60,389 nucleotides of DNA. It comes from Fistulifera solaris (Eukaryota). This document shows, piece after piece, positions 1-60,389 of this stretch (the stretch's first letter is position 1; each line of letters starts with the position of its first letter). The notes under the pieces were generated by a model, which ran no database searches, was not told the DNA's origin, and saw nothing but the letters and a program-made list of their open reading frames with translations. The stretch is taken from contig AP026133.1 in the NCBI GenBank assembly GCA_030295235.1, forward strand, positions 1,302,001 through 1,362,389. The letters run 5' to 3'. Made by a program: the position numbers and the translations under genes.

Positions 1-695
1 ATTAGCGATGACAGTTATGGCTGGTATTCCCTTTCTATTCATTCACGATTTTAGATTGTGGATACATGTAGGGGTTGTTTTTACGAAGAATATAAATTAC
101 TCTCTTCGGTCTTCGTGCGATGAAAAACGTTTATCGAAAAACAAACAATCTTGATAGTGCTCATGTTTGCGTGTGAGCGATGCCCCAGAAAATGGAAGGC
201 AATTGCGCTCTGCATACTGTTACTCCGCATTGCCTTTACGGAAAGGAGAGCCACTTGATAGTGAATACTTCCTTCCTCTTTGTGGGTCTCGCCCATGAAA
301 TTAATGCAACTACATCATTGTCGGAGATTTCATGTGTATAGTTTTCGTTTCTGTCATCCTAATATGAGAACGTTCGTAGCGCGAGGAACAAAAGCCAATC
401 GTCCCGTTTCGTCCGATTCGCATACACATTCAAACTTGACTTGTCCTCCGCTAACTGAACAAGGTCGCACATAGCGTCAGAACATCTTCCGCTAACGCTG
501 TCCCCGCCAGCTATGACGTCGAGCCGGGCTTCAAGTCAGTGTTTCCGCAAATATTTATTATTCTTGTTGCGATCCTTCTTTCGTCTTCACCAAACGTCCT
601 TGCTAGAGCGGCTTACCCATAGTATCCAGGACAGGCGTTTTGCATTCTGCGTACTCGTCTCACCCGCACTCCATCGCGCCAAGTGTTTCCTTTGC

Positions 696-1892
696 CTAAT
701 TATTTTGGGGCACTGGCTTCAGGTCGGGAAATCGCGATGGATTGAAATCTCTGATATTCAGGCGAGTCGTACCAGTGGCTATCAGATCAGCGATGCATTC
801 CCCAGTAGCGGGACCCCAGAGTATTCCCCAGCAATTGTTGCCACTTGCCATATAACAATTCTCTCCCCCTGCTTCCTCTTTTGATAAAGCTCCGATAACT
901 GGTAAGAAGTCAGATGTGACGGGTTGATAGCAAGCGGATTGAAGTACTGGATCACCACAAAGCAGACCCTCTGTTCCGGAGCATCCACGCACGGCTTCTA
1001 GTACCCCATCGATCACGTCTGCTTCAACTGTTTCTTTCCCGGGCTCTTCTGTGACTAGCTTGAGTTCACCAGCTAGTGCGGTACAAAAGGCCGTGTTGTT
1101 CGGTCTCACATACACTTCACATTCCGTGCCTCCGTCGTCATCGTCATCGTCGTCGTTATAAAAGAATACAACCTGACTGAGAGTTCTTTCGGTCGGAATC
1201 GTTACAGCATGGCCTTTGATACCGTACATGATGTTTGCTGACCAAGGGCCACAAGCGTACAGCAATGCGTCACCACGGACCGTTCGACCATCATCTAACT
1301 TGGCTCCAATGAAATTCCCAGTTTCGTCATCGTGAACAGCATTCATGACTCTACCCTTCACTAGGACACCTCCCCTTCTTTGCACCTCTTCCCATAGCTT
1401 TTCGCACAAAAGCTTGGGTGTTACCTGCGCAATATTGGTTTCGTTGCCCATATCTTGCACACTCCGAATAAATAGTTCATTGCTCTCGCGATCCAACCAT
1501 TCGAGTTTAACCTCTTTAATGCTCTCTGTTATTCGTTTCGGCTTCTTCATTTTGGTAGATTGATTTACTGCTACACATGTTAACCTTCTGTACTGTATTG
1601 AATCCGCCCCAAACGCATCTGCCAACTCTTGATGCAGATAAAAGGATCGATGCGACAATTCTTCAGTCAGAGTCCCATCGGACCAGTGGCGGGCCAAGAA
1701 ACCGGCCGCTTTCCCTGACGCACCCGGAGCAATCGTTCCGCTCCAATCGACGAGGACTGATCGTATATTGTATTTCGTTGCCAGGTAGTAAGCAGTTGAC
1801 AATCCTGTAATGCCAGCCCCAACAATCACAACGTGTTGCGGTTTGGGTGGATTCTCAATATTCTTTCGAACGGATTGTCGAGTTGTTCGCAT
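696..1892 (-). CDS. FAD-dependent oxidoreductase (DAO/glycine oxidase-like family)
   Basis: 398-aa ORF with N-terminal Rossmann motif VIVGAGITGLSTA, then ASGKAAGF, ACGPWS and C-terminal GNNCWGILWGPATG. Confidence 0.85.
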   Translation of the reverse strand: MRTTRQSVRKNIENPPKPQHVVIVGAGITGLSTAYYLATKYNIRSVLVDWSGTIAPGASGKAAGFLARHWSDGTLTEELSHRSFYLHQELADAFGADSIQYRRLTCVAVNQSTKMKKPKRITESIKEVKLEWLDRESNELFIRSVQDMGNETNIAQVTPKLLCEKLWEEVQRRGGVLVKGRVMNAVHDDETGNFIGAKLDDGRTVRGDALLYACGPWSANIMYGIKGHAVTIPTERTLSQVVFFYNDDDDDDDGGTECEVYVRPNNTAFCTALAGELKLVTEEPGKETVEADVIDGVLEAVRGCSGTEGLLCGDPVLQSACYQPVTSDFLPVIGALSKEEAGGENCYMASGNNCWGILWGPATGECIADLIATGTTRLNIRDFNPSRFPDLKPVPQNN

Positions 1893-2383
1893 GACTTTTT
1901 CGCTGATAGTACATATGCCTGCAAATACGCTGTTGTTTCCTCAATAAAAGGAATGCCTTGGACGTTATGAGAACCTTCACCTGATTTTTGCAAAACGTTT
2001 CGATCGAAGCGAACCGAAGGCATTGCGACGTCCCTTTGAGAGGCCTCTGTTCTAAATGCACAATCGGAAGCGCAACTCTTTCACAGCACTGAACCACAAT
2101 TACCTTGTACCGTACAAGTACAAGTACCTAGTAGAGAATGACAATGTGCATGCGGCCAACAAAAATGTGACCCGGAACGATTTCTCGTCCTAGTTTCTAG
2201 TCACCAACGGGCGACGGGTGGGCGGTGGGAGCGTCGAATTTTGCGCGGTCGCGCGCGTCGGCGTCAACTTTCAATTTCTTTATTGTCGTTTTCGCAAGCC
2301 CTTTGGGTCTTCCGCCATTGCTCATAAATAAATAAATAAATGCTGTCGACGATCCGCATTTCTTGCAGCTGTGACATTGACAA

Positions 2384-3333
2384 ATGACAACATTCATGGA
2401 GTTCATTCAAGCGCGCCTCGCTGAATATGGGGTGAAATTCGATTTATTGTCGGTAAGTCTTACAAGTCGACGTTTTTTCCTAATTGTTGGATCGCTCAGA
2501 ATCCTACGTGTTTTGTCTTTGACAGGTCCTCGTTGGGATTTGCATTGGTGCCATCATTTCATCTATTTGTTTTTCAGTTTTCTTTCTATGCTTCTACAAG
2601 CGAGGCCAGCTTGTGTCTGATGCAAACAACATCACTGAAGGATTACAAAGCACTTTCCTTACCTTTAACTCCTCGCAAGGTCGAGCCCGAAACGGTCTCT
2701 TCGGGGAGCGTTCCCGCCGTTGCGCCGGCTGTTGCGGATGCACCCGACCTCGTCGGCGAGACTGAGCCCGAAACGGCCTCTGCGGTGAGCGTTCCCGCCG
2801 TTGCGCCGGCTGTTGCGGATGCACCCGACCTCGTCGGCGAGACTGAGCCCGAAACGGCCTCTGCGGTGAGCGTTCCCGCCGTTGCGCCGGCTGTTGCGGA
2901 TGCACCCGACCTCGTCGGCGAGACTGAGCCCGAAACGGCCTCTGCGGTGAGCGTTCCCGCCGTTGCGCCGGCTGTTGCGGATGCACCCGACCCCGTTGGT
3001 GAGACCGAGCTTGAAACGGTCTCTGCGAGAAGCGTTCCCGCAACTTCGCCGGACGCTGCGAATGCAACCGACCCAGTCGGCAAGGCCGTATCTTTCGAGA
3101 ACGTTCCCGCACTTTCGGCGGATGTTGCGAAGGCACCCGATTCAGCTGTCAGTGGTGTCATTCCCGAGACTCCCGAGGCCCCCGAAATTCCCAAGACACC
3201 GCATCAACCTAGTGAGCCTGCGGATCAGGATACTATGGGATCGATCGTGCGCAACGGACGTCGCTCGTCGCTACGACTGGCAAATCATTGCGAAGGACCG
3301 AAGGCGTGCCTCTTCAGTAACCCCAGCAACTAG
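2384..3333 (+). CDS. Putative single-pass membrane protein with Ala/Pro/Val-rich 27-aa repeats (one intron, one probable frameshift)
   Basis: ATG 2384; GTAAGT...GACAG intron 2453-2525; exon 2 reads VLVGICIGAIISSICFSVFFLCFYKR (TM-like). A +1 shift near 2640 joins the repeat ORF 2533-3333. Confidence 0.5.
2683..3140 (+). repeat. 81-bp coding tandem repeat, 4 near-perfect copies plus degenerate copies
   Basis: Units start at 2683, 2764, 2845, 2926 and 3007 and encode EPETASAVSVPAVAPAVADAPDLVGET. Confidence 0.95.
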
Positions 3334-3849
3334 TAGAGTGGTAGTTGATTGTCTATTTGATTGTATTCAAAAATAGAACTGCAATTCGAGTGATTTTGGA
3401 TGCCTCCCGAATGCAGACATATGCGGTATCGCATTTTGTACATGTCTAATACTGCATTACAAATTGTTGATTTACGGAGAAAACAGCGCAAAAGAGAATA
3501 CGATAGTGTATTGTGGTGTAAAAGACGATCATGAACTATCTCCTTAAAGCTTCTGTGTGGAAATGAAACAGGGGATGGGCAATTTCAAATGAAATTGTTG
3601 TCCTGGATTTGCCGATTGAAAACGAGAGACTGATGATAAACTCGAAGCGACGAAGTCGGCAGTATAAGACGTGTACCTGGTGTCGACGATTCGGCGACTA
3701 AATCAATATTCAAGGAGTTTCTCCGATTGAACTCCTAAATGAGGCATCTGGTCGAAGCAACTGTTTAATAGTTTTGAGAAACGACTTAGTTGCTAGCTCG
3801 TCGGTAAATTATTCGCCATGGTTTGCAACAATGCTGTACGTGGCGCCGG

Positions 3850-6800
3850 CTAACTATCTCTTCGATTGATGTCGGTCGATTGCGCGGAACGGAGAATGGC
3901 CTTCAGAGCAGATCCTGATGAAAGCTTCTTCAAAGCAGTAGCGACTTCGATCATTCTCGCCCCTTTTTGCTGACGCTGAAATTGTAACCAGGCGCGAATA
4001 TCCTCCGAACAAATGCGCAATGCTCCCATATTCCCAGGAATAGATGTTGTCCCAATGGGAGGGTAAAACTCTTCAACAAGCATTCGCTGGACAGCGGGCC
4101 TCAATATTGGGCGCATCTTTAACGCAGAATTGCGACCTCGGCCAGTTACGATCACCAGATCATTCACAGACTCATCATCATTAGGCCCTGTATCCGTGAG
4201 CAGCCCTTGCTGGAATGCAATCCTGACAGCGGAATGTGCCATTGGTAAATTCATCCCATGAAGATCCAAAACAAGGGCACCACCGGCAACGTCTTGACGT
4301 TTCAAGTCAAATGGGATCCATCCATTTGTGACAGCCAGAAGGAATATGTCATCGGCAGCCACGGAATGCCCGTCTTTGTAAAGAGTCGAAATAGCCCCGA
4401 CCACCAATCTAATCTCGTACGTTGGATCTTCTTCTAAGCCAGCAGATATCGATTTTGACAGGAGGCTAGCTACTGAATTGTGTTGACCTTTGCTTGAAAG
4501 AAGACGCACGGCCTTTATAACAGCTTCGTGCGGTGGCTTGTGTCCGCTCCACAGTATCCAGTCGTCGATGCTCCGTACCACCCAAGCAGGCTGATGATTT
4601 TCGCACAGACATGAAATTGTTATTCCGAGCGCATTACAAAGAATATTGTAGTCTTTCGCCGGGAGTGGATCAAATTGTTTCTCATGCCCGAGCCAGCTAG
4701 AGTCATCTTTGTGGTAGAATTCAACATACGGACGAAGCATTTGAAATGCAGACAAGCACACTTTCCAATGACCAGCTTTCGCTGCCGCTTGTATTAGCCA
4801 TTTCCACTCACGCAAGTTCATTCCTAAATAATCTCGAGATACGGGTAAAACTTCCTCAAGCTGAGATGTAGTCTCTGAAAGTCCCGGGATGGCCTTTGGA
4901 AATGGAGAACTATTGTTTGGAGACTCCAACCATGCAATTTGTGCAGCTAGACTCTGAATATCCTCGCACAAACGAAGCGCGAGAGAAATACTACCTGTTT
5001 TTGCGCAGTACCGCATAAGAGACGAATGCATGTTTTGAATGATCTTTCTGTCGCGCCGATGCATAGGTAAATAGCTTGAAGAATTTGCATAAACGGTGGG
5101 ATGTGACGAAATCGATTTGAGGAACTGAATGTGGGATTGTCGTAAACAAATCTGAGATTGGTCAAAACGCCCGGTCGCGACACATGCTTTCGAAACCAAA
5201 GCAAGGCTTTCCAGTTCGGGTTCGTCGACATTTTCCAGAAGTGAGAAAGCACTTTCGGCCCTCGATAACGAAGCTTCAAAGAAGCCATTTTTCTTAGTTC
5301 GATGATTCGTCTTTCGTTCAGTGGCAATTGCAGACAGAGCATACGATTGAGCGATCTTTTCCAGAGTCTTGGCCTCTAAGGGAAGATTGCGGCTTCTTAC
5401 TTGCTCATGTAATTTTTTTGCTGTTCCATATTCCCCAACCAGGAGACACTTAGAAATAGCCTTTACGTATAAGGTAACCTCCGGCGTCCTGGCTCGTGAG
5501 CTAAAAATCAATAGACCAGTACGTTCAACAAGTGCACGTTGAGAATCTTCGTCACCGAGAAGAGCCTCGAAAAGAAAAGCGACGCTTTTCGTCTCGTTTG
5601 CCGCACACAATGCATCAACCAAAATTGTCGTCGTGTCGCCATCGACGTAAATGCCAGCTTGCATTATCTTCGCGAGAATTTCCTGTGTTGCTTGCAATGG
5701 AGAAGACTTAAGTGAAATGGTAGCAGCTAAAGCCGCGTTATACACACGCGGATTGTGTCCCACATCACTGAACGAGAGCCTCACAAGAGATAGAAGATCC
5801 TCCAGGTGTAAATTCGACGACCGGGCTATTGCCTGAAGACTGTGCACATAAGTCCTTTCGTCTCGAGCCACCCCCTCAATCTCCATCTTCTTCAATAGCT
5901 GATGGACGATACGTTGAACTCCGCAAGATTCTGTTGTATCGAAGTCTAGACCCTCAACTTCGGCGTATTTCCAAACGTCTACATTCACAGATGTGGCGCT
6001 TACGCTTATTCCCGAGAGCATCGTATTGTATGTCACAGTATCTGGAACGGAGTGACTACCTTCTGTCGACTCGAGTTCATCTGATTAAAAATGTCAAACA
6101 TATCCATCAAGCGCTGTTTTCTTTGTGCTGATTTCGATTGAAAAGCATTTTTTACCATGGCCTGGAGCACGGAATTATACATAACGGTATTTAAATCACA
6201 GTTCAAACGAGGATTTGATTTGATTTCCTCCAAAAGCTGAAGGGTTTCTTCGTACCGTCCAGCCCGTGCACATACCGCCATGCATGCTGAGTACACACGA
6301 GCATTTGGCTCCGGTAAAAGCCCGGTTGGTTCATCGACAATTGTTTCATTCATCGTTCGCAGAATATGAAGCGCTGTTTTCCATTCATTTTGTAGTTGCG
6401 ACAAAATCACCGTGCAAGTAATGACGTCTAGTGGGATACCCCGACTTTGCAACCATTCAAATAAAAGAGCTGATTTTGCAGCTCCATCATGAACACGACC
6501 ATAGACTTGATTCGCTCGTTGATTGATCTCTAAAAGAGTCGCAATCGTAGGATTACTGACAAGTTTTCTCTCCTCGTATGACAACGAGGATTCGAACAAC
6601 AGCAACGCTTGATTCCATTGCCAGCAGACAGAACCGAGGGGCATCAACGATGTCGTAGTATTAGTATTTATCCAAAAGGATTCGAGACTCTCCTCCGTTT
6701 CTGCATGACTCTTATCTTGTATAGAGGAAGCCAGTCCTTTGAAAAGAATACTCAAGCTATATACATCCGTGTGATTCCCGAGAAATGCCTCGTGATACAA

Positions 6801-7430
6801 ATCCAGAGCGACTTTGATTTTACCCCGCAGACACATGGCTTCCAACATGGCATTGACTTCCAGTGGCCCCACCGACGGTTTCCAACAATCACTTTGCGAA
6901 AGATTCCATACTGTTCTTATCTTTGCTACGCTTGCGGACGATGCGGTCAACCCACGGACCGCTTCTCCGAGGATCCGTGGATGCAAGGATACGCCAGCAT
7001 CCTGGGCACGATCGACGAGCTGCTGTATCATTTGTAGTATCAGTCGATAATCGTTGAGTGAAGCAGCCAATCGAATCGCTTGTATGACCGTGCGATCGAA
7101 TAAAGGATCTTTGTCATGGGTCATTTGATAGGTAGAGGAAAGAAAAAAGGCAAATGACTTGGCGGACCTGAGTAGTTGTGGCTTGTTGTCGTGTGTGTTT
7201 TGTACATGGCGACGTGATTTTTGCAAATTGAAAAGGTAGGAAGAAAGTATTTCTGTTTGATTTTGTGTCGAAAATTGTGCATTCGAAGAAGGCTTTGTTG
7301 CGAGTCGCGCTAATGTATGGCTGAAAGGAGGATAGGCATGAAAGAACGCAAAGCTTTCGGCAGCAATGTGAAGGACGAATATCACAACGATCACGACAGA
7401 CGCATGAAATTGCATCCAACGTCGCTTCAT
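3850..7430 (-). CDS. PPR-repeat protein with C-terminal Smr domain; two ORFs joined by a frameshift at ~6035
   Basis: PPR-like helices (PNARVYSACMAVCARAGRYEETLQLLEEI, LNTVMYNSVLQA, TYNTMLSG); Smr motifs VLDLHGM and VIVTGRG; N-terminal signal peptide ending AAESFAFF. Confidence 0.8.
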
Positions 7431-7921
7431 CCGATTTTAATGCGTCTGTGAGTATTTGGCTTTTGTGTATGAGAGACTTATACTTTGTAGTTGAAAAGCG
7501 GTGATGAACATAAGGAGACGAATGATGGAGAAAGAATTAACCATCATCGCCGTGATAAATAAATACAGGGACCTGGTATAATACTTGGTTGTTCGAGCGT
7601 GTGAATGGAGGAATTAAAGGTCACGGTCGACGAACATACAGTATCACACCGAAAACTAACATAACACCGAAACTGTACACTCTAGCTGGTACTGTCCTGC
7701 AATCTTTCCCCCGCTGGGCAAAGGTTCGGGTTCGCCTTTTTTTCCTTGTTTCGTGTTTCGTCACCATTGCGAACCGCATTACCTGTGAATTATTGCGACG
7801 GAAAGACTTTCGAAAAAGGAAATAAAACAAAATTTTACAAGTCCTAACAGGTAATTTAAAGGTATCGATCGATTGTTGATATCGAAAAAGCTTTTCTCAT
7901 CGAGATAAGAAGAGGTGTAAG

Positions 7922-9267
7922 ATGTCTCTCTTTACTCCTGTTACGGGGATTGTAGGAGGAACTCTCATTGGTGCGTCGCTTTTCCTTTTGTATGTCATAT
8001 CGTGCAAAGCTGACGAATCGTTCTGTTTTTGTTTTCTTCTTCTTCTCAATTGCGCGTTCTCTTCTCTCTTGTCTCTACATTGTGCAAATTGTCATTTCGT
8101 TCGTTATTTGTCTTTTATTCCTCAGGAGCCTCAGCGGGTACGCTCCTCGTCCTCAATGGAGACATTATGGGCATTAGCGGCATTCTCTCCAATTCACTCC
8201 TTCATCCTGTAAAAACATTGCGAGACCCTAAACATCACTGGCGTTGGGTTTGGATTGCCAGTTTCTCACTTACAGTGAATATCTATGTCTACTTTATCAA
8301 TCCGCAAAGGGCGTTACGTGATGATGATCGATCGCTCGCACATGATGTTCCCATTCCTTCGTGGCCGGCCCACATTTTGGGAGGATTGCTCGTCGGAATC
8401 GGGACGCGGATTGGGAATGGCTGTACCTCAGGTCATGGCATTTGTGGAATTAGTCGCTTCAGTTTGCGTAGCCTGGTAGCGACTTGTACGTTTACCGGAA
8501 CCGCCATTCTCACGCAATTCGTCCTTTCGCCGTTGCGCGGATGGTCGTCATGGACACACTTCTTACGCACTTCTAAAACACCCTACTGGCATCCGTGGGC
8601 CAGTGCGCTCTTTACGTCTGCCGTATGTATGGCGGCTCTCGTGCGGCCGATTCCTGTTCCAGAAACACTACAAGATAAGAAGGAACAGATTGTAGCACAG
8701 AACAAAGGTTTGGGTGCAGCGCTGTCGGGAATGATGTTTGCGCTAGGATTGTCGATTTCAGGAATGACCAAGACGTCCAAAGTACACGATTTTCTCTGTT
8801 TGTCGGGTTTTTCGAACAACACGTACGATCCCACGTTGATGACCGTTATGGCATCCGGTATCTTGGCGTCGTTATTGTCTTACCAAATGCTGTCCGACTA
8901 CAGCGTTACAAAAAAGTCCTTGCTGGATGGCCCCATTTCTCTTCCGAGAGGTTCCTCGTTCTCCGTTCCTACTAACCAAGCTATTGATAAGAAACTGATG
9001 TTGGGAGCTGCCATTTTCGGAACTGGTTGGGGATTGACAGGTACGACTGACTTTAACAATTTTGATGTGTTGTATATTTGGTGTAAATGGTGACCTCACG
9101 TGCGCGTTTTGCCCAAAATCTTCTTAGGAATCTGCCCCGGACCGGGCTTATATGCTGCTGCAGCAGGAGTGGTGAGTGCGCTGGTTGCTTGGATGCCGTC
9201 GTTTTTGTTGGGTTCGCACCTTGGCATCAATTTCGCCGACTATTTGAGTAAAAAGAAACTACTCTAG
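7922..9267 (+). CDS. YeeE/YedE (TsuA-like) sulfur-compound transporter family membrane protein, 2 introns
   Basis: Motifs GGTLIG, LNGDIMGISG, GNGCTSGHGICG, GLSISGM and FGTGWGLTG/ICPGP; introns ~7971-8126 and ~9041-9127. Confidence 0.85.
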
Positions 9268-9358
9268 ATCCCTTGCTTTAGATTGGGTCAATGTTTAAAC
9301 TCTACAATTAGAACGGTGATAAGCGCTCAAATAGAATTCAATCATCTTTTGAAATGAC

Positions 9359-10495
9359 TTAAGCCGCTTCCTCGTCGTCCGGAGCAAACGGATCTGTAGC
9401 AGGTAGTGGCATGAACACTTCATGTGCGGTGCCACTTCCGTCGATCTTCTCAAACTCAAACGTTGGCAAAGGAGGCCGATCAATTGCATCTAGTACTTTG
9501 TCTGTGCCCCACAAGGGTTTTTTAACAGCGTCTCGTACTTCAACAAAGTGCCCCTTATTGCCTGGAACTGCACCAAGAACATAAAGTAAATTTCGGCCTC
9601 GATCAATTTTAATGATGCGCACATTTTGGGTCGTTACTCGTTCTGTACCCATATGCCCAGCCATTTTCTTGCCCTTGAATACTTTTCCAGGGTCTTGGCA
9701 TTGTCCCGTAGAACCATGTGCTCGATGAGACAAAGATACACCGTGTGAAGCGGGCATACCTCCAAAATTGTGACGTTTCATGGGTCCCTGGAACCCCTTT
9801 CCTTTTGATATTCCCGACACGTCTATATTTTGTCCTGGAACAAAGTGTCGCGCATGAATTTGCGAGTGCAATGGGGGGAGAAGCGATTCGTCGGTGATGC
9901 GGAACTCGCGGACCAGATACGGCGGATTCTCCTCCTCCGATAAGAATGCCTGGTACTGTCCCAGGACTGATTTTCCTACATTCTTTCGTTTTCTTTCTCC
10001 AGCGGCAATTTGAGCAGCAATGTATCCGTTCTTTTCCATCGTTTTATGTCCAATAACTATATTTTGATCCATGAACAGCACCGTACAAGGATGTCGGACG
10101 CCCCACTCATCGAATACAGGCATCATACCCACTTTGATGGCCAGAGCCCCGCAGCGTTTATCAAGAAGCGTCCATCGCGGCAAATGCTTTTCCGGTTCCA
10201 ACTCGTACTCGAATTCTTCTAGCTTGAAACTCGCTTGCAGGGGCTTCTTTCGCATGCCCGGTTTCCAGTTTTCCACAAATCTAGCCTTTTGTTTAGCAAT
10301 CATTTTGGCTTCTTCCTCTTTCAAAATCTTTTCAATTTCTTCATTAGAAAGTCCGGTGTTGTTAATCGTCTGATATTTGGGAGTATCCTTCTTGTCGTCG
10401 TTCTTGAATAAGCGAACGGTGGTCGAGTAGCATCGCACTCTGGATGAACTATTGAACGCCTTCTGAAGCGCGTTCGTTTGCCGTAACGCCCACAT
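9359..10495 (-). CDS. MRPL3: Mitochondrial 50S ribosomal protein L3 (uL3m)
   Basis: GKGFQGPMKRHNF and HRAHGSTGQCQDPGKVFKGKKMAGHMG; Arg/Ser-rich presequence-like N-terminus. Confidence 0.93.
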   Translation of the reverse strand: MWALRQTNALQKAFNSSSRVRCYSTTVRLFKNDDKKDTPKYQTINNTGLSNEEIEKILKEEEAKMIAKQKARFVENWKPGMRKKPLQASFKLEEFEYELEPEKHLPRWTLLDKRCGALAIKVGMMPVFDEWGVRHPCTVLFMDQNIVIGHKTMEKNGYIAAQIAAGERKRKNVGKSVLGQYQAFLSEEENPPYLVREFRITDESLLPPLHSQIHARHFVPGQNIDVSGISKGKGFQGPMKRHNFGGMPASHGVSLSHRAHGSTGQCQDPGKVFKGKKMAGHMGTERVTTQNVRIIKIDRGRNLLYVLGAVPGNKGHFVEVRDAVKKPLWGTDKVLDAIDRPPLPTFEFEKIDGSGTAHEVFMPLPATDPFAPDDEEAA

Positions 10496-11033
10496 GTTTC
10501 GCCCTCGTGTCGTCCTTTAAATCCGGGGAGTCAAGGCTCTTAATTGGCGATAAAAGACAAGATAAAATAAATAATGATGTTGACGCTGGTTGTCGATTGA
10601 CTTCGTTCATGTAGTGTCATCGCAATCGCATGTACCTGTCTGTACCTGTATTGTAAGTGTGAGGTCAGCTTATTATCGAGCGTACGACGCAAGACGTTGA
10701 GCCGTTGGACTGCTGTCTGTAAAAAAGTAGAGACGACCTGTTGACAATCCTTCTCTCTAACGACGAGGGAAGTGTTTCAAGACACGCACCACACGCGAAC
10801 CATCTATGATCCATAGGTGCTTGGCGAATTGTAGCTGAGTTGATCGCTTTCCCGTTAAGGTCATACAAAAACAGAAAACGACTGGAACATAGGCAACCAA
10901 ACGAAGGATAGACACATTGAAACGACCTTTCAATGCAATTAACGTACACTCGTCTAAAGTAATTGAAGTACACTAAAGTAATGTAAATATTTATTTACGA
11001 GGTAAGTATTTTGCTGATGACTGGCGGAGGCCC

Positions 11034-13109
11034 CTATCCTGATTTTCTGAGAAAGCCCTTGAACCAGGATCCATTTTCTTGGTCTGAATTTCGTCCCCAT
11101 CTCCCTCTTTCTGACGTCCCATCGGAGACTTCCGAGAACTCTTCGACGTTTTGCTCCGGATCTTCTTTGTTTGGACGTGGACCTGTGTCGTCAGCCTTGT
11201 CGTGCTTCTTCGACCTGGTGCCGTGACCCTTCTCCGTCTCCTCTACCGCCTCATAAGCTTGCATGTCGCCATCTTCCTCATTTAATTGCTCGGTAGATGA
11301 CCCGCTTAAGTTTTGTATTCGCATGGAACTTTCTCCTCCTCTAACTTTGTCTTTCCCACTAGATGATTTCTTGTTCTCCTTGTCGTCTTTCTGTGACTTG
11401 ACCGAAGATTCCTTTTCCATACCCTTCGTACGTCCCTCCTTCTCCGCTGTGCTACCTTTAGCACTTTTTATTTTCTTTTCCTTGCTGGTACCCTTTTCTT
11501 TACCTTTTTTGGAGCCGTACCCGGAATTTTGCTCCGTATAGGGATCTTCATAGTATTCATTTGGCTCTTCTTCGACCCCATAGTCATCGGTGCTTATCTG
11601 CTCATCATCATCTGTGCTTACTTGTTCGTCATCGTCGGTACTATCATCAGTGGAAGCTGGTATGTAATCATCCGTTTCGGTTGGTGGTAGATCATCTGTA
11701 GCCGCCCACGGCTGCCAAGAGTCCGTCGGCTGATCTATTGGTCCTAATTGCTGCGTACTTGAGCCTTGATCATAAGCGCTATCAAGTGTTGCGTCGTCAG
11801 TCGTCACTTCATCGTCATGACTTAGATCGTCGTTTGAGTGGTTGGGGGTATCGTACGCATCAATGGGTTCGTCGTCAGTTCCATCATCGTCGTTAGGCAC
11901 GTCGTCAGTTTGATCGTCGTCTGAATGGCTCGGTTCATCGTGTGTGTCAATGGGTTCGTCGCCAGTTTGATCATCGTCGTTTTGACCTGGCTCATCGTAC
12001 ATTTCAACAGGTTCCTCGTCGGGCTGTACGGGTTCATTTCCTGTATCGCTGGGTTCATCTTTATCAGCCCAGGGCTGCCAAGGACCAGTAGAATTATTTG
12101 TGGTTCCAATTTGATGTCCAGCTGTGCCTTCGCTTGGTGCTGTTGGCGATTGCTGAGTACTGTCTTCAGCAATAATTGCCTGAATTCTTTCTTGCAAGAG
12201 TCTCGCTAAATCCAATGCTTTAAATAGCTTTTGAGGATTCGGCATCCCTGTACCGCCTACGAGGCCTTTTGGGAAGCCTCCCCCTCCTCCACTTGTTGGG
12301 TTACTGCTACCATCTTCTAAGGATCGAGCTCCACCTTCTTGCGTTTCCGCATCTGCTCCGGTTCCCTCACGATTTATCATCCTGCCGCCAATAATGGGAA
12401 TGTCGTTTGGTACACAGAACGGTATTGGCCAGATATTTGTGCAATCTATGTAGAAACCCGGTCCTGTCGGACAAGCGCCACAGAAAGTGCAGGTTCCTAG
12501 ATTGTCGCCAAGCTGTACATTGCAATCATCCACGGAGACAGTCACATCTCCTTGGAGAGGATTTACATCAATTTCAAGCTGTGATTCAATACAAAAGTCG
12601 CCGAAAGGAATTACTCCTCCTCTACCGCCGTTCAAGGCCAAAGAGCTGTATGTCATGTCGGTCAAACACACGGACGCCGGTGTCGAGAGCGAAAGTGCCA
12701 AATAGCGGAAGATAAATGCTCCCTGATACCGAACGCCATAAGATGTCCGTCCACTTTGAGTCGGGGTGTATCTCTCGCAAGTGTAGGAGACTTGTGGTGC
12801 CAAGGGCTTCATACTGCATTCACAGTTGTATGTACCGTCGCTATAAAGACGTTCAATGATATTGCATATCCGTCTGACAAACAAATCTCGTTCTTCTGAA
12901 TTTCGTTCAATCTGTACAACTCCATCGGAGATACTATTTAAATAATCCAGGGAATATCCTTCATTCATCAACTCTCGTTTGATAGATACTTTATATTCCG
13001 ATCGGTCAAGCTCGTCTGAATATAACCTAAATGCATCGCGATCGTTCGAACCGGAGACGTGCCCGGAGAGGAAAAAAACAAAAGCTAAGGCGTTTCTTAT
13101 AATTCTCAT
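11034..13109 (-). CDS. Secreted protein, 12-Cys domain family paralog 1, with long Asp-rich and Lys-rich tail
   Basis: 691-aa ORF: signal peptide, 12-Cys domain, TDD/DEP-rich region, KXXK-rich region. Confidence 0.8.
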   Translation of the reverse strand: MRIIRNALAFVFFLSGHVSGSNDRDAFRLYSDELDRSEYKVSIKRELMNEGYSLDYLNSISDGVVQIERNSEERDLFVRRICNIIERLYSDGTYNCECSMKPLAPQVSYTCERYTPTQSGRTSYGVRYQGAFIFRYLALSLSTPASVCLTDMTYSSLALNGGRGGVIPFGDFCIESQLEIDVNPLQGDVTVSVDDCNVQLGDNLGTCTFCGACPTGPGFYIDCTNIWPIPFCVPNDIPIIGGRMINREGTGADAETQEGGARSLEDGSSNPTSGGGGGFPKGLVGGTGMPNPQKLFKALDLARLLQERIQAIIAEDSTQQSPTAPSEGTAGHQIGTTNNSTGPWQPWADKDEPSDTGNEPVQPDEEPVEMYDEPGQNDDDQTGDEPIDTHDEPSHSDDDQTDDVPNDDDGTDDEPIDAYDTPNHSNDDLSHDDEVTTDDATLDSAYDQGSSTQQLGPIDQPTDSWQPWAATDDLPPTETDDYIPASTDDSTDDDEQVSTDDDEQISTDDYGVEEEPNEYYEDPYTEQNSGYGSKKGKEKGTSKEKKIKSAKGSTAEKEGRTKGMEKESSVKSQKDDKENKKSSSGKDKVRGGESSMRIQNLSGSSTEQLNEEDGDMQAYEAVEETEKGHGTRSKKHDKADDTGPRPNKEDPEQNVEEFSEVSDGTSERGRWGRNSDQENGSWFKGFLRKSG

Positions 13110-14567
13110 GGTAATTTGTCACTCATATATTTGGATTTCGTTTTGCTTTGTCTTTCGTTCCTTGCTTGTTGTGTCAAAGCAAAACGTGAGGACATCGTAA
13201 ATTTTGTGTTGGGAAGTTGAATCGGGTAAAGAAAGTAAGTGTAGTCCTTCGATATCTCTGTATCCTTTAAAATGTAATTGTAAAGGCAGCACGGTATTGA
13301 AAACTGTACGGGACGACAAATTTGAAAATTTGAATCGTTTTTTGTTCGTGTGATTACAGTCGTTTGAAGAACCGGAGCTAGAACTGTTCCAGAGGCTGCG
13401 TTGAACGTTACAAACCTACAGATTTCTCTTTTCCCCCAAAGCTTACCAAATTTCCAAGCAGTCTATCGCCTGGCGAGCACCGGCGCACACCATCGCCATG
13501 ATGCGATCCGCTTTAGGAATCCTTCTCATCGATTTATTGCCGAAGAAAGTCAAGTCACCACGGAAAGAAACTGCACTATTGTAATCCAGAGATGCGATAC
13601 AGTCCTCGACTGTTCTTGTCGCAAATAGCCCCAGATCGTGCACATGAAGTTTACAACGATTTCAATCGTGAGGCAATAAGCGTGATCGATTCTTAATGTT
13701 CTTTTGTATTTCCAACACGAAAGAACTTTCATTTCACATGATGGGTAACCGCTATCAAAGTATACACTTTATGCGTTTCCATCCTTTACTAGAATGCCGA
13801 AGCAACAATTCACTATCATTTTTTCGGTCAAAGAAATCTTAGCCGTTGTCTCGATCGCACCTTACGTGAACGCCTCCAGTATCTTGGAATTATTTTTAGA
13901 TAAATAAATACATTTGCGAGAAGATCATTGTGCGTTTACCCTCCATTGAGTTTGCTGAGACGAGAAGCATCTTCTAATAGGTTTTCGTGAGTTCATACAC
14001 TCCAAACAAAGACTAATCTGAACTTGTGTTTCGAAGACAATATTCTGGTCTTCCGTTGCAGCTTGCAGTAGTTCTTTCTTGTGGTGTCCGAATCTGTCAA
14101 TGCGGCCACTCGCAGATCGCAAACTGATGAGAAAGATTAAGACTTCTCAAGAAAGACGATTTAGCTAAGACAACAGATTTTCATGAGCAAAAAATAATTA
14201 ATGTGAACGGCTCTTTGGAGTAAAAAAAAGTTGATACGGAGCCTCTAAAAGTTTAGTTAAAGGATGCTGTACCGGTTGCAGTTTGCGGTCAAACTCATTT
14301 TGCAACTATCGAAACCGGTTAGGAAGCCTTTAAGTGTCACTGTCACTGGTTCTTAGTTTTCACGATTACCAGGTACAGTACGCACATGATTTTCTCTTTT
14401 GGATCGAGCAAATGTCTCCTTCGGTGGATAGGTTGTTGTCTCTTGTGCATTATTTATTCGACGAGCCCGAGGAGCCTAGGCAGCAAGAAGCCGCCCGCAG
14501 ATCGCATTATCATTGCAAGTCCCAAGCGTCACTGTCCGAAGAAAAAGAAATCAAGCAATCTATCAAC

Positions 14568-15655
14568 ATGCGATGGCCGATCTTTCTTTCTGCACTTTTC
14601 GGACTTATTGGAGTTAGTTTGGCCTCCAGACAGCCTAACTTGAGCAATACAAGCGATCTTGATGAAGGAAGGAAAGCGGAACTGCGCGGATCTCGTAGGT
14701 TGTTGAGGACCGATGACAACAAAGCGTTCCATCTTTTCCATGAACGGAATGAAGATGGATCGATTCACGATGACGCTGATCGAGACCTTTTCATCCGTCG
14801 CATCTGCGGCGACGTAGAACGACTCTTCACTAGTCAATACACTTGCGATTGTTCCGCAGATGGCCTGCCATTGCAAATATCGTACTCGTGTGAACGAATG
14901 TCGCCTTCTCAAGTTGGAAGAGCAGCATACGGAACGCGGTATGAAGGTTCTTTGTCATTCGATTACTGGAAACACAAATCTCTTCGCCTGTCTCTGTGTG
15001 TCTGACCGACGTAACCTACCAAGCGGTACGGTTGGGAGAAGCCGGGCGATTCGTGCCATTTGGGAACTTTTGCATCGAAGGAACTCTCACGATTGATGTT
15101 GATCCTCTTCAAGGACAAGTCTCTGCTTCGGTCGCTGATTGCAATGTGCAGTTTGGCGATATTGGAACTTGCACATCTTGCCAGAGATGCCCAACCAGTG
15201 AAAATGGCTTTTACTTGGATTGTCCGAGCATGCCCGGGCCTCTTTGCCTATCCAATAACATTCCCTTTTTTGGATCAACAGTCCAAACAAATGATCGAGA
15301 TGTATTCGATGCGCTTGGTCTTACGCAAATGATGGAAAGTAGAGTTGACGAGATGTTGGCCGAAGAGGATGCTACTGCTACGGAAGAAATAATACGATCG
15401 CCACAACAACAAGAAACCGCACAACAACCCACAACAGGAGGTAGCACCACCGGAAATACGGTTCAAAGTACGACATGGTCGAATACACAAGGTCTACAAA
15501 ACCCGGCACCTAACACTGGGCACTCCAAATGGCTCGAATACGCGAGCGCCAACAAACCAGCAACCCCGCAAAGCAATTCACAAATCAACATGAATAACGG
15601 CAATCGAGATATTCCTTGGTGGGTGATGCTTACGACGAAAGGCGGCAATCGTTGA
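14568..15655 (+). CDS. Secreted protein, 12-Cys domain family paralog 2 (frameshift at ~14980)
   Basis: Signal peptide MRWPIFLSALFGLIGVSLA; RDLFIRRIC and PFGNFCIE..IDVDPLQGQV align with paralog 1. Confidence 0.8.
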
Positions 15656-16547
15656 ATGCGATCGCTTCGGAAAATGATCAACTGGCTAATTGCCTTGTAT
15701 CGACTCCCAACGGACTGTTATTTTTGAACAAAGGTTCTACGTCGGGATTAAATACCTATTTCACCTTTGACTTGTGAAAAAAGCCGTGACTTATTGTGTC
15801 GTCGGCCTTGCGCGACAGAACCTCGATTACCGATTACCTGAATGAATACAGTGATGAATGATCAATGTAAATTGGAGTAATTATAAGCAGTAACAATTTG
15901 CACGTCGAGCTGAAAATTTAGCGCCTCTTACAAATGGTCACTCGGCTTTGGTTGTCGGCGTATGAACGGTTGGTCGTTGGACTTATGCCTTTTTCAAAAA
16001 CCACAGGATGGTTGTGGGATATAACGCTACGTTGCATACCGATACTTTCCACGCCAAAGCCAAGAGGTTGCCAAACTCTGAAAGATTGTGTGGTAACAAA
16101 GCGATTGCCGATTAACATTTTTCCTCGTAGAAAACATACATCCCGTGGCCTCAAGTGGTCGGTGCCTAATCATCTTCTTTCAACCCCAAGTACAAGAAGA
16201 TGTTTGTACACATGTGACTCTATAGTGTTGAGCTGTGCAGCAACGATAAATTATCCATCAACCATTCGAAGCACTAAAAACACACGCTTTACCACGTAAC
16301 AAATGGAATTACGAATAGATGATCCTCAATTAAGTTAGTTTTCGAGTACAAGTAGAGAACGACAGAGATGTTTCTCTCGTCCAATGTTTTTTACGGAATA
16401 TGTTTCAAAATTTCAAATTCGTCAAAGACACGTCATATCCCATGCGACATGCGACACCTACCTTTCTATTGTGTGCAGTATCCCGAACCTCACTACAGAT
16501 GTTTCACACATGAAACGCGGATCATGCACGATCCGTGACTGTGTCTA

Positions 16548-19500
16548 CCCCATATCCGGTCATGATATCCCATTTGGGATATCATACCCCATTTTAGCGA
16601 AGATTTCGTTACCTAACTTAATCTCTGTTTAACTTTCGAAATCCCCATTTTGATATTGTAATCCTTGTTATTTAAGTAAATTGGTTCTGAAATTTGTTTT
16701 TAAATTAGGCAGACATTGCAAATCCTATTATCTGCTATATCGAGCACCTCGTCGGCACTTTTTGCTCTGTCTGTCACCCACACAAGGCCCTTTTTCTCAT
16801 TCCAATATCTCGATCACCATGGCGTCTCCTGCAAATCTGGTTGATAATGATCAACAACAACAACCAAAAAAAACGAAAGTGTGGCCTTTGCAAAAGCGAA
16901 GGTCATGACAAACGGAATTGTCCTGCGCGAAACCGTTTACCAGCCCAAAATTCAGTGCCTGACACGACCGTACATCAAAATGATGTTATTGTGGCACCAC
17001 CAACACCTCCCATGCCTGCTTTTGTTCCTCGATTCCCTCCTATACTTAACTGGCAACATATTCTTTATGTTGTATTTGATTTGGAGACCACTGGATTTTC
17101 AAAAAGTTTCACGAAATCATTGAATTGTCGGCACAGATTTTGAATCCATCCGGTATTCAAGTCGAAGATGGCCAATTCAGCGAACTTATCCATCCAAGCA
17201 AGATGATTTCGGATGAAATCATTGCATTGACTGGAATAACCAATGATATGGTTAAGAATTCTCCATTGTTCCCAGTTGTTGCAAGAGATTTCATCCATTT
17301 CATGCAAAAATGTGCATCAGAATCCGACATTCGTGTTGATCACATCGTCCTCGTTGCGCACAATGGGAAACGGTTTGATGTTCCTTTCTTGCTTTCTGAA
17401 TTGAAAAGATACAATCTTGAACATCATATCCTTGAAGATCATAGGTTTGGGTTTGCTATCGACCACGATAGAAATGGCAAAAAAAGCTGTCTCTCAAAGA
17501 AATTTGGCAGCACCGCCAGCTTACAACCTTGGTTCTCTTTTTCAATATGTCACTGGTGAAAACCCTGACCAAGCGCATCGTGCTTGGTCAGATGTGCAGT
17601 CAACAGTCCGTGTATTTCGCTTTCAGCACTTTTGGTCAATTCGTCTGAGTTGCTTGTTCTTGTTACATCCGAATGCATTGGAAGCTCCCACCACATTGAC
17701 ACTGGATCTGCCTGACGACTGGAGGGAGGAGGAAGTTTCTTCTGATGAAGAAAGCAAAGTCGGGAAGAATTCACTGATGAATTGATTGATGAAGTCAATA
17801 ATCAAACGCAGCCTCTTGGGGATTCTTGGGAAAAGGATGTCATCTTCCAGGCTATGGAGCCGAATCCAATGGAAAGTTTCCGGATCCACCACACAACAGT
17901 TGGCAGGAGCGAACGAGTTATAACGGGTCTGTTGTGCAGTCCCATTGATGTCAACACACCGATTCGTGCCTGGAGGGAAATTTTCAAGAAAACACTACTT
18001 GATAGAATAGTGTTTCATACTGACGAATCACGGAAAGCTACGATCAAAAGATTGGAAGGATGTTACACGGCATGATCTGGAGCAATTCATTGCGGTGTTA
18101 TTCCTTATGAGTATCCAAAAGCGAAAAGACAAGCCATCAAACTGGTTCTCAGACGATCCATACCTTGAATGTCAGGCTGCAAAAAACATTATGAGTGGGC
18201 GAAAATTCCACAAGATGCTTCGATTTCTTCACTGTTGCTCTGTAACCAATCAACCAACAGGAGACAATTATGATCCAGCCTATAAGATAGCAGAAGTACG
18301 GGACTACCTCGAAGACCGCTTTTCCAGATTATTTTCACCTGGCCAACAATTGTCACTTGATGAGACTCTCATTCGTGCATTTGGAAGGATGAAGTTCAAA
18401 GTGCGCATCATTTCTAAGTCAGCACGGTACGGGATCAAAGTATATGTGTTGACTGATGCTGAAACAGCATATGTCCTTCGTGTTCTTGTTTACACCGGAA
18501 AAGCGACCTACGGCGAACATGAATCAGATGAAGTCAACAAAAAGAAAACTGTTCAGGTAGTTGAGAAGCTGGTGAGCCCATTCTTTGGTACTCACAGAAC
18601 TGTTTATGTGGATCGGTTCTATACATCAGTTGATCTGATGAAGGCGCTGAAAAAAAATGATATCTATGTGACGGGGACCGTTGTTGCAAACAGACTACCA
18701 AAAGATGTGCGACTAGCCAAGAATTCACCGGTGTTTAAGTCCATGAAAAGAGGAGATGCTATTAAGTTTCGCTTAAAGATGAATGATGGAAGTGGTGGGG
18801 TCTTCTATGCTGGTCTGGTGTGTTGGAAAGACAGTAAAATGGTTTACTGCCTTTCGAATGACAGCAATAATCATGACTTCGATGAGTGTCGCCGAAGAGT
18901 GCAAGGTGGGATTGTTACAGTCCCAAGACCAATCTCAATTGCACACTACAACAAATACATGGGGGGTGTTGACTTGGCGGATATGCGCCGGTTGCACTGT
19001 AACTCGACGGTGATGGGACTAAGTCGTTGGTGGTTAAAACTCTTCTTCTATTTGCTGGATGTTGGGACTTCTAATGCTCTTGTCTTGTACAACGAGTCAC
19101 AGAAGCAAAGAGTCAATGATTATAAGCCAACAAATATTGTGGAGTTCAAAGGAAAACTAATCTCCAGTCTTGCAGGAGAGATGTCTGGAAATGAACCGAA
19201 TGTGGCAATGGCAGGACATAGGGCTGAGAAGATTCCTAATGACCAGAGATCCAAATGTGCCTATTGTTCCATTCAAGGAAGGGACAGTAGGTCAAGGTAC
19301 AGATGTGAAACTTGTGGAATTCCCCTTTGTTCTGTTTTCAATGGTAAGAGTGATCACGATTGCTTCAGTGAGGCTCATAAAAATGAGGATGTGAGACAGT
19401 TGACACTTGCCCATTACAAGAAGATGCAGACAACAACAAACAACAGAGGAAAGAAAAAAAATTAAAATTAGTAATCTATATATAGTCAACTCACTATTCG

Positions 19501-19678
19501 GTGACTTTCAATGGAAACAACCAATGATATGTTAGTTTTGCAAAGGTTTATAACTTAAGATCCATGATTTCATAGCATCATTAGTACATTTGCGTAGAAA
19601 CAGTACCAGGTATAATTACAGTTTCTGACCGGTACTGATATCCCATATGGGATATCAGGGGGGTGATCGGATATCGGC
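16548..19678 (+). mobile_element. piggyBac-superfamily DNA transposon (boundaries inferred from palindromic imperfect terminal repeats)
   Basis: Contains the transposase. Left TACCCCATATCCGGTCA-TGATATCCCATTTGGGATATCA matches the reverse complement of the right end, TAGCCGATATCCGATCA(C6)TGATATCCCATATGGGATATCA. Confidence 0.7.
16819..19465 (+). CDS. CCHC zinc knuckle + DEDDh exonuclease + piggyBac DDD transposase + Cys-rich domain (about 5 frameshifts in the 5' half)
   Basis: CGLCKSEGHDKRNC; FDLETTG / AHNGKRFD / HRAWSD; LSLDETL, VDRFYT, YNKYMGGVDLAD; C-terminal CAYC..CETC..LC..CFSEAH. Confidence 0.85.
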
Positions 19679-20137
19679 TACAATTCAACGTAGAGTCGAA
19701 AACTTTGGACGAGAAAAGAGAAAACGGAACGAAGAGGAGGAGTTTTTACGTGCTACCATGCATGGGGCTATATTCTGTGCAAGCTATCCCGCGCTCAACG
19801 TCGAGCACGACCGACATTTTAGTTCCAATGAACGCCGGCCGGTGACTAAAAGTTTTTAGTACAGTATGTTCTACTTAGAATGTCTATGAATCTTGCGCAT
19901 TTATCCTATCTATTATTTTCAATTATGGTCCTATCCGTATTCTTGCACTATCCGAAGTGTACAACGGATAATTTTCCCGACTACAACTCGGTGGGTGTGG
20001 GTGGCGATTTTCCAGAGTGGAAGTCCTTCGCGGCCTTCGCGTCGATTTTTGCCTCCGAGGTGCGCAATAAAAAGGCTCATTTAAAGCCGAAGACGCGAAA
20101 CATATCTTTTGCAATCAATACTTGTAATAACAATCAC

Positions 20138-21010
20138 ATGAAACTCTCTTCCGCCCTTGTTTCCGCTTTCCTCGTCACCGCAGCTGCTGCAAATGAGGAG
20201 ACTCTAACTTTCCGTTCTCTCCGCGGAGGAGATGAATCAGGTCGAATCTCTGGTACCGTCCAGCTTCCCGAGGCGGCCATGGACGCGGACCGTGAAACCC
20301 AAGGCCTCTTCAACGGTGCTGTCTGCACTGGTATCGAACGACTTCTAGGAGGAACTGTTGAATGTGCATGCACGCCTGAAATCTTGGCTGGTACTCTCTC
20401 CTTCGATTGCGACACTCTTCGCGATGTCACCATCCGACAAAATATCATCTACACACCCAGCTTCACTGGGCTTTTCGCTGTCTCTCTTGCTAATAGAGAT
20501 ATTTCATTTGGTGTTGGATATTGTCTGGATGGATTCACTGTTGATCTCGATATTGAAAGTGTTCCTTCGCCCATCAATGTCGGAGACGTCTGCTTCGCCG
20601 GACAAGTCAAACTCGAGCCTGCCGGAAGTCGCCTCATCAGTACTTCCTTGGAATCCTGCACCTTCACTGCGGGATCTTTTGGTGTATGTGATTCCTGTGT
20701 ACCGTGCGAGACATCGGGAGGGCAAGCTGGGTTCAGCGTTTCTTGCGATTTCGTGGAAGTCGCTGCCTGCGTTCCCCTCGCTCTTCCTGTCAGTCGCAGT
20801 TCCCGCCGTGTCCGCCCGCAGTTGTTTGGAGAACAGATTGCGGATGGTATGATACAACTTATCGAAAATAACCTTGACCGCTTTGTCGGTGAAGAAGCCG
20901 AACCGGAAGCGCAGGTCGCAGAAGCACCGGCGGTTCAGTCGGCGGAGGAGAATAAGCCCAAGAAGGACAAGAAACGCAAGAAGCCTAAAAAGAACAAGAA
21001 GGATGACTAA
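20138..21010 (+). CDS. Secreted protein, 12-Cys domain family paralog 3, with Lys-rich tail
   Basis: Signal peptide MKLSSALVSAFLVTAAAA, RSLRG motif, same Cys spacing as paralogs 1 and 2, tail KPKKDKKRKKPKKNKKDD. Confidence 0.8.
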   Translation: MKLSSALVSAFLVTAAAANEETLTFRSLRGGDESGRISGTVQLPEAAMDADRETQGLFNGAVCTGIERLLGGTVECACTPEILAGTLSFDCDTLRDVTIRQNIIYTPSFTGLFAVSLANRDISFGVGYCLDGFTVDLDIESVPSPINVGDVCFAGQVKLEPAGSRLISTSLESCTFTAGSFGVCDSCVPCETSGGQAGFSVSCDFVEVAACVPLALPVSRSSRRVRPQLFGEQIADGMIQLIENNLDRFVGEEAEPEAQVAEAPAVQSAEENKPKKDKKRKKPKKNKKDD

Positions 21011-21365
21011 GTGGCGATGCAGAGAAACTCGTTGCCCGAGTAAAACTTTTCGATTGATTCGTCTCATGCGCTGATAAGTAAAACTCGTACATATTGTAGT
21101 CCTAATTGTCGAAACGGTAGACTCGTACGTCAATACTTATTTTAAGAAGCGTGTAGTTAGAACGAGCTTATCCAAAAGCTTTACTGTAAACAGATTTCAT
21201 CGAAGGAACTGCTCGCAGATGATTGGCCTAACTCGCAGATGATTGGCCTAAGGAAAAAGGACCATTTCTAATAACCGGCAGTTTCGCATTTCGTATTGTA
21301 TCCAAGGTTTTACGGAAAAAATGACAGACGATTTACGTCTCCATTTTTCATTTCTCTCCCGTTTT

Positions 21366-21669
21366 AATATAATCGAATTGGTGTGGAGAAAACACATTTC
21401 AAAATGAGAGCGTTTCGATAAATTTGACAAATAAACTAGCGAACCATAAGTTCATACTCAGGACTGAGCTTGAGTCTAACTTGAGTCTTGTCGAAAAGTC
21501 GCCAACACTTTCGGTGTATAGTCAAGATCCACGACCAACGATCCAGCGGAAATGATAGCTCAACGATCTAATTGCGCATCGCAAATGTATCACATGGTAA
21601 TATAATCAAATTGGTGTGGAGTGTGGAGAAAACACATTTCAAAATGAGAGCGTTTCGATAATTTGACAA
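21366..21669. repeat. ~65-bp direct duplication in the intergenic spacer between paralogs 3 and 4
   Basis: TAATATAATC.AATTGGTGTGGAG..AAAACACATTTCAAAATGAGAGCGTTTCGATAA.TTTGACAA at ~21366-21430 and ~21598-21669; also CTCGCAGATGATTGGCCTAA twice at 21212-21251. Confidence 0.85.
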
Positions 21670-21849
21670 GTAAAAAACTATGAGTCTTGACAATGACACT
21701 CGCCTAAAAAACGAACGTAATTTTGGACGTGTTTGGATACACGATTTACAGCTCACAAAATGAATCGGTGAATCACTTTTCCTGCAAATCAAAAACACTC
21801 AAATGAAAACATAACAACACTTTTTCTAAAATAAAAACGAGATCAGATT

Positions 21850-22952
21850 ATGAAGCTTCTTTTACCAATCTCTTTCTCTGTCCTTGCCAGTGCTTCCGCT
21901 TCAAATGATCAAAGTCCGGCTCTACGATCTGCCAACAGTATTGGCTATGCAAGCGGCAGAGACCTCGCGAGCGAAGGCGAGCGTGAAGCCTGTCTGTTTG
22001 CACAGGCATCGAGAGACTTCTAGGAGCAACAGTAGAATGCGAATGTGTACCAGAAATAATGACTGGTACTCTGTCCTTCGATTGCGACACACTTCGTGAT
22101 GTCACCATCCGACAAAACATCATCTACACGCCGAGCTTCACGGGTTTATTCTCCGTAGCTCTTCTTCCGATGGACGTTTCCTTTGGTGTGGGATATTGTC
22201 TAGATGGATTTACTATTTCCATTGAGGAAGCTCCAATGCCCTTGAACGTTGGCGATGTCTGCTTCCAGGGCCAAGTTAAACTTGACTCTGATTTGAATTC
22301 CACTACTCCGCTTTTGACACCTACATTGGAATCATGTACCTTTACAGCGGGATCGTTCGGTGTATGTGAAGCCTGTGAACCATGCACAACATCCTCCGGG
22401 CAGACGGGGTTCAGTGTCACGTGCGATTTTGTGGAAGTAGCTGCGTGTGTTCCACTCGCCATTCCCATCAGTCGCAACTCTCGTCGAGTGAGTACAGAGC
22501 TTTTTGGAGAACAAATTGCCGATGGCATGTTAAAGCTGGCTCAGCCCGAAATTGATCGAATGATTAGTGAGGCGCAGGCCGCTGCGACTCCTCAGGACGA
22601 ACCTGACGAAGCACTGGATGGAGAGGAGCCCGTAGATGAAGAAGGACCCGTTGAAGAACCGGATGAAAGCGAAGCGATTGCTACAGAACCGGTAGACGTA
22701 TCTAATAAGAAAGCCTCCAAGGGCAAAACGCCGAAAATGTCCAAGGGCGTGGGCGACGAGGAGCAAGAAGAAGACGACGAGGAGGAGCAACCACAAAACG
22801 AAGGGAAACCACAAGATGAATCCGAGACAGTAGAAGGTGAGGAGGAAGAGGAAACTGAAGACGAGCCAGAAGAGTCCGTATTACCCGATTGGGGAGAACC
22901 AAACACGAATACCGGAAAAAGATCATTTTGGGACAGAATGTGGCCATTCTAA
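21850..22952 (+). CDS. Secreted protein, 12-Cys domain family paralog 4 (frameshift at ~21960-22000), acidic tail
   Basis: Signal peptide MKLLLPISFSVLASASA; GTLSFDCDTLRDVTIRQNIIYTPSFTGLF is identical to paralog 3; tandem duplicate. Confidence 0.8.
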
Positions 22953-23269
22953 AACACCCCTGCATTCCTTAATTTAAAGCAACTCGCGTCTCTTGTCAAT
23001 CTAAAATGTAGTTGGTTCGCTTTCAAACTATCAATGAAAAGTAAGATAGATAGATGGTGCTCTATAATAGACTCTCTAGAGAAGAAAGACGTGCTGCGTC
23101 AACATTAGGTACCGTATAAGGTTCGAGATACAGGTGCAAGCCAATTTTTGAGCGGCAACGCTGCGAGACTGGTAGAGGAGTAATAATAAAATGGATGGAT
23201 AGAGGCGAAAGTGAGACAACCGCCATGAGAATAGAAAGAATTCGTTTATAACGACAATTCACAGGAGAC

Positions 23270-24223
23270 ATGACACCGCAGTCAGACAACAGAGGTACAA
23301 AACGGAAAAACAAAAGCCGATACGTTCCTCATTGCAATCCTCCGCGCGGCGCGGCTGGTATTTTGTTGACTTGCGAGCAACGACGAGAAGGCAAATGTCG
23401 TCGAGAAGGACTCGAAATCCTGAAATATTACTCGGAGCAAAGCTTTCCCTCTGCTAGTAATGCAAAACATGAAGAGAAACTGAGTCTCGACGATGAACTG
23501 AAAGCGTTGAAGAACAAAAAGACAGGAGAGAAAGCGTTCTTTTCTCAATTCGAGACTGGTTGTAAAGGCACTGTTTTGTTTTTGTTTCACCCACAACAAG
23601 AATCAGAGGAAACAAAAGGCAGTAAGGAAAAGGGAGAAACTGAATCAAGCGAGGAACCAGCCAAGAGACAGCGCGTAGAAACGACCTCGTTTGTTTGCGA
23701 TGCTGTGCTTGATAAAGTGGAACCTTTACCGTTCGATCCAGTCGAAATGGTCACACACATACTTCGCGACATACTCGACAAAACGCCACAAAGCAAAGGA
23801 CTCGGTATACCAGGATCGCGATTTGTGACCCGAATTATACCGTTGCAAGTTACTTGCTCCGTGTCTCTAGAGGAAATTGCGACGACGGTTGCGAACTTGA
23901 CCGAGCGCTTTCTACAAGCCATGCCGAAGGAACAGAAAATGGCACTTCAAACGTTTGCGGTACAAATCAAAAGGAGAAACTGCAGTCATGTAAAACGGAT
24001 GGATATGATTGTGGCTGTGGCCGATCAGGTGGCCAAGACCGCCAACGAGTTGTTACAGCAAGATTGGCGAGTGGATTTGACGAGTCCGGATGTCACCGTT
24101 TGGGTCGAAGTGTGTAAATCCATTTGCGGAATCTCAGTGTTCTCGAAAGAAACACTCAAACTTGCTCCCAATTGGAATATCGCCGAACTGCGGGGTGAGA
24201 GCGCCGTGGATGACAATGTGTAG
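23270..24223 (+). CDS. THUMPD1: THUMP domain protein (Tan1/THUMPD1-like tRNA ac4C adaptor)
   Basis: GILLTCEQRREGKC, SLDDELKAL, SRFVTRIIPLQVTC, FAVQIKRRN and VDLTSPDVTVWVEVCKSICGISV. Confidence 0.85.
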   Translation: MTPQSDNRGTKRKNKSRYVPHCNPPRGAAGILLTCEQRREGKCRREGLEILKYYSEQSFPSASNAKHEEKLSLDDELKALKNKKTGEKAFFSQFETGCKGTVLFLFHPQQESEETKGSKEKGETESSEEPAKRQRVETTSFVCDAVLDKVEPLPFDPVEMVTHILRDILDKTPQSKGLGIPGSRFVTRIIPLQVTCSVSLEEIATTVANLTERFLQAMPKEQKMALQTFAVQIKRRNCSHVKRMDMIVAVADQVAKTANELLQQDWRVDLTSPDVTVWVEVCKSICGISVFSKETLKLAPNWNIAELRGESAVDDNV

Positions 24224-24365
24224 TCGGTGTAGTTTCACACACCAAGTAGACAGTATTGAGCATTCTAAACCAAGGAATTTGCTGTAGATACGACTTCCTT
24301 GTCACGCTCATTTAAATCCTGCTTTATAAAGCGGTAATAGCACTTACTTAGCAACCTAATTTGTC

Positions 24366-25118
24366 CTAATCGTAGAAACCCAATGTCTGCATGGCCATCA
24401 AGAATTGTATCGATCGGGACCGTTTGGCAATTTCAATTGCGGTAGAATCCGCCCCGTCGATACGAGTATTAGGGTCGACACCCGCTCGTGCTAAAGCTTC
24501 ACCTCCAATGGCGAGATTGTTGGATGCCATACGATGCATAGGAGTGTACCCGTACGTATCTTGTGCGTGCAGATCCGCTCCGGCATCGATCAGTGCTTGT
24601 GTGCACAGCTGGCCTTTCTGACTCATGCCACACATGTGCAAAGGACGTGCACCGCCGGTACTGATTTCTTCGCGCAATTCAGGATAATCGGCAAGAATGG
24701 CTTTTACTTTTTCGGGGCCCGCATGAATGGCGCGTGACATGAGGGAATATCCACGGCCGTCGTATACGGGGCCCAGTCGATGATTATGATTTTGATATTG
24801 TTGCCCAATTACGATGGTGCCGTCTTCGTAGCGTTCTACGGAACCTCCATAAATGCCGGGTCCGACGGTATCGGCATAAGGATCGAATCCTTCTGGGTTG
24901 GTTTCGCCGGGAAGACCATACTTTTCGGCCATTCCGGGGGCGTATGGATCATGAGTAATGCGCACTCCGTCCGCACGATAGTATTCATTCTCTTGTTTCT
25001 GCGCCATGGCCAAGACAGTAAAGGCAAAGTTTCGTGATGAGCAGAAGGAAGTCAGTGAAAAAACGGGCAAAACGCTAAAAGTGACGAGAGAAGAAACGGA
25101 GATGAATTTCAGTCTCAT
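24366..25118 (-). CDS. Ankyrin-repeat protein with N-terminal targeting peptide
   Basis: GARPLHMCG..LIDAGADLHAQDTYGYTPMHRMA..LARAGVDPN. Confidence 0.8.
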   Translation of the reverse strand: MRLKFISVSSLVTFSVLPVFSLTSFCSSRNFAFTVLAMAQKQENEYYRADGVRITHDPYAPGMAEKYGLPGETNPEGFDPYADTVGPGIYGGSVERYEDGTIVIGQQYQNHNHRLGPVYDGRGYSLMSRAIHAGPEKVKAILADYPELREEISTGGARPLHMCGMSQKGQLCTQALIDAGADLHAQDTYGYTPMHRMASNNLAIGGEALARAGVDPNTRIDGADSTAIEIAKRSRSIQFLMAMQTLGFYD

Positions 25119-25294
25119 CGTTGCAGCAAAAAGCCGTAAAAGTCAAAACATGCCAGTCGCTAGTCTTGCAGACCGCTCCGAAGAAGGATTTCGAATAGCA
25201 AAAATGCAGGAAAGGACCGCAGAGTTTATGTGAGTCAGCGTCGTCAAATAAATAATAAAAAGAGAACCAATCGAAGAGCTGCGTTTACGGCCAA

Positions 25295-25558
25295 ATTTTC
25301 TGGGTACGTAAAAACACCACACGACACGCCCATATTTTCCGGGTACGTCAAAACACCACTCTCCCGTATTTTCTGGGTACGTGAAAACACCACACCCCCA
25401 TATTCTCTGGGTACGTGAAAACACCACACTCCCATATTTTCTGGATACGTGAAAACACCACACGCCCATATTTTCCGGGTGCGTGAAAACACCACACGCC
25501 CATATTCTCTGGGTACGTGAAAACACCACACTCCCATATTTTCAGGGTACGTGAAAAC
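25295..25558. repeat. 34-bp minisatellite, 8 units
   Basis: Consensus GGGTACGTGAAAACACCACACKCCCATATTTTCY with cores at 25302, 25341, 25375, 25409, 25443, 25477, 25511 and 25545. Confidence 0.95.
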
Positions 25559-25844
25559 GTTTTTATTAAAATAGCATTTGCATTGCTGGAAACGATATTT
25601 TTTGCGTCAAAAGAATTGCGTCGTTTGAAATGCTTGGCCTTACAGACCTTTGTGCTAAAAGGTTAATGTGTTGCCTACATGGTACGGTACCCCTCGCCAT
25701 TAGCTTCGACCGCAACATGCCTACCGAATTGGACTCGTCTAGTCTCTCGTCTCTCAGTTTTCTCAATGCAAATAGTACCTACGATGCTGTGACTATCATT
25801 GAACACTACGTAAATGATACAAATTTCGACGCCGACAGTGCAAT

Positions 25845-27026
25845 CTACGAACGATTCCGGTACACACTGAGTGAGTAAGGGGTGCCTTTTCGGGGTCTTT
25901 TCCGAGGAACATGCTGTGCCATTTCCGGAATAAATGGGCGAACATGAGTGGACACTGTTTTGGCCGTTTGCACTTCCATAGCATTGGGAAGAGATGCCGC
26001 TCTTGAGGCTTTTTCATTTTCCTTGTTATGTGGCAAATGTTCGGGCGGCACATTCAGTGAAAGTTCCCTGTGCACATTGCTCGATTCCCCTCCCAAAGCA
26101 ACCACGGTAGATGCCGTTCCTATTGATTTCAAATTGCTCTCCTTGTGCGCTGAATGCGCAGACGATGCACTGTTCGACTTTTCGTATTGCGTGTCGTGTT
26201 CAGCTACTTCAATTGTTGCGAGCACTGCATGTTCATGGTTACGGCGTGGATCATCATATTGCATCATCGGCGCCGTAGGAACCCCTGCTTCGAACGCCAT
26301 TTCATTCCTCTCATGGGTTGCTAAACGTTTACAAGGCAAGTTGCTTGAGTAATGCCGCGGCTCATTGTGCTTGGCTATGTCGATCATGGGCACCTTTGCT
26401 TGATCATCACGCTGTAACATTGTTTCCGAAGGTGCCTTTGCGTCTAGTGCTATTTCATTCACCTCAATGTGCGTTAAACGTTCGGAAGAGACGTCACGTG
26501 TCTTGTGCCATGGTACAGTGAGTTTGGTGCCGTCATCCGCCAGGATATGCTCATCACCATCATCATCGCATTGCAACATCGCCGGTGAAATGCCCTTGTC
26601 ACACTGCGTAAGAGGGATCTCGGTTCCACGGAATGAAGCTGCTTTGTTTTCAATGGCATAGAAGTCAGTCAGACATGCTTTAGTCGCTTGGTTTGGATTC
26701 GAAGCAGTCCTCTGCATTTCGTCGTCATCCTCGTTTTTTATCCAAACAAATCCTATATCATGCAATACCTTCTCCCGATCTTGCCGCAACTTTCCTTTAT
26801 GCTGCAAGCCACGTTGTTTTGCCATCCATCGAACCAATACATCGTCTTTGTAATAAAACGATATGTTGCTGTGCCCGTTCTCATTTTCGAACGCCTCGAT
26901 TTTTCGATATTCTTTCATCCAGATTTGATCGATGAGGGTGCGCTCCAATCGAACGTCCGAAATTTCCAAGTCGGCATTCGTCATTGCCGCATTATTTTTT
27001 CCTTCGTTGAATGATATTATATTCAT
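25845..27026 (-). CDS. Helicase-associated (HA) domain protein
   Basis: WMKEYRKIEAFENENGHSNI..LVRWMAKQR..LRQDREKVLHDIGFVW fits the HA pattern W..L..F...GH..V..L..WV..QR..R...L..IGF.W. Confidence 0.8.
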   Translation of the reverse strand: MNIISFNEGKNNAAMTNADLEISDVRLERTLIDQIWMKEYRKIEAFENENGHSNISFYYKDDVLVRWMAKQRGLQHKGKLRQDREKVLHDIGFVWIKNEDDDEMQRTASNPNQATKACLTDFYAIENKAASFRGTEIPLTQCDKGISPAMLQCDDDGDEHILADDGTKLTVPWHKTRDVSSERLTHIEVNEIALDAKAPSETMLQRDDQAKVPMIDIAKHNEPRHYSSNLPCKRLATHERNEMAFEAGVPTAPMMQYDDPRRNHEHAVLATIEVAEHDTQYEKSNSASSAHSAHKESNLKSIGTASTVVALGGESSNVHRELSLNVPPEHLPHNKENEKASRAASLPNAMEVQTAKTVSTHVRPFIPEMAQHVPRKRPRKGTPYSLSVYRNRS

Positions 27027-28469
27027 GCTGCTTGGATGATGATTCTTTGACGCCAGGAGAGTAAAAGCGCTATTTCAAGTCCCGTTCGACCCGACCTGTG
27101 ATTGTATCAATTCGGTTGAGAAAGACGACGTATCTTTCGGCTTTTGTCGATTCTTCAACGACAAGGATGATGTTCTTACGAGCAGCAATAAATGCTATTA
27201 CTACGTTCATCAATCATTCCGGGACAAGTGAGTGATTTGCGACAAACATTCGACACGAATGTGTGAATTTCTCTCGTTGTGCATGAAGTTTAACAAGGAG
27301 AACGCTTTTTGCAGTACAGGTACCGTTACCTGGTACCAGTACCAGTACCGGTACCGGTAGTCGTGAAAAATGAAATGGCTCAAATTATCAACATTACTGT
27401 GGTCGCAAGTGTGGTCTCAACTTTACCAAGACAGCTTTCAGTCATGAAACCATATTGTTATACACTTTGTACAGTATTGCGATTATTAATTACCTGCCTC
27501 TTCTTCTGGAGGAACGGGTGTGACTTCTTGTTTATCAGCAAACGAGCAAGCAAGGCTGGTACAAAGTATGTTGAGTGTTCAGTAATGATTGACGTCGAGT
27601 TTGCGTTCCAAAGATAGTCACACCCGTTTACAGAACATTGGAAAGACACAACGCTTTGAATGTCTGCGTAGTTTACACGTAGCCACAACAAGGAAAATTA
27701 TTGATTGAGGGGATACCCGGATATCATGCATTTTGGTCATCCACGCTCATCGCAGTAAGTCTTTACGTTGACCAAGCTCATAAGGTCATTCGAACCGAAT
27801 CAAAATGAACTACTTCGCTCTGCGTATCTAATTGCTTTACAGAAAACTTCAGCAGTATCACGTCTTCGTTCCGCTAGGCACGCCATTCGTTCGCAGAATG
27901 CAAATTAAGGCGCGTTGCCGTCGCGTCTTTCATCTCCTTCGAAAGTCGAAAGAGCCCTTCTTTCCACGTGCTTGGCTCTTGATTATCGCGCAGATATGTT
28001 CTGCAGTTCCAAAGATTTGTGCGATATGCAGTTCGATCCGCGAAAGCGTTCAGAGACTTCATATTGATTTGTTTCCAATACAAATGTGATTTGAGATCAG
28101 TGTACACACTGCGGTGTCGTGGTCACCTGCGCCGTGCTTTGTTGTGACAAAGGATGGAAGTGTTGATGAGTGACGCGCTGTAATTGATTCATTTACGACA
28201 GGACCGAGATTCTTGTAACTTGCGATTGTTGCGTGCAAAACCATGTCGAATCATCGCGTTCATTAGATGAATGAGTCCTGCTATCAAGCTTCTCTTTCCT
28301 TTACACGGAGAGACTGTAGCAAGTGGTTTAGACCCATCACTACGGTATGTATTTTTTTAAAGGAGACAAACGGATGCTTGACTTCTCTTTGGTGCACTGT
28401 CAACTAATTATGGGAAATCAAGTAATACTTTTCTGGAGAAAAAGAGTCTTCATCAACCTCCTTCGTATG

Positions 28470-28790
28470 CTACATTTCGCGATTAGGCTTGCCCGCAGCG
28501 TACATGCGTTTGTCAGCATTTAGTGAGAAAGGGGTGCTTCTTTGCGGGTTTTCGGCAGCAGGCTGAAAAGCATCAACTGAAACAGACAACGTTTCAGTCT
28601 CTGTTGTTCCAGTTGAACTAAGATCAGCCTCTCTTGGTCGTTTCACCAAATTTTGTTCATACTGTGCTAGACGCTCGACTGGCAAGGCGTGTTCGACTAC
28701 ACGAAGTCTCTTCATCATCTTCTTCCCTGATCCAGATGAAAACCAAATCATGCAAGAGCTTCTCGCGATCTTTCTGCAGCGTGCCTACTT
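28470..28790 (-). pseudogene. Truncated relic paralog of the HA-domain gene
   Basis: Minus strand 28705-28786 reads GTLQKDREKLLHDLVFIWIREEDDEET versus GKLRQDREKVLHDIGFVWIKNEDDDEM in the intact gene; no 5' half. Confidence 0.65.
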
Positions 28791-28890
28791 GCTCTTCAGT
28801 AAAGTCAACAGACAACAGCACCAACCAAGCGGCAACGGTGTTTTAAATGTCAATAAGTCACTCTTTGAACTTTAATTATTGCTACCATGC

Positions 28891-29885
28891 TTAAGTTTCC
28901 TCCACACTTTCTTCCGAGATAGACTTGGTCAAGGCAACAAAGTCTTCCGGTGTCAGTTCTTCTGGTCGCTGCACTGCCCATTCCTCGGATAGTTCTACTT
29001 CTTCCTTGACAAAGTTTCTTAAACTATTCCGTAATGTTTTTCGGCGTTCTTGAAATGCTGTCGTAACCACTCGGCGCAATTGCACGGGTGCGACTCCCTG
29101 TAATCTTTCACGCAAAAGAGATGGTGAATAAAAATGCAAGCCAATCAATGCCGAATCGACCGCTGGTTTCGGATAAAATACAGTAGGCGGTATTTTGAAG
29201 TGACAGACAACTTCTGCGTATAGCTGAAAGACCACTGACAGAATGCCATAGTCTTTCGTCTTCGGTTTGGCGATCATACGCTGACCGACTTCCCATTGCA
29301 TTGTAACAGTGGCACTCGAAACAGCTCCGACATGTGCTGCATCCGCCAAGGCAAACAAAATTTGGGATGTAATGTAATACGGTAAATTGCCAATAACGAC
29401 CAGTGGTCGCTCGACCGCCATTTCGGGATAATCGACCTGTAATACATCGGCATGATTTTCAATGTCGGATGCTTCTGTTCTAGTAACTGAATAGATCGTT
29501 CATCAATTTCTATGCAATGTAGATGACTTGCGCCGTAGACTTCGACGAGTTTGTCAGTCAATGCGCCAGCGCCCGGTCCTAGCTCGACAATTTCTTCAAC
29601 AGTTGGTTGGTAGCGACTGGCGTCTTGATGAAAGGCGCGAACAATCTTAGCGACAGTATTCGGATCCTTCAAGTAATTTTGTCCGAGTGATTGCTTGGGT
29701 CGGTATGTTCCCGAGGGAAGTTGAGGCGTTGCCGATGCTTGTATCACGACAGATGTCGATGCCTGATAATTCGGGTCGTCTTCTTCCCATTCCCATTCGC
29801 CGTCTTGATCTTGCACCCATCCATTTACAGCAAAATTGAATTGTCGTTTTGAGCTGATAATAGTATTGTGAATATGTGTAGTCAA
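28891..29885 (-). CDS. rsmA: 16S/18S rRNA adenine dimethyltransferase (KsgA/RsmA/Dim1 family); frameshift at ~29455, start uncertain
   Basis: PKQSLGQNYL, VELGPGAGALT, IEIDER, VIGNLPYYITS, FYPKPAVDSA and AFQERRKTLRNSL. Confidence 0.9.
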
Positions 29886-30506
29886 CGGCCTTTCTAGAAA
29901 ACACTCTACGCGAGCATATTCTGCGAATAGAAGGACACCAAATATCTACGTGTATTTTACGTAGCCCTGGTAGGGAAAACTATTTACCCCACATTTTGAA
30001 CGACAGAGGGGATACCCGGATACCCGGATATAATATGGAGATCACACCGTTTCAAGGGTCCGCTATGTGTTAATGTAACCATCCTGTTAACCTCAACAAC
30101 ATGATACAATAAGCAAAGTGAAGTGACATCATTTTTTGGTAAAAATTTCAAACATTCAACACTTCGAAAGTCTACGCATTTCCACGTTGCCCTCCTAAGG
30201 AAAAATATTGACAGATCGGTACCCGGATACTACAAAGTTTTGGTATTCGAGATTCGTGTCATTTAAAGCGTCAATAGCCTATAGTTTACCTATACCTCAT
30301 TGAGCCTTTTGAGCAGCAATATATGGTATCACTCAAATTCCAATAAGCAAAATAAAATGTGCAGATGCAACACTTCGAAAGCCTACGAGAGTTTCACGTT
30401 GGCCTCATCTTCGTTCAAAAAATGTTGCTAGGAAACTTGTCAAAAGGTTGTCGCAAGTGTGAATCGAACACACGACCTTCAGATGGACTAATCTTATGTA
30501 CTGCTT

Positions 30507-30538
<32 letters not shown>

Positions 30539-31736
30539 TGCGACCACAACCGCTTTGCCAAGTTACCAACTAAACTTAGCTCGATTGTTACTCTCACGTC
30601 AATAACATTTTATATATAATGATAAAATTAAATCTTGAAGCTGGACTTTCGCTTTAGCGTTTTATGTCGAATTCTGGGAACGGCGTTAAAAATCTGCCTC
30701 ATCGTAGACGCTACGTAGAATGTTGTACTGGGAGGCAGAATTTTAACGTCCGTCCCTGTAACATCCATCGCTGAACAAAACTCCCCCTCCTGCGTTTCAA
30801 AAGAAAGCGTTTGTGGTTTTTTGTGTACCTGGTAGGAGCGCGCAGCCCAAAAAAGTCCGCGAAAAAGGCGGGAAAACCGGATGCAAGGACCCCGTGTAAA
30901 AACACGCGATAGCAAAAAACTCTACGAGCCAACGGGGGTTGTATGTTGTATGCTTCAATTTCGGCCCTACGGTACCTGGTACTGTACCAGGTAAAAATGC
31001 ATCCTTACTCGGTGCTTAACATGAAAACAACAAGCGCATCGCGTGTGACATTTGACGGTACTGCAATTTTGTCGACGAAAAAAATGAAGCAGGCATTTGT
31101 AGCTATAGGCATGACTGCAATGAGCAACGACGTTGTGCCACTCATCAATAAGCTATAATTGCTGTCTTCGTACCTAAATATTATAGTCAAGCTAACCATC
31201 AAATGTGAGGCCGAAGGGAATTACTGTACGGATGATTTCCAAGCACTACATCGGCATTTACTATAGCGAAGAGTGCTGTCACAGCCCGACTGATGACTGA
31301 TCCAAACTAGTCTTTCTCTGGTCCGGTCGGTTAGTATGCTTCTTTGGAATCCAAGAGAAGGAATGCCAAGACGGTCTCCCCCTCATTGGGAAACGGGCTC
31401 TGGACTTGCCCTCTACTAGCACTAGAGCTAGAGCTAGAACCAGAGCCTACTCTGCGAAGTGCCAGATTGGAATATATGTGACGAAATGAAACGAAAAATG
31501 GAAAATTCAGTCGAATGTCAAAATAACAACATATATATACTAATATTTATTCCTAATGTCGAATCTCAAAATTACATTCTGACTTTAGGAAATTAGGAAT
31601 AAATATTTTAGTGTTATTGTTTTATCAAAAAACTTACCAGGTACAGTCCCGAAGCGGTTCGTCCGCATTATCCGCATTCCGAGTGCGCATGTCGCCTTCA
31701 ACTGCGGAGTAACCGAGTACTGTACCCCGTCGGTGT

Positions 31737-32071
31737 TAGACCTCTGTCCGTTCCCAGTTCACTCCAACAGGGAGGGAGTGAACAGGGATTTTGATCGAAC
31801 AAGGAGTGAACTGGGAGCATTCCCTGTACAAATTAATGAGTCCCGTTTACGAAATATGGTAGTCAGTCCCTAATCCTTTACGCATTAACAGTTCTCAGAT
31901 TTTCTTTTGATTTACCGCGCAAACAAAGGAATAAAGGTCTCTGAGTGCAGGTCAGACGTCCACCCACTCATTCCCTGTTAAACAGGGAATTGGGAAAATG
32001 AACGAGGAAGGGAATTGAACTGGGATTCCAGTTGGGAATTCCCTGTTAAACGGAGAACGGACAGAGGTCTA
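31737..32071. mobile_element. Non-autonomous hAT-type MITE, 335 bp
   Basis: Perfect 17-bp TIRs TAGACCTCTGTCCGTTC (31737-31753) / GAACGGACAGAGGTCTA (32055-32071); 8-bp TSD GTCGGTGT at 31729-31736 and 32072-32079; internal AACAGGGA/TCCCTGT and AACTGGGA/TCCCAGTT repeats. Confidence 0.92.
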
Positions 32072-32153
32072 GTCGGTGTGCTGTTTGCTTGCATCAGCTC
32101 AATGATCTAGCAATTCCAAATCGCTGGTTACAAACATAATATCCATTAATAAC

Positions 32154-33084
32154 ATGAGCGACTTGAGCACCGTACAGTTGCTAAAGCAGCGCTTACAGAA
32201 AGTAGTAGATCAAAAGAAAGATGAATGGGAGGACGATGCGATCGTTGACTCTTGTAAAGATTGCCTCGACAGATTAGATGGAGTTGACATGACACTCGCG
32301 TTACTGACAGATACGTTGATAGGTGCTTCTGTCGCCAAGTTTAAAAATCATCCACAGCTAGGCGATACGGCCAAGAAATTGATCGCGAAATGGAAAATAT
32401 TAGCCAAAAAGTTGGAAGCAACACAACCAGCAGCCACAAAAGCGAAAGTAAATGGAAAGGCAATTCGACGAGAGAGCACAAATAGTCTCACAGACGCAGC
32501 GACTAAAGAAATTACAGAAAAGTTGTCTGATCTGCCTCCACATCGACAAAGTATCTGTCAAAAGCTTTTCGAACTGCTCGAACTCGCCAAATCGCATTTA
32601 GATGAAATGTCAGTCGAAGCCATACGAGAGGCTATCGCGCACACTGCCGTAGACGTAGAAGCTGCTATTCACGACAATAACGATAAGGACCGCAAAGCAT
32701 ATTCCGATAAGGCTCGCTCGATTGCCTTTAACTTAAAAAAAGAATCAGCAATTGGCAGTGGATCTCATTTTTGGGTCGACATCTCCAGACGAGCTTGCAC
32801 ACATGTCCCCAGAACAGCTGGCCAGCGCGGATCAACGCCAAGCGCGAGAAGAACAGGCCAAAAAGCTCACCGACTCGCGAAGATTGGATTGGGAAGTAGC
32901 GAACGAGGCAAAAATCAATGAAATGTGTGGTATCAAGGGTGATCTACTGAAAGCGAGTTTATTTACTTGCGGTCGATGTAAATCGACAAAAACTACATCG
33001 ACTCAGAAGCAAACGCGGAGTGCTGATGAGCCGATGACTGTCTTTGTTCTTTGTATGAATTGTGGCAACAGATGGAAATGTTAA
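32154..33084 (+). CDS. TFIIS: Transcription elongation factor TFIIS (frameshift in the A-run at ~32740)
   Basis: N-terminal LW domain (AKKLIAKWK), KARSIAFNLK and zinc ribbon CGRCKS..QTRSADEPMTVFVLCMNCGNRWK. Confidence 0.95.
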
Positions 33085-33230
33085 ACAATGTTGACGCTGG
33101 TGTAGGAGCGATGGGATTACGTCATCCACACTCCACACAAGTAAAGTTGCGTAAGAATTTGCCATTGATGGCCTAGTTGTAAGGTACAAATCAAGTTGTG
33201 CATCTATTGTATTAAAATACGAAAGCATCA

Positions 33231-36200
33231 TTACAATCGATTCGGTGCCTTGATTATTCGAGTGCGACTGCACAAGGGCCAAAATCTTGTTTCCTTACCC
33301 GCCTGTTGCAAATCGCCACTGGGCTTCTCATCACACACAGATACTGATGCGATACTACCCTCATCGTCACTGTCCTCTGAACGATTCTGCGTACAAAAGT
33401 TATCGCAAGCGTCGAGAGCAGGGTCGAAAACCCGAAAACATGGATCTAAACTGTCCATGTATTGACCGGAAATCACCGCCCTCTTCGCTAGTTTCAGTTG
33501 CTTCTGAGTCTGTTTTCTTTCAACGTTAATTTGCTCCTTTTGAAATGTGTCCGTCACCTGCTGGTAGCTTATTTTGCCGGGAACCGTAGCAAGCCGGATA
33601 ACTGTGTTCCTCTTGTGCTTCGGGAGTTCTAGAGTTGAGCTTGCTGAGAGGACGAGTTGAACATCCCTAAGCTGTTTTGGACCAGTATTGAAAGTGGGTG
33701 TTTTGTTACCTCGTGACAGTTTCGGAGCCGCACTCCAAATGGATCGCTCTTCTATTTCGTTCTCGTCGTCGTCTCCCTCACTTACTTCGTCTTCCTCTTC
33801 CAATGGCTGTTCTATTAGCCTTCGAAGATGCCCTCCCTCATCTACAATTTCAATTCCTTCCCCTGTGAATGCTCGTGCAGACTGTGTAGTCTCTTTCAAA
33901 ATTCGGAATTGTTTGTTCGAATTCCCCCCAAGCTCTGCGTTGAATGTAGACGGCTTCGTGTCTTTGCGTAATTGTTTATTACTGGCGTATCGCCCGAGAA
34001 AAAGGAGGACATCATTTGCGACTCCTCATCATCGTGATTGCCCTTCTTTTTCCTCCCTAACCTGTTCAATGCGCCTATAGCGTTGCCTCGTTTACTCGAT
34101 GCAGTGTTGATGCTTTCTTCCTTGACCATACCACTATCTTCGCTCTCCTGACTTGCTGAGGTTACATTTCTTTTCGCTTGCTTTGGCGAAAATTCAATGT
34201 TACGGATTTCGGCCTTTGTAAATGGTTCATTATTCTCACTCTCTTCCCAGTTCTCTGTGACGTGGCGCTCACTTCCCGTTTTCGTAAAATACTCAAAACC
34301 ATCTAAGCGACCACCAGAGGGCATCACATTCCGGTTACTGTTGCTACTCATGTTATGGTATCCGTTTCGCACAGAATATTCATCAGTTGCTGGAACTTCT
34401 GCATTTACATTGCAGTTGAGCTGGCGTCTCAAAGATTGAAGTGCAGCAATCGTATCTTTCGCGGGGTCTTGATGGCATTCCTTTTGAATTTGATTTCCCG
34501 AAACAAGCAATTCGTTTCTCTGTTCCACAGGATACTCATCCTGCTTGGACCTTTTCTCTTTATCCATAGTGTTGTCACTGGAACTGTCGCACGCGAATCG
34601 AGTTCGAAGCAACTGAATTGCGTCGTAAATTCTGTATCCAGTATGTTGATATTGACGTTTGCCTTTACCAAACTCATCACAATCTTCCCATTCTAGACCC
34701 ACAGGGCTCGCTACATCACTGAATCTTCCCGCCATCGAACTTTTATTCGATTGTAAACTGTCGTTCAACCTCTGGGATGGAACATCTTCGTCTTTACGAT
34801 CACACGCTGAATCCATGGTGTTCCATTCTCTTTCTTCAAACTTCGTTCTCAGTAAGCCGGTCTGGCTTTTTGCGTACTTTAAAGCTTCCGAGACTGGTGA
34901 GACAGGAGTCCGTTTCTGGTCGTGTTCATGATCGAGTGTTTTCGCAACGCAATATGAAGCTCCTTTGACGTCTTGAACTACAGCGGCCTGGTTACTGAAC
35001 GCTGCCTCTGACGCCACGTGTTTTAGTTGATTAACAGAGAGGCGGATATCAGGGGTGCCTTTTTTTAAATCAGAAGCATCATCAAATTCAAGTCGGAGTG
35101 CCGAGCTGGCCGGAAATTCCGACCCAGACTTACTTATAGTGTTCGACTCCCGTCTAGTCAGTTGCAACGGCTCATGACTTTCCAATAGCTTTGGCCTGTG
35201 TGCCATACTGTTTCCTGCCACAGCAGACGAGTTTTCTGTCAGATCATCCGCCAGGCTCACACTCTTCTCGTCATTGTCGTATTGCTTTTGCAGCATAGAC
35301 TCGTCTTTCGATGACGCGTTTGTTGACAAAGGTGGCACAGACTGTGCGCATGAATCGTCGTTTTCGGCCGCTACTTTTCTCGGACGACGATACTGTCCGA
35401 ATAGTCCGCCCTTTTTGTCACCACAGAGTTGTCCGTAGCACAGTCCACGAGCTTATCGCCCTGTGACGGAGGTGGCAGTGGTAGAGGTCGCGCATCTGAT
35501 CTTTCGATTTTCTTTTTCGGTTGATGATTTCGCTCCAATACGCTGCGCTTTTTTGTCATTACCGACGAGTTATCCGTGGCGCAATCTACGAGACTCAGGC
35601 CGCGTGACGAAGCCGCTACATATTGTGCATCAAGTCCTCCATTTGCCACTCTTCGGTTCTGTTTGAATATACCGCGCTTTCTTGAAGCCACAGACGAGCT
35701 CTCTGTTGCACAATCCATCAGACTCACGTCCTTTACATCGTGGTCGCTCATGTGCAGTGATTTAAATTTGACGTTGTCCTTTCGATGCGTGCGTTGCTTT
35801 TCTATCAAGTTTTGAATTTTATATGTGGGTTCCTTTACTAGCGTGGTTGTCGATAAAGGCAGTTTGGATTGTGTGTCTACTTGTTCGTTTGTGATCATGC
35901 TTTCATTCGATCGATGGTTCTGCCCGGATAGTGCATGTCTTTGCATCAACACAGAGGAACCACCCGAATCACAATCAGCTAGACTTGCATTTTTAAATCT
36001 TTTGTCGTTTTGAGGTCTTTTGCAGTTTTCTATCGCAACCTCGCAATCACTCACACTTGCAATAATCGAAACACTGGTATTGCCATCGTCAACTGATAAT
36101 TTCTCGTTTCTGGCAATAGAAGCTGGACCATCAATGAAATCGCGCCGCGAAGAATCATCAGTTCTTTGATACAGAGGAGGTCTTCCGAATAACGGCTTGT

Positions 36201-36717
36201 TTTTATCGTCAAATCCAGTCATGGGCATATTGAGGTTTTCCGTCATTTGGTCGAGTGATTTTGATCTGACAACTTCAGTCACAAAGCTGTCGTTATTTGT
36301 CAGAGTTGTCACGACAGAGCCACTAAAATCGCTTCTCGCATAGTTTGCTTTGCTCGACCTAGGACGAATCCGATGTAGCAGTCCCTTATTCTTTCGGTTG
36401 GTCGCCTTGGTAGATAACAACGAAAGATCGGCTTTTACTGAACAGTGATTGCTGCTCTCGTCTCTTCCTCCGGTTTTAAATGCCCCCCTCGTATCGTCTA
36501 CGCTGTTCATAACCGAGATTTCTTCCGCTATTTCATCATGATGGTCTTCGAGCTCTGTTCGCGAGTCGTCCACGATATCCTCGATTCTTCGCAAATTTTG
36601 ATTGTTTCGACGTTCCTTCGCTTCCACTTCAGCCGACGATATTGCACATGGAATTACGGCAGCTTTGCTTTCTGTAAAGGAAGCCAAGTACTCTGCATCT
36701 TCGGCCTTGATTACCAT
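33231..36717 (-). CDS. Large disordered Ser-rich hypothetical protein; three abutting ORFs, probably one gene
   Basis: ORFs 35371-36717, 33896-35338 and 33231-33899 lie end to end on the same strand with similar composition. Confidence 0.55.
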
Positions 36718-37725
36718 CTTGCCCGTCGTTTTGATTTCTGGAGGAACAACCCCACAAAGGATTTGTTTGGTTCGGCATGTGGTGCAAACCGCGAAATGTT
36801 CGTATATTGTTAGGTGTGGAAAATGATGGCCGTAAGTAATTCTAAAAAGCGATACCGTTGGTTAATGACACTCGTCCAAAGTGAATACAATTTTCGCCAA
36901 CGTCGTAAATTTTTCTGTTGTATGCTGTCACATTTCGACAAAGACCCCTATACTGGTAGTCAAATTAAAGACTGTACAAGAAGTAGTAGTCTATCTTGTC
37001 TACGACGACCGCCTCAGGACTCAAATGCAGTCAAGGAAATGTTACATTCCACATCCACATTCAATTGAAATCAACGACACTCCTCCTCCCGAGGCTTCGT
37101 GACGTGAAAGAATTGCTGCGTGGATTGCATCGTAGTTGCTTTGCATACAGATGCGTCATGATAAAGAATAGCAAATTGAACTCACCATGCTAGGTTTACT
37201 GGACAGATCGAAATCGTGATAAAGGTCGCCAACATTCTGAGCTACAGTCGATACATAGAAGACAACAATCGGCCGGTTTTTTTTTCCGACAATAATAGCA
37301 TCATGCTTTGCATTGCAATTATTATTGACAAAACATTGCGTAGCACATACGATGGTTATTAGATTGCAGTCCGGCTCGAAAACGAAATTTGGTTGAGACT
37401 ACGTTTGGGTCTGTAAAACCTGGTAGATTCCGAAGACAACGACTTACTTCCAAAGCTTTTCGACGTGAAGTACACCCAAAGATGTTTCTGCATAATTTAC
37501 AAGCTTTGTTTGCCAAGCTTGCAGAATGAACGATGGTTTGGCTGCAGTTCGCCTCAATGATTTTTGACTTATGGCTGAAATATACATTCGTTTGTTTGTT
37601 AGGCCTACCAGGTATCGTTGAACTGAAGTGTGGACGAAGATTCCGGCGAGGTTTCGCTAGTACTACTACTGCGATAACGAGCTTTCGAAACTTGAGTCTC
37701 TCTATTCTTTCGATGTTTGTCTTAT

Positions 37726-40119
37726 TTATGTCTTCGTTATGCAGTATTGAGCACAAAGAGAGTTCAGACTGGCAAGAAATGGATTCATGGCAGTATCGTC
37801 GAGTGTTGACTTGAGATATTCAGGAGACGGGTCAGGAAAAGTTTCTTCTACAATTCCGCTATCCTCACTGGGTAGCATAGACAACTCAGCATTTCTGGAT
37901 TCGGATCGATGACGATCTAGATCTGAGAACGAATTGTCGTCTTCATCTCCAAATGATAAGCCAAATAAAGCCTTTGCGGGACGAACTGGTGGAAGTCGCG
38001 GACTGCAAAAGTCACCGAGGCGCGCAGCATTACCGTTCTTTGTTGTGCACTCCGATATCTCTCGATATTCGTTTTCGGAAGGGTATGGCTGAAGCTCAGA
38101 GGCGAAAGTGTTTTCGTCAGAAAAGTCAGCTTTAACGCTTGTCGACAGAGGGTACCGTGTTGTAGCACTTCGATCATAAATTGTTTTTATTTTGTCCTCC
38201 TCTACCGCGGTTGTATCAGTAGACATTTTTCTCGGAAATCTGTTTGGCGAACAAATAGAGCTGCTTTCTTCTCTACAAACTTGACTTGAAATGGCATTGG
38301 TTGACTGTCGAGCCTTCAGACACTTTCTAACTTTCTGTTTACTCCTCGAGAATAAGCTTGCCTTGCTAGCAACTGAATTGATTTCGCCAGTTCTATCCGG
38401 TATTCTGACACGTCGATTATCAAAAGATTCCGACATTGTGCGCGATCGATGTGAGGTAACGGGAGACAGACTGCGCCCGACATTCCGACTAATTTTCTTT
38501 GTGGAATTGTTCGAACACACTGACTTTGGATCGTGCGTAGCAGCGGTAGCTTTTCCGTCAACCTTTCTTCTTGCTACTCTCAATGCCATCTTACGTCGAG
38601 CTGTCTTTATTGAAGCTGGACTTTGCTTTGCTGCATATTCATCCGGAATGGAAATGGTGCTTTGATCTTCTGAAAAATCCATTTCAGTCAACTCAGATGT
38701 AACGTTTTCGATCACGTTCGAAGTTACCGTGATAGTCGGTCTAGTGGACATGCGTGGATCGTGCTTATGCTCAACCGTCGTGTACTCGGAAATTAAGGGT
38801 AGCCCTCGCTCTGGTACACTGCAAAAGGATTGAGCTCCTGGCCTGTGTTGTAATATCTTTTCCTTAATCTTTTTCGGAACCAAGCTTCCCAGCATCCTGT
38901 TTGCCCTGACTCCGTTGAAACTTTTGCTTCTGATAGAATTAAAAGTCGTCAATGAGCAATCGTCATCACAGTCATCGTTTCCTTCATCTGTTTCTCTATA
39001 AGCACAAGCTTCGACTTCAAAGTCGCTTGCTATTGTGCTCATTCCCCGAAGAGACTGGTCACTTAAAGATTGCAGCTGGCGGAGGGAAAAACTTTTTTGT
39101 CCTAAAAAGCTTTCGATATCCCGGGTGTCTATCGCCTTCTTTGCAACTCTCGGGGCTGATTCGACATAATCGGCTGGACAAATATACTGCCGACGAAAAG
39201 GCGACGAGGCTGGCGAAAAACTCTCGTTCCCATGTGGATATTGAGAGCATCGAAACTTAACGGCGGCGTCGTTTCTGGGGTTACTTTGAGTGTAGCTGGA
39301 TTGCGGTCGGGTTGGTAGACGTGAGTCGCTTTTTGGCAGTTTTTCATCACCCCCTAGCACATATTGCTTCTCCGACGTACGATCTCTTTTGGTCGTGTAC
39401 CCGTTTAGAATTTTTCGAAAATTAGTCCCACGATCTTTATTTAAGTTGTTGACGGCGACTCTTTGAATTACCGATGGAGCAGTTTGAACAGATGTCAGGG
39501 AATTTTGGGAAGTCACAGAGGGATGCCTTCGTTTCGACCTCGTTCTCACTTTTCGCTCGGGGAACGCATTGATGGATCCGTCGTCTAAATCTTCTGCAAA
39601 TCCTTTGATGGAGACGACAGATGAGATACTACCGACAGCGTCCGAGAGGGGGGAAACCTCATTGATATCGGTAGGAGAAGAAGGATCGACGACACGCACG
39701 AGATCAGGCCGTGAAGGACAAACTCTTAGAGAGTTCGAAGGCCGAGCTGGCGCTAGCAGAAGCGGATTGTTTCGCGATGATACAAGATTTCTTCGTCGTG
39801 ATTGTCTTGTGTAGGTGTATTGTGAATCGTCTCTGCCCTGATACAATTTATCCTGCGATTCTGGAGCATCACGCTTTTCCACGGCGCTTTCCTCTACAAA
39901 TCTGGACCCAGGACGTTGGCTGTTAGTTCGAGTGGCAGAACTAGAATCGATCACAGTAACTCTTCCAGGTTTGTAAGGGTCATATCGCATTGATGTAGAA
40001 GACTGCGCGGAGACTAACGGAACATGCTTGTCTGGAAAACGCTTCGTTTCGACAGAATGATCTATCGGCCCGTTGTGGCTCGGAATGTCCATTTCTTCAG
40101 GAAGAACTTCCGGTTTCAT
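37726..40119 (-). CDS. Hypothetical Ser/Arg-rich disordered protein
   Basis: 797-aa uninterrupted ORF; no domain recognised. Confidence 0.65.
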   Translation of the reverse strand: MKPEVLPEEMDIPSHNGPIDHSVETKRFPDKHVPLVSAQSSTSMRYDPYKPGRVTVIDSSSATRTNSQRPGSRFVEESAVEKRDAPESQDKLYQGRDDSQYTYTRQSRRRNLVSSRNNPLLLAPARPSNSLRVCPSRPDLVRVVDPSSPTDINEVSPLSDAVGSISSVVSIKGFAEDLDDGSINAFPERKVRTRSKRRHPSVTSQNSLTSVQTAPSVIQRVAVNNLNKDRGTNFRKILNGYTTKRDRTSEKQYVLGGDEKLPKSDSRLPTRPQSSYTQSNPRNDAAVKFRCSQYPHGNESFSPASSPFRRQYICPADYVESAPRVAKKAIDTRDIESFLGQKSFSLRQLQSLSDQSLRGMSTIASDFEVEACAYRETDEGNDDCDDDCSLTTFNSIRSKSFNGVRANRMLGSLVPKKIKEKILQHRPGAQSFCSVPERGLPLISEYTTVEHKHDPRMSTRPTITVTSNVIENVTSELTEMDFSEDQSTISIPDEYAAKQSPASIKTARRKMALRVARRKVDGKATAATHDPKSVCSNNSTKKISRNVGRSLSPVTSHRSRTMSESFDNRRVRIPDRTGEINSVASKASLFSRSKQKVRKCLKARQSTNAISSQVCREESSSICSPNRFPRKMSTDTTAVEEDKIKTIYDRSATTRYPLSTSVKADFSDENTFASELQPYPSENEYREISECTTKNGNAARLGDFCSPRLPPVRPAKALFGLSFGDEDDNSFSDLDRHRSESRNAELSMLPSEDSGIVEETFPDPSPEYLKSTLDDTAMNPFLASLNSLCAQYCITKT

Positions 40120-40852
40120 TTTTCCTTGATCTTAGTCTCTTTGCAGCACAGACTTTCTCACCTTGGAAGATGCTGAACGTCACGCTGCGCTTTCGTTTCA
40201 AGACGAAATGTGCTGAAAAATTGTGATGGAGAGATATTTGTTGTGCGTTGTGCGATAAAAGATGAATACGTTGCGAATCCGTTGCTACTTCATTTAAGTA
40301 GTTGGACCTCGCCAACGTACATTTGCGAGTACCGTACTGTCATCACTTTTTGCAAGTCTATGGTGTATGACTATTTAAAGGTAAGATACCGGTACTGGTT
40401 CCGGTACCAGGTTACGTGGTAGTCGCCTGGCGCCTCGCGCACATGATTTTCCTAAAATGATACTGGTACTGGAGTACTGGAGTACCAGGTACCGGTACCG
40501 GTAGTCTTCTCCGTACTCCAACGGAATTTAGCTCAAAACCTTAACGCGGATCAGCTAAATCATCTCAATAGAGGTGTGCTCCAGACTACAGACTGCTGAC
40601 ACGAATTAATTAAGTCTCTCGTCGGAACCTTTTTTAAAAAGATCAAAAGATAGCCGCCACATGTATGCTCGCAGTGTCGTTAGATGAACTTTTAAACGAG
40701 AACAAATGATTCGCTATGGGTGTCAAAGTCGTCATTCATCGTATGGCACGCTGGAGCGGTCATATTTTAACCCTGTTAGCCCTGACATTTTTTAATTAAA
40801 TGTTGTTGCTGGTGCCCATTGGCCGAAACTCATTTCCCATTCTTGAATTTTT

Positions 40853-41896
40853 TCAACAGATCTTTCCACAAACAAAGAAGTCCACTGCCCGATCAACCGT
40901 GCCAATGCTCTCTAGAAAAGCATGTCGTTCCCTTCGTATACGCTCATCCCTCCCTTTAGTCTTCCTGAACGAGTGCTTTGCAGCCTCTTTTGCACTATCA
41001 AGCATATCGTCGAATACCATTGATTCATTTTCGGGAATGGCATCAAGTATTGATGTAGTCGGCACTCGTCTTACAACGTTCCGGCCCAAAACTGCTCGTG
41101 CTTGGTCTGTATGTTTGTGTGCATTCAATAATTTTTGCATTTCAGCAATGATCTCTTTCGGAATCACGGCATACTCATCAATGTCGCTAGCTTTGCTCTT
41201 TTTTTCGACGACTGGAGTCGACTGCCCAAATGGTCCTATCGTTTCGAAAGGGTGAAATGATTCGGATTGACATTGTGCTGAAACTGCTGGATCGCATCGA
41301 ACGTTTAACGGCGTAGTCCGCTCATTTCTCTTCGGACTGACAACAGAAGATCGTATTTTTGACATTTGTTCTTTGATCTGCAGTAATAGACATAGAAGTT
41401 TCTCGCGCTTTTCTTGCTTTTGCTTGTCAAACTGCTTGCCTGTTTTCATAGTGTCGCTTTGTTTCTGTAACTTTTGAATCATGTTTTCCAAATATGCATC
41501 TAAATGCTTCGCCTTCCAAATACTTGACAGTGCCGGGTCGCCTTTTGCAGGACTTTTCAGTTCGTTTTCATGGAACGAAATCGCAGCATCCGCGTACTGG
41601 TCAATGGAAGCCTTCGTCATGTTCGAGTTTGACTCTCTCATTCTCCGACGATGTCTCGACGCCATTGACCTGGACTGAAGGGACGTTCCAACCGAGCGAT
41701 ATGTGTCCTTTGCGAGTTCTCTCATACCAATTTCCTCATCCCTTTGGTCGATAGTCTCTTCTCGATTGTCGAAATGAAACTGTTCGGTCTTCCACTTTTG
41801 CTGCAAATCGTCCAATGCACCCACCGTTTCGACAGTTGTTCGTTCCTTCGGAGCTTTTTCCGCAGCTTTCGGTGTTCCTCTTTTTGCTTGAGCCAC
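40853..41896 (-). CDS. Hypothetical coiled-coil-rich protein (5' end may extend)
   Basis: 347-aa charged ORF; overlapping upstream ORF 41722-41994 may be a frameshifted 5' part. Confidence 0.55.
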   Translation of the reverse strand: MAQAKRGTPKAAEKAPKERTTVETVGALDDLQQKWKTEQFHFDNREETIDQRDEEIGMRELAKDTYRSVGTSLQSRSMASRHRRRMRESNSNMTKASIDQYADAAISFHENELKSPAKGDPALSSIWKAKHLDAYLENMIQKLQKQSDTMKTGKQFDKQKQEKREKLLCLLLQIKEQMSKIRSSVVSPKRNERTTPLNVRCDPAVSAQCQSESFHPFETIGPFGQSTPVVEKKSKASDIDEYAVIPKEIIAEMQKLLNAHKHTDQARAVLGRNVVRRVPTTSILDAIPENESMVFDDMLDSAKEAAKHSFRKTKGRDERIRRERHAFLESIGTVDRAVDFFVCGKIC

Positions 41897-42537
41897 TCTG
41901 ATTTCTCTTCCATGCGACGCCTAAAGCTCTTGTGGGTCGGAAATTGACACGACGGTCCTTCCCTTTCCATGATCAATACTTTGTACGAACTCACCAGACG
42001 TGCTTTCTATGATGGAAATTTTACAAGTGATTGCTGGATGCCGGCAATCGTCACTGATACAAAGTATCGATGTCTCTTGAGCTTTCTTTAGCGACGCAAT
42101 AATCGTAAACACATCGTGTTTTTACAGATAGAGGCCGCTGGACGTGATCCAAAAATCAAATATGATGATGGTTTGTTTTGGCGTCGTTTCTCAATTCTCA
42201 ATTCTCGTCCTTTGCGAATCCGTGAAACGGCTTTTAACGCTAGTCATATAAATAAAAGGACAAAAGCGGTACTTCAACGTAAGTATAGAGAACGAATAGT
42301 TAAATGTTATGAGATATTCACGGTTTATCATATAGACGGATTGTTCATACTTAAATGGAAACCGTTAAATATAAATCGCCAACGCCCTTCGCCTTCTCAC
42401 TTTTTTCCGAAGCGCGACGAACGCCAACACACAAAACTAACTCTCTCCGAAGCGTTTGGCGACAGCACACATCGTAGAAAAGTCGAGAAATACCGATTCA
42501 TTCAAGTCAGTCGCGACAGATTGAAGATAGTAGAACC

Positions 42538-43284
42538 ATGGTGATCATGAACAATCTATTTCGTTATCATTCACCACGAGCAGATGCGGCGACCTCTCCG
42601 CGTCGCAGCAGTGCCACTGTCAAGAGCGCACCTCAGCTGCAACAAAGTCGTGACTTTTTCGACAAAATGTCACGTTATACTCGAGCTAGTGATCGGAAGA
42701 ATGTCTTGAAAACGCTGAACGAATGTGGCGTACTCAAGCTAGTAGCACTGCCATCCAAACCTGCATCGCCTTCCAATGAATTCGCTTGGAATATGTTGGA
42801 AGAAGAAGTATGTCGAATGCGCTTTGATATCAACGGTGTTCCTCTCGGACCCGGGTGCTACTGTTCGAGCGTTTTCGAAATTCAAAAAATTCTAAAGACG
42901 GTGTGTGCCAAGCTAGCAGCCCGAACAGAATCTTATTCGGCGGATGAACTATACCGTGAACTCATTGTGCGAATGGCAGAGTCAAATACTCAAGCTGACT
43001 CGCACCGTGCCCTAGATCCTCTCATGGGAAGTCCGCAACTCCAGCTGCAGGTACCTCCCAGAGAATCTGCTATCCACGAACCACACACGACAGTTTCCTT
43101 GTACGAGGCCAATGGTCATCTACATTTCGTGCTTGATACGTATCATACATTCGGTTTGTTTCGAAAATTAGACTTGGGAAGCGACAAACCATGGATCAAA
43201 ATCACTGCAGCTTTTCATGAGAGATCCAATCTTTGTACCGGTACAGCAATCCGTAATATTGCAATCCATTTGCCTCAGAAATAG
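42538..43284 (+). CDS. Hypothetical globular protein
   Basis: 248-aa ORF with protein-like composition. Confidence 0.6.
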   Translation: MVIMNNLFRYHSPRADAATSPRRSSATVKSAPQLQQSRDFFDKMSRYTRASDRKNVLKTLNECGVLKLVALPSKPASPSNEFAWNMLEEEVCRMRFDINGVPLGPGCYCSSVFEIQKILKTVCAKLAARTESYSADELYRELIVRMAESNTQADSHRALDPLMGSPQLQLQVPPRESAIHEPHTTVSLYEANGHLHFVLDTYHTFGLFRKLDLGSDKPWIKITAAFHERSNLCTGTAIRNIAIHLPQK

Positions 43285-43374
43285 AAAGCGCAGCGTAGTC
43301 TGCTTCAAATGACGTAGTAGTCTTATGTGTTTGTAACAAAAGCAAAGTATTAAAATGCTTAGAACTTATTTGCA

Positions 43375-45520
43375 CTATGGCATATCGTCGCGGTCGGGAA
43401 CTTGATATCCGCCGGCAATATCTTCCATGTGGATGGCGTGATACATTTCGCTACTCACATTCACGTACTGCGACATGTAGGACAGCTGACCTTTAATCGC
43501 GTCGTTCAATGCATCTACACCAGTCTTCTCAATCACTACAATACAAGGCAAGTTATTGGTCGTTCGAACGACGTTGCAGCGTAGTAGGCGATATCGACCA
43601 CTCAATTTACGAACAATTCGCGTCAATTGCAGTCCGCGCAAAACCAACATGACAATACGTCCTTTGTCTTTCAGCACATACCAAGCTGTGCGTAGGAAAA
43701 TCTCGTACAAGGACTGCAAGTCGTTTACATTCTTTGAACCTGTCATGACACCCCATGGCAAGTTAGACACAATAGAGTCCACAGATTCATCTTGTAAGTG
43801 TTTACGCAAAGCGCGAGCATCGGTGCAGTGAATTTCACAAGATCCTGGAGGACAATTTTCAGCCCGAGCGTTCTCTCGCGCTCCTCGGGCGCTTTTGCCC
43901 GATACATCCATGCCAATACATTTGACTTGTTGTCCCGTCATCTCCATTGCTTCCAACAATATAGTTCCACCTCCACAAAATGGATCCACCACAAGATGTC
44001 CAGGTTGAACATTGGCACAGCGCAACATGACGTACGCTAAATTGCATTTGATAGTGACACCATTTCGAAATCGAGTAAAGTGACGGCGTGCCATTTCTTC
44101 CACATTCAGTTGTGTTCCTATCATGACGACGTTTCCCACGACATCGACACGAATGTGAACGTCAAAGTCTTCCATCCGAGGATGACACGTGTCCTTGTAA
44201 TATTCCGACAAAGCGCCTCCTATTTCAAATTCGACTTGCGGTGCTCGAAATACATGAGGTCCACCAATTCGGTCGCATGAAACACGGAAACTGCATTTGT
44301 TAGGACCCTGTAGATTCGGAATTTGAGCGTCGCCTGTGACGAGCCGGTGCTTGTAGAACTGATACAATTGTTCGCCATCGATGGTAGCAGCATCTTCCTG
44401 GATGTCATGCAAGTCAAAATGATCGTGATATTGCATCAAATGGTGTGCCGATCGCAGCTGCAGCAATTTTGCGACGAGTGCGGTAGATGAAGACGAGGCC
44501 GATGCACGCAAGTCAGATACTTCGTCGTTTCCAGGTCGCTCATTACGACAAATCGCGACGTACCCCGCAGCATCCCATGGCCGAGGAATAGCCACCCAAC
44601 AATCAAGCATTTCACTGTCAGAAAATACACACTCCCAGATTTCCGAGACAGTGTATTGTTCCGCACCAATGTTAGTCCGCACGGTGTAAACAACACGATT
44701 CAGAGAGGCGTCCTCCTCAAGTTGCGGTGTTGTCGATAATGCATCCCCAAAAACAACCACACGACCTCCGTTACCCTCCTGGTCATCATCTGGCTGATAA
44801 ACACTAGGAAGATTCCCTAGCGGCAGATCGGTCATGCGCTGCAACCACTTGTCACGGCGTTCATGCTCTTGTTCACCCAGGGTATCGTGACCGTATTGTT
44901 TACAACGAAAGGTAAGATTGATGCGTCCTTCGGTAACGTTCGTTTGTCTGGGAATACTGTGCACGTACTGCTCTTGACAAATGGGTTCCATAATCACTAA
45001 GGAACCGTGTTGCAATGCGAGTGTGTGCTTCTCGAGCCCCTGCTTGGCGCGAATGCTAAAAGACCGTGTCGCACCCAAACTGATGCTCGCAATCGGCGTC
45101 GTGCGACCAATTTCTTCTCGATCGCAGTGCCAGCCGATTCTCTGCTGTCCGTCTTGATAAAAATTCAGTAAACATACGTTAAACTGAACATTTGCGTTAT
45201 TCTTTTCGTTATACCAAATTTCGGCTTTTTTGTGAGATGGCTTTAATAGTTTCGGTAAAAGGTTTGCTTTGTTCTTGCTGCTGCTGTTGATGAGCTTGTG
45301 GATTGTCGCGATACTTATATGCGTTGCTGTTCGAACTATTGCTTGCTAAATCATTCTCCGGCTCTTCGTAAAGAGCGACCCAGCGATTGATCTTCGCGGT
45401 TTTCTCCCACGGCGTGCCGTTCAGTAATTGTTGATAAAAACGATCAGCATCTTCTAAAGGCAAAAAGTGTTCATCGTGATAGACACAAGGAATGTTTAAA
45501 GGTACTTTGTATTCTTCCAT
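43375..45520 (-). CDS. AlkB (ALKBH2/3-like) 2OG-Fe(II) dioxygenase fused to THUMP and Trm14/TrmN-like RNA methyltransferase; frameshift in a homopolymer at ~45228
   Basis: FNVCLLNFYQDGQQRIGWHCDREE..IASISLGATR..YVHSIP..RINLTFR; THUMP SFRVSCDRIG..EIGGAL..IRVDV; MTase VVDPFCGGGTILLEA, GMDV and IVSNLPWG. Confidence 0.85.
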
Positions 45521-45954
45521 CTCTTACGATTGTATTTACTTCGTGCAAAAGAAAAGGAAGAGAGAGAAATTGAATGGATCAAGTGAATTGCGGCCGGAAA
45601 AAATCTCGACGAATGACTTTCAGACGGCTATCCAGAAATTCTGTCTGTGTAAGGTGAATTTATTCTGTGTACAGTACCAGGTACCTGGTACCGAATTCTC
45701 GAGACGGTGTATTCCATCATACGGAAACTCTGGGTAGGTTTCCAGAAATTCTGGATACGGTTTAATCATGCAGGAATTCCTTGTACTTTGAAGATAATCT
45801 GGAAAACAAGGCCAACTTCCCAGGCATCAGTGTAAACCTTACCAGCCAGTCATTAGCTCCCTCTCCCTTGGTCAAAGTAATGGATAGAGAGAGTTTACAA
45901 ATAACACGGGAATAACGATGGTACTGAAAAGCATAATGAAATGGCAAATATTAT

Positions 45955-60389: not shown

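Follow-up and report, generated by a model that had tools for sequence, protein, structure and literature searches.

A diatom gene joins an ALKBH3-like dioxygenase to a THUMP-containing methyltransferase, a candidate tRNA-anchored eraser and writer

The window analysed here is a stretch of 60,389 nucleotides from the diatom Fistulifera solaris. On its reverse strand lies a gene (43375..45520, (-)) that reads as a single-exon coding sequence of 714 codons plus stop once one extra base, 45226, is disregarded. The stop-free frame of the window (P0001) spans 43375..45345 (-) and encodes 656 aa; the N-terminal 98 codons, beginning with the ATG at 45520, sit in a different frame. This apparent frameshift, which falls between codon 98 and codon 99, is caused by an extra A (45226..45226, (-)) in the homopolymer run CACAAAAAAGCC, which has six A in the window where five are expected. 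When the base is left out, the open reading frame matches the F. solaris protein GAX11072.1 (P0124, 714 aa) letter for letter. Four sequencing runs contain the locus; that they are RNA is only a guess, one of them having a 24-kb contig, and they were used for base 45226 and for joints only. Contigs of all three runs that cover the base (X1, X2 and X4; X3 gives no cover there) omit it at full depth, and in a 206-nt piece they show no further difference from the window. Because 3/3 covering runs lack the A and skipping it yields exactly GAX11072.1, it is probably an assembly error of the one-base homopolymer type and not biology. An intron behind the frame change was ruled out: removing one A joins the frames perfectly, and contigs of the runs covering the locus show no joints or introns across the gene. 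A homeologue with 92% identity, GAX13725.1 (P0003), is likewise intact. All this is best explained by a nuclear F. solaris gene that is intact and intronless. An initial annotation of this DNA had placed the frameshift upstream of all catalytic residues; with the break mapped to 45226 this proved correct, and the fusion does not depend on it. The motifs quoted there (HCD, the YVHSIP His, RINLTFR, DPFCGGGT and NLPWG) were all recovered in one frame where it had put them, and its guess of a diatom was also right.

The N-terminal module is an ALKBH3-like 2OG/Fe(II) dioxygenase domain (44902..45487, (-); residues ~12-206 of the 714-aa protein) with a low-complexity Q/N-rich insert at ~residues 53-90. 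Pfam 2OG-FeII_Oxy_2 (PF13532; cut-off 31.2 bits) matched P0001 with E 2.5e-29 and 103.3 bits and the homeologue with E 1.1e-33 and 117.6 bits. The Fe(II)-binding HxD (H131, D133; 45121..45129, (-)), the distal Fe(II)-binding His (H187, in YVHSIP; 44959..44961, (-)) and the 2-oxoglutarate-binding RINLTFR (R199...R205; 44905..44925, (-)) are all in place. Among solved structures, ALKBH3 (2iuw) gave the best sequence match (E 5e-16) over the whole domain, residues 12-206, and ALKBH2 matched (E 7e-12) over the core only, residues 112-205; the choice of ALKBH3 over ALKBH2 was made by these E-values and coverage, not by a tree. Membership of the ALKBH2/3 group of the AlkB family is supported at the level of sequence. 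Foldseek searches with the predicted model returned ALKBH3 with a TMt of 0.69-0.74 and ALKBH2 with 0.71-0.80, and the model is of a double-stranded beta-helix (jelly-roll) fold like theirs. The H-x-D-x-E pattern is kept and, because it aligns with WHSDDE of ALKBH3, the pocket looks to be of the m1A/m3C type. Just after the AlkB fold comes a conserved helix (44833..44901, (-); ~residues 207-229) that carries an invariant T-x-G-E-x-x-H-x-x-R-D and finds no equivalent in the alignment with ALKBH3. AlkB domains of similar type are fused elsewhere to BMT5-like and DUF4326 modules, and the BMT5-like fusions occur among the closest AlkB relatives. A diatom-containing AlkB clan, ALKBH12, is described in the available text of an earlier study (PMC3265494).

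A variable linker of low model confidence (44731..44832, (-); ~residues 230-263) with a mean pairwise identity of 0.26 and a pLDDT of <50 leads to an RNA-docking module composed of an N-terminal domain of the ferredoxin-like type (NFLD) plus THUMP (44086..44730, (-); ~residues 264-478). The Pfam THUMP match covers 44113-44304 (-) and is weak on P0001 (17.1 bits, below the cut-off of 20.6) and marginal on the homeologue (20.9 bits). A Rossmann-fold SAM-dependent methyltransferase of the UPF0020/RMKL-like type follows (43606..44085, (-); residues 479-638; PF01170 on P0001, E 4.4e-28). Its SAM-binding motif I, DPFCGGGT (D512-T519; 43963..43986, (-)), is invariant as D-P-F-C-G-x-G-T and aligns with DPFTGSGT of TrmN, and its catalytic motif IV, NLPWG (N586-G590; 43750..43764, (-)), is invariant as N-x-P-W-G and aligns with NPPHG. 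In the latter a Leu replaces the first Pro, giving NLPW against the TrmN form (D/N)PP(F/Y/W/H). The end of the methyltransferase fold together with two extra helices makes up the C-terminus (43378..43605, (-); residues 639-714), which is conserved except for the last ~15 residues.

Several comparisons point to TrmN and Trm14 as the counterparts of this part of the protein. By sequence, the methyltransferase part matched the solved structures of TrmN (3tma, E 2.8e-23), Trm14 (2.7e-10) and Trm11 (~5e-6). In Foldseek searches with the predicted model, whole TrmN reached a TMt of 0.80 and Trm14 0.85, Trm11 scored 0.52-0.54 and RlmKL 0.41. An Atlas model gave a TM of 0.84-0.90 to Trm14/TrmN-type clusters over ~residues 263-667, and whole TrmN/Trm14 chains align over the same residues in the order NFLD, THUMP, Rossmann methyltransferase. 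NCBIfam yielded sub-threshold matches to RlmKL, EmtA and Trm14. In the available portion of one source, short spacing between THUMP and methyltransferase marks the G6 type as opposed to the G10 type of Trm11 (PMC9957541). The predicted models, which may echo the solved TrmN/Trm14 structures, have the G6-type geometry and not that of Trm11. These comparisons support a guanine-N2 methyltransferase of the Trm14/TrmN family whose SAM and catalytic motifs are complete. The AF2 model of the whole protein has a pLDDT of 79, and because the pLDDT of the linker is <50 it does not define how the dioxygenase and the methyltransferase are oriented relative to each other. Predicted docking of the AlkB module (1-231) on the THUMP-methyltransferase module (255-700) had a median score of 0.30 against a mark of 0.34, a value that argues neither for nor against an interface.

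We found both catalytic domains in 114 of 120 listed relatives, the best in the database, and the organisms named among them are all diatoms, centric as well as pennate. Six complete transcriptome ORFs encode the fusion (P0022, P0035, P0039, P0050, P0091 and P0104), and one further fused protein carries a dinoflagellate label (Gymnodinium smaydae), which may reflect prey or a contaminant. In 30/30 aligned sequences HxD, the distal His, RxNxTxR and motifs I and IV do not vary; the mean pairwise identity of aligned relatives reaches 0.71 for the AlkB core and 0.69 for the methyltransferase. The three-module arrangement is thus fixed across the diatoms sampled. With the full catalytic sets invariant and the linker variable, both activities are predicted to have been kept, no motif being lost. 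The initial annotation had proposed that an AlkB dioxygenase, THUMP and a guanine methyltransferase form one polypeptide; Pfam matches and motifs in a single frame bear this out, and the orthologues keep the fusion. The relatives lacking an AlkB match were considered as unfused forms and rejected: P0101 and P0111 each share a cluster with a full-length protein (672 and 781 aa), P0110, P0112 and P0122 come from contigs of only 1.4-2.2 kb, and P0116 (405 aa) begins within the NFLD, at residue 298.

In a quick tree of methyltransferase modules a single clade (SH-aLRT 100) takes in all the fused ones and groups in a eukaryotic TrmN-like clade with choanoflagellate and cryptophyte proteins, apart from the sampled bacteria. 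A protein labelled THUMPD2 (P0361) matched with E 2.6e-12 and 30% identity, compared with 2.1e-37 for a bacterial TrmN-like protein, and in the quick tree this one sequence forms a distant long branch outside the 39-row TrmN-like group. THUMPD2 was accordingly set aside as the closest relative. Of the annotation's assignment to the Trm14/TrmN/THUMPD2/3 kind, the TrmN-like part held and the THUMPD2 part did not. The name THUMPD3 occurs in 0/104 matches of the choanoflagellate relative P0157; Atlas feature matches to THUMPD3 clusters score 0.82 and serve as a lead only.

How might these modules work together? The explanation we favour, at about even confidence, is an intact three-module diatom enzyme that acts as a tRNA-anchored eraser and writer on different bases of one substrate. 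NFLD/THUMP would dock on mature tRNA at its acceptor stem and CCA end, in the manner of other THUMP enzymes, and the methyltransferase would write N2-methylguanosine at acceptor-stem position 6 or 7. The tethered dioxygenase, held on the same tRNA by the docking module, would oxidatively remove methyl groups of the N1-methyladenine/N3-methylcytosine type, be they marks or alkylation damage. This chemistry, m2G writing and m1A/m3C removal, is inferred.

The two enzymes might instead share no substrate: the AlkB domain would be a general repair enzyme for single-stranded DNA/RNA, the THUMP-methyltransferase would write m2G in tRNA in the ordinary way, and nothing beyond co-expression or co-localisation would follow from the fusion. 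The long, variable and disordered linker resembles beads on a string, and such AlkB domains are promiscuously fused to unrelated modules. We nevertheless regard this as unlikely, as none of the six listed relatives without an AlkB match looks truly split (0/6) and a conserved helix continues beyond the AlkB fold; the remaining partners found fused to AlkB are RNA methyltransferases as well, a hint that an RNA theme recurs. Less likely still is that both activities target another structured RNA, either U6 snRNA, the target of THUMPD2, or rRNA, that of RlmL. Because THUMPD2, a relative, acts on U6 snRNA according to the available part of the report (PMC10415138), tRNA is not the sole possible substrate; as far as the sources at hand go, the NFLD-THUMP-UPF0020 architecture serves 23S rRNA (RlmL) too, and RlmKL and EmtA are among the sub-threshold NCBIfam matches besides Trm14. 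TrmN and Trm14, however, are best in both sequence and fold, RlmKL lagging far behind in TMt, and the labelled THUMPD2 is remote by E-value and by branch.

A reading that assigns both enzymes to one base has the dioxygenase turn the acceptor-stem m2G (or m2,2G) of its own methyltransferase into N2-hydroxymethyl-G or G. Enzymes of the AlkB type are able to take N2-alkyl groups off guanine, and the tight diatom-wide linkage of the domains fits substrate channelling. The available text on ALKBH8 provides a precedent, an AlkB domain fused to a methyltransferase whose product it hydroxylates (PMC3265494). The diatom domain is ALKBH3/2-like, however, with ALKBH8 absent from its PDB sequence matches at E<=0.001, and its pocket, as judged from the H-x-D-x-E alignment, looks suited to m1A/m3C. 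A constitutive writer coupled to its own eraser would moreover run a futile cycle unless regulated. We thus give such oxidation of the enzyme's own product little credence, and as little to the ALKBH8-like sequential pathway or self-contained reversible switch that it would amount to. The least probable is that the gene is a pseudogene, the extra A being genuine in the sequenced strain and the homeologue the sole functional copy. The base is present in the window's assembly, and the runs without it may come from where the deposited protein came from and hence not be independent of it. Yet the change is a homopolymer length difference of one base that all covering contigs lack, and the 714 codons contain no other stop or shift. 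An intact enzyme that erases and writes on different bases of one tRNA remains our preferred reading.

Such an enzyme would bear on a wider question. It is an open problem how AlkB-type erasers choose particular RNAs, since human ALKBH3, a stand-alone protein of ~286 aa, has no RNA-binding module to target it. In the diatom protein, evolution has joined an ALKBH3-like domain with a tRNA-docking THUMP module and a predicted m2G writer. With recombinant protein and transformable diatoms it may offer a tractable system in which to ask whether tRNA demethylation or repair is targeted through the acceptor stem, whether writing and erasing are coordinated on one tRNA and whether m2G is reversible. 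If the dioxygenase did oxidise the product of its own methyltransferase, N2-methylguanosine would for the first time have a natural writer-eraser (or writer-hydroxylase) in a single chain. Diatoms would then possess a reversible or further-oxidised acceptor-stem tRNA mark, and the fusions of BMT5-like and AlkB modules would be parallel cases for m3U.

A full-text literature search found no paper on an AlkB-THUMP-methyltransferase architecture, in line with the annotation's view of a possibly uncharacterised enzyme; public records do already contain the architecture, though only with automatic names. To our knowledge, ALKBH8 is the one characterised natural fusion of AlkB and a tRNA methyltransferase in a single polypeptide, and the diatom protein is only the second natural AlkB-methyltransferase architecture. 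Along with the BMT5-like fusions, it hints that such pairings recur. ALKBH8, which is found in animals, plants and protists, combines an RRM with AlkB and a Trm9-type methyltransferase. In both proteins AlkB lies N-terminal to the methyltransferase, and ALKBH8 acts on tRNA, as the diatom protein is predicted to do. Unlike ALKBH8, and as the annotation had noted, the diatom protein has neither an RRM nor a Trm9-type methyltransferase match in Pfam: its RNA-binding module is NFLD plus THUMP, and its methyltransferase is of the UPF0020/TrmN type (guanine-N2).

With ALKBH3 and ALKBH2 the dioxygenase shares the HxD...H and RxNxTxR motifs and, in the predicted model, a similar jelly-roll fold. It differs from ALKBH3 in the Q/N-rich insert, in WHCDRE for WHSDDE and in an identity of only ~27%. 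TrmN (Thermus), Trm14 (archaea) and THUMPD3-TRMT112 (human) are tRNA m2G6(/7) methyltransferases; they have the same NFLD-THUMP-Rossmann architecture, and motifs I and IV of the diatom protein align with those of TrmN, but none of them has a dioxygenase and the diatom motif IV reads NLPW. ALKBH3 itself demethylates m1A/m3C of tRNA in human cells, according to the available text of PMC6411830. In E. coli, as the available part of the source describes it, RlmKL joins a THUMP-UPF0020 m2G methyltransferase to a second RNA-modifying domain whose action is close by on that RNA (PMC3351187). The resemblance lies in this coupling of two catalytic domains; in RlmKL the second is an m7G methyltransferase and not an oxidative demethylase, and the fold match is weak. 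The nearest designed parallels are PUF-ALKBH3 and dCas13b-ALKBH5, fusions of an RNA-binding domain with an eraser that are described in the accessible portions of two reports (PMC12767104, PMC7261189). In these, as would be the case in the diatom protein, an eraser of the AlkB family is targeted through a fused RNA-binding module; they are artificial, whereas the diatom protein is natural, ancient and equipped with a writer as well.

A single long coding region occupies 45520..43375 (-). Its 656-aa stop-free frame (P0001; 45345..43375, -) matched the Pfam families 2OG-FeII_Oxy_2 (AlkB-type, E 2.5e-29) and UPF0020/RMKL-like methyltransferase (E 4.4e-28) and, weakly, THUMP (17.1 bits; cut-off 20.6). 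The motifs on which the initial annotation had built its proposal of an AlkB-THUMP-methyltransferase fusion were all located where it had placed them on the minus strand: HCD (45121-45129), the His in YVHSIP (44959-44961), RINLTFR (44905-44925), DPFCGGGT (43963-43986) and NLPWG (43750-43764). A 103-codon ORF in a different frame (P0002) begins with the ATG at 45520 (-). It has no Pfam match by itself and is the N-terminus that the AlkB fold of P0001 is missing.

Comparison with the closest database proteins placed the junction of both frames in the run CACAAAAAAGCC. The window has six A in this run; five A would read from ...AISQK straight into AEIWYNEK.... Base 45226 was absent at full depth from locus-aligned contigs of three public sequencing runs (X1, X2 and X4), possibly of RNA, and a fourth run (X3) had no cover at this base. 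A 206-nt contig piece with the difference otherwise matched the window, and no joints were seen across the gene locus in contigs of the four runs. When 45226 is omitted, a 714-codon ORF with zero internal stops results, identical to the F. solaris hypothetical protein GAX11072.1 (P0124). The gene at 43375..45520 is therefore intact and intronless, and its apparent frame change most probably comes from a homopolymer error in the window's assembly. Because the runs may have a common origin with the deposited GAX11072.1, the strain behind the assembly might still carry a genuine frameshift mutation, which we regard as very improbable. A further F. solaris protein (GAX13725.1, P0003, 713 aa) shares 92% identity with P0124 and is probably a diverged second gene copy.

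A ribonucleotide reductase large-subunit gene at 47948-50116 (+) appears split over two ATG ORFs, covering the all-alpha domain and barrel profile positions 1-113 (47948-48766, +) and barrel positions 279-466 (49328-50116, +). The middle of the barrel is absent from both, and the split may stem from an intron or from more frame errors of the 45226 kind. GC skew rose to +0.34 over the final 2 kb (58001-60000) and stayed within ±0.12 in the rest of the window. The surroundings give no functional hint, since the neighbouring long ORFs at 42538-43284 (+), 45955-46827 (-) and 37726-40119 (-) matched no Pfam family at E<=0.001.

The three modules genuinely belong to one architecture, with the fusion fixed across the sampled diatoms. 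Searching 7272 candidates with the window's long frame yielded 180 relatives at E<=0.001, and PF13532 and PF01170 occurred together in 114 of the 120 best listed, so that the annotated fusion is kept in orthologues. Named organisms among these 120 were all diatoms, of the pennate and centric types alike (Fistulifera, Seminavis, Cylindrotheca, Amphora, Nitzschia, Pseudo-nitzschia, Bacillariaceae, Thalassiosira, Skeletonema and Cyclostephanos). Six of the 120 come from transcriptomes and are flagged as complete ORFs (P0022, P0035, P0039, P0050, P0091 and P0104); single transcripts covering both enzymes thus occur in other diatoms.

The six listed relatives without an AlkB match are not convincing as split forms: P0101 and P0111 cluster with full-length proteins (672 and 781 aa), P0110, P0122 and P0112 lie on contigs of <=2.2 kb, and P0116 starts at residue 298, within the ferredoxin-like subdomain. 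The sole fused protein labelled non-diatom, P0115 from the EukProt transcriptome of the dinoflagellate Gymnodinium smaydae, was sister to the seven sampled diatoms in a quick tree; it may be genuine, or it may stem from prey or contamination.

Both sets of catalytic residues are complete and conserved. In an alignment of 30 sequences (29 database proteins and the window frame; P0003 numbering, +1 for the window's protein), the Fe(II) triad H130, D132 and H186, the 2OG-binding residues R198, N200, T202 and R204, SAM motif I (D511-P-F-C-G-x-G-T518) and motif IV (N585-x-P-W-G589) were invariant. Mean pairwise identities among the 29 database sequences were 0.71 for the AlkB core (44/96 columns invariant) and 0.69 for the methyltransferase (53/188), which places both catalytic domains under similar, strong constraint. 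Values were 0.50 for THUMP (15/137), 0.37 for NFLD, an N-terminal ferredoxin-like domain (4/78), and 0.26 for the linker 230-262 (1/33). Directly after the AlkB fold, a helix of residues ~207-229 (44833-44901, -) carries T-x-G-E-x-x-H-x-x-R-D, invariant across diatoms and without an ALKBH3 counterpart in the alignment; it may serve as an inter-module or RNA contact.

Among solved structures, P0124 matched Thermus TrmN (3tma; E 2.8e-23, residues 401-665), human ALKBH3 over the whole domain (2iuw; E 5e-16, residues 12-206) and ALKBH2 over the core only (E 7e-12, residues 112-205), while P0003 as query gave Trm14 (E 2.7e-10) and Trm11 (E about 5e-6). ALKBH8 was not among these matches at E<=0.001. 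In the alignments, the diatom WHCDRE pairs with WHSDDE of ALKBH3, and DPFCGGGT and NLPWG pair with DPFTGSGT and NPPHG of TrmN. An AlphaFold2 model of P0003, built from the 30-sequence alignment, reached a mean pLDDT of 79 and a pTM of 0.66, with confidence falling low only at a Q/N-rich insert, along the linker and in the tail. Foldseek with this model gave target-normalised TM-scores of 0.85 for Trm14, 0.80 for TrmN, 0.71-0.80 for ALKBH2, 0.69-0.74 for ALKBH3, 0.52-0.54 for Trm11 and 0.41 for RlmKL; the Atlas's own model matched Trm14/TrmN-type clusters at TM 0.84-0.90 over residues about 263-667. These whole-chain matches argue that residues about 264-665 form a complete predicted NFLD-THUMP-Rossmann unit. 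According to PMC9957541, the THUMP-to-methylase distance determines which base is selected: G6 by the shorter one in TrmN/Trm14 and G10 by the longer one in Trm11. The better fit to whole TrmN/Trm14 than to Trm11 points to a G6/G7-type enzyme, from a predicted model that may echo the solved TrmN/Trm14 structures.

HMMER, run exhaustively against 1.84 billion representatives, returned 9056 matches at E<=0.001, 71 of them at E<=1e-30. The nearest unfused named relatives of the THUMP-methyltransferase half were from choanoflagellates (P0157, Diaphanoeca, and P0161, Didymoeca; 39% identity each) and a cryptophyte (P0177, Guillardia; 37%). In a quick IQ-TREE search of this half (41 rows), all fused modules formed one clade (SH-aLRT 100), nested in a 22-row group with these named eukaryotic proteins and unnamed longer proteins (support 100), from which the sampled bacterial TrmN-like proteins were separate (support 92). 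A long branch carried the only labelled THUMPD2 sequence together with an archaeal Trm11-like protein; this THUMPD2 was also a much poorer match than TrmN-like proteins of bacteria (E 2.6e-12 versus 2.1e-37). None of 104 matches of P0157 bore the name THUMPD2 or THUMPD3, in a search relying on shared words.

The nearest non-diatom relatives of the AlkB half include AlkB fusions to other modules. Four metagenome records among the closest, at 40-47% identity (P0186, P0195, P0232 and P0236), carry AlkB followed by a C-terminal BMT5-like rRNA m3U (uridine-N3) methyltransferase domain, another pairing of an eraser-type enzyme with an RNA writer, for which our literature search found no paper. P0204 combines DUF4326 with AlkB. 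Among other architectures noted, P0185 joins a RING finger to a THUMP-type UPF0020 methyltransferase, and P0211 a tRNA U5-methyltransferase-like domain to THUMP and UPF0020.

What is established for the THUMP-methyltransferase and ALKBH3-type families suggests how the modules might cooperate. The NFLD/THUMP module would dock on tRNA at its acceptor stem and CCA end, the Rossmann domain would write m2G at position 6 or 7, and the ALKBH3-like domain, tethered onto the same tRNA, would remove m1A/m3C-type methyl groups. THUMPD3-TRMT112 requires the CCA end and produces m2G6/7 (PMC8599901), and ALKBH3 is described as a tRNA m1A/m3C demethylase in the abstract of PMC6411830. For docking, writing and removal by one tRNA-anchored protein, we judge the chances to be evenly balanced. 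The dioxygenase might instead oxidise the m2G produced by its own methyltransferase partner; ALKBH8, which hydroxylates the product of its partner, is a precedent, and we consider this distinctly unlikely here. A target other than tRNA, for example U6 or rRNA, seems improbable to a similar degree. That the AlkB and THUMP-methyltransferase halves have no substrate in common is unlikely.

The two-domain make-up of the tRNA-anchored candidate is already visible in public records under automatic names only, such as "mRNA N1-methyladenine demethylase" and "alkB homolog 3". Our full-text literature search, with some supplementary data outside its scope, turned up no paper on a protein that joins AlkB, THUMP and methyltransferase domains, and the architecture was not found in the accessible parts of the literature compared, including the AlkB survey PMC3265494, the THUMP review PMC9957541, the TrmN/Trm14 structure paper, the THUMPD3 paper PMC8599901 and PMC2938197. 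The available text of the 2012 AlkB survey places a clan, ALKBH12, in fungi and diatoms (PMC3265494), and we found no mention there of extra domains in this clan. Among natural AlkB-methyltransferase architectures, the diatom fusion comes second to ALKBH8 (RRM, AlkB and a Trm9-type methyltransferase) in order of discovery, and it differs from ALKBH8 in all three modules.
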